Source: Mustelus asterias (lineage: Eukaryota). From it: a DNA stretch of 64,000 nucleotides. Positions 1 through 64,000 of this stretch are shown here, piece by piece. The notes beneath the pieces are model-generated. The model saw only the letters and a program-made list of their open reading frames with translations. It was not told the DNA's origin and did no database searches. The stretch spans positions 1 to 64,000 of the forward strand of contig NW_027591308.1 in the NCBI RefSeq assembly GCF_964213995.1. Direction: 5' to 3'. The translations under genes were made by a program, and so were the position numbers. Numbering within the stretch: the stretch's first letter is position 1; the number at the start of each line of letters is the position of its first letter.

Positions 1-1410
1 AGCACTGGGAAGCTTAGTTCCAGCAATGTAACTCAAACATACGTGAGAGTTTCTTTATTGAATTTTCAGTCATCTACCTGAATCACTCAAACTTTCTGGT
101 TCACTGCGTACCGTTCAGGATACCTGTCACTGAATCAAGTGGTTAGCTGTTTTCCGTCAAACACTTACTCATCTCGAAGCTCTTAATGAGGAAGTATGAT
201 CTGTATTGCTGAACGTTCCCCTCCAGTTATTTCTCTGATCTAATCTGCTTTCTTCCCGACTACAAGATAACATAACAACTCTTCCCTTCTTGGTTTTTTT
301 CCCAACATTTCGGATTATATAAGCATCTAAAACCAATCATAGGAGCTATTCGGGTACCTCCTTTACCGACTTCTTGCATGGAATTAATACGAGACAAAAT
401 AAATCTCCATTACTATTATTGCATAATTTGTCTGAATATTTCTTCCACTACCTGCCTTCCCGGTGCAGAGGCATGGTGAGGGACACAATAACTTCAGAGA
501 TAGGGTTGTCGAGGTGAAGAGCTATGGAGTGACACGAATATATACAGAGTCAGAAAGATACTGAGAAAGAAACTCCTGATATTGAGTTTGACGTAACGGC
601 TAAAACTGCACTCAGTGTAAACGTTTCCATCCCATCTTCTGATTCTGATTCGCACGCTGTCTCTCAAGGGCAATAAAGAAAGACTTCCATTTATATACCG
701 CCGTTCATGACATCAGGACTTCACAAAGAGCTTTACACCCAAAGAAGTCTTCGAATTTTCATCACTGTCTTAATATAGGAGACGTGGCAGTTAATAGGCG
801 CACTTCAAACTCCACAAAGAACAAAGTGATAATCAGGTCATCTATTTTAGTGATATAGATTGGAGGGCTGATGGAAAGTGACATCTGTCAGAAAACCTGT
901 CATTCTGTCATCTCAGTTGCCATTTCCGCTCATCGGTCGCACAGATATACATTCAAGTTCACATTTCAGGTTTTGGCTCATTTAGTTCCACTGTTGAGGT
1001 GGAGGGTGGGTGATGCACTTTTATAGGAAAGTCCAGTAGATCCGCAATGAGTCTCGATTCCCTCATATGCCTGAGTGTTTCCCCCCCCTATTTCTTTGTT
1101 GTGAAGAACGATTTTAAAAAAAGAATCTTCTGGCAAATATGCGCCATTTCCCATAGATCACTTACAATATCACTTGTGTCAGTCTTCTATTAGAAAAGTT
1201 TCAGATGGTGATTCACGATGTTAGTCTGCACCTATAATCCCATTAAATTCTGTTGTACAATGAGTCTGTCAAAAAACTATCAGCATTAATTATTTTACGG
1301 TTAATATTTGCCGAGGTCAGAGCAAAGATAATATGGTTCTAACATCGAGATTCGGATAATTTTGAGCAACGAACTGCAATCATACGGATTTTGCCCACTC
1401 GACATGAAAA

Positions 1411-1483
1411 AGTTTAAGGAATGTTTCGAACCGCGGCCCTTTCGCATGTGAGGCGAACGTGATAACCACTACAATACAGAAAC
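1411..1483 (-). pseudogene. tRNA-Val(CAC) pseudogene
   Basis: Reverse complement GTTTCTGTATTGTAGTGGTTATCACGTTCGCCTCACATGCGAAAGGGCCGCGGTTCGAAAC matches vertebrate tRNA-Val-CAC; 3' acceptor strand degenerate. Confidence 0.85.
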
Positions 1484-1742
1484 AGCTGGCAACAGCTTAA
1501 AACAAATGGGCCTGTCTGCAATGTTCAACTGCGCTGTGTTGCTGCAGATTCCAATGGTTCGACTGAGTGCCAATGTCACTTAAATCGGCAGACAACCGTT
1601 ACTTTCAACCTGATTGCTCAACTTAACTTTAACGTCAAAGTTTAAAAGCGTTCGTCCATCATTTTTCTAAGGGAGCAAAGATTTCGGCTCATTCATTAAT
1701 TTTCATCTTTCTTCGAATAATCTCAACCAATTGTACTCAGTA

Positions 1743-1870
1743 ATAAAAGCAAATTACTGAGGATGCTGGAATCTGAAACCAAAAGAGGAAATGCTGGAAA
1801 ACCTCACAAGCATCTGTAAGAAGAGAAAGGAGCTGACGTTTCGTGTCCAGATGACACTTCATCAACGCTC
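1743..1870 (-). mobile_element. Short non-autonomous Penelope-like (pLTR) element with minimal hammerhead motif (family A)
   Basis: Reverse complement of 1830-1870 = GAGCG-TTGATGA-A-GTGTC-ATCTG-GACAC-GAA-ACGT-C-AGCTC; flanked by direct repeat CAATTGTACTCAGTA (1728-1742, 1877-1891). Confidence 0.65.
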
Positions 1871-2628
1871 ATTGTACAATTGTACTCAGTATTTGTTTCA
1901 ATATTTAGTATCAACGCATTATTTAACACACGTCTTCATGATGAATTGAATATCTCTGAAATTGAATATCACTCAATTGCAAACATAACTGACCACCAAA
2001 TGAATCGAGTCACCGGGTAATACAGATCGCAATTTTGAGAATGACCATAGTCAGCTTTTAAACAAAGTCAATTACATTTAAATGGAAGGGATTGAAGAAT
2101 TATCTCTTAGTTACACTTGAGCCTTTTTTTGTCATGGGCGCGAAACATTCAGACGCATGAATTCCGGCCATCTATGGGAAAGTCCAGTAGATCCGCACTG
2201 AGTCTCGATTTCCTCATCTGTCTCAGTGGCTTTTCCAATTTTTTGCTATGAAGAACGATATAAAAACTCTTCTGGGAAATGTGCGCCATTTCCTCTGGTT
2301 TACTTACAGTATCACTTGTGTCTGTCTTTTTGAGCACACACTACTATTTGTCATGTTCCAGATGGTGATTATGTCATTCTGCACTGATAGACCCATTAAA
2401 TTCGGTTGTAGACTGAACGACATGCGAATATGTACACGTTGTCAAAGTCGAAAGGTTTCTTTCCTGTCAGTGCGTCAAGAAATATCAGCATTTCTTATTT
2501 TACAGAAAGCATTTGAGGCTCAGGTTAGAGCAAAAATAATTTGGCTGTCACATCAAAGTTCGGATAATGTTGAGCAACGAACTGAAATCATGCAGATTTC
2601 TTCACCCGACATGAGAAAACTTAATGAA

Positions 2629-2685
2629 CGTTTCCCCCCGGGGACCTTTGGCGTGTGAGGCGAACGTGATAACCACTATAGAAAC
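2629..2685 (-). pseudogene. tRNA-Val(CAC) pseudogene with internal deletions
   Basis: Reverse complement GTTTCTATAGTGGTTATCACGTTCGCCTCACACGCCAAAGGTCCCCGG. Confidence 0.8.
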
Positions 2686-2952
2686 AGCTGGCAGCAAACT
2701 CCAGCAAATCTATCTATCTGCAATGTTAACTGCGCTGTGTTTCTGCAGGTTTCAATGGCTTGACTGAGAGCCCATGTCACTTGTTTCAGGAAGAAAACCG
2801 TTACTTTCAATCTGATTGCTCGCATTATCTTGAACTTCAAAATTTAAAAGCGTTCGTTTGGCAAATATCTACGGGACCAATGATTTCTGCTCATTCATTA
2901 ATGCATCCATTCTCATCGTCCATTGAAAATTCTCAACCGATTGTGCTCATTA

Positions 2953-3089
2953 ATAAAAGCAAATTACTGAGGATGCTGGAATCAGAAAACAAAAGAGAAA
3001 ATGCTGGAAAATCTCACGTGGTCTGGCAGCATCTGTGAGGAGAGAAAGGAGCTGACGTTTCAGATCCAGATGGCACTTTATCAAAGCTC
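2953..3089 (-). mobile_element. Family A hammerhead/pLTR element (duplicated copy)
   Basis: AAAAGCAAATTACTGAGGATGCTGGAATC...GAGCTGACGTTTCAGATCCAGATGGCACTTTATCAAAGCTC. Confidence 0.65.
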
Positions 3090-3596
3090 ATTGTACAATT
3101 GTACTCAGTATTTGTTTCAATATTTAATATCAATGCATTATTTAACACATATGTCACAGTTTAACACAGAAAACATCGCTATCACCGGCTCCTGTGAGAT
3201 CGAGTCTGCAGCAATGACACCTGCAGAAATTTAGAAACATCAAGCGTTAAGATGTCATTATCATTTGATTGTAAATAATAGCATTAGGGAACGGATCACA
3301 TTGTAATTTGCAACAAAGCGAAATTAAATTAATGTCGAAGTTGCTTGCAAGAGGAAGATTGTGTAAATTGTTGACTGACCAAGTAAGAGAGCTGAAACAG
3401 TGAGAACTTAATACAAAACGAGACCCTACATGTTAGCAGCAAGTTTATTGCGGAATTAAACAGAATGGGTGAACCTGTAATTGTTTCTGTGAAGATATTC
3501 ACATATATCCGGTCTCTCCAGCGATTGGTTCATTCCTGAAAGAATCAACTGGTGACGTCTAATCAGCTCCACGGCCTCCTGTTCTCCAATTCATCC

Positions 3597-3710
3597 GTCA
3601 CCTGATGAAGGCGCAGCGCTCCGAAAGCTCGTGCTACCAATTTTAACCTGGTGTTGTGAGACTACTCATTGTGCCTACCCCAGTCCAACGCAGGCAACTC
3701 CACATCATGG
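3597..3710 (+). mobile_element. Short element with minimal type I hammerhead ribozyme (family B)
   Basis: CAC-CTGATGA-A-GGCGC-AGC-GCTCC-GAA-AGCT-C-GTG at 3599-3633; 11-bp direct repeat CCAATTCATCC at 3586-3596 and 3711-3721; inverted copy at about 53978-54105. Confidence 0.75.
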
Positions 3711-4124
3711 CCAATTCATCCAATCAGCTCACAGACCCTTTGATCTCCAATTCATTACGTCAGAGCAGCTTCAGCGAATCAGTCAAATTGTTTTTTAGAG
3801 AGACGAGAATTCACTGCAATATTGGCCCCTTACACAGCGTGGGAGGTGATGGCCGTGAGGGGAAACAGTTAATGTTGTTGTAACAATGTCGGAAGTTCCA
3901 ATTCGATAGTTTCAATATTTTGCATATCTCTTTTCATATTATATCAAATTGAAAACATACACAACTAAGAACCAATGTCCCAAAATACCTTTTTTTGATT
4001 TTGGGATGCCTCGCATTTAACATCAGCGGGGTTCTTATCAAACATCACAGCAGCGGGTGGGGGCGGTGGAGGGGGAAGGGGTATGGTTCCATAGATTGAT
4101 CTTCCAGATTCAATATCATCGAGG

Positions 4125-4224
4125 AGATTCTGAACAGGCGTTGGAGTTTGGCGACTCGGGGATTTTCACAGTAACTTAATTTCAGTGTGAATGTAAGCCT
4201 ACTTGTGACTAATAAATAAACTTT
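4125..4224 (+). repeat. Dispersed repeat 3' end (SINE/LINE tail); inverted copy at about 28200-28310
   Basis: GGCGACTCGGGGATTTT...AATGTAAGCCTACTTGTGACTAATA is matched in reverse at 28200-28310. Confidence 0.6.
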
Positions 4225-5044
4225 ATACTTGCCTCAGAATGTTCCTGGAAACATCTCTTTTCTCAGGGAATCCATCTCCGGCCTCAGAATTTATATTTAT
4301 CTAAATTAACTGCATCTAACACTCGTAGGCAATGAGTTTCTGGTTCTTAGCGCTCGCTGCGGAAAAATGTTCCTTCCAAATCTTCTCTGCGCCCGCCTTG
4401 CCAAAAATCTTTAAATTTGCCTCTTCCCCCTCAAAACTTATCCTAATTTAGTCCACCTCGATTAAATCACTCCTCAATCTTCTTCACTCAAATGGAGAAT
4501 AATCGCAGGGTCATAAACCTCGCTAATTTTAACTTTTCTAAACTAAACTTACTTCAAAGAAATTCCTCAATGGAATTTAACTAGAATTTCTCAACTTTTG
4601 AAAAAACATTTCGATGGAACTTGAGTATTTTGTGAACTTCTTTCTACGAAAGATATTTAAATTAAATTCCTTCGCAGAGTTTTACAAATTTTCATCAACT
4701 TATTAGAAACTATTTTCACCATTTTCAAAAATGTAAGATTTCCACGTTATTTATCTAGAAATTCCCAACTTTTTAAAAGATAGCTTAAAATACTTTTTCC
4801 AAATAATTTCACGAAAATTCGTAATTTAAAGAAAATAATTTAAACATACTCAATGAAAGTTTATCAGTGGAATCTTACTTAAAATGGCCAACTTTCTTTT
4901 GAAAATTAATGACCTAAGATAAATTTCTTCATAGAAGGTGACTGGATTGAGTAAACATTTGTCTGAATTGGTTCAAAGTTACTGAAAATACATTTTTTCA
5001 TCGAAACTGAAATGGAGTTTACGAACTATTTTTAAAATTTACAG

Positions 5045-5117
5045 CGAGCCAGCCAGGAGTCGAACCTGGAATCTTCTGATCCGTAGTCAGACGCGTTATC
5101 CATTGCGCCACTGGCCC
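5045..5117 (-). tRNA. tRNA-Arg(ACG), intact
   Basis: Reverse complement GGGCCAGTGGCGCAATGGATAACGCGTCTGACTACGGATCAGAAGATTCCAGGTTCGACTCCTGGCTGGCTCG, 73 nt, canonical vertebrate sequence; T4 run a few nt downstream. Confidence 0.97.
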
Positions 5118-5499
5118 ACATACGTGGAATTTGCAACATTTGCTACATATTGGCCAGACGGTTCAAAGCCGGGCAGAAACCAATACGTTTAAGTGAGGAA
5201 AGGTTGCTTAATTAATATTTTATTTACTGCCATCCCTAATGGCCCTTGAATTCAGTCAATCTGCTGTGTTGGAATTCAGCCTGCTTCTCTGCGTTTAATT
5301 TCCAGCGACAGTAACACGACTCAACCCCTAACTACTCCCTCTGTGAATCCACTGCCGAACATTACCCGAGTAGAATATCTTACAATCAAAGACATTGGCT
5401 CTTAGTTATGCCTAAAAATACATTCAGGGAAAAAGAGAAGTGCTGAAAATTCACAACAAAATGAACAGGAAAGAAGATGCGCTTATTGCGACTCAGGAT

Positions 5500-5990
5500 A
5501 CATTTTATCAGTTCGAGGTGGCTACAAGAGCAGGTCAGAGGCTCGGAAACCTGCGGCGAATAACTCACCTCCTGACTCCCAAAAAACAGACCACGATCTA
5601 CAAGGCACAAATCAGGAGTGTGATAGAATACTTTCCACTTGTCTGGAGGATGCAGGAATTCACCAAACGCACATTAGACAGCACCTTCAAAACCCAAGAC
5701 CACTACCACTGGCAGGTTTGCCCCCACTCCCCCGATCCACTGCATACCCCCCCCCCCCCCTCCCCCCCGCACCTCAAGTCACTCAGCATTCTGATTTGGA
5801 AATATATCACCGTTCCTTCACAGTCATTGGGATAAATTCCTGGAATTCTCTCCCTAACAGCACTGTGGGTGTACCTACACAAATACACTGCAACGTTTCA
5901 AGAAGACAGGTCACCACCACATTCTCAAGGGTAATTACTGATGGGCAGTCCATGCTGATCTAACCAAGCGACACCCACATGAACAAAAAG
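5500..5990 (+). mobile_element. Degenerate LINE 3' fragment (RT C-terminal region, CR1/L2 group)
   Basis: Translation RAGQRLGNLRRITHLLTP..TIYKAQIRSVIEYFPLVW and ..SWNSLPNSTVG. Confidence 0.7.
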
Positions 5991-6377
5991 AAACATCCAG
6001 CCAGTTCCCCGAACCCGCAGTCATGGGGTCAGCTGAAGAGGTGAATGGGGATAAAATGAATGTCCAGTTGCATAGCCAACCCTGTTGAACGTATCTTGAT
6101 TGTCTATCGAATGTGTTGTGCTGATAGATTCCCCGCAGTTTGTGCTCAGGTTCTCAAACTAAACCCCATGAGAACCAATCCCTTCATCTGCACCGCAAAG
6201 AAATAAACAAAATCTGCAATTTATAGAATTTCATAGAATTTTGTGGGAGAGGACGCCACAATGGTTAGATCTGCTGCCTCAGCATGCCAAGTACGTTGTT
6301 TCGATTCCTGGTTTAGTCACTATCTGTGATGATGAAGATTTGCAGCTTTTACAAGCTGCAGCAATAGCACGAATGCA

Positions 6378-6450
6378 ACCCCATTGCCGTAATGGGTAAG
6401 ATACTGGCTTTATAAACCACGGGTTGTGTACTCGAGTCCCATCTGGAGTG
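6378..6450 (+). pseudogene. tRNA-Arg(CCT)-derived pseudogene
   Basis: 73 nt colinear with GCCCCAGTGGCCTAATGGATAAGG...TCGAGTCCCATCTGGGGTG; anticodon and T-loop mutated. Confidence 0.7.
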
Positions 6451-6529
6451 TAGATATCAAACGGTTAGGTGTCCAACGCTGGCAAATGCATTTCCTATAG
6501 ACCCTGGCTGTTCCTGGGAAGATGCATTT

Positions 6530-6655
6530 TGGGTTAGCACTGCTGCCTCACAGCGCCAGGGTCCCAGGTTCAATTCTTGACCTCGGGTCACAGTATGTGT
6601 GGAGTTTGCACTTTCTCCCTGTAGTTTCCTCCGGGTGCTCCGGTTTCCTCCCATA
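6530..6655 (+). mobile_element. HE1-type tRNA-derived SINE, partial
   Basis: GGTTAGCACTGCTGCCTCACAGCGCCAGGG...TTTCCTCCGGGTGCTCCGGTTTCCTCCCA core. Confidence 0.85.
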
Positions 6656-7008
6656 GTGATCTATCTAGATAGATAGTTATATAGTATGCTGCCTTCTGTT
6701 AGGCTTTATATATGTGCTTGTATATAATGCAGTATACTGCAGATTCTGTAAATCTGAAATAAAAACAGAAAATGCTGGGTTATTTCAGTAGTTCTGGCAG
6801 TATCTGCGGAGCGAGAAACAGAGTTAACGTTTCCAGTCCAGATGTCAGATGGCCAACCCGGACACGATGGGCCGAAGGGCCCCTTTCCGTTCTGTAAAAC
6901 TTTGTGCCTCTATGATCCTTTTTCGGAGTTGGCCAGCGGAAAGCAATCCCGCCGTTTGCACCCGAAACAAATCACAATACCTGACTTGGTCAAAAGGAGG
7001 CAATTAAA

Positions 7009-7099
7009 GGGCTCGTCTAGGATTTGAACCCGGAACCTCCCGCATGTCTCATCGACTAAAATACCCGAAGCAATAATCATGCTCTTCGACCAACCAACC
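7009..7099 (-). pseudogene. tRNA-Pro(CGG) relic with 19-nt intron (7045-7063) at position 37/38
   Basis: Reverse complement ...ATGATTATTGC-TT-CGG-G-[TATTTTAGTCGATGAGACA]-T-GCGGGAGGTTCCGGGTTCAAATCCTAGACGAGCCC; 72+19 nt; several stem mismatches. Confidence 0.85.
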
Positions 7100-7744
7100 T
7101 ACCCAAAAGCAAGCGTAAGCAAAATATAGCTCATTTCTCTTTCGCCAATGCAGTTTAGCCATCTCTGATGAAAGCCGACATTGTTGAAATAATCCACCAC
7201 ATCAGCATTTGTGGACTTAAAGCTCCAGCAAAATATCCGCCCAATATTGCTAACTCGACTGGGCGCTTTTGTGTATAAAGTACACATATTACCCGTCAGG
7301 CTACACAAAGAATGCCGAGTGCCAAGCTGAACGAACGAGAATATTTGCAGTATATCAACAGTAATATCAACTTTGAAAACTCATAATATATCTCGTGAAA
7401 CAATATAAGTTTGCTATCAATGCTAAAATATTTCTGTTCCGACATTTGCTCTTTTAATTACATTTTCTCAATAATGTTACTGGCCACGACTGGAGACTGC
7501 AAATAGCCCCGAGCCTGAACGCAACATGGTATCGTCCTGTCCTCTGGTGGCAGAGATATGGAACTACAAAATGCAGCTTTCTCCCACCTATGAATCTTCA
7601 AGACTCATGTTTGTGTTCGACAATTTCCGTCGATTAATTCTTCCGCGTTTTTATTTATTCCCCTTTTCAAATCTGAGACTGCACCTCGGGTGTAGAATCA
7701 TTTTTCATGAATCTACCTCTTCTGGAAAAGGCAAACTTTTCCAG

Positions 7745-7840
7745 ATGTGGCTCATGGAGACTCTGTCACTCAGCCGCGGTCCGCAGCAGTTAAAACAGAA
7801 GAACAGGTGACTTTAAAATGGAGTTATAATACCACATTTT
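7745..7840 (+). pseudogene. TCR V alpha/delta 5' fragment (pseudogene)
   Basis: Acceptor TTTTCCAG then VAHGDSVTQPRSAAVKTEEQVTLKWSYNT, same family as the V at 38670; first Cys replaced by Trp; truncated, no RSS. Confidence 0.7.
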
Positions 7841-8473
7841 ACCCTCTGAAAAGGGCAACATTCTGAACAGGTCAATAAAGTTACTTTTCGTACCTCCCTT
7901 GTTATAAGCCAAAGAAACCAAATTAGTCTGTTAATCCCTGACACTATTCTGATTTGTAACCAATTTGTCCAAACTATGGGTGTTCTCCCGATTTTGTCGT
8001 CCCAGGATTTGAACAGCGAACTCCAGCCATGATTTTCACAGATTTAGCATCATTTTCCCAAATAAATATCAACAGTCACAAAGACCGTGTCTAAAGAGCC
8101 GTAATTTAGATTTTTCGGCAGCATGTGTGTCTTGTTCTGTATTGTAGTGAGGAATCCAGTCAACAGCCTAATTCCAGCGCGCAGAACCCGCCACCAGAGA
8201 GCGCCACATTCTAGCCTGGGTGCCAGAAACTCACGTGATATTATCACTGACACCTGCATGGATGGTAGGCTTGTGAGGTCACAATAGACACAGCCCCCCC
8301 CCCCCCCCCCCAACACCCACAAACACAGACACATAAACTCACACTGACCCACGCACACTGACACTCTCACAAACACACTCACTGCAATGAGCTGAACAGA
8401 GCCCGGGTTCCCTCTCTCCTTCTCAACCTCTGACTCACTCCGTTCCCATTCAGTGAGATAGATTCACTCAGAC

Positions 8474-9023
8474 ATGTTTCTGATCTTCCTGGCGGCGCTC
8501 TTGCACGGTAAGCACTGGGTAACGTACATCAAGCCAGATAAACACATTAGATGGTAATATAATTAACCATCACAATTATCGATGTGAGGGGTGAATGGGG
8601 GTGGGGGAGGTGGGGGTGGGGGTGGGGGAGGTGGGGGTGGGGGGTGGGGGGGGGGGGAGGGGCGGGTGCTGCAGAAACAATCGCAGATACAAACATTAAC
8701 TCTTGATATTTCATTCCTCTACCTTCACAGGCGGACTGTGCGCAGATCCAGTAGCACAGTCATCGCTGCCAATAACCGCATCAGAAGGGGATTCAGTGCA
8801 GTTGGGTTGTGAATATACAGACAAGAATATGTACAGCATGCAATGGTATCAGCAGAAACCGACACAACCAGCGACATGGATTATTACCAAAGCATTAACA
8901 GTGAAGGAAGATGAAGTTTCAGGACGATATCTGGCGGCTTCTGACGCGTCTAAACAGAACGGTTACCTCAATATAAGCACCCTCAGAGTGCAGGACGGGG
9001 CGGTCTATTACTGTGCAGTGAGG
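8474..9023 (+). CDS. T-cell receptor V alpha/delta gene segment, potentially functional (leader exon 8474-8507, V exon 8731-9023)
   Basis: Leader MFLIFLAALLH|GTAAG phase 1; acceptor CTTCACAG; V exon DPVAQ..VQLGCEY..WYQQKP..LNISTLRVQDGAVYYCAVR, open frame with both Cys and Trp. Confidence 0.92.
8590..8667 (+). repeat. G-rich tract (GGGGGT-like runs) in V-gene intron, G-quadruplex potential
   Basis: About a dozen G-runs of 3 or more. Confidence 0.8.
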
Positions 9024-9062
9024 CACAGCGTTAGATTAAAGCTAAAACCCCGTACAAAAACC
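9024..9062 (+). promoter_or_regulatory. 23-bp-spacer recombination signal sequence
   Basis: CACAGCG + 23 nt + ACAAAAACC. Confidence 0.95.
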
Positions 9063-9372
9063 TTAGCGAGTATTTACAACTCCATTCAGTTTCCTCCTGC
9101 GCGAATGGTTTGACCCGGCTTCAAGAAGACAGTCATTTCTATTTAGGGTAGAGCCGACGGGATGATTGGATACCACCTGAAAACTCTGTCAGCAATAAGC
9201 CAATAAGCAGATGGTGTTATCTAATATTCTCTTGATTCTCGATCCAGTGATCTCAGCTCTTCCTCCCATTGATTCTGTAGGATGTGACATCCACTGCTCT
9301 CAGCTTTATCTCGTTCGATATTCTGCAACTTTCGGAGACACAAGTCCCTGGAATCCAGGAGCAGCAGCAGCG

Positions 9373-10296
9373 ATGCGGAGCTCCCTTCTCGCTGTTTTCT
9401 GGGTGACATTCATTGTCGGTAAGAAGTTTGAAACTTGAAAAAGAGTAAAAGGGAGTTTAATTTATGGAGGAAGAAGTTTGAAAAGCAGGACTTTCGTGTT
9501 AAACAAGTATTAGACCTGCCTTAGAGCACAAATGAATCTTTGTTTGTGGCTTTGGTCTTTTGGAGAACAGGTTCTAAAAGCGCACAGCAAAGGCGATTTA
9601 AAGAAATGGTCCCAGGGTTGGAAGATGAGAGCTATCAGAAAGCATTATAAAAATTATGATTACTCTCTCTCTCTGGACGAGAAGACGATCAGGTAATCTG
9701 ACTGATTTCTGGACAATGATGATCAAATCAATTTAAATAATAATAAAGCAAATCAAAGAGATTTAGTGTGCTGGACGGGGAGAGGATGATTCCATCTGGG
9801 GAGAATTACATATCTGTGTCCCATAAATCTAAGTGTAACAAAAAGATCAACTGGGAATTACAGAGAAACTTTTTTTGAAAGAGTTCTGTGGAAGTGACTC
9901 ACACTGACACAATGAACTGTTGAGGAGAGGAGTAACGATGCATTTGAGGGCAAACTAGAGAACCCGCTGAGGTAGAAAGGGATAGAGGTATTTGAGATGA
10001 GGCAGGAGGGAGGATTCTCCGAGGGATTGTGAAAGGGGACATAGATCAGTTGGAGTGAATGTGTTAGAATTTAATACCTTCTTTTATGTTGCACTGATTT
10101 TTCACCCTCGCTTCAAGTGAACTTTTAATCAATGACTTTTGTTTGTTAACCTTGTGTTCTCGGTCTGAACGATGGAGATTCTGTTACTCGGCGGGAATCC
10201 TCACTCACACAGACAGAGTGAGAAGATGTCACTTTAATCTGCACCTATACCGACGATGCTTATTATTTATTCTGGTGTTGTCAATACCCAGGCAGA
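9373..10296 (+). pseudogene. TCR V alpha/delta pseudogene (leader 9373-9418, partial V exon 10163-10296), truncated by CR1
   Basis: Leader MRSSLLAVFWVTFIV|GTAAG; V exon [43 protein letters not shown] with stop codon and mutated acceptor (CG). Confidence 0.85.
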
Positions 10297-11368
10297 CATC
10301 CCTCCAAACTATCCACAACACCATCAACTTTTGTGTCGTCGGCAAACTTACCAACCCATCCCTCCACTTCCTCATCCAGTCATTTATGAAAATGACAAAC
10401 AGCAAGGGTCCCAGAACAGATCCCTGGGGCAATCCACTGGTGACCGACCTCCATTCAGAAAAAGACCCATCTACAACTACTCTCTGCCTTCTGCAGGCAA
10501 GCCAGTTCTGGATCCACAAGGCAACAGCCCCTTGGATCCTATGCCCTCTCACTTTCTCGAGAAGTCTTGCATGGGGGACCTTATCGAATGCCTTGCTGAA
10601 GTCCATGTAAACCACATCTACCGCTTTTCCTTCGTCAATGTGTTCAGTCACATTTTCAAAGAACTCCACCAGGCTCGTAAGACACAATTTGCCTTTGACA
10701 AAGCCGTGCTGACTATGTTTGAGCATCCTAAACTTCTCTAAATGTTCATAAATCCTGTCCCTCAGGATTTTCTCCATCAACTTACCAACCACTGAGGTTA
10801 GACTCACCAGTCGGTAATTTCCTGGGCTATCCCTATTCCCTTTCTTCAATATAGGAACCACATCCGCAATCCTCCAGAACCTCTCCCGTCTCCATCGATG
10901 ATGCAAAGATCATCGCCAGAGGCTCTGCAGTCTCTTCCCTCGCCTCCCACAGTAACCTGGGGTACATCCCACCCGGTCCCAGCAACTTATCTATCTTGAT
11001 GCTATTCAAAATTTCCAACACATCCTCTTTCTTAATGTCCTCATACTCAATCTTTTCAGTCCACCTCAATCCTGTAGTACAACCACCCAGGTCTTTTTCC
11101 ACTGTGAATACCGAGGTAAAATATTCATTAAGCACCTCTGCTATTTCTTCCAGTTCTGTACAGACTTTCTCACCTTCACATTTTATAGGTCCTATTCCTT
11201 CACATCTCATCCTTTTACTCTTCACATATTTATAGAACGCCTCAGGGTTCTCCTTAATCTTACCTGCCAAGGCCTTCTCGTGACCGCTTCTTGCTCTCCT
11301 AATTTCTTTCTTAAGTCCCTTCCTACAAGCCGTATACTCATCTAGATCCCTACCATTGCCTAGCTCTC
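10295..11368 (-). mobile_element. CR1 LINE ORF2 fragment (RT region), frameshifted
   Basis: [44 protein letters not shown]. Confidence 0.95.
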
Positions 11369-11639
11369 TTTTATGAACTCTCTGAATATTCAATTCAGAA
11401 TGAGGAGATGCATAATAAATAAATGTATTGATGTTAAATGTTGAATAATGAAACAAATACCGAGTAAAATAGATTGACAATGATGCATTTACCACAGAGG
11501 CTCATTTTCAGTTTTTGTTTCAGATTCCAGCATCCACAGTTTTTTGCTTTTATTTATTCGCTCTGACCTGGGCCTCAAAATTCATTCAGGGCGATCGGAA
11601 ATACTGGATTTTCATGAGAAGAAAAAGAGGAGCATGTTC

Positions 11640-11722
11640 TCCAGGAGCACCTGGAGAACGTGCAGACTCCGCACAGGCAGTCACCCAAGCCGAGAAACGA
11701 ACATGAGTCCCTGGTGCTATAA
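11640..11722 (-). mobile_element. HE1-type SINE, degenerate, lying between two parts of a family A element (about 11510-11555 and 11820-11880)
   Basis: GGAGAACGTGCAGACTCCGCACAGGCAGTCACCCAAGCCGAGAA; flanks contain CAGATTCCAGCATCC and TTTGATAAAGGGTCATCTGGACTC. Confidence 0.6.
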
Positions 11723-11959
11723 TGGTTGTCCACAGAGAGAATGTGGACAGCCATTAGCAGTCTTTTCCCCTGGTTTCTGTGGCTATGGCTCATCTTTAAT
11801 TCCCTCACCCTGCAGTATAAATATCTCCCACTTGCTATTTCTTTTTGCTTTGATAAAGGGTCATCTGGACTCAATATTGCAAATATCTCTGACATTAAGT
11901 GATGTCCATCTTTGTGCGGGGCAAACGTGCTCCATTTGGACAGAAGGTGAAGTGTCGGA

Positions 11960-12400
11960 ACAGATGTGCCGCTAAAAAAGATGACGACGATGTGGGGGCG
12001 GGGCTTTGGGCGGTGCCCGCAGAACGCTAAGGCGGTTGGGCTTGCACATCCGCATTGGAGCGGGAGTGTTTTGTTGACGGAAATACGCTGCTTCTTCTCT
12101 TGATCGGAATCAGATTTGAAAGGGGGGGACGGTTAACGGTCAGCGGCGTTGTCATGGCTGCAGGGGCGGGGCTTGACAACCGCGCGTGCTGGCACAAGCG
12201 GACCCTGAGCGGCACCAGCAGGTGCGGAGGCCGCGCGGGGAGCCGGGGTCTCGAGTAAGCGACAAGCCGGGTCAGCCCGCCTCTCCCGAGGGGACGCCAC
12301 CGCACACTGGCCCGGGGACGTGGCACCAACCCAAAACTTCCCAACCCCGGGTTTTTCGCGCCTCTTTTACCCCTCACCGAGCTCCTGATCACAAAGCAGC
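11960..12400 (+). promoter_or_regulatory. CpG-island-like promoter / first exon region of EMC4 copy
   Basis: Locally GC/CpG rich, GC boxes (GGGGCGGGG, GGGCGG) and ATTGG upstream of ATG 12154. Confidence 0.6.
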
Positions 12401-13346
12401 CCCTCAAATCCCCCAGAAACCACTCAGACCCCACTTGGCATCTTTTCCCCAGGTCATGACCCTGAGATGCCATCTTGGTTTCAGCCCCTCCACCTGATCA
12501 GGTGCCAACTGCGGTGGTGGTTGGAGGAACGATTGCTCGGTTCCAGGGCCGGGTGCTGAACTGGATCTCTCTCAATGTCCCGCAGTGTTTGTTTTCAAGA
12601 TACAATTTGGTACTTCTGGTGATTTGTCACTTTGTCCCTAAATGGAGGGCAAGCGGATTGGCACCCTGATTATCAATTCACACTAAATCCACTTCTGCAG
12701 CCCTTCATTCCCGTGGCAGTTCAGTGGACACAATGGCAGTGTGTGTCTGAGGTTTGCCCAAGCTTTAGTTCATGCTGGCACTATTGCCACCACGTTGGGG
12801 TCCTCAACAGAGAGACTCCCTCTTTAAAGAAGGTCTTGAAAGGGTGACCAACTTGTGTTTTCTGTTTCTCATAGGAGCCGTGATCAACAGTGTGGCCAGA
12901 GAGACTCCATGTGCCCAGTCGCATATTCGGACAAACAGCTACCGGACATCTGCATCCAAGAAACAGACAGGATCCTGGTCGAGAAAGTAAGTTGGATTTG
13001 AATGTGTCTTTAGTGTGTGGCTGACAACGCCCCTGGTTTGTCCACGGTGGTGAAGTACCTTGGTGAACCACAGCAGCCTGTGTGTTAAAGGGTTAATGGT
13101 CATCCTTACTTCCAGGCCTGGGTATAAGATCAGCATATGGCCTCCCCTAACCGGCCCCCTTCACTGATACCCTGCTCACTTTCTGTTTTCAGTCCTGCTG
13201 GGACACCGCCTTGGGCCCATTGAAACAGCTGCCCATGAATCTGTTCATCATGTACATGGCTGGCAACACCATCTCCATCCTCCCTATCATGATGGTGTGC
13301 ATGATGGCCTGGAGACCCATACAGGCCTTCATGTCCCTGTCTGCAA
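12154..13346 (+). pseudogene. EMC4: ER membrane protein complex subunit 4, exons 1-3 only (12154-12221, 12875-12986, 13193-13346); probably a partial duplicate
   Basis: Spliced frame ..[20 protein letters not shown]|[51 protein letters not shown]; GT-AG junctions in frame; substitutions at conserved sites; downstream exons not found. Confidence 0.88.
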
Positions 13347-13600
13347 GTGAGTATTGTTTTGAATCTACAGCTCAGAAACAGCTCTGAACCGACATCACTT
13401 GAGTGCAGCTTAGAATAGAGTTCTGGGAGTTGGGTAATTAACGGAGTTAGGGAAGGAAGGGAAAGAGGTGCCCTTTTGCTTTCTACCTTTCTCAGCATTT
13501 AGGAAGTGATCTTACTCTTCGACAGGAGAAGAAGCCAGATTTTTTGTGAGTATCTGCTAAGTAACTAAGATTTATTCTGTTCCTAAGGATCAAAATAGTA

Positions 13601-16600
13601 TAAGAACATAAGAACATAAGAAATAGGAGCAGGAGTAGGCCATCTAGCCCCTCGAGCCTGCCCCGCCATTCAATAAGATCATGGCTGATCTGACGTGGAT
13701 CAGTACCACTTACCCGCCTGATCCCCATAACCCTTAATTCCCTTACCGCTCAGGAATCCATCCATCCGCGCTTTAAACATATTCAGCGAGGTAGCCTCCA
13801 CCACCTCAGTGGGCAGAGAATTCCAGAGATTCACCACCCTCTGGGAGAAGAAGTTCCTCCTCAACTCTGTCTTAAACCGACCCCCCTTTATTTTGAGGCT
13901 GTGTCCTCTAGTTTTAACTTCCTTACTAAGTGGAAAGAATCTCTCCGCCTCCACCCTATCCAGCCCCCGCATTATCTTATAAGTCTCCATAAGATCCCCC
14001 CTCATCCTTCTAAACTCCAACGAGTACAAACCCAATCTCCTCAGCCTCTCCTCATAATCCAAACCCCTCATCTCCGGTATCAACCTGGTGAACCTTCTCT
14101 GCACTCCCTCCAATGCCAATATATCCTTCCTCATATAAGGGGACCAATACTGCACACAGTATTCCAGCTGCGGCCTCACCAATGCCCTGTACAGGTGCAT
14201 CAAGACATCCCTGCTTTTATATTCTATCCCCCTCGCAATATAGGCCAACATCCCATTTGCCTTCTTGATCACCTGTTGTACCTGCAGACTGGGCTTTTGC
14301 GTCTCATGCACAAGGACCCCCAGGTCCCTTTGCACGGTAGCATGTTTTAATTTGTTTCCATTGAGATAGTAATCCCATTTGTTATTATTTCCTCCAAAGT
14401 GTATAACCTCGCATTTCTCAACGTTATACTCCATTTGCCATATCCTCGCCCACTCACTCAGCCTGTCCAAATCTCTCTGCAGATCTTCTCCGTCCTCCAC
14501 ACGATTCACTTTTCCACTTATCTTTGTGTCGTCTGCAAACTTCGTTACCCTACACTCCGTCCCCTCCTCCAGATCATCTATATAAATGGTAAACAGTTAC
14601 GGCCCGAGTACCGATCCCTGCGGCACGCCACTAGTTACCTTCCTCCAACCGGAAAAACACCCATTTATTCCGACTCTTTGCTTCCTGTCGGATAGCCAGT
14701 CCCCAATCCACTTTAACACACTACCCCCAACTCCGTGTGCCCTAATCTTCTTCAGCAGCCTTTTATGGGGCACCTTATCAAACGCCTTTTGGAAATCCAA
14801 AAACACCGCATCCACCGGTTCTCCTCCATCAACCGCCCTAGTCACATCTTCATAAAAATCCAACATGTTCGTCAAGCACGACTTTCCCCTCATGAATCCA
14901 TGCTGCGTCTGATTGATCGAACCATTTCTATCCAGATGCCCTGCTATCTCCTCCTTAATAATGGATTCCAGCATTTTCCCTACTACAGACGTTAAGCTGA
15001 CCGGCCTATAGTTACCCGCCTTTTGTCTCCTTCCTTTTTTAAACAGCGGCGTAACATTAGCCGTTTTCCAATCAACCGGCACTACCCCAGAATGCAACGA
15101 GTTTTGATAAATAATCACTAACGCATCCACTATTACCTCTGACATTTCTTTCAATACCCTGGGATGCATTCCATCCGGACCCGGGGACTTGTCCACCTTC
15201 AGTCCCATTAGTCTACCCAGCACTGCCTCTCTGGTAACATTAATCGTATTAAGTATTTCTCCTGCTGCCAACCCTCTATCGTTAATATTTGGCAAACTAT
15301 TTGTGTCCTCCACCGTGAAGACCGACACAAAAAACTTATTTAAAGACTCAGCCATATCCTCATTTCCCACTATTAACTCCCCCCTCTCGTCCTCCAAGGG
15401 TCCAACATTCACTCTAGCCACTCTATTCCTTTTTATATATTTATAAAAACTTTTACTATCATTTTGTATATTAATTGCTAGCCTAGCTTCATAGTCTATC
15501 CTTCCTTTCTTTATCGCTTTCTTAGTCTCTCTTTGTTGTTTCTTAAATTTTTCCCAATCACTTGTTTCTCCACTATTTTTGGCCACTCTGTACGCAGCTG
15601 TTTTTATTTTAATACTCTCCTTTATTTCCTTCGTTATCCACGGCTGGTTCTCCCTTTTCTTACAATCCTTGTTTTTTGCTGGAATATATTTTTGCTGAGA
15701 ACTGAAAAGGATCTCCTTAAAAATCCTCCACTGTTCCTCAGCTATCCTACCTGCCAGCCTGCTCTCCCAGTCTACCTTAGCCAATTCATCCCTCATCCTA
15801 TCATATTTCCCTCTGTTCAAACAGAGGACACTGGTTTGAGACCAAACTTTCTCCTCTTCCATCTGAATCAGAAATTCGACCATATTGTGGTCACTAGACC
15901 CAAGAGGGTCCTTCACAATAAGATCCTTAATTCTACCTACCTCGTTACACAATACCAGATCCAAAATAGCTCGTTCCCTCGTCGGTTCCGTAACATGCTG
16001 TTCAAGGAAACTATCCCGACAGCATTCTAAGAACTCTTCCTCCATTCCACCATTACCGACTTGAGTCTGCCAGTCAATGTGCATGTTGAAGTCCCCCATG
16101 ATTATTGCCGTTCCGTTTTTACACGCATCCCTTATCTGCTTGTTTATAGCCCTCCCTACCTCAACATTATTATTTGGGGGCCTATATACCACACCTACTA
16201 GTATCTTTCTCCCTCTACTATTCCTCATCTCTACCCATAACGATTCCACGTTTTGTTCCTCAGAGCCTATGTCATCCCTCAGTACTACCCTGATATTATC
16301 TCTTATTAATAGCGCGACCCCACCACCTTTTCCTTCCTGTCTATTCTTCCTAAACGCCTGATACCCCTGGATATTCATCTCCCAGTCCTGGTCACCTTTC
16401 AGCCACGTTTCTGTAATGGCCACTAGATCGTACCCACTTGTGCTGATTTGCACCATCAACTCATTCACCTTGTTCCGAATGCTTCGTGCATTCAGGCAAA
16501 GTGTCCTTATTCCAGCTTTTATCTGAACCCGCTTTGATGAGTCGCGAACACCGTCTCCCTCTACTCCCTTATCTAAATTACCGCCTTCATTCACTTGCAC

Positions 16601-17390
16601 CCTCTCCTCTACCATTAATTTTGTAATTCCCCTTACCCCTGCATCCTCCCCCCCATCAATTAGTTCCTTGATCCTAGTCAACTCTTCTAGCTCCCCTCCC
16701 CCCAACCTATCTAGTTTAAATTCTCCCCAGTAGCCTTAGCCAACCTACCGGCCAGGATATTGGTCCCCGTGTGATTCAAGTTCCACCCGTTTTTTGTATA
16801 CAGATCACCCCTGCCCCTAAAGAGGTCCCAATGGTCCAGGAACCTGAATCCCTGCCCCCTGCACCAGTCCCTCAGCCACACATTCATCCTCCACCTCACT
16901 CCATTCCTGCCCTCACCTTCCCGTGGCACAGGCAGTAATCCTGAGATTACTACCTTTGCTTTCCTCTTTCTCAGCTGTCTCCCTAATTCCCTGTACTCCC
17001 TTTTCATGACCCCTTCTCCCTTCCTACCCACATCAGCGGTACCAATATGTACCGCTACCTCAGGCTCCTCTCCCTCCCACCTCAGGATTTCTGGGACGCG
17101 ACTAGCGACATCCTGGATCCCGGCCCCAGGGAGGCAGACCACCATGCGAGAATCCCGCCTACCTCCGCAGAAACGCCTGTCTGTCCCCTTCACCATCGAG
17201 TCCCCGATTACTACCGCCTTCCTCCTCTTTTCCTTAGCCCTCTGAGTTACAGGGCTGGACTCCACTGCGGAGACACGGCCACTGCTGCTTCCCCCAGGCG
17301 GGCTGTCCCCCCCAGCAGTACTCAAGCAGGAGTACTTGTTGTGCAGGGGCAAATCCACCGGGGTGCTCTCAACCACCCTAGCCTTACCCT
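13601..17390 (-). mobile_element. Young near-full-length CR1 LINE: ORF1 esterase-like C-terminal part (16711-17376) and ORF2 APE endonuclease + RT (about 16720-13700) with one premature stop at 14597
   Basis: VIGDSMVK (SGNH-like), LNARSIRNK / VAITETW / SDHN, FADDTK, (TTCTTATG)n tail. Confidence 0.97.
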
Positions 17391-17529
17391 TATAGCAACA
17401 GGTGGTAAGGTTAATAAAATACTTAAAAACAAAGATAAATTATCATTGGATAAAAGAAATAGTTTATTAGTACACATTCAAGCTGCAGCATTTGGGAGTT
17501 CCTGGGTGTCAGTTTGATCCAGGGCAAAC

Positions 17530-18280
17530 AGGCATAGAGGTTTACAGCATGGAAACAGACCCTTCGGCCCAACTTGTCCATGCCACCCTTTTTTTAAAAC
17601 CCCTGAGCTCGTCCCAATTGTCCACATTTCGTCCATATTCCTCTATACCCATTTTACTCATGTAACTGTCTAAATGCTTTTTAAAATACAAAATTGTACC
17701 CCCCTCTACTACTACCTCTGGCGGCTGGTTCCAGACACTCACCACCCTCTGCGCAAAACAATTGCCCCTCTGGACACTTTTCTAACTCTCCCCTCTCACC
17801 TTAAACCGATGCCCTCGAGTTTTAGACTCCCCTACCTTTGGGAAAAGATATTGACTATCTAGCTGACCTATGCCCCTCATTATTTTATAGACCTCTATAA
17901 CATCAACCTCAGCCTCCAAAGCTCCAGAGGAAAAATGCCCCAGTCTATCCAGCCTCTCCTTATAACTCAAACGATCAAGTCTGGTAGCATCCTAGTAAAT
18001 CTCTTCTGCACTCTTTCTAGTTTAATAATATCCTTTCTATAATAGGGTGACCAGAACTGTACATAGTATTCCAAGTGTGGCCTTACCAATGTCTTGTACA
18101 ACTTCAACAAGATGTCCCAACTCCTGTATTCAATGTTCTGACCAATGAAACCAAGCATGCCGAATGCCTTATTCTCCACTCTGTCCACCTGTGACTCCAC
18201 TTTCAAGGAGCTATGAACATGTACCCTTAGATCTCTTTGTGCTATAACTCTCCCCAACACCTACCATTAACTGAGTAAGT
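17530..18280 (-). mobile_element. CR1 LINE 3' fragment
   Basis: LYKTLVRPHLEYYVQFWSPYY, TRGHRFKV, 3' UTR GGGCCGAAGGG hairpin. Confidence 0.92.
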
Positions 18281-19395
18281 CAGACATAGAACATAGAACA
18301 GGCCCTTCGGCCCACGATGTTGTGCCGAGCTTTATCTGAAACAAAGATCAAGCTATCCCACTCCCTATCATCCTGGTGTGCTCCATGTGCCCGCTTAAAT
18401 GTTCCTAAAGTGTCTGACTCCACTATCACTGCAGGCAGTCCATTCCACACCCCAACCATTCTCTGCGTAAAGAACCTACCTCTGATATCCTTCCTATATA
18501 TCCCACCATGAACCCTATAGTTATGCCCCCTTGTCATACCTCCATCCACCCGAGGAAATAGTTTTTGAACCTTCACTCTATCTGTCCCCTTCATCATTTT
18601 ATAAACCTCTATAAAGTCTCCCCTCAACCTCCTCCGCTCCAGAGAGAACAGCCCAAGCTCCCTCGACCTTTCCTCAGAAGACTTACCCTTCAAACCAGGC
18701 AGCATCCTGGTAAATCTCCTCTGCACTCTTTCCAGCGCTTCCACATCCTTCTTATAGTGAGGAGACCAGAACTGCACACAATATTCCAAATGTGGTCTCA
18801 CCAAGGACCTGTACAGTTGCAGCATAACCCCACGGCTCTTAAACTCCAACCCCCTGTTAATAAAAGCTAACACACTATAGGCCTTCTTCACAGCTCTATC
18901 CATTTGAGTGGCAACGTTCAGAGATCTGTGGATATGGACCCCAAGATCTCTCTGTTCCTCCACAGTCTTCAGAACCCGACCGTTGACCCTGTAATCCACA
19001 TTTAAATTTGTCCTACCAAAATGAATCATCTCACATTTATCAGGGTTAAACTCCATCTGCCATTTTTCAGCCCAGCTTTGCATCCTATCTATGTCTCTTT
19101 GCAGCCTACAACAGCCCTCCACCTCATCCACTACTCCACCAATCTTGGTGTCTTCAGCAAATTTACTGATCCACCCTTCAGCCCCCTCCTCTCGGTCATT
19201 AATAAAAATCACAAATAGCAGAGGACCAAGCACTGATCCCTGTGGCACTCCGCTCGCAACCTGCCTCCAGTCCTAAAATTTTCCATTCACCACCACCCTC
19301 TGTCTTCGATCAGACAGCCAGATACCTATCCAATCGGCCAACTTTCCCTCTATCCCAACCCCCTTACTTTCATCATAAGCTGACCATGGGGGACA
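18281..19395 (-). mobile_element. CR1 LINE 3' fragment (same family as 33000-36218)
   Basis: [19 protein letters not shown]; same 3' UTR and TTCTATG tail. Confidence 0.95.
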
Positions 19396-19399
19396 TGGG

Positions 19400-20101
19400 G
19401 GACTTCATCCCACCTGCGCAGACACAAAGTCACTCACACGAATGAGACACTGTTTAAATGATCTGACTGTGGGAGCGGATTCAAAAGCTCTCAGGACCTG
19501 GTGTCCCACCAGCGCATTCACATTGAGGACAGACCGTTCAGCTGCTCTCACTGCACAAAGAGGTTTAAAAGGTCATCCAGCCTGTGGGAACATCAGCGAG
19601 TTCACACTGGGGAGAGACCATTCCCCTGCTCTGTGTGTGGGAAGGGATTCACTCAGTCATCCAGCCTGCAGAAACACAAAGCCACTCACTCCAAGGAGAG
19701 ACCCTTTAAATGCTCTTCTGAGAGGCCGGCTTCAGAAGCTCTCGGGAACTGATGATCCCCGAGCACATTCACACCGGGAGAGGCCGTTCAGCTGCTCTCA
19801 CTGTTGAAGGAGGTTTAGAATATCATCAACACTGCTGAAACACCAGTGAGTTCACACCGGGGAGAAACCATTCACCTGCTCGGTGTGTGCGAAAGGATTT
19901 ACTCGGTTATCCAGCCTGCCCAGACACAACATCATCACACCCAGGAGAGACCCTTTAAATGTGGGCGTGGCTTCAAAAGCTCTCGGGAACTAATGTCCCA
20001 CCAGTGAGTTCACACCAGGCAGAGGCTGGTCACCTGCTCTGACTGGGAAGGGATTCACTCAGTCAGCAAACTTGATGAAACACCAGTGAGTTCACAAGTG
20101 A
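19400..20101 (+). pseudogene. C2H2 zinc-finger array pseudogene (about 8 fingers), 5' end lost at CR1 junction
   Basis: [45 protein letters not shown]; several CGA>TGA stops and frameshifts. Confidence 0.9.
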
Positions 20102-20195
20102 TTACAGTTCTGGGATTATTCTTGTGAATCTTTCTTGCCCCTTCCCCAGTGCCTCTGTTTCCTTTTTCTAAATGGAGATCACTAATAGAACATTT

Positions 20196-20370
20196 GGGTG
20201 GCACGGTAGCACAGTGGTTAGCACTGCTGCTTCACAGCTCCAGGGACCTTGGTTTGATCCCGGCTCGGGTCACTGTCTGTGTGGAGTTTCCACATTCTCC
20301 TCGTGCCTGTGTGGGTTTCCTCCGGGTGCTCCGGTTTCCTCCCACAGTCCAAAGATGTGCGGGTTAGGTT
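20196..20370 (+). mobile_element. HE1-type SINE 5' part, fused directly to CR1
   Basis: GGGTGGCACGGTAGCACAGTGGTTAGCACTGCTGC...CAAAGATGTGCGGGTTAGGTTG. Confidence 0.9.
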
Positions 20371-22990
20371 GAATAGTAGAGGGAGAAAGACACTAGTAGG
20401 TGTGGTATATAGGCCCCCAAATAATAATGTTGAGGTAGGGAGGGCTATAAACAAGCAGATAAGGGATGCGTGTAAAAACGGAAGGGCAATAATCATGGAG
20501 GACTTCAACATACACATTGACTGGCAGACTCAAGTCGGTAAGGGTGGAATGGAGGAAGAGTTCTTAGAATGCTGTCGGGATAGTTTCCTTGAACAGCATG
20601 TTACGGAACCGACGAGGGAACGAGCTATTTTGGATCTGGTATTGTGTAACGAGGTAGGTAGAATTAAGGATCTTATTGTGAAGGACCCTCTTGGGTCTAG
20701 TGACCACAATATGGTCGAATTTCTGATTCAGATGGAAGAGGAGAAAGTTTGGTCCCAAACCAGTGTCCTCTGTTTGAACAGAGGGAAATATGATAGGATG
20801 AGGGATGAATTGGCTACGGTAGACTGGGAGAGCAGGCTGGCAGGTAGGATACCTGAGGAACAGTGGAGGATTTTTATGGAGATCCTTTTCAGTTCTCAGC
20901 AAAAATATATTCCAGCAAAAAACAAGGATTGTAAGAAAAGGGAGAACCAGCCGTGGATAACGAAGGAAATAAAGGAGAGTATTAAAATAAAAACAGCTGC
21001 GTACAGAGTGGCCAAAAATAGTGGAGAAACAAGTGATTGGGAAAAATTTAAGAAACAACAAAGAGAGACTAAGAAAGCGATAAAGAAAGGAAGGATAGAC
21101 TATGAAGCTAGGCTAGCAATTAATATAAAAAATGATAGTAAAAGTTTTTATAAATATATAAAAAGGAATAGAGTGGCTAGAGTGAATGTTGGACCCTTGG
21201 AGGACGAGAGGGGGGAGTTAATAGTGGGAAATGAGGATATGGCTGAGTCTTTAAATAAGTTTTTTGTGTCGGTCTTCACGGTGGAGGACACAAATAGTTT
21301 GCCAAATATTAACGATAGAGGGTTGGCAGCAGGAGAAATACTTAATACGATTAATGTTACCAGAGAGGCAGTGCTGGGTAGACTAATGGGACTGAAGGTG
21401 GACAAGTCCCCGGGTCCGGATGGAATGCATCCCAGGGTATTGAAAGAAATGTCAGAGGTAATAGTGGATGCGTTAGTGATTATTTATCAAAACTCGTTGC
21501 ATTCTGGGGTAGTGCCGGTTGATTGGAAAACGGCTAATGTTACGCCGCTGTTTAAAAAAGGAAGGAGACAAAAGGCGGGTAACTATAGGCCGGTGAGCTT
21601 AACGTCTGTAGTAGGGAAAATGCTGGAATCCATTATTAAAGAGGAGATAGCAGGGCCTCTGGATAGAAATGGTTCGATCAATCAGACGCAGCATGGATTC
21701 ATGAGGGGAAAGTCGTGCTTGACGAACATGTTGGATTTTTATGAAGATGTGACTAGGGCGGTTGATGGAGGAGAACCGGTGGATGCGGTGTTTTTAGATT
21801 TCCAAAAGGCGTTTGATAAGGTGCCCCATAAAAGACTGCTGAAGAAGATTAGGGCACACGGAGTTGGGGGTAGTGTGTTAAAGTGGATTGGGGACTGGCT
21901 ATCCGACAGGAAGCAAAGAGTCGGAATAAATGAGTGTTTTTCCGGTTGGAGGAAGGTAACTAGTGGCGTGCCGCAGGGATCGGTACTCGGGCCGCAACTA
22001 TTTAGCATTTATATAGATGATCTGGAGGAGGGGACGGAGTGTAGGGTAACGAAGTTTGCAGACGACACAAAGATAAGTGGAAAAGTGAATCGTGTGGAGG
22101 ACGGAGAAGATCTGCAGACAGGTTTGGACAGGCTGAGTGAGTGGGCGAGGATATGGCAAATGGAGTATAACGTTGATAAATGCGAGGTTATACACTTTGG
22201 AGGAAATAATAACAAATGGGATTACGATCTCAATGGAAAGAAATTAAAACATGCTACCGTGAAAAGGGACCTGGGGGTCCTTGTGCATGAGACGCAAAAG
22301 CCCAGTCTGCAGGTACAACAGGTGATCAAGAAGGCAAATGGGATGTTGGCCTATATTGCGAGGGGGATAGAATATAAAAGCAGGGATGTCTTGATGCACC
22401 TGTACAGGGCATTGGTGAGGCCGCAGCTGGAATACTGTGTGCAGTATTGGTCCCCTTATATGAGGAAGGATATATTGGCATTGGAGGGAGAGCAGAGAAG
22501 TTTCACCAGGTTGATACCGGAGATGAGGGGTTTGGATTATGAGGAGAGGCTGAGGAGATTGGGTTTGTACTCGTTGGAGTTTAGAAGGATGAGGGGGGAT
22601 CTTATGGAGACTTATAAGATAATGCGGGGGCTGGATAGGGTGGAGGCGGAGAGATTCTTTCCACTTAGTAAGGAAGTTAAAACTAGAGGACACAGCCTCA
22701 AAATAAAGGGGGGTCGGTTTAAGACAGAGTTGAGGAGGAACTTCTTCTCCCAGAGGGTGGTGAATCTCTGGAATTCTCTGCCCACTGAGGTGGTGGAGGC
22801 TACCTCGCTGAATATGTTTAAAGCGCGGATGGATGGATTCCTGATCGGTAAGGGAATTAAGGGTTATGGGGATCAGGCGGGTAAGTGGTACTGATCCACG
22901 TCAGATCAGCCATGATCTTATTGAATGGCGGGGCAGGCTCGAGGGGCTAGATGGCCTACTCCTGCTCCTATTTCTTATGTTCTTATGTTC
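20371..22990 (+). mobile_element. Young 5'-truncated CR1 LINE, open ORF2 (partial endonuclease + RT); near-identical inverted copy of 13601-16222
   Basis: ORF 20279-22894 nearly identical in translation to the minus-strand copy; TTCTTATG tail. Confidence 0.97.
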
Positions 22991-24150
22991 TCAGTGAAAC
23001 AGAGAATTACCGAAATGATAAAAAAATGAATCATTTCAGTGGCAGAGAAATTGACGTGTTCACGTAAATCAATCGCATAAGATTGATGGACTGGTGGTAA
23101 AAATAAGTAAAGAACTATTGGAACGTTAGGGGTTATCTGAAGATGGCTTGAAAATAACGCAATTAATGCAACACTTCAGTGAGATAAAACACTGCTTACA
23201 ACTCACCGGGACAACTGTGTTCAGGTCTGAGCCCAATAACTCACGGATGATGTACTGGCCTTGGTTATTGTGCAATACACAATACAATACACAATGATAT
23301 ATGATCTGAATTGTGGGTATTGGTCTCGAGAAACTTACATTTCAGTTAGTATCACAGGTCAGGAAACGTTGAAATTCAGAAAAAGAAAATTAAATGATTT
23401 AATAATGAGATTTTAAAAATGTCCGGCAGAGCTACGATCAAGGAGGAGAAAAAATGATATTAGAGCTAGCACAATAAGGTGTAATTTAACAATGGAATTG
23501 GGTTTGCAAATGTTTCCAAGAATCTGGGATTCTCAAAGCAAAAGCCTGCTGATTATTTTGAAAAATTAAAAAATGCCAAAACCTGAATACGTTTGTGTTT
23601 GGAATGTAAAAGCAAAGACGGTATATGTAGTTTTGATAATGGTCATTCATTATGTATTTGGCAGGAATGGAATGAATCGTACCGAATATGAAAAAAGTTT
23701 CGACAGAGTGGAAGGCCGCTTCCCACACATGTATTTATCTATTCTACGGAATCAGCGAAAGTCTGTGGCTCATCACACCATTCCTGGGCTTCGACTCCTC
23801 ATAAATTTAAAGCAGTTTTATTTAGGGTGGTCTGGACAGGACAGCAATCTCCCCTTCATATATATATGACCTGAGAATTCATGGATGGTTATTCTGGGGC
23901 AAACGTTGAATCGACATTACACGCGGCATAGTTTCAACGACAATTCAACGGTGAATAAAATATCTGCTCCATGGAGATAAATGACACCCTTTAACTGAAC
24001 ATGAAATTTCAATTGCAGGAAATAAGAACGTTGTTTCATGTTCGCACACATCGGCTGCTGGAGTTGGGCATGGCGTTACCCATAACACAAAGGACAGGGG
24101 GAGATATTGCGTTGTGAAATGAGTCCGAAATCAGCAGAGGTTGATGGCTT

Positions 24151-27116
24151 TCATTTTTTCATTAATTTCACAATGAGACTCAGTGGATATTTTATCCCGT
24201 TTTTTAGCTCCTGTCTGAACTTCCTCTGGGTCACGCCATAAACAACGGTGTTGGTGCAAGAACTTAAAAGCTGAAGAGTATTCCCGGTTTCTTGTAAAAT
24301 GAACTTTGGGTCATTAAAATTGGAGCCCGAAAAATAATTATTTTTTGTAACTCGAACATACAAGAAATTTACAACATACATTGTCCATAGCAACAAAAAA
24401 CTGCCCGAGATACTGAAGAGTAAAACAATGGATTTTCTCCGGTTCTCCATCTCAGGGTCAATCGGATTTTCTCTATTGCTCTGTTTGCGGAGTCTTTTTC
24501 TGGCTCTATTGGCACCTAGGATGTGTTTAACGGTCAGAGCATTCAGCAGTAACAACAGGAGGAACGGAAGACAAGGGGTAGAAATTCGGTCAAACCAGTC
24601 ATATATTGTCCACCCAAGAGAGGTATAAAATATATCTTTAATGTTACATAACCACGCAACATTGTCCACTATGAGCATCGGTTCATAAGTCAGATAAGAG
24701 GGGATGTTTTTTAAGCAGCTCAGGGCACAAACTGTTCCTATCACCCCCACCGCCATTCTCTCAGTGCAATATTTTGTTTTCAGTTTCGAGCAACAAATGG
24801 CCACAAATCTATCAAAGGTAAAAGCAACCGTTAACCAGACAGAACTGTCCGTGGCAGTGTAAATTAAGATAGAGGTCACAGTACAGGCTGGAGTGGTGGA
24901 AAGTCGACTAAATCTAAAATATATACCGGCAATCCTGTTCAATATCACAGCGGTGATAATGACCAGGAGATCTGTCACCGCCATGGATAACAGGTAACGA
25001 GTGATGCATCTGGATAGACCACACCTTCCTCTGGACAGGATCACAATGGTGACAATGTTAGCTGTAAGGCAGAGAAGAAGTATTCAGGGGAGTTACATAT
25101 GGCTACTGTCAAAAGTTTGTTAACATAAAACACGGATGTTGCACAGCACGATGGCAAAGTTGTAGATTCTGATTCTGATGGACAAATTAGTCTATAAGGA
25201 GGTCGACATGGTTGAAAAAGCTTAACAGGAGCCATAGTTGTAAAGTGGTGTGGGTGATCTTCAGAACTGCATGCGGATCGGGGCACTGAAACCAAACCAG
25301 GACCTCCTCAATCAGTTTAATGAAAGACACCGGTGGCAGGACTCAATGTGTGTCAGCAATTCAATGATTCAGAAATTCTGCTTCAGGAAACGTGCTGGTT
25401 AGATACAGCCGTTAATTATTTCTTTTCATATATCTGGTCATATCAAATTATTGTTCAAAAATCGTTGCATCAGAAACTTATTATCAGATTGTACCGACAA
25501 ACAGATTGTCTGCAAATCTCTCCATAGACTCGGGTGCATTGACGCCTGTCTGTGCACCAACTGTCTGGAATTCTATCCATAGACAGATTTTTTGCAGTTT
25601 ACGAAATGTGAAACACCAGAAAAATTATATCATTCGACACCTTGAGCCTGTTCAACCGTTCAACGACAACATGGCTGATTTGTTTGTGTTTCCAAATTCC
25701 ACTTTCCAATCTACCTCCAAAAACCTTTGATTTTCTTTTCTAACAGTATATCAGCCTCTGCCTCAAAAAGGTCAAAGTCGCCATATCCACTGCCATCTCT
25801 TGCATCGAGTTCCAAAGTCATGCAACTGTCTAGAAGAAGAAGAAATAATCTCCACGTCTCTTGTCTTAACGTGGCTGCCCTTAATTTTGAAGCATTGCCG
25901 CCCCCAGTTCCAGACTCACCCAGAAGATGACATATGATTGCTGCATCCACCTCTTCAAGGCAGTTCAGGATTTCATATACGTCAATGGGTTCACCCCTCA
26001 CTCTTCTAAACACCAGTGGACAATATCTCACACTGCCATAAGATAATACACTCATTCCAGATATCAAAGGAGCAGAGCTCCTCTGATGCATTCACATCCT
26101 TCATCAAAAGGAGACACCAAATCTGTGCACATTATTCCAAATGTTGTCTCATTAATGCGCTGTATGATTGAACCATTACATCCATATTATTTATATATTA
26201 AATTGCGCTCGTAATGAAGGATAGCATTTCATTGTAATTAAATCAGTCCCTGTACATTTCGAATGAAATTTCATGACTCCTGTCATTGTTTTAGATAGTC
26301 AAATCACCCAGAATTCCTCAGAGCGCTTTTCTTGCCACATTTTGAGATGGGTTTACTTCGCCACGCCATTCACCCCCTTGATCTTTATTTAAGCAGCACA
26401 GACTGACTTTCTTTCAATCCTATTCAGGTCCACCATTTCAATTCATGCTTTATGGCATTCAGGGATTCAAACCAAGAAACTTTTTTATCTTTATTTCATG
26501 AAGTATCGCGAATTGCCAGTAATTCAAGGTTATAAGTACCCCTCTGGGGTTTTCATCCAGTTCCCATCCGATCAGGCTCTACCTTTCCGAAAAAGTGAAG
26601 TGGTATTGAAAATAATTGGCAAGGGGAGAAATTGAAGGGAAACACTGTTTTGACAGATTTTATTTTGTGGGACATGAGCGTCGCTGGTTGGGCAGCATGC
26701 ATTGGCCATGTCAAAGGCAACTAGGGATGGGAACAAAGGCTGGCCAGTTATCGACACCCATGTCTCACGAATGAATACAAAAAAGGATTTTGCTCCAATC
26801 TCTCCACTTGCTGTATATTTAAATACCAATTCACCTGTTTCTATCTGAAACTTACTGTTCTCTCCTCAACAAGCGGCTCACCAGCAAGACTTCACAATCC
26901 CACCTAATGACCTTCAATCAAATTTTATTGAAATAAGGGCACTAGTGAAAGAAATCTGAAAACTTCATAAACCAAAGATTTGGACGATTCTGACACTTGG
27001 TACAGGACACAATCTCTTTGGACAACCAGTTGTTGTAATAACTTACCCAGGACACCAACAGCAGCAAGAATCGGATAGTAAATAGCAAGCACTGGATTGT
27101 TTCCTGGGGCATGCAT
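24151..27116 (-). CDS. GPR139-like class A GPCR, intact two-exon gene (exon 1 27047-27116, exon 2 24151-25061; about 326 aa)
   Basis: MHAPGNNPVLAIYYPILAAVGVL|ANIVTIVILSRG..MAVTDLLV..SVWLTVAFTFDRFVAIC..CTNTVVY; GT-AG phase-1 intron; 7 hydrophobic segments. Confidence 0.9.
25600..26175 (-). mobile_element. Old CR1 3' fragment
   Basis: Degenerate PLVFRRVRGEPIDVYEIL. Confidence 0.65.
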
Positions 27117-28679
27117 TCTCGTTGAGAAATGATGTGCTGAAAACAGCAGCCCTAAATCGGCTGTGACTTATTATAATAATTCCATGCTTATATCGAATGA
27201 TAACTCCCATGAGGCAATGACATTTCACCTTCACAGCGTTAGTCACGGTTATCTAAACAAACATGTTATGACAGCCATGGCCAGGCTCATCATAGCTGCA
27301 TAAGGATATATTTCAATTGATGTTTTACTACTTTAGGTTAAATAAAACTTTGTTAACATTATAAAAACGACAAGATATACACGGGACAATTTCACTGTAT
27401 CACAGAGTCATGCACATCGCACAGGTCCCCGGTTGAATCTCTGAGCAATGTGGTGTTGAAGAATGTCAAGGGGGAGATAATGATTAGAATAAGCACCAGT
27501 TAGGAAGCACATGTTTCGGATCCCGGTAACGAGAGGGAAATTTAGGCAGGATGCACCTTATTCTGTGATTCAGAGATCAGTGGTCACTAAGAGGATGTCA
27601 CGTTGAGGTAGGAGATATATTGTTCTGTGGAAGGCAAGTCAGAGTCTGGCTGCTGACTACTGCCTTGCGACTCTAGATGGAGAGAATGGCAGTGGAAGTG
27701 TAGGATGGACGCAGATTTATGCTGAGATGGCTCATTGACAAAGACAGCAATGCAGTACACTATGCAAAGATAATTGTGGAAACCGAATGTCCAGCTTCTG
27801 AAGTCGTTCCATTAGCAAGGCTTACATTGTGGTGGAAAGGAAGGGAAAAACGTTGGCCTTGTACACTGAATCATTCCCGGCAGATTCTATTGAAGGTTTG
27901 GTCAATATTCTCTGTCAACTGAACACATATTTTACCTATAGACAGCCCCAACAATGCAAAACAAAATTGAGACAATCAAAGACAAAGCAACACATCTACA
28001 TTCTTCAGCATTCAGTCTCCCCAACGTCGACACACAGTGGCAGTATCATGCTCCATTTACAAGAGACATTGCAGGAAGTTAACGTGCCTTGATGGACAGC
28101 ACTTTCCAAAGTCAATATTCCTACTTATTCGAAGGGCAGCAGACGACTTGTGTAGTGAGTACCTGCAATGCACTGTCCAAGTCACGTAACATTGAGTTAA
28201 AAGTTTAGCTATTAGTCACAAGTAGGCGTACATTAGCACTGCAAAGAAATTACTTTCAAAATCCCCGAGTCGCCATACTCCGGCGACTGTTCTGGTACAC
28301 TGAGATGGAGTTTAAAATGCAGGAGACCCAGAGGGAAGTCTCAGAAAAATCCCTTAACATCACATATCACGTATTCACATATTTACAGGAAGAGGATGAA
28401 TGGCATGTTTCATACTGCCAAGGAGGATTGCCCGACGAGCACACAATCTTAATCAGCTGGACTTAAATGTGTGCACAAATGAATGCTCTTCACAACTGCT
28501 AGCACCAAGGCATTAACATTGACTGATAGGGAGCTCTTCGCATTTTCCGGCAAGTCATTTCTGAGGGCACACATGCCTTCTCCATAGTCAGTATTGAATA
28601 TTTGCATGCCAAACACCATTAAATGCTATCAAGTTGCCACCATTACTGGCGGGACTCAGGCACAGCACACTCCATGGGT

Positions 28680-29526
28680 TTACTATATAATAACAGTCGC
28701 TTCCACCTATGTTTTCCCAGAACCTTCCAAATTCTCTGTGCAATGGATTCCTCTTGATTCTGTGTTCATAGAAATCATAGAAACCCTACAGTGCAGAAGT
28801 AGGCCATTCGGCCCATCGAGTCTGCACCGACCAGAATCCCACCCAGGCCCTACCCCCATATATTTTACCCGCTAATCCCTCTAACCTATGCATCTCAGGA
28901 CTCTAAGGGGCAATTTTTAACCTGGCCAATCAACCTAACCTGCACATCTTTGGACTGTGGGAGGAAACCGGAGCACCCGGAGGAAACCCACGCAGACACG
29001 AGGAGAATGTGCAAACTCCACACAGACAGTGACCCGAGCCGGGAATCGAACCCGAGACCCTGGAGCTGTGAAGCAGCAGTGCGAACCACTGTGCTACCGT
29101 GCCGCTGGCTTTAAATCTACATTAGGAGCTGTGTTTGTTCGGTCATAAACAGGTGCGTACCCCTTCACATATTTAACCTTCCTGCACAGGCCTCACTGAT
29201 GTGATACTCCTCCTGTACCTCCCAACTTGAAAATCCTGGAATGCAGTCTGCTGAATATTTGGCTACTTGGGCTGTTTGATCTGCCATTGTCAATTCCGCA
29301 AATGATAAGGGCTTTGGTTGTAAAGATGTTCCCCCTCCTGCATGGATGGGGATGAACATACCCAATACTTTACCTGATCGGTAAACCTAACATATCTGTG
29401 TGCCAAATATAAGTGAGTATTCACATGTGCCTCCCGAGGGGAACGCTGCAGGGCCTAAGTCTCTGGTCCGACCTGAGCGAAAATCTCTACACTCATTACC
29501 AAAAAGATACAAACACATGTTTTCAT
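28680..29526 (-). mobile_element. Endogenous retrovirus env (SU N-terminus) remnant, split by an HE1 SINE
   Basis: MKTCVCIFLVMSVEIFAQVGPET*ALQRSPREAHVNTHLYLAHRYVRFTDQVKYWVCS/IPIHAGGGTSLQPKPLS: signal peptide plus (C>Y)WVC motif, downstream of integrase on the same strand. Confidence 0.55.
28768..29104 (-). mobile_element. HE1-type SINE, full length
   Basis: tRNA-like head, conserved core, TTTCTATGA tail. Confidence 0.93.
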
Positions 29527-29668
29527 AATGGTTTTTACAATTTTCTCCCTCTTTTCCTTTTGAAAAGTAAAATCCCAACCATTGCTCAATGTCAAGTAAG
29601 TAAAACCTTTTTAAAAACTCCCATAATAAGATGTTACACTCTGTCACTTGCACTTGACTTTGAATAAT

Positions 29669-29973
29669 GGAATCCCTACAGTAAAAAAAGGAGCCATTCA
29701 GTCGATCGAGTCTGCACCGACCACCTTATGGTCCTATGGCCGTAATTGCACACATTTACCCTGCTAATCCCTGACAAAAGGGTAAATTTAGCATGACCAA
29801 TCAACCTAGCTCACAGACCTCTGGACTGTGGGAGAAAACCAGAGACCCGGAGAAAACACACAGAAACGGGGAGAAGGTGCAAGCTCCACACAGACAGTGA
29901 CGCAAGGCCGGAATCGAATCTGGATCCCTAGCGCTGTGAGACAGGAGTACTAATCACTGTGCCACCGTGCCGC
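29669..29973 (-). mobile_element. HE1-type SINE, diverged
   Basis: CTCCACACAGACAGTGAC...CACTGTGCCACCGTGCCGCC. Confidence 0.85.
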
Positions 29974-30239
29974 CACTTGCTTTGCTTCTGTGTTGGGAGG
30001 TGTCCAGTCGACCTTGCTTGTAGCTGTAGAAGCTCCAAAGTACTTCAGTGGCAGTTCTGTAAATGCAAACCACTCTGACTTAAGGCCTTTCAAGTTAGCA
30101 ACTAGTTAATTTTGTTTTCTACTTCCTTTTCTACAGCTCCCCCGCTATTTGTGTCATGATCTGGCCTAATCTAACAACTTTTCTGCAAATACAGATAATT
30201 TTACGAACATTATCAACATTAACAAATATAATTTTCAGG

Positions 30240-32450
30240 ATTGCTCATTGGGATTTGCTTTTAGTTCGGTCAAGTATCGCCATCGCAAACCAGATGTCTC
30301 GTTAATCAGGGCACATGTTTTTTCCTGTGACCACGGCCTCAAAAGGACCCTTCCAATGAAATCCTAGTCCTCTTTTGTCTGTGATTAGTTTCACCATTGC
30401 CTTATCTCCTGGTGCAGATATAACAGGAGCATTTTCTCCCACCAGTTTAGTCCAGTCTCTGTGCTGTTGCTGACTGATTACCTGCTTTTTGAGAGGATGC
30501 AAACGATCTATTGAGTCCCTCATACATTGAAATACTGCCCCTTGGCATATTTCAAGTTCTGCTCCACCTGTGATTTCTTCCATTGTGAAACGCATTGCCC
30601 TGCCTGTTATCAATTCCAAAGGGGTTAATCCTGTTCCATGAGTCAAAGTTTCCTGTTCCATTGCAGTCAAAGCCCGCAACCAATTGTTTCCTTTTTTTCT
30701 AAAATAGCCTTAGTTACACTGTCCATCAGTGTTCGGTTCATACGTTCTACCATCCCTAAGCCGTGAGGATGTTATGGTGTTTGAAACATTTACTTTACTC
30801 CTGACACTCAACAGACGTCCTTTAAAACCCGTCTTGTGAAGTGGGTTACCTGATCTGAATCTAATTGAAGAGGCATTCCCCACCTCCGTATTATTTCATT
30901 ACCAATATCAGAGTTAAACTTCAGCTCATCGCATAAACGGATCTACAATTACCAAACAATATGTCCTACCTTGTTCCCCTGGCGAAAGCCCCGTAAAATC
31001 TATTTGCAAATTCCCCCATGATCCTTTGTCTCGTGGCCGGCTTCCCATTGTAAGCCTGCAGAGACGGCCTGTCTCCACTGGGCCTCACTGCAGACACCTC
31101 TCACAAAACTTCGCCACGTCTGTTTCCAACTGCTTCCACCACTAACATTCTCTTAAAAAATTAAACATTTTCTCTCTGCCCGTATGTGCTAATCCATGGT
31201 ACATTTTCAGCAACGATTACTGTATTACCTCGGGGGACTATTATATTTCCTTCCCTTCCCCATTGTCCATCATGATCTATCTGTCCTCCGTCTTTCTCCC
31301 ATATTTCCTTTTCTTCCACATCTGCTTGTTCCTGCTCCTTTTTGACATCAGCTGAAGTAGTGTTGTTCCACACTACTACAGCTGCCAATCCTGTAGCCTG
31401 CTTCCATTCTCAATCCAGTTCCACTAAATCCTTCGGCGCTTTACCAACGAAGCTGTATTCTTTCTGTGCCTGATTCGTAATTTTCCGGTAGACTTGGACT
31501 TTAATTACTGCTGCTTTTAGGGGGCTGTTAGTTGTTCGCAGTAAAGGTGTAAGTAAATCCTCATGTTGTCTGTATCCAACACTACAAATCACAAAGTCCC
31601 GTCTGCTCCAGGCTGCCATGCAATCATGAACTATTCCAAATGCATATCCACGGTCGGAATAAACATTGAGTCATTTTCCTTGCTCCATTATAAAACCTGA
31701 GCTAAAGCCAACAACCCTGTTACTTGGCTGAATTTTACCGGGGGATTTATTACACTGCAATCACCGCTCCCTTATCTTCTCGCACCGTCCATGCAGTGCA
31801 GAGTTCTCTGTTGACATCCTTTCTTGCTCCATCTTTGTATAGGTTAATTGCCCCTTCTCCTACAAGTGGTTCCTCTGCTCATCCTCTACTTGCTTCCTGA
31901 GTCACTTCCTCAACATACTCATGCTCCGTTCTGCACTGTCAATCTTTCCGTGGAATTCTCCCTTACATCTCTGCTGGTCTCCACATGCATGTCTCCTGGC
32001 AAAAGCTTTGCTTCCCCATTTGAACGTCGTCCAGTTTTCAATGATTTTGCGGGCGCGAGGGAGATTTTTCTTCCCCATCAGTGTGAGTGGCTCGGAAACA
32101 CTTATTGCCCACGAGGCACACGCACATGCTCTTCTGCATCGATACATACCTCTGACAACTGAATCTAATTCGATGGAGGAATCCGCCACCAGTCTTAAGC
32201 TCTCCCCATGTCGTTGGCTCACTGCAGCTGCTTAGATCGCGTCATTCTCTTCACAGAAAATGTGGAAGGGTTTGGTGAGATCTGGCACCCGCAAAGCTGG
32301 AGTTCGCACCAAAGACTGTTTTAATCTGAAAAAGCTTGTGCTTCTGCCTCTCTCCCTTCGACTCTCTCACAGCTTGCTCTTCGTCCCTTGGTCAAATCTT
32401 GCAAGGGCTTCACCAATACAACATGTTGTGGGAAATTATTTTAAGTGGCC
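30240..32450 (-). mobile_element. Endogenous retrovirus pol remnant (RT connection, RNase H, integrase; gamma/epsilon-like), many stops and frameshifts
   Basis: LKQSLVRTPALRVPDLTKPFHIF; NVYSDRGYAFGIVHD..WSRRDF; GNLQIDFTG; WGMPLQLDSDQVTHFT; GMVERMNRTL; TGLTPLELITGR; WKGPFE. Confidence 0.88.
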
Positions 32451-32994
32451 TGATTAATTTAAAGATCTTTTCATTCAACATTTCATTTCACAAAAGGCAA
32501 AAAAGAAGTTTATTCAGTTCAATGAAATTTTTCAATTAAACTGGTTTTTATTAAAACATTGAAATGTTAGAATGAAAAACATTACCAATTAACATAATTC
32601 AGACAAACATACAATTAGGACAAGACAAATATCATTTTTGCAAAAATAAGAGACCAATAGTTCCACCGACACAGCTAATGCGCTAACAGGCTTTCACAAA
32701 AGATCTCAGATTTCATGCCAAGAAAATGGAAGAGTAATGCTTCATTCTCAGATTAATCTGCCCAGCACATAATTAACAACAATTTTATTCATTAATTGAT
32801 CCGTCAGTCTACTGATAAAATGTTTTTCAATCAATAACTTTCTGACATCTTCAAATACATCTCTGTTAATCAGTCTGTTTTCTGGAAGTTCTCTCCCTAA
32901 AAATGGCTTCTTATGGTTCAGCATTTTCTTTAACCAATTTAAACCTTTTCCATTGAAGGCACCTTTATTTATTAGCTGAGAGCCAAGACAAAAC

Positions 32995-35900
32995 ATGTGG
33001 ACATCTCTGGTACGTTACCGGTGCCACGTGATAGCGAGTTGAGGAACAGGGAGAGAGTGCAGTTAAACATGTGGTTGCAGGGATGGTGTAGGAGGGAGGG
33101 TTTCAGATACGTGGATAATTGGAACAAATTCTGGGGAAGGTGAGACCTGTACAAACAAGACGGGGTGCAACTGAACCAGAGGGGCACCAATATCCTGGGA
33201 GGGAAATTTGCTACGGATCTTCAGGGGGGTTTAAACTAATTTGTCAGGGGAGTGGGAAAAGGAGTTGTAGTCCAGAAGTCAGTGTTGAGGGTGCTGAGGT
33301 ATTGGGGAAGGTATCAAGGTCAAGGATGGGAACCGGTAGACAGGAGGTTGGGTTGAAGTGTGTCTACTTCAATGCAAGGAGCATCCGGAACAAAGTAGAT
33401 GAACTTGGGGCGTGGATTGGTACCTGGGACTACGATGTTGTGGCCATTACGGAGACGTGGGTAGAACAAGGACTGGAATGGTTGTTGGACGTTCCGGGGT
33501 ATAGATGTTTCAGTAAGTGTAGGGAAGCTGGTAAAAGAGGTGGAGGAGTGGCATTGTGAATCAAGGATAGCCGAAAGGCTGCAGAAAGGCACTTCGAGGG
33601 CGATCTGCACATTGAGGTAATATGGGCTGAAGTTAGAAATAGGAAAGGAGCGGTCACGTTGTTAGGAGTTTACTATAGGCCCCCAAATAGTAATAGAGAT
33701 GTGGAGGAAGAAATTGCTAAGCTGATTATGGATATGTGTGGGGGTCACAGGGTAGTTGTCATGGGGGACTTTAACTTTCCACAGATTGATTGGAACCTTT
33801 GTAGGTCAAATAGTTCGGATGGGGCAATATTTGTGCAGTGTGTGCAGGAGGGTTTCCTGACACAATATGTGTATCGGCTGACAAGAGGTGAGGCCACATT
33901 GGATTTGGTACTGGGAAATGAACCGGGCCAAGTGTTAGATTTGGTTGTGGGAGAGCACTTTGGAGATAGTGACCACAATTCGGTGTCTTTTGTTATTGCA
34001 ATGGAGAGGGATAGGACCGTACGGCAGGGCAAGGTTTATAATTGGGGGAGAGGTCATTATGATGCGATTAGGCAAGAATGAGGGGGCATAATATGGGAAC
34101 AGAAACTGTCAGGGAAAGGCACTAATGAAAAGTGGAACTTTTTCAAGGAACAAATACTGGGTGTCCTTGATAGGTATGTCCCTGTCAGGCAGGGAGGAAA
34201 TGGCCGAGTGAGGGAACCATGGTTCACGAAAGAGGTGGAATTTCTTGTGAAAAGGAAGAGGGGAGCTTATGTAGGGATGAGGAAACAAGGTTCAGATGGC
34301 TCGATTGAGGGTTACAAGGTAGCAAGGAACGAGCTGAAAAAGGGGCTTAGGAGAGCTAGGAGGGGACTTAAGAAGTCCTTGGCGGGTCGGATCAATGAAA
34401 ATCCCAAGGCTTTTTACTCTTACTTGAGGATTAAAAGAATGACCAGGGTGAGGTTAGGGCTGGTCAAGGACAGTAGTGGGAACTTGTGTATGGAGTCAGT
34501 AGAGATAGGCGAGGTGGTGAATGAATACTTTTCTTCAGTGTTCACCAAGGAGAGGGGCCATGTTTTTGAGGAAGAGAAGGTGTTACAGCCTAATAGGCTG
34601 GAGGAAATAGTTGTTCGGAGGGAGGACGTACTGGCAGTTTTGAATAAACTGAAGGTCGATAAGTCCCCTGGGCCTGATGAAATATATCCTAGGATTATTT
34701 GGGAGGCAAGGGATGAGATTGCAGACCCTTTGGCTTTGAACTTTGGGTCCTCACTGTCCACGGGGATGGTGCCAGAGGACTGGAGAGTGGCGAATGTTGT
34801 TCCTCTGTTTAAGAAAGGGAATAGAAATGACCCTGGTAATTATAGACCGATTAGTCTTCCTTTGGTGGTTGGTAAATTGACGGAAAAGGTCCTTAGGGAT
34901 AGGATTTACGACCATTTAGAAAGATGCGGATTAATCCGGGATAGTCTGCACGGATTCGTGAAGGGCAAGTCGTGCCTCACAAATTTGATTGAATTTTTTG
35001 AGGAGGTAACTAAGTGTGTTGATGAAGGTCGGGCAGTTGATGTCATATTCATGGATTTTAGTAAGGCGTTTGATAAGGTCCCCCATGGTCGGCTTATGAT
35101 GAAAGTAAGGAGGTGTGGGATAGAGGGAAAGTTGGCCGATTGGATAGGTAATTGGCTATCTGATCGAAGACAGAGGGTGGTGGTGGATGGAAACTTTTCG
35201 GACTGGAGGCAGGTTGCTAGCGGAGTGCCGCAGGGATCAGAGCTTGGTCCTCTGCTCTTTGTGATTTTAATTAATGACTTAGAGGAGGGGGCTGAAGGGT
35301 GGATCAGTAAATTTGCTGATGACACCAAGATTGGTGAAGTAGTGGATGAGGTGGAGGGCTGTTGTAGGCTGCAAAGAGAAATAGATAGGATGCAAAGCTG
35401 GGCTGAAAAATGGCAAATGGAGTTTAACCCTGATAAATGTGAGGTGATTCATTTTGGTCGGACTAATTTAATTGTGGATTACAGGGTCAAAGATAAGGAT
35501 CTGAAGACTGTGGTGGAACAGGGAGATCTTGGGGTCCATATCCATAGATCTCAAAAGGTTGCCACTCAAGTGGATTGAGCTGTGAATAAGGCCTATAGTG
35601 TGTTAGCTTTCATTAACAGGGCGTTGGAGTTTAACAGCCGTGGTGTTATGCTGCAACTGTACAGGACCTTGGTGAGACCACGTTTGGAATATTGTGTGCA
35701 GTTATGGTCACCTCACTATAAGAAGGATGTGGAAGCGCTGGAAAGAATGCAGAGGAGATTTACCAGGATGCTGCCTGGATTGGAGGGTAGGTCTTATGAG
35801 GAAAGATTGAGGGAGCTAGGGCTGTTCTCTCTGGAGCGGAGGAGGCTGAGGGGAGACTTAATAGAGGTTTATAAAATGATGAAGGGGATAGATAGAGTGA

Positions 35901-36218
35901 ACGTTCAAAGACTATTTCCTCGGGTGGATGGAGCTACTACAAGGGGGCATAACTATAGGGTTCATGGTGGGAGATATAGGAAGGATATCAGAGGTAAGTT
36001 CTTTACGCAGAGAGTGGTTGGGGTGTGGAATGGACTACCTGCAGTGATAGTGGAGTCAGACACTTTAGGAACATTTCAGCGGTTATTGGATAGGCACATG
36101 GAGCACAGCAGGATGATAGGGAGTGGGATAGCTTGATCCTGGTTTCAGATAAAGCTCGGCACAACATCGTGGGCCGAAGGGCCTGTTCTGTGCTGTACTG
36201 TTCTATGTTCTATGTTCT
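32995..36218 (+). mobile_element. CR1 LINE (end of ORF1 to stop 33239; ORF2 with several premature stops; 3' tail)
   Basis: FNARSIRNK, VAITETW, GDFNFP, SDHN, FADDTK, (TTCTATG)n. Confidence 0.96.
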
Positions 36219-37779
36219 AATTGAATTACTGTCCTTGTTTCTCTCATTAAACTGGAATGCATGGAAGGAATTTAAGTTGAAGCTCTATAATAGTACAGGT
36301 CTGCAATGCCTCTTCTCAACGGGAGTTCTGCTCTGGTGGAAGGACGCCCAGTTGGTCAAGTCCCTCCTGAACACTATGCTGTCTCATCCCCACACCATTT
36401 CACCTAGTCTCTCTTACACACTGCCTCTGAGGTTAACACGAATCGAACAAAGAGTTACGAAACTGATCCAAGTGTTTGAACTATGTTCTCAACAATGATG
36501 TGAACAGCCTTACATGTGTGTCCTTGTTTTCTGAAATCTGCGTCCCCGGATTCTTTATCTGCTTAATGCCATTGGCAGCTTGTTCTTCATTTTCAACATC
36601 TGATCCCTCAGTTCTTTCTCCCCCTTAACCCAGGTTAATTATTTTAATTCGTAGTTTTTATTTTCTCATTTCGTCGAGGTTAATTTCTTTTTCTGCTATG
36701 AGGTAAACAGACACAACGTTTTTCTTGTAATTTAGACCATGAACTCAGGTTTATATCTGACAGTTACTGTACTGCATTTCACTCCTTCATCTGTGTGAAC
36801 AAGCCCGCCACCTACTGGTGTAATCGGGTGCGTTTGATTTCTCACATTTATCAAACTCAATACTTAGTCCATCAAATGTCTTACTTTATTTATTTTACAG
36901 CAGTGTAGTGGGGGTATGTGTGCTGGTGGTGGTGGGGCTCTTTCTACTGGGAAGGAAATACTTACGGAGGGGGAATGAGAGGCAATCCGAAATCATTTCA
37001 CATGATGCTCACTGTGCCTGTAACTGCAGAAGAAAACTCCTCTTTTGGGGCAGAAATGCACATTCCCCCTCCCACTGCGCTGCAGATCCAAACCAGAGAA
37101 CATCTCTAAGAACAGAGGCCAGTGAATGTGGATCAGAGGGACCGCAGTAAAGGGAACGGAACGGGATTGCAACTGGCAGTGTTATCCCCACTTAACTCTT
37201 TATAATTTCAATTTAGAGCAGCGAGGAGTTTGTAGCCAGTGCGCCTCTCTGGCGGAAGCTCTAAAACCTTCAATCTCAGGATAATGAGCGAAGTGCAAAT
37301 GTATTGATAAGGCAGTTTCAACTGACCGTATTTTAAGACTTGTGTTTCAGAAAATTGAGCCGTTTAAATATCTATGAAATACGAGTAATGCTAAAGAAAA
37401 ATGACATTCTGCTTTATTGACGTTTCTCTTTTTTCATGGTAGCACCCGTTATTTAATCTGCCTATCACACACGGTACTTTCCAATCTCTTCCATTTTTTC
37501 TTCAATATTTCCTCGTCTTGTGCCCATTTGAACTATGATTACAGAACTTTTCCACTTTTTGTTTCCCGCTCACCCCCATTCTGGTTTGTGTGTGCTCCCT
37601 TTCCTCTTCACCATCTCTGTTTTCAACTCTCTTTATTTCTGACGGGATTTGATTAATTAGATTCGGTATTTTATTTTGTGTTGTGCTCATTTCCTTTAGT
37701 TACATTTTTTTTTCATAATCCCACCACTCACTTTGCCGATACTGCCGAGACAGCAGAGCGGCTCTCGCAGTTCTTGCGG

Positions 37780-38236
37780 TTTTTTAGTATGGGACCTCCC
37801 TATGTTTGTCACACTGTGGCTTCCGAAGCAGAGATAAGTTACAGTATCTGTAACTCCGGCGTCTCTCACAGTCAGGGGGCTGAATTGTAATATCTGCCGA
37901 TTGAGGTTGTGATCCTCCCGCATTGATCGGTTTCTCTTGTGGCCATCACTAGATACGAGGGTGATCAGAGTGAAAAACAGCAAAGAAAATCTGTAAATAC
38001 GGAGTATTGTTCAGACCATATGAAATTTCCGCTGAAGCAATTCTCGAGGGAGTTCAGTTTAAACTATGATATGGATGTTATATTCACAAGAGATAACAAG
38101 GAGCCAAAAACCTGCTTCGGGTCCAACTGAGGCGTCTTTCTGTCGAGCTGATGAAAGAAGTTGAGGCTCAGGCTTTATCCGCCCACAATCATTGACATCG
38201 ATTTGCCTGGAACCTGAGATGAAGGACTGAAGCCTG
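37780..38236 (-). pseudogene. Degenerate TCR V-like segment with 23-RSS (heptamer 37812-37818), opposite orientation
   Basis: ..LTVRDAGVTDTVTYLCFGS then CACAGTG + 23 nt + ACTAAAAAA(CC); upstream FR1/FR2-like remnants with stops. Confidence 0.65.
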
Positions 38237-38669
38237 AATAAATAAACCCCACCAGCAACCCCGAACTTCCGGTTACAAATCTAGTCTCACGTGTCTATCT
38301 AAGACACCATTTCGTCCTATCTGAACACTGACTGATCTCAGCTCGGGATGAATCCATTCACTGGCAGGCAGTTCACCTGCTACCTACACCACAGCGCCAC
38401 CGCGGACACAGGGAAACTCAGTGAGAGCATCCTGAGACATGATAGCAAAATATACAGGGTGAAGTTTAAAACGGGTGTCTTCAAATATCCCACTCCCCTT
38501 TTACAGAAAAGACAATGACAAGGCATTTGGGTTGTTTGTGGAATAGTCGTAATAGGTAATTGTGAACCAAACACATTTCATATTTATTTTAATTTTACAA
38601 ACGTGGTTTAAAATTAAATTTTAAGCATTCAGTCGGTCTGATTTGTTTCTGCTTGAGCAGGTTTTTCAG

Positions 38670-38980
38670 ATCTGAGTCATGGAGATTCTGTCACTCAGTC
38701 GCTATCCTCAGAAGTAAAGACGGAAGAAAAAACGTTGAGTTTAAACTGTACCTATGATATTATAATGAGCAACTACGTTTTACCCTGGTCCCGGCAAAAC
38801 ACAAGCACGCAACCTGTGTTTCTATTGAGGAAAAACTCGATATTTGGTGAAGATATAGCAGATTTTGCGAAAAGCCGTTTCTCTGGAGAGCTTCAGACAT
38901 CGAGTAAATTCACCGGTTTGACTATCTCGGGTCTGCAGCTGAATGACGCTGCCGTGTATTACTGCGCTCTCGCTGAGATG
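38670..38980 (+). CDS. TCR V alpha/delta exon, open frame, no recognisable leader (ORF or pseudogene)
   Basis: LSHGDSVTQ..LSLNCTY..WSRQ..RFSGELQTSSKFTGLTISGLQLNDAAVYYCALAE. Confidence 0.88.
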
Positions 38981-39019
38981 CACAGTGATGGAAAGCAGTC
39001 TGACTGCTGGACCAAAACT
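38981..39019 (+). promoter_or_regulatory. 23-bp-spacer recombination signal sequence
   Basis: CACAGTG + 23 nt + ACCAAAACT. Confidence 0.9.
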
Positions 39020-39186
39020 GCCTTTAACTATAGATTGAAACCCTGTCTGCGGCGGGTTGCACAGAACCGCGGGCAGATGCAGCCACAATGTAACTGTCAG
39101 CCATGCAAGAATCTTCATGAACCTGGGATCAGCCTTCATCCAAGTTTCCAGTATCCTGCCACTTCAGTCATTATGTCTCTACGAGA

Positions 39187-39524
39187 GCGGCACGGCAGCA
39201 CAGTGATTAGTTCTGCTACTTCACAGCTCCAGGAACCTGGGTTCGAGTCCCGTCTTGGGTCACTGTCTAGTAGAGTTGCACGTTCTCCTCGTGTCTGCGT
39301 GGGATTTCTCCGGATGCTCCGGTTTCCTCCCACAGTCGAAAGATGTGCGCGTTGATTGGCTCTGCTAAAATTGTCCCTCAGTGTCCTGAGGTACGTAGGT
39401 TAGAGGTACTAGCGGGTAAAGATGTCGGGATATGGGGGTAGGGCCTGGGTGGGATTGTGGTCGGTGAAGACTCGATGGGCCAAATGGCCTCTTTCTGCAC
39501 TGTAGGGTTTCTATGATTTCTATG
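39187..39524 (+). mobile_element. HE1-type SINE, full length
   Basis: GCGGCACGGCAGCACAGTG head to TTTCTATGATTTCTATGA tail. Confidence 0.93.
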
Positions 39525-40362
39525 AGTCTGTAAGATCAGTCAGTGGTGGGTTGGCTGATATTGAAAGGAAACCCCTCGAGCTGGGTTGCTTTCAGCACCT
39601 CGATAGGGGAACGGATACACTCTTCCAGATGGGGTTGCGGGAATGAAATCCTGCTCTGTTAATTAGCAGCTGCAAATTCTGGGTGCTCATAGTAACAAAA
39701 ACATTCCAGCATTAAGGAAGCATTCTGTAGTTCACTGGTCACCGGGGGAATTCTATTCTCAATGTTTATTTTAAAGATCACAGTCACTTCCTTCTGAAAT
39801 CTCTTCATTGTTGATATAGTTTCTCTGAAGCAGCGAAACTCTCATCGGATCATTTAAACCCAGAGAACAAGCCGCGGAAAAAAGGCTTCAAAACCTGATG
39901 GGGATTGAGTTGCTGAATATTAGGCAGACACGGAAACTGAATCAAATGACAATTACGAAACTAAAGAGATCAAATAAATTTAAGAAGATCAGCAATGGTA
40001 CAACTGCGAGTTGAAATTAACAAATACAATTCCTCAAATATTCCTTACCCCTTGTTGAGGTTGTGTTTTGCTCTGATATTTTAGGAAGGCACCTGTGATT
40101 CTCTCGGTGGAGAGTGAATTATTCTTTCTATTTATCGGTGCGAGAGCACCCTCTGAAGGTACCTTACTGGAACCCCAGTGTGGGGTTTGTCCAGGAACCG
40201 CTCTAACTCTGCAGCAGTGTAGGCTCAATGGCACAGAAATACCCAGCGCTGTCGGAGTGAAAAGCCCCGCCTTATTTAAAAGAGCAGTTTTGTTTCATTT
40301 GTGCAAACAGCAGAAAGTCTGGCAAATCTTGAGACGAATCTCCCGCACTGCATCATCACTTT

Positions 40363-40627
40363 TCTGGTAGACTGGATGTACCAGAGCAGAGTTGGTTCAC
40401 GGTAGGTTGCTGACTACCGACCGCCCGGTATTGTGCTCTGTCCTTCCTGAATTGTTGATTCAGAAGGAGCCTGTGACAATGAATCATCGCTATTGGTTCC
40501 GATAACACAAATACAGAGCGTTCCAAAAGTCAGAAATTAAACACAACTCCTGGATAATACACTGGCTGAACAGAGACTCGCCAGACAGGAAGACCATTAT
40601 TACCAGTAAGGAACAAGGGGGACACAT
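40363..40627 (-). pseudogene. TCR V alpha/delta pseudogene (leader 40582-40627, partial V exon about 40363-40499)
   Basis: Leader MCPPCSLLVIMVFLS with GC donor; TNSDDSLSQAPSESTIQEGQSTI..*SATYREPTLLWYIQ; Cys lost, truncated. Confidence 0.72.
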
Positions 40628-41919
40628 GGTAATTCCTTTGGAGTTCGACAGAAAAACACAAGTTATTCTCGATGTGTTGATTCTTCTAATCTGATATAAA
40701 GTGTAACCCAGATCAGAATGTGGCTTCACTTACTCAGAAACTGCTGGTCGAAGTGGCGCACCAATAAATGGGAGTCGGAGAGAATTATTAAGGCTGATTG
40801 CTTCTCTTTCTCTTTCTGACATTGTCAGGGTTTCCGCCTCGCTTTTCTTGTCTCTGTCTCTGTCAGTTGTTCGTTCTGCCGTTCTTTTCGAAGTGCCATG
40901 AAAATGCGGAGTTTAGAAAATCTAACTTGTTGCAGAATTTCATTTTTAAAAATCCCCATAGGAAGTACTCTGTTAATAGTAGCAAAATATTTCTGTATTT
41001 CAGAGATAAGTTTGAAATTACAGCGGTTAGGCAAAATGCTTAATTTAGGGGGAATCAGGGCAACATTAATTCCCTCTGCATGCGGCACAATAACAGTTGC
41101 AAGTGTGTACATTAATCCCCAAATGCAATCTCCAGGCAAAATCTCCCATGGGCAATGGGGAACAAAGTTCGCAGAGAGTGGATGGTGACAAAAGGGCAAA
41201 TGCGCCACCCGACCTCCTGCTGCAAACTTTCATCCCTCATAATATTGTACAATATTCACACTTCAGCAACCGGGTCCCAGGTCCTGCCATCGAGTGACTG
41301 AACCTCTCCTTGACTCACAAAGGCCAGCGCTTGCAGTAAGTGAAGGCCGCCAGCAGATGGTGATATTGTATTATTTTAGTCACAAGACAGTGAAACTCCC
41401 GTTTCAACTCACAGTTAGATTTTCGGAATATCAGCTTGACTGGAATAGTACCGTTCCAACACTACCACCACCATCGCAAAGGAAACTGGCAAAGTGCAAT
41501 AAATGCTTGACTCGGCATCGAAGCCCACACTCGGTAACATCAATTTTTAAATGGTTTATTTTGGGGACATTTGTGGCGTCTCCTCCCCCAGTGGCCCAGA
41601 GTGAGGCGGAATAGCTATTAGTTTCACCCTGTGTGAGCTGACAATTATTTCGAGAGGTTCATGATCAAAAATACCATTCCAAGAAATCTCCTGTCCAAGA
41701 CCAGTTGTATGCGGAGCAAGACAGGCTTGATGTAAAGATATAAAACGCACAGGTGTTTCAATTCTGATAAGTGAGTTATACATATTGGCCCAGAAACGTG
41801 GAGGAGGATTATCATTTTTCATTCTTGAAATGGCGACCATGGGATATTTTAACTTTGCATCAGAGAGCGCGATCTAGATGATGGTTAAGTATCACATCCA
41901 GGGAAGCAGCACCTCGGGT

Positions 41920-42930
41920 AGATTTGATTTGATATATTATTGTCACATATATTAGTTTGCAGTGAAAAGTATTGTTGCTTGCGGTTGTACAGACAAAGCG
42001 TACCGTACATGGACAAGGACAGGAGCGAGTGCAGAATATAATATTAGAGTCACAGCCTGGGTGTCGAGAAAGATCAACTTTGTGCGAGGTTGGTCCATTT
42101 AAAAGTCTGATGGCAGCAGCGAAGGAGCTGTTCTTTAAGTCGGTTCGTACGTGACCTCAGACTTTTGCATCATTTTCCCGACGGAAGAAGTTGGAAGAGA
42201 GAATGTCCGAGGTGCGTGGGGTCCTTAATTATTCTGGCTGCTTTGCCGAGGCAGCGGGAAGTGTAGACAGAGTCAATGGATGGGAGGCTAGTTTGTTTGA
42301 TGGACTGGACTACATTCACGACCCTTTGTAGTTTCTTGGCAGAGCAGGAGCCATACCAAGCTGTGATACAACCAGATAGAATACTCTCTATGGTGTATCT
42401 GTAAAAGTTGGTGAGAGTCGTAGTTGACATGCCAAATGTCCTTAGACTTCTGAGACAGTAGGTGGGCTGTCTTAACTATAGTGTCAGAATCAGGGGATCA
42501 GGGCAGGTTATTGGTAACCTGGACACCTAAAAACTTGGAGCTCTCGACCCTTTCTACTTCTCCCCCGTTGATGTAGACTGGGGCATGTTCTTCCCTACGC
42601 TCCTTGAAGTCGATGACGATCTCCTTCGTTTTGTTGACATTAAGAGAGAGATTATTGTCACGGCACCGGGTCACCAGATTCTCTGTCTCATTCCTGTACT
42701 CTGTCTCATAATTGTTTGAGATCAGATCCACTGCGGTGGTGTCGTCAGAAAATCGATTTGGAAGGGAATTTGGCGACGCAGTCATAGGTGTATAAGGAGT
42801 ATCGTCGGGGGCTGAGAACGCAACTTTGTGGGGCACCGATGTTGAGGATGATCGTGGAGGAGGTGTTGTTGCCTATCCTTACTGATTATGTTCTGCGGGT
42901 CAGGAAGTTCAGGATCCAGTCGCAGAGGGA
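41920..42930 (-). mobile_element. Rex1/Babar-like LINE 3' fragment
   Basis: FSDDTTAVDLISNN, NLSLNVNKTKEIVIDF, FYRYTIESILSGCITAWYG. Confidence 0.85.
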
Positions 42931-43567
42931 GGAGCGCAGGTGGATTATATCCCGCTCACTGAACCTTTGTGTAGTATTTAAACAACATCCGACTGAGTCA
43001 CAAACAAAATTCACACCAACTTTCCAAAACTTTTCAGTGATAAATTCCTCCATTTGATTAAAAAGCCGAGTGTTGTGAATCTGGAAATGAGCACCATGGG
43101 ATTTGTGTTACCCAGTGACTTGTTTCCCATTTTTTTAGTCCTCAGATTTGCAATTCCATTTGTGTTGTACATTGAGGCGAATCTCATTTCAAAATGAGGA
43201 GAAAATATTACATCCATGAACAAACCCTGAAGGAAATGGATCACAATATTTCGATGGAGGTGCAACTGTGAATGGTGTTATCGATGATTGATTGGAAAGG
43301 ATTGGATTCAGGGGCCTCTGGTGGTCAGTTCCCTTCCCTCCCGTTGAATTCCTCTCTGTGATTAGAGACATGGGTTAATTTAACTTGCACGTCCGTAGGG
43401 GAAAGAGATTAACCGCTACACCACAGCAATACTACGGGACCAAAATAAGCAAATAGATTTGTGTAGAATTGTAAGCGATATTGTCATGCTGTCGGTCTGG
43501 AACAGGATTTGCAGAAACAGAATAGTGGACATTGACACCTTAGTTCAGAATCTCTTGTGCCGTGGCA

Positions 43568-43637
43568 GTCTCAGGCAGTTGGTCAGCGCGTTCGGGAATT
43601 AGTTGAAAGGTTGGTGATTCGAGACCACCCAGCGGCG
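43568..43637 (+). pseudogene. tRNA-Asn-derived pseudogene
   Basis: GGTCAGCGCGTTCGG..GAAAGGTTGGTGATTCGAGACCACCCAG matches tRNA-Asn-GTT body. Confidence 0.7.
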
Positions 43638-43659
43638 GAGCTTTTACTTTTTTCTCCGC

Positions 43660-44112
43660 ATCATCGTTCATCAGAGCTGCAGACAAAGATATTTGGACGA
43701 GATTTATACTGTAATGGTGAGGGATATGGGTGTGGGGTGTGTGACAAAGTTGTCACATGTAAAGAAAGAAAAAGTGTATTTAAATGGTGGTGACAATGGC
43801 TAAGACGGTGGCTGTCTATTAAGACATCAGAATGTGTAAATGGCAGGACAAACGAGTGGGGTGGAGGGAGAGGAGGCAACAAGATGGAAAGTGAGTTTTT
43901 AAATAAAAAATGCAAAACATGGAAATTAGAATATATATATATAAGAAGATATAAAATAATAAAAATAAATAAATAAGATAAAATGAAATAAAACAAGATA
44001 AATGGAAATGCAGTAAAGATGGGAGCTGATGTGATTGAACTCAGTGTTAAGTCCGGAGCGCCGTTAGTGCCGAATCGGGAGATCGGGCGATGTTCCTGCA
44101 GTTTGCATTGGA
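43660..44112 (-). mobile_element. Penelope-like element 3' end (degenerate GIY-YIG C-terminus, pyrimidine-rich UTR, CTGATGA hammerhead remnant)
   Basis: Minus-strand QCKLQEHRPISRFGT resembles the PLE C-terminal RKLEEQHLIFRLGT; AGCTCTGATGAA near 43670. Confidence 0.5.
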
Positions 44113-44912
44113 GTGCCTCCTGATACCATTGTTTATTGCCCCTTTTGTCACATTAATGATGATCAAGAGTAGACTGGTGGTAATTGGCGGCGTTGAATTT
44201 GACCTGTGCAAATTGTAGCAATAGCGGTTGCTGCGAGTGTTGTAGCTTAGGAACAGCTTAGCTAAGATTGCGGCAAGTTCTGAAGAGTAACTCTTCAGCA
44301 CCGTTGCCAGAATACTTTTCAGAGCCATCGCATTTGCTCTCTCCAATGTTTTCATGTTTTTTTTCTTGAAATCAAATGGAATAGTGAAGTGTATCTGTTC
44401 CGTTCAGTATCTACCCCACTCTGGCTCTATCTTTCTTTCTCTTTATAGATCTGACTAAATCCTTCCCTCTCTCGGTCTAATTATCCATTCCCCTCATTTG
44501 ATTTTGTTCCTTCTATTCTCTCCCAGACTGGGTGGAACCAAGTTTCTTTGAATTGATTCCTGAAAGGAGGCGGTTGTTGAGTTGGGGGGTGATTTTAGGT
44601 GGCGGAGGAGACTCAATGGTACATGTGACCTAATCTAACTCCGTTGATTCTGTTCATTGCCAATGCAAGCTCTGATAGCAATGACTTCTGCTGTTGTCGT
44701 TGATGGGAAGTCTGAGACACTAAATTTAGGATTAGCGATATTTGCAGAGGGGTGGCATCAAATCGAACCACTGTCCGATTTTCACTTAAATTGCTACAAA
44801 CACATGATTAGCTTCGGTCAAACATGTGATTCATAAAATTCAATGCAGCAGAATGCATCATCATTATTTTTGATTAGACGAACCAGCAGAGAGAATGTGA
44901 AGTGAGCAACTG

Positions 44913-45147
44913 GACAAAAGCAAATTACTGCGGATGCTGGAATCAAAAACCAAAAGAAATAATGCTGGAAAATCTCAGCAGATCTGGCAGCATCTGCAAG
45001 GAGAGAAACGAGCTGACGTTTCGAGTCCAGATGACCCTTTGTCAAAGTTTTGACAAAGCGTCATCTGAACTCGAAACGTCAGCTCTTTTCTCTCCGGACA
45101 GATGCTGCCAGACCCAATGAAGTTTCCAGCATTTTCTCTTTTTGTTA
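44913..45147. mobile_element. Foldback pair of family A hammerhead elements (about 100-bp arms) with 13-bp TSD
   Basis: Arms meet at GTCAAA-GT-TTTGAC (45041-45054); AAGTGAGCAACTG at 44900-44912 and 45148-45160. Confidence 0.8.
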
Positions 45148-45230
45148 AAGTGAGCAACTGACGGGCTTGTCGGACGAGTGAAGTTGCTCTACCAATAAAC
45201 GGGAACTGCTTCAACTGCATGCATCGCTAT

Positions 45231-45304
45231 GTTTCTGTAGTGCAGTGGTTATCATGTTCGTCTCACACGCGGAAAATTCGCCGCTTGGAGACGGGGCAGA
45301 AACG
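45231..45304 (+). pseudogene. tRNA-Val(CAC) pseudogene
   Basis: GTTTCTGTAGTGCAGTGGTTATCATGTTCGTCTCACACGCG..GGGCAGAAAC; B-box disrupted. Confidence 0.85.
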
Positions 45305-46005
45305 TTTCTGAATCGCTTTATTTAAAAACGAATCAGATTTCAGAATTGTTCTCGTTTCTCACGAAACATGAATTGAGCTGTTGATATTTTTACGGCATTT
45401 AAGACGGGAATCACTCAGTAAATAATATAAAAGGAAAGGTCTGCGATAGTGAGCAAGACAGGGTGAATTAACTGACACAAGGAATAACGGACAAGGGCAA
45501 CATTGGTTGGTTCCCATTATTTTTACACTTTGCTGCTTGTCTGGGTGAACTCCTGTTCTCCATTCCTCCGGCAGTATCACCGCTCAAACTGAGTCTCCAT
45601 CCTGCTGTGTTAATCTCTCAGTTACTGCTATCTGAATGAAAACTGCTTGCAATCAGTCGAAGTCAAATAGTTTAGTGTTTCATTCAGTGGGAAGTTTTCT
45701 TGTCATTTAGCCGAGATTTTTATCCAGAAATGAGTGATATTTCTCTCAATGCAAACGGTTACATCTGACAATTACCACCCAGATTTGCCTTGTGGCACCA
45801 TCTCCATCGTCAGCACTTTGCATCCTATCACTGCCCTTCACTATCTGTGTTTGTTCTTGACCTGTTGTCCACGTGACATTTCCAACTCGGAAGCAAACTG
45901 CAAATCTCACTCCACTGATTTTAGCAGAGCTGCTTTGGACCAGGGAGTATTGCTGATTTGTTTATAAAAATCACTAAATCTTAATATATCGATGGCAGTA
46001 TGTAA

Positions 46006-46045
46006 CCCGGAAAGCGCCGAACCCCTAACCACGAGACCACTACGA
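46006..46045 (-). pseudogene. tRNA-Glu(TTC) 5'-half relic
   Basis: Reverse complement GTGGTCTCGTGGTTAGGGGTTCGGCGCTTTC. Confidence 0.55.
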
Positions 46046-46444
46046 TCTCATCTGCCTGATTCTCCCAGAAACTGATTACAGGAATGTGCAACGCCACAAT
46101 TATCCACAGTCACACTGTCCTGCCCGTCTGTTCAGATATGAAATTGTTCATATTTTCATATTGGTGTGACGAAGGCAGAGCTGTGATAAGCTGATGTTGT
46201 TCAGCATTTCTCCCACAATCATGTTTATATCAGTTCAATGCTAACATTGCTCTTTGAATGTGGTGAGCTGCAATGAAATTTAATGCAGTTGCAGGTAGAG
46301 TACACATTTTGACAGGAGGAAAAAGCAAGGGCAATGTGAATATGAATTCCTGAGGGTAATTGACGGGATTGTGGAATGGGACTGATATTTCTCCCTGATG
46401 TTCCAATTGGTACAGGTATTGAACTATCATTTTCAGGGCGTTGT

Positions 46445-46516
46445 CGCCTGCTGGTGTAATGGTGAGCACTCTAGACTTTGAATGCAGCTATCCGAATTCA
46501 AATCTCGGCAGAACCT
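46445..46516 (+). pseudogene. tRNA-Gln(TTG) pseudogene
   Basis: TGGTGTAATGGTGAGCACTCTAGACTTTGAATGCAG..TTCAAATCTCGGCAGAACCT; stem mismatches. Confidence 0.85.
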
Positions 46517-47142
46517 TGCTTTTCCTTTGCCAATGCCGATGATTGATTTGCTGAAGGACATTTCGTTTAATTTTCCCACAAAGTACGAATCGAGAGGACA
46601 ATTTGTCAGCCAGTTCAACAGCTATTACAACGTACATTGCTGAGCCTCTGGCGCCAGATGCCTGCCAAGTTTAGCGTTTTTTTTTCATTTCTTCGCGACT
46701 CTTTAACCCCTCTGTTGAAAGAAAGGAGCAGTTGGTTTCACACAAAAACAATTATTGGCAGTTATTGAGCGTGTGTGTGTATCTGATTTGAGAGAAAGGC
46801 CTAGTGCCTGAGGTCAGAGTGCTTTCGGTTGCATGGTGTAAGTGATAGCATACTGGACTCTCGCATCCAAACTCTTTCTAAACTTGTGACAGATAACTGA
46901 GTGAATGACACCTGTAGATGGACCCCCTGCCCACAATGGCTCCCCTGCCTCTCAACGCTTTTTATTCTTGACCAGTCGTCCTCTGGGGCTGAAGCAATGA
47001 TGCCAAGAGAGTCATTCGGTGCAGGGGGCGCAAGTGTGTTGGAATGTGTTGAAGTTTCCTCAGTGTTTAGATTTGCACTTACTGAGAATTTTAAATAAAA
47101 TGCCAGCAGCAAACTCATCAGCGGCTTCAGCAAAACAATGCA

Positions 47143-47215
47143 AGTCTCTGCCGCTATTTGAACTCGAATCGCTGGATTCAGAGCCCAGAGTACTCAACGT
47201 CACACCACAGATCCC
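47143..47215 (-). pseudogene. tRNA-Gln(CTG) pseudogene
   Basis: Reverse complement ACTCTGGGCTCTGAATCCAGCGATTCGAGTTCAAAT. Confidence 0.8.
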
Positions 47216-47446
47216 AGAACACACCGACCACCCAAATGGTTCCTCGAAGTATTTGACCTCTTCCATTCAACGTGGCAGCAACAGCAAGTGCGACAACAAT
47301 GTGTCGTTATTCGCCACTGTTGATAGGGACGAAGCTCAGAAGACATAGTCCCCCAATCTACAGCCAATCATTTCCTTCACAAGCGCTATCGGAAGGTATC
47401 AGCAGAAATATTTTACATGATGTTTGCAGCTCATTGGTGCGTTCTC

Positions 47447-47518
47447 TGTTCCGTGGTGTAATGGTGCGCACTCTGGCCTTTGAATCTGGCAATGGGAATT
47501 CACGTCTCGGCTGAGCCT
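47447..47518 (+). pseudogene. tRNA-Gln(TTG) pseudogene
   Basis: GTTCCGTGGTGTAATGGTGCGCACTCTGGCCTTTGAATCTGG. Confidence 0.8.
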
Positions 47519-48635
47519 TACTTTCCTTTGCCAATCCTGAAGATAGTTTGCTGAAGGACATTCCGTTTAAGTGTTTCACAAAGTTCGGATCGAGAGGACA
47601 ATTTGTCAGCCAGTTCAACTGCTTTTACAATGCACATTGCTGAGTCTCTGGCGCCAGATGCCTGCAGCATCAGTGATCTTCTATTTCATGATGTGGATTT
47701 ACCGGCGTTGGACTAGGGTGTTTTTATTCACAAACACGACATATGTAGACAGAGACGCAATTGCAAGATAATGGTTGGAGAATTTTGGGAGAAGTGGTTG
47801 GAGACTTTTGGGAGGAAGGCCGAGTGTCCAAGGTCAGAGTGCTGTCGGTACCTGGGGGTCACGCATATCACGCATATCTGGACTCGCGCCGTCCCACGTC
47901 TTGTTTAAATTGGGACAGATGAGTGAGTGAATGTCCCCCGTAGATTCACACCCTGCAGAATATATATTGACTTAGTAACATAGTTTGAAATGATTAATCC
48001 TCATTTTGCTTCATTCCATGTCAAACAGGGTGAAACATGCTTGGATCTTATTATTTAAAACGTCAAACCCTGAACTACTTAAACAGGTCAGGTTCAGTCG
48101 AAGAAGACTGATCCACATTGAACCGACAAAATGTTACTGGAGTTGCTGCAAATCGCACCTCAAAATGGATCATGTCGGCAACACTCAGCAGGTCAAACAG
48201 CATCTATTGAGAGAGAAACAGAATGAATGTTTCGGGTCGCTGACCTTTTATCCAAACTGGGAGAGTTTATAGATTTAATGGGTTACTAACAAATACAAAG
48301 TAAAGGGACATAGGGTGCGAAAGGAGGAACGGTCAAACATCCTTGTGATAGGATGTAAGGCTGGAGTGATTCAATGGCAATGGGGATTGTTGTTTCCACT
48401 GACACAATCTCCCAGATCTGTGTTCAAATTTCGCGCAAAATGAGAACAAACCTTTTTGCTGAATTAAGCACTAAACACTTCGACGTCCAGGGAAGCAAAG
48501 ATAACTTTAACTCAGAAAGCAGTAACTGTAAGATTAACAAAGCGGGCTGGAGAAAGACTCAGTTTGAGCGGTGGCACTGCCGGGGGAATGGAGAGCAGGA
48601 GTTTACTCAGGAATGGGGCAAGTTTAAAATAATAG

Positions 48636-48692
48636 CGCCCAACGTGGGGCTGAAATCGAAAGCGTCACGCCCTACCGACTCAGCTAGCTCAC
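48636..48692 (-). pseudogene. tRNA-Lys(CTT)-derived relic with internal deletion
   Basis: Reverse complement GCTAGCTGAGTCGGTAGGGCGTGA...AGCCCCACGTTGGGCG. Confidence 0.7.
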
Positions 48693-49899
48693 CACATACA
48701 AACCTGCCACTCCACATCCTAAAATGTGTGGAGACCAATAAAGCGTTTCCATCTGGTGTCTCAGCTTGTTCTGATTACGAAGTATACAATCAATCAATCT
48801 ACAGAATCCCTGAGGTTACAATGCATTCCTCTCAATCATAAATATCTTCATTCACATCTTCCACTTCTTAGCTTCACCTACTTCCAAACATTGCTAACTC
48901 CTCTTACATCATTCACCTTAATAATTTTGATCTAAATGCTCCAACCAGGTGGGGAAACAGCGTCTCAGTGTGTCCGAAGTCAGACTGTCTCGCCATTTTC
49001 AGACTTTTTAATCCGATCATCTCTCATTATTCTAATCTAACGAGAAAACAGGCTCATCGCACTGAATCTCTCCTCCCAAGACAACCTCATCATCACGTGA
49101 ATCAATCCAGTAAACCTTGATTGAACATAGACAGCGAGGGAATAGAGGGACCACAGAGCAAAAGAGGGAACATTGATCGATGCACTGATAGAGAGACAGA
49201 GATTGAAAGAGTCTGAGACAGGTAAACAACAACAAAAAGAGACAAAGAGGGACAGAGAGTGGGGCAGACAAGCAGAACGCCATATACACACAACAGCTGT
49301 CTGAATCCAGAAGAATGCAATCCTCTGAATTGGTGAATAATGATTTAGTGAATGTCCGAAATCATAGTCACCTTTTGAAAATGTCTTGATTCTTTGTGAG
49401 TCTGTTGTGCTGACAGAATCCTTGCAGTGTGTGTTCAGGTTCTCAAATCATACCCCATGTAAACCAATCCTGCCATGTGCACGGGAAGTCGACGAAGAAA
49501 ATTCTCGTCTTGTCCAATGCGAAACAACAGCTAAATGACGTCTTATCCAGGATGTGAACAGGGACCTCACGCAAGCTTGCATATTTTAGCACCCAAAGTG
49601 GGAAACATACCTTTGGACCAACAGGCAACCGTGAAAGATGCATGTCAATTAAATATGTTTTCGTTGACATCCCAAGCGGATCACACATCTGCACTGAAAG
49701 ATGATAATGTTGGAAAAATCTCAGGAAGTAATACAGAGTGTGCACAGGGAAACAAAGCTCATCTTTCGCCTCCATGACTTTTCATGAACACTGGGACTGG
49801 TCAGAAAGGTAGGAAGTTGAAGACAAGTGAAATCCAGCAAGGAGCAAACATATCTGAACTGTTAGAATTCAGCCGAAAGACCAAAACTTAAATCGAGTC

Positions 49900-49976
49900 T
49901 GGCAGCGGTGGAATTCGAAATCTCCATAGAAACTGGAGCCTTAATCCACGGCTTTAAACCGCTCGGCCACGCTATC
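49900..49976 (-). pseudogene. tRNA-Leu(AAG) pseudogene
   Basis: Reverse complement GATAGCGTGGCCGAGCGGTTTAAAGCCGTGGATTAAGGCTCCAGT..TTCGAATTCCACCGCTGCCA; deletion before T-loop. Confidence 0.85.
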
Positions 49977-51159
49977 ACAATGACAGATGTGTTAATCATG
50001 CAATTTACTGATATTGTTACTGAAATACATTGGAAGCAATGGAATTGGGAAAGCCTGTCAGGAACTTGCAACTTCACTGATTCAACTCATCCTGAACTGT
50101 TCGAAAAACAGAAATCATCTCCAGTCAGAAACACAATGAGCTGCAATAAAGGGCTGGCACGATTTAAACGTTACTTAACCTCGTCTGCTTCTCAAGCTCC
50201 GAACAGAAATGAAAATAAAACTTCATGTTGAAGTGTTCAGGGCCTTCACTTCGGGACACATGGTGAGTTTGTGCGTTATATGTTCTACCAGGCAATAACT
50301 GACATCTGTTTTCACGGTTTAGATGAGAGCAATAAATCTTCATTTTCTGACCTGCAGTCAAAACATTAGTGAAAGTGTCAATCTCTAACCCCCAGGGCAG
50401 CAGCTTGCAACGTGTTTTAGAATTTGCTTTATCCACGCTGCGTTTGTTATTTTTATTTTCACGCAAGGCCACTTTCACCATAAACAAGTTTCTCCTGAAA
50501 AATGGAACCTTCTGGTTCAATACAGTGATGTGTTCAGCCAATGACAGCACACAGCAATCACTCCACTGCAGTTAACGTTTTCGCATCCGACGGTGCGAAG
50601 CCGGACATAAACCTTTCCAATTGCTTTTCATTGCAGAGTGAGGGAAAAGTTTCATAATTCACTAACAGTGTAATCGGTAAAATCTCACCAATTATAATCC
50701 AGATTTTACCTATTCTTCGCGCTTGACAAACCATCACTGTCCTTCTCTTTCTGTGTTTGTTCTTGAACTGTTGCACATGTGACATTTCCAGGTCTGATGT
50801 AAACTTTCAATCCTCAATCGGCTGATTCCAGTAGATCTGCTTTCGATCAAAGCTTAAATCATCTTATTTTAATTGTTTGCTGAGAGCAATGAATCTTCTC
50901 TTCCTGAGCGAGAATTGAAACCAAATATCACTGGGGGAGTGCTGAACACAAACCACAGGACTACCAGAGTAACTGGTGAAATCAGTTTTCCGAACTGTAC
51001 TCCTTCGCTTATTATTTTCATCCCTGATCGTTTTCACTAGAGACAAGATTCTCCGTCAAAGTGTCCCGTTTGGATGGAGCATCGGTGCTTCCTTCAGCCA
51101 ATGAGAACACCAATTGAGTTCGCTGGGACATGAAATCGATAGTGAGTGAAATCGTCCCA

Positions 51160-51660
51160 CAAGATGCTGAAGTGATCGAGGTATATAAAATTCTAAAAGC
51201 GATTGATAGAATAAACGTAGACCAAATGTTTCTTCTTATTGGGCTACTGAGAACAAGAGATCGCATGTGCATAAAAGCAAAATACTGTGGATGCTGGAAT
51301 CTGAAAAACAAATAGAAAAAGTTGGAAAATCTCAGCTGTTCTGTCACATCTGTGGGGAAAGGATAGAACGAAAGTTTCGAGTCTAGATGACATTTTGTCA
51401 GAGCTAGTGTCAAATGTACAGGTTGAGAGGCGGTAGACGTATTACTGAGTTGTTGAGGAACTACTTATCGCTGACGGTCGTGGATTTGTGGAACTTGCTG
51501 CCCCATAGCATGGTGGAGTCTGAATCATTAACAGGCTTCAAGAAAGAGTTCAGGTGGGTACGTGAATTTGAGACCAGGGAGAGATCAGCCATGAACTGGT
51601 TGAATGCCAGAGCAAGCTCGAAGAACTGAATTTGCATTTTTCAGATCTTATTTCCTCTCG
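51160..51660 (+). mobile_element. Old CR1 3' end interrupted by a family A element (about 51273-51406)
   Basis: VIEVYKILKAIDRIN.. resumes YRLRGGR..VVDLWNLLP. Confidence 0.75.
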
Positions 51661-51994
51661 TCTTAAGTGAAATTTTCAAGTTTCAAAACCCACAACCACA
51701 TCAAAGTGGCAGGTGTGCAATCTATGTTCAGCACATCCACAGGTTCCCCTTTATCCACAGCACATGTGAGTCCAGTAAAGTACTTTGGACTGGCCTCAAT
51801 CTCCCATTTAATCACTCCTGACGCCCATCTCATCAGCTGTTGTTATGTTTCCTCCCTCCCGGATATCACTTTTTAAAAACTTCCTACATTTCTAACCATT
51901 TCATGTTTGAATTAAACGTCATGGAGATGATAATTGATCTTTGTTTCCCTGTGTGCACACACGGCCTGACTTCCTGCGTTTTTTCAGCCCTTTC

Positions 51995-53556
51995 ATAAAG
52001 GGATAAAGGGGGAGGTGGCTAGATGGGTGGAGAACTGGCTTGGTCATAGAAGACAGTGGAAGGGTCTTTTTCCGGCTGGAGGCCTGTGACTAGTGGTGTT
52101 CCGCAGGGCTCTGTATTGGGACCTCTGCTGTTTGTGATTTATGTAAATGATCTGGAAGAAGGAGTAACTGGGGTGATCAGTAAGTTTGCGGACGACACAA
52201 AACTGGCAGGACTTGCAGATAGTGAGGAACATTGTCAGAGGCTACAGAAGGATATAGATAGGCTGGAAATTTGGGCAAAGAAATGGCAGATGGAGTTCAA
52301 TCCTGATAAATGCGAAGTGATGCATTTTGGTGGGAATAATGTAGGGAGGAGCTACACGATAAATGGAAGAACCATAAAGGGTGTAGAGACGCAGAGGGAC
52401 CTGGGTGTGCAAGTCCACAGATCTTTGAAGGTGACGTCACAGGTGGAGAAGGTGGTGAGGAAGGCATATGGCATGCTTGCCTTTATAGGACGGGGCATAG
52501 AGTATAAAAGTTGGGGTCTGATGTTGCAGATGTATAGAACGTTGGTTCGGCCGCATTTGGAATACTGCGTCCAGTTCTGGTCGCCACACTACCAGAAGGA
52601 CGTGGAGGCTTTGGAGAGAGTACAGAGGAGGTTTACCAGGATGTTGTCTGGTATGGAGGGGCTTGGTTATGAGGAGAGATTGGGGAAACTGGGGTTGTTC
52701 TCCTTGGAAAGACGGAGGATGAGGGGAGACTTAATAGAGGTGTATAAAATTATGAAAGGCATAGATAGGGTGAACGGTGGGAAGCTTTTCCCCGGGTCGG
52801 TGATGACGTTCACGAGGGGTCATAGGTTCAAGGTGAAGGGGGAGAGGTTTAACACAGATATCAGAAGGACATATTTTACACAGAGGGTCGTGGGGGCCTG
52901 GAATGTGTTGCCGGGCAAGGTGGTGGAGGCGGACACACTGGGAACGTTTAAGACTTATCTAGACAGCTATATGAACGGAGTGGGAATGGAGGGATACAAA
53001 AGAGTGGTCTAGTTTGGACCAGGGAGCGGCGCGGGCTAATTGTTCTTTGTTTCTCGTTTCAAAGCTTCATTCTATGATCATCTTACTGGTGCCAGTACAG
53101 AGCGAGACTGCGGATAGTTGGGAACCTGCCTCGGGGGCAGGGAATTCAGATGGTGTTCGTAAAGCAGAAGTGGAAATGAATAGGGTTGGGAAGCATTTTC
53201 TGATCAGGGCCAGTGTGATCTCCTGGACTCGTTTCGATCGCCTCAGGGGGTCGGAGAGGAATTTCCCAGATTTTTATTCCCCATATTGGCCCTGGGGTTT
53301 TCACTCTGGGTTTTCGCCTCTCCCTGGAGATCACATGGTCTGGAATGGGGCGGGGTGGGGGTGAGTTAATAGGTTGTGATGAACAAAGCATCGTAGCTGT
53401 GAGGGACAGCTCGGTGGATAGGATATTAGGATGTAGATAGGCTGGAAAATTGGGCGGGGATCCTGGATTCAGGATTCAATCCTGGACCGGGGAGCGGCGC
53501 GGGCTTGGAGGGCCGAAGGGCCTGTTCCTGTGCTGTATTGTTCTTTGTTCTTTGTC
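51995..53556 (+). mobile_element. CR1 LINE 3' part (open RT C-terminal frame 52056-53012) with extended 3' UTR
   Basis: [21 protein letters not shown], (TTCTTTG)n tail. Confidence 0.95.
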
Positions 53557-53637
53557 TTTGTTCACCTTGCACTGCAGATGTCTAATCAGTTTTGGATGGC
53601 AATGAGAATGTAATGTCTAACCTGTGTTCCTCTCGGT

Positions 53638-53729
53638 GGCTCGTAGGTCTTGGGGTTATAATTCTCTCTTTGAGTATTATAGATCCACAAAGTTGCAAGA
53701 GGTCTCGGGTTCATATCCGAATTATTCAT
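53638..53729 (+). pseudogene. tRNA-Pro (TGG-derived) relic with 19-nt intron (53675-53693) at position 37/38
   Basis: GGCTCGTAGGTCTTGGGGTTATAATTCTCTC-TT-TGA-G-[TATTATAGATCCACAAAGT]-T-GCAAGAGGTCTCGGGTTCATATCC. Confidence 0.8.
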
Positions 53730-53977
53730 TTAGGTTCTGTGTCCAACAGGCCAAGCCATGGATTTGTTAGTTTATTGTCCGTGTGCACGGCAGGAGTGGG
53801 TTACATGGGGTTTTGTATGAGAACCTGAACACACGCTGAAGGGATTGTATCAACATAACATGCTCAAAACTAAATCACGACCCTCTCAAAAGACGCTTGT
53901 GGATATTCACTTTACACCTATTCGTCAATTCAGAGGAACCCATGCTTGTGGGTTCAGAAAGCTGTTGTGTGTATCAT

Positions 53978-54105
53978 CATGATGTGGAGATGCTGGCGAT
54001 GAACTGGTGTGGGCATAGTAAGAAGTCTCAGAACATCAGACTAAAGCCAAAAAGTTTTTATTAACCAAAAAACAAGTTTTCAGAGCGCTGCGCCTTCATC
54101 AGGTA
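53978..54105 (-). mobile_element. Family B hammerhead element, diverged copy
   Basis: Reverse complement CCTGATGAAGGCGCAGCGCTCTGAAAAC..CATCTCCACATCATG. Confidence 0.7.
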
Positions 54106-54118
54106 AGTGGTATGTATT

Positions 54119-54426
54119 GGGGTGTTACGGTGGCAGAGTGGTTAGCATTGCTGCTTCAGAAACTAGAGACCCGCATTCGATTCCCAGCAAGGGTAACTGT
54201 CTGTTTGAAGTTTGCAAGTTCTCCCCATGTTTGCGTGTGTTATTTCTGGCTGATCCAGTTCCCTTCCACGTCAAAAAAATTGCCTTTTAGGTGCATTGGC
54301 CACGCTAAATTGCACCTTAGAGTCTTGCTCGTATAAATACATGGGGTTATGTGGATAGTGTCTCTGTGGGATTTTGGTCGATGCTGACTCGATTGGCCGA
54401 ATGGCGTCCTTCTGCACTGCATTATA
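54119..54426 (+). mobile_element. HE1-type SINE, diverged
   Basis: GTGGTTAGCATTGCTGC head, GGCCGAATGGCGTCCTTCTGCACTG tail. Confidence 0.8.
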
Positions 54427-54886
54427 GTATTACTCATGGGTTCTTGATGTCTGCTCTGTCTTTCGTTGTCGCTCTATAACTGTATCGGTTTCTTTCAGTC
54501 TCTGTCTGTGCATCGATCACTGTTTTCTCTTTGCTCCTTCTATTCTGTCGCTGTCTGTGTGTAACCAAGGTCCTCTGGGTTGATTTCTATTGTGAGGCTG
54601 TTCTCCTGGGCGGAGGGATCCAGTTGGATGAATATGGTCTCTCTGTAGTGTAGAATGAGAGGTGATCACAATGAAATGTCTGAAATTGGGAGACAGTTTG
54701 ACAGGGTACATGCTGTATGGCTTCACCTGCTGGCTGGAGTATTTGAACAAAAATACTAAGGTGAAAGATGTAAGACGAGTTTTTAATGTTTGGAAGGACA
54801 TGAATCTAAGACGTAGAAGATCCCAATGATGTCAATGATTATTGAGAGGAATGCATTGTAACCTTCGGGAATCTCTAGGGCAATCA

Positions 54887-57720
54887 CAGAGTCATAGAGT
54901 CATAGAGGTTTACAGCATTGAAACAGGCTGTTCGGCCCTACTTGTCCATGCCACCCTTTCTTTTTAAACCCCAAAGCTAGTCCCAATTGTCCGCATTTGG
55001 CCCATGTCCCTCTGTACACATCTTACCTATGTAATTGTCCAAATGCTTTTTAAAAGTCAAAATTGTACTCGCCTCTACTACTACTTCTGGCAGCTTGTTC
55101 CAGACACTCAACACCCTCTGTGTAAAGAAAATGCCCCGCTGGACACTTTTGTATCTTTCCTCTCTCAACTTAAACCTATGCCCTCTAGTTTAAGATTCCC
55201 CTACCTTTGGGAAAATATATTGACTATCTTGCTGATTTGTGCCCCTCATTATTTTATAGACCTCTATAAAATCATCCCTCAGCCTTCTACGCTCCAGGGG
55301 AAAAAGTCTCAGTCTATCCAACCTCTCCTTATAACACAAACCATCAAGTCCCGGTAGCATCCTAGTAAATCTCTTCTGCACTCTTTCTCGTTTAATAATA
55401 TCCTTTCTATAATAGGGTGACCAGAACTGTACACAGCATTCCAAGTGTGGCCTTACTAATGTCTTGTACAACTTCAACAAGACGTCCCAACTCCTGTTTT
55501 CAATGTTCTGACCAATGAAACCAAGCATCCTGAATACTTTCGTCACCACTCTCTCCACCTGTGACTCCACTTTCAAGGAGCTATGAACCTATACCCCCTA
55601 GATCTCTTTGTTCTGTAACTCACCCCAGCGCCCTACCCCTAACTGAATAAGTCCTGCCCAGCTTCAATCTAAAAAAAAATGCATCACCTCGCATTTATCG
55701 AAATTAAACTCCCTTGTTTGATTCATTGTAAACGTTGTAATCAGATCAAGCTGACACACCTGATGGGGAAACAAAACACACATTTGCCTCCATAGATTTG
55801 GGGATTTGGAATACTAGCTAGTCAACGTGCCTGGCTAGCTCAGTCGGCAGAGTATGAGACTCTTGATCGCAGTCATCGTGGGATCGAGCCCGACGTTATT
55901 CGCAGCTGTTTTCAAACTTTGCCCCTTTCCTGGGTGAACTCCAATGCTTCCAATCCTCTCGAGGCGTCACCGCTCAAACTGAGTTTTTCTCCATCCCACT
56001 TTTTTAAGCTGAAAGTTAATGATTTATGACTGAAAACTGCCTTCAAGTCATTGGAAGGCGAGGGATTTTGTGCATAATTCATAACTGACATATGAATCCA
56101 GATCTGAGAGATTGCATCAGTGTAAGCATTAAACATCCCCATTGACATTCAGTCACCCCAGCCTTACATCCTATCACAAGACCGTTTGTTCTTTCACAAT
56201 TGATCAATATCCCGTTGCAATCCAAGAGAAACTTCTTTTCTGTTCACGATGTCATCTATCTCGGTGTCATCTGCAACCTTACAAACTATGCCTCCTAAAT
56301 TCTCATCCAAATCATTAATAAACATGACAAATAACAGTGCATCCAACGGTGAGACACACCGCTGGTCACAGGCCTTCAGTTTGAAAAACAATCCTCTACA
56401 ACGACCCTCTGTGTTCTGTCGTCAAGCCAACTTTGTATCAATTTGGCTACCTCACCCATAATACCGTGAGAATGAACGTTATGCAACAACCTACCATGTG
56501 ATATCTTGTCAAAGGCCTTGCTAAAGTCCATGTAGTCAATATCAACTGCACTTCCCTCATGTACCTTCTTGGTTACCCCTTCAAAAAACCCCATCAAATT
56601 TGTGAGAAATGATTTTCCACTCACAATGCCACACTGAGTTTCCCTAATCAGTCCTTGCCTCTCTAAATGCCTGCAGATCCCTGCCTCTCAGAATGCCTTC
56701 AAACAAGTAACCCACTACAGATATGAGGCTCACCGGCCTGTAATTCCCAGGCTTTTCCTTGCAGCCCATTTGAAACAAATGCACGACATTTGCCATCCTC
56801 CAATCTTCAGTCACCTCTGGCTGTCCATGATTCAAATATCTCTGCTCGGGGGCAGTCAATTTCGTCCTTGGCCTCCCACAACGTCCTGCAATGCACATCA
56901 TCAGGTCCTTGCGATGTATCTACCTTGATGCGCTTTGAGACATCCAGCATCTCCTTCTCGTTACACGCCTCAATACATCACTATTTATATCGCTAATTTC
57001 CCTAACATCCATGCCTTTTGCAACACTAAATACTGACAAATATTCATTTAGCAACTGATCCATCTCTTGTGGATCCGCACATAAATGACCTTGTTGATTC
57101 TGAAGAGGCGCTACTCTGTCCCCTAGTTACTCTTTTACCCTTTATATACTTGTAGAAACTCTTTGGATTCTCCTTTGCCTTATCTGCCGTGTGCCCTTTT
57201 TGCTCTCCTGACTCCTCTTATCTCTACTCCTACACTCTCTATATTCTTCAAGGACCCACTTGATCCCAGCTGCATATGCATGTCATTTTCTTCCTTTTTA
57301 TTCTTGACCAGGGCCTCAATATCCCCAGTCATCCAGGGTTCCCTCCTTCTACCAGCCTTGCCCTTCACTCTCAGAGGAATGTGCTTGCCCTGCAACCTGG
57401 TTCACAGACCTTTGAAAGCTTCCCACTTACCAGACGCCCCTTTACCTGCCAAAAAACTCCCCCAATTAACTTTTGAAAGTTCCTGTCTGATACCATCAAC
57501 ATTGGCCTTGCCCCAATTTAGAATTCCAACTTTTGGGCCAGCCTTTCGTTCTCCATAATTATCTTAAAACTAATGGAATTATGGTCACTCGTCCCAAAGT
57601 GATCCCTCGCTCTACTTCTGTCACCTGCTCTTCCTTATTTCCCAAGAGGAGGTCAAGTTTCGCCCTCTCTCCATTCGGAACATTCACATACTGAATGAGA
57701 AGTTCCTCCTGAATACACAC
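54887..57720 (-). mobile_element. Older CR1 LINE (ORF2, many stops) interrupted at about 55713-56194 by non-LINE DNA containing a tRNA-Lys relic
   Basis: LYKTLVRPHLECCVQFWSP; [13 protein letters not shown]; PGNYRPVSL; CATAGAGT tail. Confidence 0.9.
55829..55902 (+). pseudogene. tRNA-Lys(CTT) pseudogene
   Basis: GCCTGGCTAGCTCAGTCGGCAGAGTATGAGACTCTTGATC..TCGAGCCCGACGTT. Confidence 0.85.
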
Positions 57721-57721
57721 G

Positions 57722-59090
57722 ACATGTATACAAGGATAGAAGGCACTCCAGCCAAATTTGCAGAAGACTCACAAATAGGCAGGATAGTAAGTTGCAAAGA
57801 AGAAATAAGAACCTTACAAATGAATATAGATAGGTTGGGAGAGTGGGCGAAAATGTGGCAGATGGAGTTTAACGTGGAAAATTCTGAGGTCATGCATTTT
57901 GTTCGGAAAAATGGGAAGACTTACTATCTAAATGGGGAGAAACTTTGGGGTACTCCGGTGCAGAGGGATCTGGATGCCCTCGTTCTTGAGTCACAGGAAT
58001 CTACCATGCAGGTACAGCAGATAAAGAAAGTGAAAGGAATGTTGGCAGTTATAGCTAAAGGAATAGAATATAAAGGCAAGGAAGTATTGCTGCAACTATA
58101 GAAGGTATTGGTGAGGCCGCGCCTGAAGTATTGTGCGTAGTTCTGTTCTGCTTATTTGAGGAAAAATGTAGTGGCATTGGAGGCAGTTCAGAGGAAGTTT
58201 ACAAGATTGCTTCCAGAGATGAAGGGTTTGTCGTATGAAGAGAAATTGAACAATTTAGGCCTATACACTCTATAATTGAGACGAATTAGGGGAGAACAAA
58301 TTGAGGTATACAAGATGATAAAAGGCATGGATAAAGTAGACGTGGAGCGAATGCTTCGTTTGGTGGGACCTTCTGGGACGGGAGGTCATGGCCTTAGGAT
58401 AAGGGGTTGCAAATTTAAAACAGAGTTGAGGAGGAACTACATCTCCCAAAAGGGTTTTGACTCTGTGGAATTCGCTGCTCCAAAGTGCGGTGGAAGCTGG
58501 GGCAGTGCGTAAATTTAAGGAGAAGTTAGACAGATTTTTAATTGGCAATGGGTTGAAGGGTTATGGGGAGAAGGCAGGAAAATGCTGATGAAGAGCATAT
58601 CATCCATGATGGAATGGCGGCGCGGACTCGATGGGCCGAATGGCTTAATTCTGCTCCTATATCTTATGAACTCTTATGGCAGACAGCAGTCGGTGATGGT
58701 TGAGGGCAGGTTTTCAGACTGGACGACTATGTCTTCTGAGGGCCCGAAGGGGTCAGTGTTCTTGCTTCTTTGGTTTAAGTGAGTGATTTCGATTTGAATG
58801 GTCAAAGCTTGAGCAGTATGTTCGCGGATGATACAAACATTGGCGAGGTGATAGATAGGGCGAAGGATAGCCTTGGTACACAGGAGGATATAGACGAGCT
58901 GGTCAGATGGCCTGATCTGTTGCAAATGGAATCCGATCCGGATCAGTGTGAGGTGATGTGCTCAGGCAGGACAAACAAGGGAAGGGAATACATGATAAAT
59001 GCAGGACTCTGGGAATCTCAGAGGGGCATTAGTGCGCATGTACAGCGGTCCCTGAATGTCGCACGACAGGTGGATAAAGCTGGTAATTGA
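57722..59090 (+). mobile_element. Two adjacent degenerate CR1 fragments (57722-58676 with 3' tail; 58680-59090)
   Basis: KFAEDSQIG..WQMEFNV; MFADDTNIG. Confidence 0.85.
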
Positions 59091-59146
59091 ATAAAAGAGG
59101 TCAAACTATTTGTGTGCCCTCATTTGGAACTAGTGGTCCTGTACCT

Positions 59147-59218
59147 GGGTCTATGGTGCAATGGTGAGCACTCTGGACTCTGAATCCAATGAACCTAACT
59201 AAAATATCGGTAGAACCT
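59147..59218 (+). pseudogene. tRNA-Gln(CTG) pseudogene
   Basis: ATGGTGCAATGGTGAGCACTCTGGACTCTGAATCCA; T-loop destroyed. Confidence 0.82.
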
Positions 59219-59293
59219 TGCCTTCCTTTACTAAAGTCGGGAATGATTTTGCTGAAGCGACGTTTATTTAAAATTCTCAAAGTGGAAAACTAA

Positions 59294-61000
59294 ACATAGA
59301 AACATAGAAATATAGACAACTACAGCACAAAACAGGCCCTTCGGCCCCACAAGTTGTGCCAAACATATCCCTACCTTTTAGGACTACCTATAACCCTCCA
59401 TCCTATTAAGTCCCATGTACTCATCCAGGAGTCTCTTTAAAGACCCTATTGAGTTTGCGTCCACGAGTACTGACGGCAGCCGATTCCACTAGCCCAACAC
59501 CCTCTGTGTGAAAAACTTCCCCCTAACATCTCCCCTGCACCTACACTCCAGCACCTTAAACCTGTGTCTTCTCGTAGCAGCCATTTCCACCCTGGGAAAA
59601 AGCCTCTGAGTGTCCACCCGATCCATGCCTCTCAACATCTTATCCACCTCTATTAAGTCCCCCCTCATCCTACGTCTCTCCAAGGAGGAAAGACCGAGCT
59701 CCTTCAGCCTATCCTCATAAGGCATGCCACACAATCCAGGCAACATCCTTGTAAATCGCCTCTGCACCCTTTCAATCTTTTCCACATCCTTCCTGTAATG
59801 AGGCGACCAGAACTGAGCACAGTACTCCAAGTGGGCTCTGACGAGGGTCTTATATAGCTGCAACATTATCCCCGGACTCCTAAACTCAATCCCTCGATTG
59901 ATAAAGGCCAGCACACCATACGCCTTCTTAACCACCTCCTCCACCTGCGGGGCCGATTTTAGAGTCCTATGGACCCGGACCCCAAGGTCCTTCTGATCCT
60001 CGATAGTACTAAGAGTCTTTCCCTTTATATTGTACTCCTTCATCCCATTTGACCTGCCAAAATGGACCACTACGCATTTATCTGGGTTGAAGTCCATCTG
60101 CCACTTTTCCGTCCAGTCTTGCATCCTATCTATGTCACGCTGTAATTTCTGACATCCCTCCAGACTATCCACAACCCCACCAAACATCGTGTCGTCGGCA
60201 AACTTACCAACCCATCCCTCCACTTCCTCATCCAGGTCATTTATTAAAATGACAAACAGCAAGGGTCCCAGAACAGACCCCTGGGGCACACCACTGTTGA
60301 CCGACCTCCATTTGGAAAAAGACCCATCTATACACACTCTCTGCCTCCTTTGGGGAAGCCAGTTCTGGATCCACAGGGCAGCAGCCCCATGAATCCCATG
60401 CCCTCTCACTTTTTCTAGACGCCTTGCATGGGGGACCTTATCGAACGCCTTGCTAAAGTCCATATAAAACACATCTGCCGCTTTCCCTTCGTCAATGTCT
60501 TTAGTCACATTTTCGAAGAAATCCACCAGGCTCGTAAGGCACGATTTGCCTTTGACAAAGCCATGCTGAGCATTCTTGAGCATACTAAACCTCTCTAAAT
60601 GCTCATAAATCTTGTCCCTCAGGATCTTCTCCATCAGCTTACCAACCACTGAGGTTAGACTCACCGGTCGGTATTTCCGCAATCCTCCAATCCTCCGGCA
60701 CCTCTCCCGTCTCCATCGACGACGCAAAGAGCATCGCCGGAGGCTCTGCAATCTCTTCCCTCGTGTCCCACAGTAACCTGGGGTACATCCCATCCGGACC
60801 CGGCGACTCATCTATCTTGATGCCATTCAAAGATTCCAGCACAACCTCTTTGTTAAAGTCTACATACTCAATCTTTTCAGTCCACCGCAAGCCCACAGTA
60901 CATCCAGCCATGTCCTTCTCCTCTGTGAAAACCGAGGCAAAACTCATTAAGCACCTCTGCCATTTCTACTGGTTCCGTACTGATTTTCCTGCTGTCACCT
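59294..61000 (-). mobile_element. CR1 LINE 3' part inserted in tRNA-Gln array B
   Basis: ORF 59489-60811 RT motifs; (TTTCTATG)n tail; array flank resumes at about 61010. Confidence 0.95.
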
Positions 61001-61009
61001 TTTGTAGAC

Positions 61010-62430
61010 GTTGAGGAAATTTCAGCAAATTCCATCGCAATCACTTTGCAGACGATGCAACGAATGGCGCCCCTGTCGTCATTGCATCAGACCCAGAGGA
61101 CGGTTGTTCAAGAATACAAACCGCTGAGAGGCAGGAAAACCACAGCGGACAGGGGGTCCACCTACGGGTGCCATTCACTCAGTCACCAGTCCCAATTTAA
61201 ACAAGAGTTCGGATGGCGAGTGTCCAGAGTGTGAACCGTTACACCATGGAACCGACAGCACTCTGACGTAAGACACTCCGATCTCCCAAAACGCACCTAC
61301 GCACACACGCACACACACACACACACAGAAACTCACACACCTGATCAATAATTGCCGGACTCCAGTCCAATGGGGTTGTTGTGTGACACCAACTGCCCCT
61401 TTGTTGCAACAGAGGAGTAAAAGAGTGGCGAAAAGATGGGGGAAAAAAACACTGATGGTGCAGGCATCTATCGCCAGAGACTCAGCAATGTGCAATGTAA
61501 AAGCAGCTGAACTGGCTGCCAAAATTGTCATCCGCATTGCTGCTCTGTGAGAAATTTAAACGAAATGTCCATCAACGAATCAACCCTCAGCAATGTCAAA
61601 GAAAAGCAAGGATCCGTCTTGTTCAGAGTGCTCACCATTGGACCAGAGAACCTTGAACATTGCAGCCGTCTGCAAATGGCCGCTCAAAGCATTTGACCTC
61701 CCTGCTGTTGCTGCCACATTGAATGAAAGGGCTCACGTGCTTTGAGTGAACATTTGCAGCTGGCTTCTGGGTTCTGTGTTGCAATGGCCAGAACTCTGGA
61801 CTCTGAATCCAGCGATGCAAGTTGAGATCTTGGTAGGATCTTGCTTTCTTTGATAAAGCCGCTGATTGTTTTTGCTGAAGGTCATTTTAATCAAAATCCT
61901 CAGAACGTGGTACACTGAGAAAATTTCACCAAATTCTACCATAATCACATTGCAGATGGTGCAGCGAATGACTCTCCTGGCGTCATTGCATCAGCCCCAG
62001 AGGACGATTGCTCAGAATTCCAAGAGCTCAGTGGCAGAAATATAGAAAGCCTTGCAGTACAGAAGGTAGCCATTCGGCCCATCGAGTCTGCACCAACAAC
62101 AATCCCACACAGGCCCTATCCCCGTAACTCCACATATGTGCCCTGTTTGCTCCCTGCCACTACGGGCAATGCAACATGGTCAATCACCTAACCCGCACAT
62201 CTTTGCACTGTGCGCTGGGAGCTCGGTTTCTTTCCACACACGCAGACACGGGGGGAATGTGCTAACTCCACACAGACAGTGACCAGAATTCAATTCTGGA
62301 CGAATGCACTGTGAGCCAGCAGTGCTACCTAATGTACCACCGTGCCAGAAAAGCCACAGATGGCAGGGAGTCCCCCTCCTGATGTCATCCACTGAGTGAG
62401 GTTTCAGAATTTAAACAAATATTAGGACGA
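61010..62430. repeat. Decayed tRNA-Gln array B (inverted paralogue of array A): relics at about 61190-61252 (-), 61622-61652 (-), 61769-61840 (+)
   Basis: Spacers are reverse complements of array A spacers (e.g. CATTGCATCAGCCCCAGAGGACG; TGCTGTTGCTGCCACATTGAATG). Confidence 0.8.
62040..62346 (-). mobile_element. HE1-type SINE, diverged
   Basis: CCATTCGGCCCATCGAGTCTGCACC, CTCCACACAGACAGTGACC. Confidence 0.85.
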
Positions 62431-63509
62431 TGAGAATAGTGGTTCCTGTGGATTGAAGGAACGCATTGGTTAGGTTTTTGGAGTCGGACAGAGAGAGGAC
62501 ATGTCCCCTTTTCTTTGTTTTCTGCCATTTTGCTTTCGGCCCACGTCCAACCCATGATGCTCCTGGTGATGTCTTGCCCTTATATTTTGGCTTATTGTCT
62601 TCTTGTCTCCTGGGCCTTTTGCTTTTTTAAAAAATAAATATGATTACTCTTGTTTGCTTTTTCTTGTGCGGGATGGTGAATGGCGACGCAGTCAAAGTGT
62701 TTAAAATGACGCAGTCAAATGCAATTAAAATCTCGTGTGAGTGGAATTAAGGTGGGGTTGTGGGGAGAGAGGAGGGAAACAGAGTGATGGTCGAGTTCTG
62801 CCGTATTTAGGTGGTTGCGGGGAGGTAGTTGTTGAGGTGGTGTGTGTTGGCAGAGGGGGTGGTGAGGTTGGGGTTTATGTGTTTCTGTGCATTTGGGGTG
62901 AATCTTAAGGTAATATGTGTGCTGGAGAGTTTTTTGTGGGTTTCCTGGTTGGATAGGTTTTGTGTCTGTTGCTGAGTCAGACTCTGTTTTTTTTCCGGGG
63001 GTGGAGGGGGGGGGGTGCAGTTGGGTTTCGTGGTAGCAGGTGGGCGACTGAGGGGAGCTCAGAGGGTGGGGCGAAAAATTCCTGGGGCTTTCCTGATCGA
63101 GAAATTGGTGGTTATGTTGTGGTTTGAAGGGTGGTTTGTTGTCTTCCCATGTGTTGACATTTTCGCCTCTCGTGTCTGTCCGCTAGGGTGGGCGGGGTGA
63201 GAGGCTCCCGGACCAGTTGGGATGGAGTGACCTTTTATTTGTGAGTGTTTTATGTTGCGGTGGGCAGGAAGGTGTTGTGTGGATTTGCGTAGTGTGGGGG
63301 CATTGGTTGGCAGAGCGAGGGAGTCTAGGGACATCCTCGTTTATTTGGATGGTTTATGGGTTTCGCAGGAGGCAAGAACTTTCGGTAGTACAAAAATGGC
63401 TTATTTGACCAGTTAGTTATTTCTTAATTAGGATCCCAATAGGCTTATATTAACGATGCAATTAAGTTACTGTGAACGGGTACAGCGAGGGAGAATTTAT
63501 CACGGACAA

Positions 63510-63676
63510 TCCAGATAAAATACATATCTTTGGAGTATGGGAGGAAACCGGAGAACCTGGAGGAAACCCACGTAGACATGGGGAGAACGTGCGAACTCCG
63601 CACTGTGGTCCAAGTGAAGAATTTAGCCCGGTCTTTGGCGCTGTGAGGCAGCGGTGCCTACCGCTGTGTCACCGTC
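63510..63676 (-). mobile_element. HE1-like SINE, partial
   Basis: GGGAGGAAACCGGAG..GGAGGAAACCCACG..GCTGTGAGGCAGC. Confidence 0.8.
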
Positions 63677-64000
63677 CCGGCCCATAAATTAATGATTTCA
63701 CATGTATTTTATTATTTTAAAGTGATCCAGTGGGTTAGTTTTTGCCCTTGTGTGGAGAATTCATTTTGTCAGTGATATTGTGTTACTCTGTGTACAGGGT
63801 TCGTTCCATTGTTCAAGGTGATTCATGGAATATACGCATCCGCATGTTTAAGGGAGTGCCCTTTTCTTAGTTGGACGACTCATCCTTGTCCAGGTTTTTC
63901 CTATTGTTTCCGGTGATCGAATACTTAATGATTTGCATTTTTCCGAGACCTGCCCGTGGACCGTACAGAGTCGCCATCTGGCCAGTGTGCCCTCCATTTT

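Follow-up and report, generated by a model that had tools for sequence, protein, structure and literature searches.

Why tRNA introns persist or arise is an open question, and the intron set of animal tRNAs is treated as fixed at four families; according to the part of PMC12530127 consulted, metazoan tRNA introns are essentially absent outside Tyr-GUA, Ile-UAU, Leu-CAA and Arg-UCU. The window studied here (the whole stretch of 64,000 nucleotides analysed, from an elasmobranch genome, G000, of 3.68 Gb in 5313 contigs) carries a decayed tRNA-Pro(CGG) with an insert just 3' of the anticodon. A sequence-only reading had taken it for a descendant of a spliced tRNA-Pro family in cartilaginous fish, and the question is whether such a family exists or whether the insert is peculiar to one dead copy. 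The following features of the window bear on this question.

3174..8599, no strand assigned: block of segmental duplication; 9 other loci match 5509-8599 at 97.8-99.8% identity, and four units align with parts of 3174-7292 at 70-81%
5044..5117, minus strand: intact, intronless tRNA-Arg(ACG), the partner gene in a duplicated Arg-Pro unit
6992..6995, minus strand: T4 run, a likely Pol III terminator, 13 nt past the gene and positioned as in the AGG paralogues
7009..7044, minus strand: tRNA-Pro 3' exon, tRNA positions 38-73, 36 nt, with 4 changes and an intact B box at 7020-7030
7045..7063, minus strand: 37/38 intron of 19 nt, TATTTTAGTCGATGAGACA, homologous to the 18-nt introns of a family of Pro-AGG genes but longer by one base close to its 3' end, and with G in place of T facing position 34; it holds a T4 run
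7064..7099, minus strand: decayed tRNA-Pro 5' exon, tRNA positions 1-37, 36 nt, with anticodon CGG at 7067-7065, G37 at 7064 and 8 changes, including G18 to A, in comparison to the intronless Pro gene

The window copy and its lineage

Set against an intronless Pro gene of this genome, the body of the window copy shows changes at 12 of the 71 positions other than the wobble base (tRNA positions follow our own assignment). One pair is broken in each of the acceptor, anticodon and T stems and G18 is lost, so the copy is not intact as a mature body, in agreement with the decay noted earlier from the letters. A cloverleaf fold of the copy was not found, its folding being no better than that of shuffles (z 0.21), and neither ARAGORN at default settings nor Rfam in gathering and E-value modes detected it. 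ARAGORN with a lowered threshold called it tRNA-Pro(CGG) once the insert had been removed; the low-threshold run over the whole window gave 179 calls, mostly noise, and was left unused. A chance match was ruled out by the Pro(CGG) call, by the body changes numbering only 12 and by reversed-pattern controls, which gave 0 matches across the genome for every Pro pattern. The window copy is a pseudogene, a dead branch of the intron-bearing Pro family described below.

Taken alone, the insert could also be placed at 38/39, as the insert and the 3' half both begin with T. Since the inserts of its relatives begin with A, G or C, the insertion site is 37/38, and the earlier placement of the 19-nt insert one base 3' of the anticodon of a tRNA-Pro(CGG) body is borne out by the minus-strand halves and the relatives' inserts together. 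The anticodon-intron (A-I) pair proposed with U32 stood only in part: A is indeed the third-last base of the insert, but in the family alignment the base that normally faces U32 corresponds to G at -4, not to this A. In a shifted register all 6 types of the window clade pair U32:G, U33:A, C34:G and G35:U, so that the base facing position 34 appears to have changed from T to G together with the change of A34 to C.

In each of the four units that align to parts of 3174-7292, the corresponding place is taken by a Pro-AGG gene that is intact and has an intron, and Arg-ACG was called in three of the units. The window insert aligns to the 18-nt AGG introns plus one extra base, and among the flank matches listed outside its own clade 14 of 14 are intron-bearing AGG genes; a separate CGG origin was rejected on the latter ground. 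A flank tree, midpoint-rooted only, sets the window clade apart from the AGG genes, and the direction from AGG to CGG is suggested by family 7, which has related AGG introns. We infer from these alignments that the window copy descends from an AGG lineage switched to CGG and that it would have been a working CGG gene, later decayed. In this lineage A34 would have changed to C with a compensating change in the intron, one base would next have been gained in the 3' bulge, and body lesions would afterwards have piled up under passive copying. The copy has 21 matches in the genome, of which 8, the one in the window included, are identical over 91 nt; identical dead copies point to duplication or assembly redundancy and therefore not to selection. 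The first 42 nt of the pseudogene occur in seven further places (L014-L020), embedded between unrelated repeat sequence.

Other features were recorded in the window. Two immunoglobulin V-set segments (Pfam) lie at 8700-9062 and 38657-39019 on the plus strand. Both are trailed by a motif that resembles a recombination signal and has a spacer of 23 nt; the heptamer is at 9024-9030 (one mismatch) in the first and at 38981-38987 in the second. The two segments resemble V genes of the T-cell receptor alpha/delta type, set among tRNA genes in duplicated DNA. A single-exon rhodopsin-family GPCR at 24151-25083 (minus strand) belongs to a large elasmobranch 'GPR139-like' expansion with 1878 homologues, the best 120 of which are all from sharks and rays; the host was identified as an elasmobranch on this ground. 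At 59147-59218 (plus strand) there is a decayed tRNA-Gln(CTG) with a damaged T arm.

Intron-bearing tRNA-Pro genes in the genome

Scanning the genome with exact patterns brought up 150 Pro bodies that contain an insert, 24 with the anticodon CGG and 126 with AGG or TGG; 8 of the 24 CGG matches belong to the decayed window clade. The insert measures 13-18 nt among the 100 matches listed of the 126, and the 37/38 introns of the family overall measure 13-19 nt. Many unrelated insert sequences occupy this one site among the 150 matches, and ARAGORN recognised 15 of the 16 non-decayed CGG precursors as tRNA-Pro, placing their intron at 37 or 38. The number of matches and these calls refute the idea of a one-off insertion in a pseudogene, or of an assembly artefact; it could appeal to the window copy alone, which is decayed and was overlooked by ARAGORN and Rfam, and hardly any credence is left to it.

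Intronless Pro matches numbered at least 10 (5 TGG, 4 AGG and 1 CGG), a lower bound since the exact intronless pattern is longer (35 letters, in comparison to 33 and 30 for the insert patterns). An eleventh such gene turned up beside another locus, and the eleven are intact or near-intact, mostly with close T4 stops. The bodies of the intron-bearing family are those of the intronless Pro genes, with the anticodons AGG, TGG and CGG, and the intron-bearing Pro genes did not match the body or anticodon of Tyr-GUA, Ile-UAU, Leu-CAA or Arg-UCU.

In the control scans, inserts were present in 0 of 69 Arg-ACG matches; 99 of the 100 Gln matches listed had no insert and one had 3 nt, with 82 more unlisted. 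The positive control, Tyr, showed its known intron in 53 of 54 matches. A tandem array with a 1445-bp period at G000:C7:40238239-40356612 holds 45 intron-bearing tRNA-Tyr matches.

The Pro copy numbers are inflated by segmental duplication. Of the Arg-ACG matches, 63 of 69 lie on the same amplified contigs as the Pro genes, so amplification of the region accounts for a good part of the high Pro count, and some of the loci on small contigs are identical to loci on contig C71 and may be assembly duplicates. On contig C85 (G000:C85) intron-bearing Pro genes recur every ~640-660 kb, which suggests very large tandem duplication units. The view of the whole family as a tRNA-derived SINE was rejected, as most copies share long flanks inside duplicated blocks; dispersed retro-fusions numbered only about ten, and their junctions all differ.

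Copy number that reflects duplication, shared with a neighbouring Arg gene, would also be expected if the Pro genes had once been functional and spliced and most or all of them were now silent relics spread by segmental duplication, the work being done by the intronless genes. The small-contig loci and the 8 identical dead copies of the window clade agree with such silence. Furthermore, the listed large-chromosome loci on C11, C12 and C18 run into a SINE-like head and look like retro-copies, and the eleven intronless genes could supply all tRNA-Pro.

Conservation of the bodies, intron pairing and retro-copies

Of the 150 matches 74 were fetched, and with other loci they gave 81 distinct gene types, 70 with an insert and 11 without. 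Fifty-three intron-bearing types, left after 17 with more decay had been set aside, are near-intact, with 3 body changes or fewer, and in 20 of these 53 the body is identical to that of the intronless Pro gene apart from the wobble base. The family to which the window copy had been assigned thus does include intact intron-bearing genes in this genome. Since the scan patterns fixed part of the body, only 38 unfixed positions were measured; at these positions 21 of the 59 pattern-compatible types had no change and 22 had one (43 of 59 with none or one).

In families 0, 2 and 3, with the decayed clade excluded, the p-distance was 0.026-0.040 for the bodies, in comparison to 0.17-0.29 for the introns and 0.09-0.26 for the flanks. 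The body is less clearly conserved in family 4 (0.094 against 0.17-0.21). Between families the values were 0.064 against a saturated 0.46-0.52, and the introns of different families could no longer be aligned. CpGs of the body were retained at 96 %, in comparison to 53 % in the decayed clade. A T4 run lies within 60 nt 3' of the gene in 41 of 59 types; the 18 of 59 without it include most of family 2. Judged from these distances, the tRNA bodies are conserved while the inserts and flanks diverge. Bodies that are near-identical at unselected positions, though the introns of the same genes differ by 17-29 %, and that have kept their CpGs are hard to reconcile with silent relics, which we regard as unlikely.

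In eukaryotic pre-tRNAs base 32 pairs with the third-last base of the intron and a short helix continues along the anticodon (PMC10275265 and PMC10485636, in the parts consulted). In a sample of 47 distinct types of anticodon plus intron, positions 32-35 pair with intron positions -3 to -6 at 91.5 %, in comparison to 46.7 % (sd 3.6, maximum 59.6) in 5000 shuffles, a test that overstates independence since the 47 types come from only about six lineages. All four positions are paired in 33 of the 47 types; none of six other registers gave more than 2 such types. A purine at -3, forming the A-I pair with pyrimidine 32, is present in 40 types and missing in 7; CGG family 3 is mostly without the standard A-I pair because most of its members have T at -3.

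Intron base -5 tracks base 34: it is T in 17 of 18 AGG types, A in 14 of 20 TGG types and G in 5 of 9 CGG types. Such tracking in three pair types, and again in the window clade, is not predicted by gene conversion or by promoter function; these, or an insulator function, would have to keep the bodies if the Pro genes were tRNA-derived elements, transcribed and left unspliced. The 34/-5 pair is broken in lineage L058 (a mispair at 34) and in several recent anticodon switches, e.g. L023. L023 and L079 (G000:C71), a TGG and a CGG gene, both have an intron, lie 1.4 kb from each other and are nearly identical in introns and flanks; by this comparison they are the result of a recent anticodon switch without a compensating intron change. 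Flank cluster family 1 proved to be a false group, held together by shared SINE sequence only, and was not counted as a lineage.

Dispersed over large chromosomes are several copies that keep only a few leader bases and a trailer before passing into a retroelement. The trailers of two families were used as queries, and 20 of the 23 matches to one and 16 of the 34 matches to the other were fetched. In L116 (C2) the family-2 trailer runs to a T-rich end and is followed by a SINE; in L151 (C14) and L136 (C4) the window-family trailer runs to a shared T-rich end and a retroelement follows; L119 (C6) has kept part of the intron. The SINE at these junctions is presumably HE1. As the trailers of some retro-copies are almost identical to those of their sources, the sources appear to have been transcribed recently, which also speaks against silent relics.

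One of the copies, L046 (C3), is a full Pro-TGG from which the intron is exactly missing, followed by a 43-nt family-2 trailer with 88 % identity. This trailer scores 61, a value that compares with a maximum of 17 among the remaining intronless genes and of 34 among shuffles, and it stops at the same base as in L116; a LINE reverse-transcriptase fragment follows, which we take to be CR1. Homology of L046 to family 2 ends at the leader, where 4-8 nt match. A target-site duplication was not found around L046. The 20 family-2 loci that were fetched include 16 further complete genes, all of which have the intron. A variant in the 5' exon of L046, at a CpG site, is shared with the intron-bearing L060 and absent from the other 10 intronless genes.

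L046, a single case, is most simply read as the likely retro-copy of a spliced precursor with untrimmed ends; the short leader match and the missing target-site duplication speak against this reading. It could also have arisen if the template was switched, within the 3' exon common to both, to a transcript lacking the intron, and an origin of this kind would suit unspliced elements, as would the intron kept in most of the site-spanning retro-copies (L056, L057, L094, L022, L021, L119 and L136). The variant shared with L060, CpG site though it is, and the tracking of base 34 argue against them, and we consider a wholly unspliced family very improbable.

A 354-bp inverted duplicate adjoins L046 (L152:5033-6100, G000:C3) and starts exactly at the first base of the 3' exon, which is the 3' splice junction. 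L047 (G000:C3), a Pro-TGG that has no intron, bears the short trailer found in the L048 genes and then joins a SINE-like head; by its structure it is a product of the same retro-fusion route acting on intronless precursors.

Proposed processing and known systems

On these comparisons it is very probable that the Pro genes (AGG, TGG and CGG) with 13-19-nt introns at 37/38 are a real, presumably functional fifth spliced tRNA family in a vertebrate. The descent from a spliced Pro family in cartilaginous fish, proposed earlier for the window copy, holds insofar as the family is present in this one genome, with splicing predicted, and the host is an elasmobranch; CGG is however not the sole anticodon, and the lineage of the copy is AGG.

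Pol III is likely to transcribe the intact members, and TSEN and RTCB are likely to splice the transcripts to a mature tRNA-Pro that matches that of the few intronless genes and would be used in translation; for the TSEN catalytic family one exon above the cut-off was found in the genome. Pol III would read through the intron to the T-rich stop, the 3' end of the intron would pair with U32-G35 leaving a 3-nt bulge, and TSEN would cut and RTCB ligate, at least sometimes ahead of trailer removal. Segmental duplication would have multiplied the Pro genes. The splicing mechanism itself would be the known one.

How the family arose can be proposed only tentatively. A tRNA-Pro intron may have been gained de novo in a shark ancestor and have spread to three anticodons with compensating changes; most tRNA-Pro would now be TSEN-dependent, intronless genes of the same sequence would persist, and the retro-fusions would preserve unspliced and spliced-untrimmed precursors. 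We give this scenario somewhat less than an even chance; the alternative to a gain in this lineage is that the intron was retained from older chordates. If it is true, a vertebrate tRNA intron gain has been caught unfixed and offers a natural test of the role of tRNA introns. A fifth family with intron-bearing and intronless genes for the same mature tRNA would make intron-dependent modification (e.g. of A34, G37 or position 58) testable in one genome, and likewise the effects of introns on expression and the mechanisms of their gain.

A description of vertebrate Pro introns was not found in the open-access literature; GtRNAdb, RefSeq annotations or tRNAscan-SE databases may list these genes already. 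Sharks have abundant intron-containing tRNA loci according to the consulted part of the Squalomix preprint (10.1101/2025.06.08.657570), and its counts very likely include Pro loci since tRNAscan-SE with a score of at least 50 was used. The words 'proline' and 'Pro' have 0 occurrences in the main text of that preprint, and isotypes may be given in a figure or in the supplements; the part consulted, unlike the present analysis, contains no isotype, helix, selection or retro-copy analysis. Pro is unnamed in the text of PMC12168002, as far as consulted, and in its supplement AGG, UGG and CGG rank 8th to 14th of 45 anticodons by intron share, as read from axis labels only and with all eukaryotes pooled, some animal share being possible. 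The consulted parts of PMC8450103 and PMC4536317 add nothing on Pro.

Pro-UGG of yeast and intron gain are treated in PMC4090602, which was consulted in part. The elasmobranch family is like the budding yeast tRNA-Pro(UGG) family in its isotype and canonical intron, whereas the yeast family is fungal, has one anticodon and carries introns in all members (PMC4090602). The Pro introns of yeast and fish are too short for homology to be read from their sequences. Mammalian tRNA/LINE-1 and U6/LINE-1 chimeric retro-insertions resemble the elasmobranch retro-fusions in that a small Pol III RNA is fused to the 5' end of a retroelement; their tRNA parts are mostly antisense halves (PMC11838501, in the part consulted), whereas in the elasmobranch a precursor in sense orientation, trailer included and intron present or absent, is joined to a SINE or a LINE.

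There is also a close likeness to the TSEN-spliced vertebrate families Tyr-GUA, Ile-UAU, Leu-CAA and Arg-UCU, with which the Pro family shares the site 37/38, short introns of varied sequence, the bulge-helix-loop and the pair of pyrimidine 32 with a purine at intron -3 (PMC10275265 and PMC10485636, again in part). Intron-bearing genes are mixed with intronless ones, as in human Arg-UCU and Leu-CAA in the literature consulted. In this genome the Tyr introns, read by eye, are 13-16 nt long and have G at -3 in 11 of 12 distinct sequences, and Pro matches outnumber Tyr matches (150 in comparison to 54, obtained with different patterns). Unlike in the four known families, the isotype in the elasmobranch is Pro and all three of its anticodons are included.

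Follow-up and report, generated by a model that had tools for sequence, protein, structure and literature searches.

The window, a 64,000-nucleotide stretch of Mustelus asterias DNA (contig NW_027591308.1, positions 1 to 64,000), carries on its minus strand a CR1 LINE whose first open reading frame ends on a slippery heptamer. A sister copy and the ORF1/ORF2 junction of a second CR1 family lie on the plus strand. The features are as follows:

~17391 to 13601, minus: CR1 LINE, full extent of this copy; 5' truncation within ORF1, ends in a short tandem repeat
16711-17439, minus: ORF1 frame; SGNH esterase, last residues Leu-Asn-stop
16711-17391, minus: 3' part of ORF1; esterase at ~17208-16795, 5' truncation near 17391
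16714-16720, minus: slippery heptamer U_UUA_AAC, the final seven bases of ORF1
16711-16713, minus: ORF1 stop TAG, immediately 3' of the heptamer
16693-16703, minus: G-run, candidate stimulator, beginning 10 nt past the heptamer
16502-16713, minus: stop-free -1 linker, ~73 codons from heptamer to endonuclease
16613-16615, minus: earliest in-frame ORF2 ATG, codon 36 from the heptamer; out-of-frame ATGs before it at 16656 and 16644
13700-16501, minus: ORF2 endonuclease and reverse transcriptase; single premature stop at 14599-14597
13601-13699, minus: 3' UTR; predicted stem-loop and short tandem-repeat tail, no poly-A
20371-22991, plus: sister copy; 98.9% identity over 2621 nt, truncated within the endonuclease, 878-codon open frame
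33230-33256, plus: second CR1 family junction; TTTAAAC and TAA stop (33230-33239), G-run 10 nt past the heptamer
6869, 17570, 18313, 28814, 36171, 53510, 54395, 58633, 59347, 62080: GGGCCGAA-type 3' ends

CR1-clade LINEs are characterized by a 3' stem-loop and a short tandem-repeat tail in place of poly-A. The window element has these hallmarks together with an esterase ORF1 (PF13472, E 1.4e-10) and an ORF2 encoding an APE-type endonuclease and reverse transcriptase (PF14529, PF03372, PF00078), and was assigned to CR1 on this basis, without a tree. A search of PDB sequences with the endonuclease as query gave no match. Canonical vertebrate CR1 shares the esterase ORF1, the endonuclease/RT ORF2 and the repeat tail (PMC13343379, PMC3905857; papers are cited here, unless stated otherwise, from the portions of their text that were available). 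The nearest named proteins, at 59-69% identity, belong to rays and skates, and the ORF1 end resembles, by eye, the CR1-named shark and ray consensuses in the available supplement of PMC13343379. The copy is dead, being 5'-truncated in ORF1 and interrupted by the premature stop in ORF2; ORF1 proteins of the same family reach ~85 residues further 5'. The family itself is young, since the sister copy is nearly identical.

In the window ORF1, the esterase reads Asn-Gly-Trp-Asn near 16790-16775 (minus strand), where relatives have Asp-Gly-x-His, the presumed catalytic Asp/His motif; contig variants at sites near it suggest a subfamily difference. Elsewhere in the window, an immunoglobulin V-set exon (PF07686; 38657-39000, plus strand) ends near a CACAGTG motif and has the appearance of a V gene segment of an antigen receptor with its recombination signal. 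A single 310-codon frame (24151-25083, minus strand) encodes a rhodopsin-family seven-transmembrane receptor (PF00001). About ten related LINE/SINE 3' ends, at the positions given above, share a short GGGCCGAA-type core before the repeat tail.

A first-pass annotation of this DNA had read the end of ORF1 as GAG AAT TTA AAC TAG on the minus strand, with the heptamer at 16720-16714 in X_XXY_YYZ phase and touching the stop, with G-runs behind it, with the endonuclease/RT of ORF2 in the -1 frame, and with an in-frame ATG ~30 codons into ORF2. The sequence agrees on all of these points: the stop occupies 16713-16711, a G-run starts at 16703, the domains were found in the frame that is open from 16735 and is -1 relative to ORF1, and the ATG (16615-16613) is codon 36 when counted from the heptamer.

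Conservation of the heptamer at ORF1 ends

TTTAAAC is common in the window, with 32 occurrences on both strands, and its presence alone therefore means little; it is the position and the conservation of the heptamer that exceed chance. The only other ORF1 end in the window, that of the second family (33230-33239, plus strand), is 70.8% identical to the first over 226 nt and reads TTTAAAC followed by TAA.

Three sources supplied the copy-level statistics: the window itself, loci from metagenomes, and contigs from sequencing runs. The metagenome loci were retrieved by a DNA pattern more than 100 nt upstream of the heptamer, and 10 of the 12 junctions analyzed were found in this way. The scan returned at least 27 loci, with ~610 stretches estimated; among the matches listed, 11 of 27 were CR1 ORF1 (eight of them from one data set) and 10 extend to the ORF1 end, the eleventh (L017) stopping short of the ORF1 stop and being left out of the junction count. 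The other 16 listed loci, including one with a weak esterase match (L008), were discarded as non-CR1. One locus (L004) matches a protein in a sturgeon-annotated cluster at 95.7% identity, and the remaining loci are of bird or reptile type. Pairwise identities between the junctions from the listed matches and the window are mostly 40-70% (the L004 row is unreliable). The same upstream pattern gave 7 loci in the viral and 29 in the prokaryote-genome collection, CR1 in none, and protein alignment found no relative of the element in viral contigs.

Nine of the 10 listed metagenome junctions, and thus 11 of 12 with the two of the window, read TTTAAAC followed by a stop; the exception (L002) has lost both the first T and the stop. 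In these 11 junctions the stop itself varies (TAG 7, TGA 3, TAA 1). Free synonymous variation of the heptamer, which had been named beforehand as evidence against frameshifting, is thus not seen among the listed matches and the window. In the ORF1 tails of the same set, TTA is rare (4 of 69 Leu codons), and where seven lineage representatives from this set share an amino acid, they also share its codon in only 48 of 143 comparisons between lineages; under protein-only constraint, the heptamer would be expected in 0.6-1.4% of lineages. A Leu-Asn dipeptide 20 codons upstream is encoded as TTG AAT, CTG AAC and TTA AAC in three families. The heptamer is strongly conserved at the nucleotide level, beyond coding need. 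Four sequencing-contig sets showed no variant at or above 3% at 16710-16720, with 16721, 16709 and 16708 variable; this result is weak, there being ~18 variable places in 150 nt of ORF1, and was not counted as evidence.

Published consensuses extend this pattern. The supplement of PMC13343379 gives them as 400-letter pieces and covers part of the families; in its available portion, 18 of 23 matches to heptamer plus stop sit, as judged by eye, at an ORF1 end. According to the row prefixes, the carriers are catshark, dogfish, stingray, sawfish, chimaera, bowfin, a teleost, coelacanth, bullfrog, bearded dragon, alligator and crocodile. The other five matches lie in AT-rich stretches of non-CR1 entries (three) and in CR1 5' regions (two). 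Six single-base synonymous variants of the heptamer gave six matches in the available supplement, none in a CR1-named entry. Upstream motifs chosen independently of the heptamer retrieved nine CR1 rows, and all eight that reach the ORF1 end carry it; three more matches were not counted. None of the motifs was present in a squamate CR1 supplement. The site is therefore present in shark CR1s, which the first-pass annotation had named as its bearers; it is not restricted to them, being seen in many other lineages. Two dogfish consensuses (SquAca_CR1-18 and SquAca_CR1-3) also have TTTAAAC plus stop 5' of the ORF1 start, which may be chance in AT-rich sequence or a second use; in AldAff_Crack-2, an entry labelled Crack, the ORF1 end is of the CR1 esterase type and again shows heptamer and stop (PMC13343379).

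At the protein level, 101 of 158 ORF1 homologues end near the end of the query. Asn is the last residue in 75 of them, preceded by Leu in 61 and by Gly in eight; clustering at 60% identity leaves 52 clusters, 23 with Leu-Asn and seven with Gly-Asn. Named members of the Leu-Asn group come from a lizard, a snake, turtles, a swallow, a sturgeon and an eel. The residue preceding Leu-Asn can have a T-ending codon in 60 of 61 cases, and the residue preceding Gly-Asn is Gln in seven of eight, as G_GGA_AAC requires. A strict X_XXY_YYZ heptamer is codable by the last tripeptide in 70 of the 101 proteins, compared with 4.6% of internal tripeptides; 31 of the ends do not fit one. A search with the Gly-Asn group found crab-annotated relatives, of which 14 of 19 fit; these are a related set, and the search profile included the Gln-Gly-Asn end. 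The crab-type ORF1 ends, known as protein sequences only, would thus fit G_GGA_AAC. Three crab-type ORF1 proteins (P0056, P0088 and P0228) end in Phe-Phe-Arg, possibly encoded by a U-rich slip site that lies one codon ahead of the stop.

Of 17 longer homologues, 13 have Leu-Asn as their last residues. Three candidates for natural fusions (P0173, P0177 and P0046) were rejected: they cross the junction, reading it as Phe-Lys-Leu, and look like upstream-shifted copies or gene models, not like functional fusions.

The ORF2 frame and the region downstream of the heptamer

Among the listed matches and the window, 10 junctions include the start of the endonuclease. In seven of these the endonuclease lies in the -1 frame and the frame is stop-free from the heptamer onward, with linkers of 32-89 codons; the offset that the earlier reading had required to be fixed is thus -1 in every unbroken copy (7/7). 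In the second window family (33230, plus strand), the endonuclease is in the -1 frame 44 codons downstream. The linker is broken in the other three of the 10 copies, and we read these breaks, like the losses in L002, as probable decay.

Signals for -1 frameshifting usually have a hairpin or pseudoknot 5-9 nt downstream of the heptamer, and a local structure of this kind was not found at the junction. No stable fold lies 3' of the window heptamer, where folding was no better than that of shuffled sequences (z +0.5 to +0.6), and no Rfam frameshift element matched. Among the listed matches and the window, no shared or stable fold emerged, one of 11 junctions falling below z -2 by a folding method whose scope leaves out pseudoknots. 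The first-pass annotation had called the site efficient; this is unsupported, no coronavirus-like pseudoknot or hairpin having been found.

The region contains instead a conserved run of G residues. At offsets 10-14 after the heptamer, G occupies 10, 12, 12, 11 and 10 of the 12 junctions from the listed matches and the window, and in the same set the ORF2 codon at this place is GGG in 11 of 12, whereas Gly in ORF1 tails is encoded by GGG in 21 of 71 cases. Some nucleotide-level function besides slippage would thus exist at the G-run, since third codon positions are conserved. In view of the missing local structure, we consider the G-run a candidate, and unusual, natural stimulator. G-quadruplexes are predicted in three of 11 junctions of this set (window copy, z +1.1), and no long-range pairing partner shared between junctions was found. 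In the window element carrying the slip site, none of 605 windows pairs better than the element's own 3' tip, but equally good pairing is reached in 8 of 98 windows matched for G content and by 83 of 500 shuffles. In the second copy, the own tip ranks 66 of 579 and the tip of the other family pairs better. In this comparison, which covers the two elements with both ends, pairing between G-run and 3' tip fits one of the two and lacks support as a mechanism of general use.

Probable frameshifting and alternative explanations

Programmed -1 signals of eukaryotes follow the X_XXY_YYZ zero-frame rule (PMC3542737), and U_UUA_AAC, G_GGA_AAC and A_AAA_AAC are among the heptamers named as most shift-prone on mammalian ribosomes (PMC5009743). 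We consider the CR1 ORF1/ORF2 junction to be, quite probably, a programmed -1 ribosomal frameshift site, this being the best reading of the sequence data; the frameshift interpretation of the first-pass annotation is supported on the same grounds. Most ribosomes would terminate at the ORF1 stop and release free ORF1p. A minority would slip, the Leu and Asn tRNAs re-pairing in tandem, and continue in the ORF2 frame to yield a small amount of an ORF1p-ORF2p fusion (esterase-linker-endonuclease-RT). Efficiency may be low, perhaps ~1% to a few percent, and the adjacent stop and the G-run 10 nt downstream might assist slippage in place of a local hairpin or pseudoknot. A stop near the slip site matters in an umbravirus (PMC5009743), and UUUAAAC without structure shifts in vitro at 0.85% against a background of 0.21% (PMC7075266). 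Slippage as low as 0.85% could suffice for an enzyme needed sparingly. More speculatively, fusion might keep the enzyme within the multimer that ORF1p forms on its own RNA, much as in retroviral Gag-Pol.

The same heptamer, in the same phase and with a polymerase ORF in the -1 frame, occurs at the deltaretrovirus pro-pol junction (HTLV-1; PMC7075266) and the coronavirus ORF1a/1b junction (IBV; PMC5009743). Those sites have a 3' pseudoknot, whereas no stable structure was found at the junction of CR1, a non-LTR retrotransposon. The nearest LINE precedents are the APE-type non-LTR elements TRE5-A and TRE3-A of Dictyostelium, whose ORF2 needs a -1 frameshift according to a figure legend in a review (PMC5911963); they differ from CR1 in clade, in their unrelated ORF1 and in their amoebal host. 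The -2/-1 site in PRRSV nsp2 resembles CR1 in having no obvious 3' structure and a low-complexity motif 10-11 nt past the slip site (PMC4937337). The PRRSV motif is, however, C-rich and binds PCBP together with nsp1beta, whereas that of CR1 is G-rich and is not known to bind a protein, and the likeness is an analogy only.

Other LINEs reinitiate, human L1 independently of its AUG (PMC5009743, PMC2881922). In SART1, with its UAAUG, and in human L1, ORF2 is read from a bicistronic RNA in dependence on ORF1 translation (PMC2881922, PMC3708506, PMC10275272); these elements yield a separate ORF2p, whereas in CR1 the AUG is unconserved and the upstream heptamer conserved. ORF2 of CR1 could be translated by such termination and reinitiation, in the manner of SART1, without an AUG as in L1, or by scanning to an ATG, with the conserved bases acting as the termination/reinitiation signal. 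For SART1 and L1, reinitiation is the model that has been accepted (PMC2881922, PMC3708506), and three shark consensuses (3 of the 18 published junctions; PMC13343379) have a TAATG stop-start at the junction. An in-frame ATG lies ahead of the endonuclease in five of the seven open copies among the listed matches and the window, that of the window family has no variant at or above 3% in four sequencing runs, and a start near the stop would equally account for the stop-free linker. However, none of the 12 junctions from the listed matches and the window has a conserved AUG or near-cognate codon at a fixed place or a SART1-type AUG overlapping the ORF1 stop. In this set, the earliest in-frame ATG falls anywhere from codon 5 to codon 62 (5 nt past the heptamer in two bird-type loci) or is absent before the endonuclease. 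The latter holds for L004 and L027; in L004 the Pfam domain begins at residue 36 and the first Met is residue 44, eight residues later. The downstream ATG noted in the first-pass annotation is likewise unconserved between families, and in the window copy it comes only after two ATGs that are out of frame. UGGGA, sought as a TURBS-type motif, has no fixed place: among the listed matches and the window it is absent within 150 nt in four of 12 junctions and scattered over 30-117 nt in the others, falling 40-90 nt upstream of the stop in four of 12, at differing places. Reinitiation also leaves the in-phase slippery heptamer and the Gln-Gly-Asn ends unexplained, and we regard it as unlikely; in the TAATG families, frameshifting and reinitiation could both operate.

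The conservation of the G-run at third codon positions would also suit some other RNA element made up of heptamer, stop and G-run, such as an ORF1p binding site, a packaging signal or the acceptor site from which an ORF2-only RNA would be spliced. This explanation is very improbable: a pyrimidine tract is lacking, as is an AG at a constant position, the linker is maintained in the -1 frame of the heptamer, and the alternative heptamer-compatible ends are not predicted by it. Least probable of all is that ORF1p needs a Leu-Asn C-terminus and the heptamer is a by-product, an explanation that draws on the predominance of a final Asn (75 of 101 proteins) immediately following the final helix in the esterase region and appears largely refuted by synonymous invariance, since the codons are fixed and not just the residues, the upstream Leu-Asn is variously encoded, and the residue before the terminal Leu-Asn varies freely among those with T-ending codons.

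Beyond the frameshift reading itself, we tentatively propose, as a possibility somewhat short of an even chance, that esterase-type CR1 elements from crabs to birds have made their reverse transcriptase as a Gag-Pol-like fusion since a time preceding the jawed-vertebrate split, by a structure-free signal composed of the heptamer, the stop and the G-run at +10, and that the G-run is recognized either by a protein, whether of the host or of the element, or by the 3' tip of the element itself.

Implications for CR1 elements

Reviews extend reinitiation from L1 and SART1 to LINEs generally, in the portions available, and the translation of the second ORF of LINEs is an open question on which the CR1 site bears. 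The word 'frameshift' is absent from the main texts of PMC13343379 and PMC3905857, and the searched portion of PMC5009743 makes no mention of 'CR1'. No report of CR1 frameshifting was found in the literature covered, which included the available portions of PMC11835228, PMC5006619, PMC4120745 and the PMC11303007 supplement; the original descriptions of CR1 from chicken and turtle (1997-2001) and Kapitonov and Jurka 2003 were outside its reach and may mention the overlap. The mechanism is thus a known one in a setting where it appears unreported, although an earlier mention in print may exist.

In most vertebrates, the retrotransposons are dominated by CR1-group elements, which make up 22-34% of shark and ray genomes (PMC13343379). 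If the frameshift reading is correct, a major vertebrate LINE uses the Gag-Pol strategy of retroviruses, and the N-terminus of ORF2p would be redefined for annotation and for retrotransposition assays. If the broader proposal on readout of the G-run also holds, the transposon that dominates in most vertebrates would contain a frameshift stimulator of a new class.
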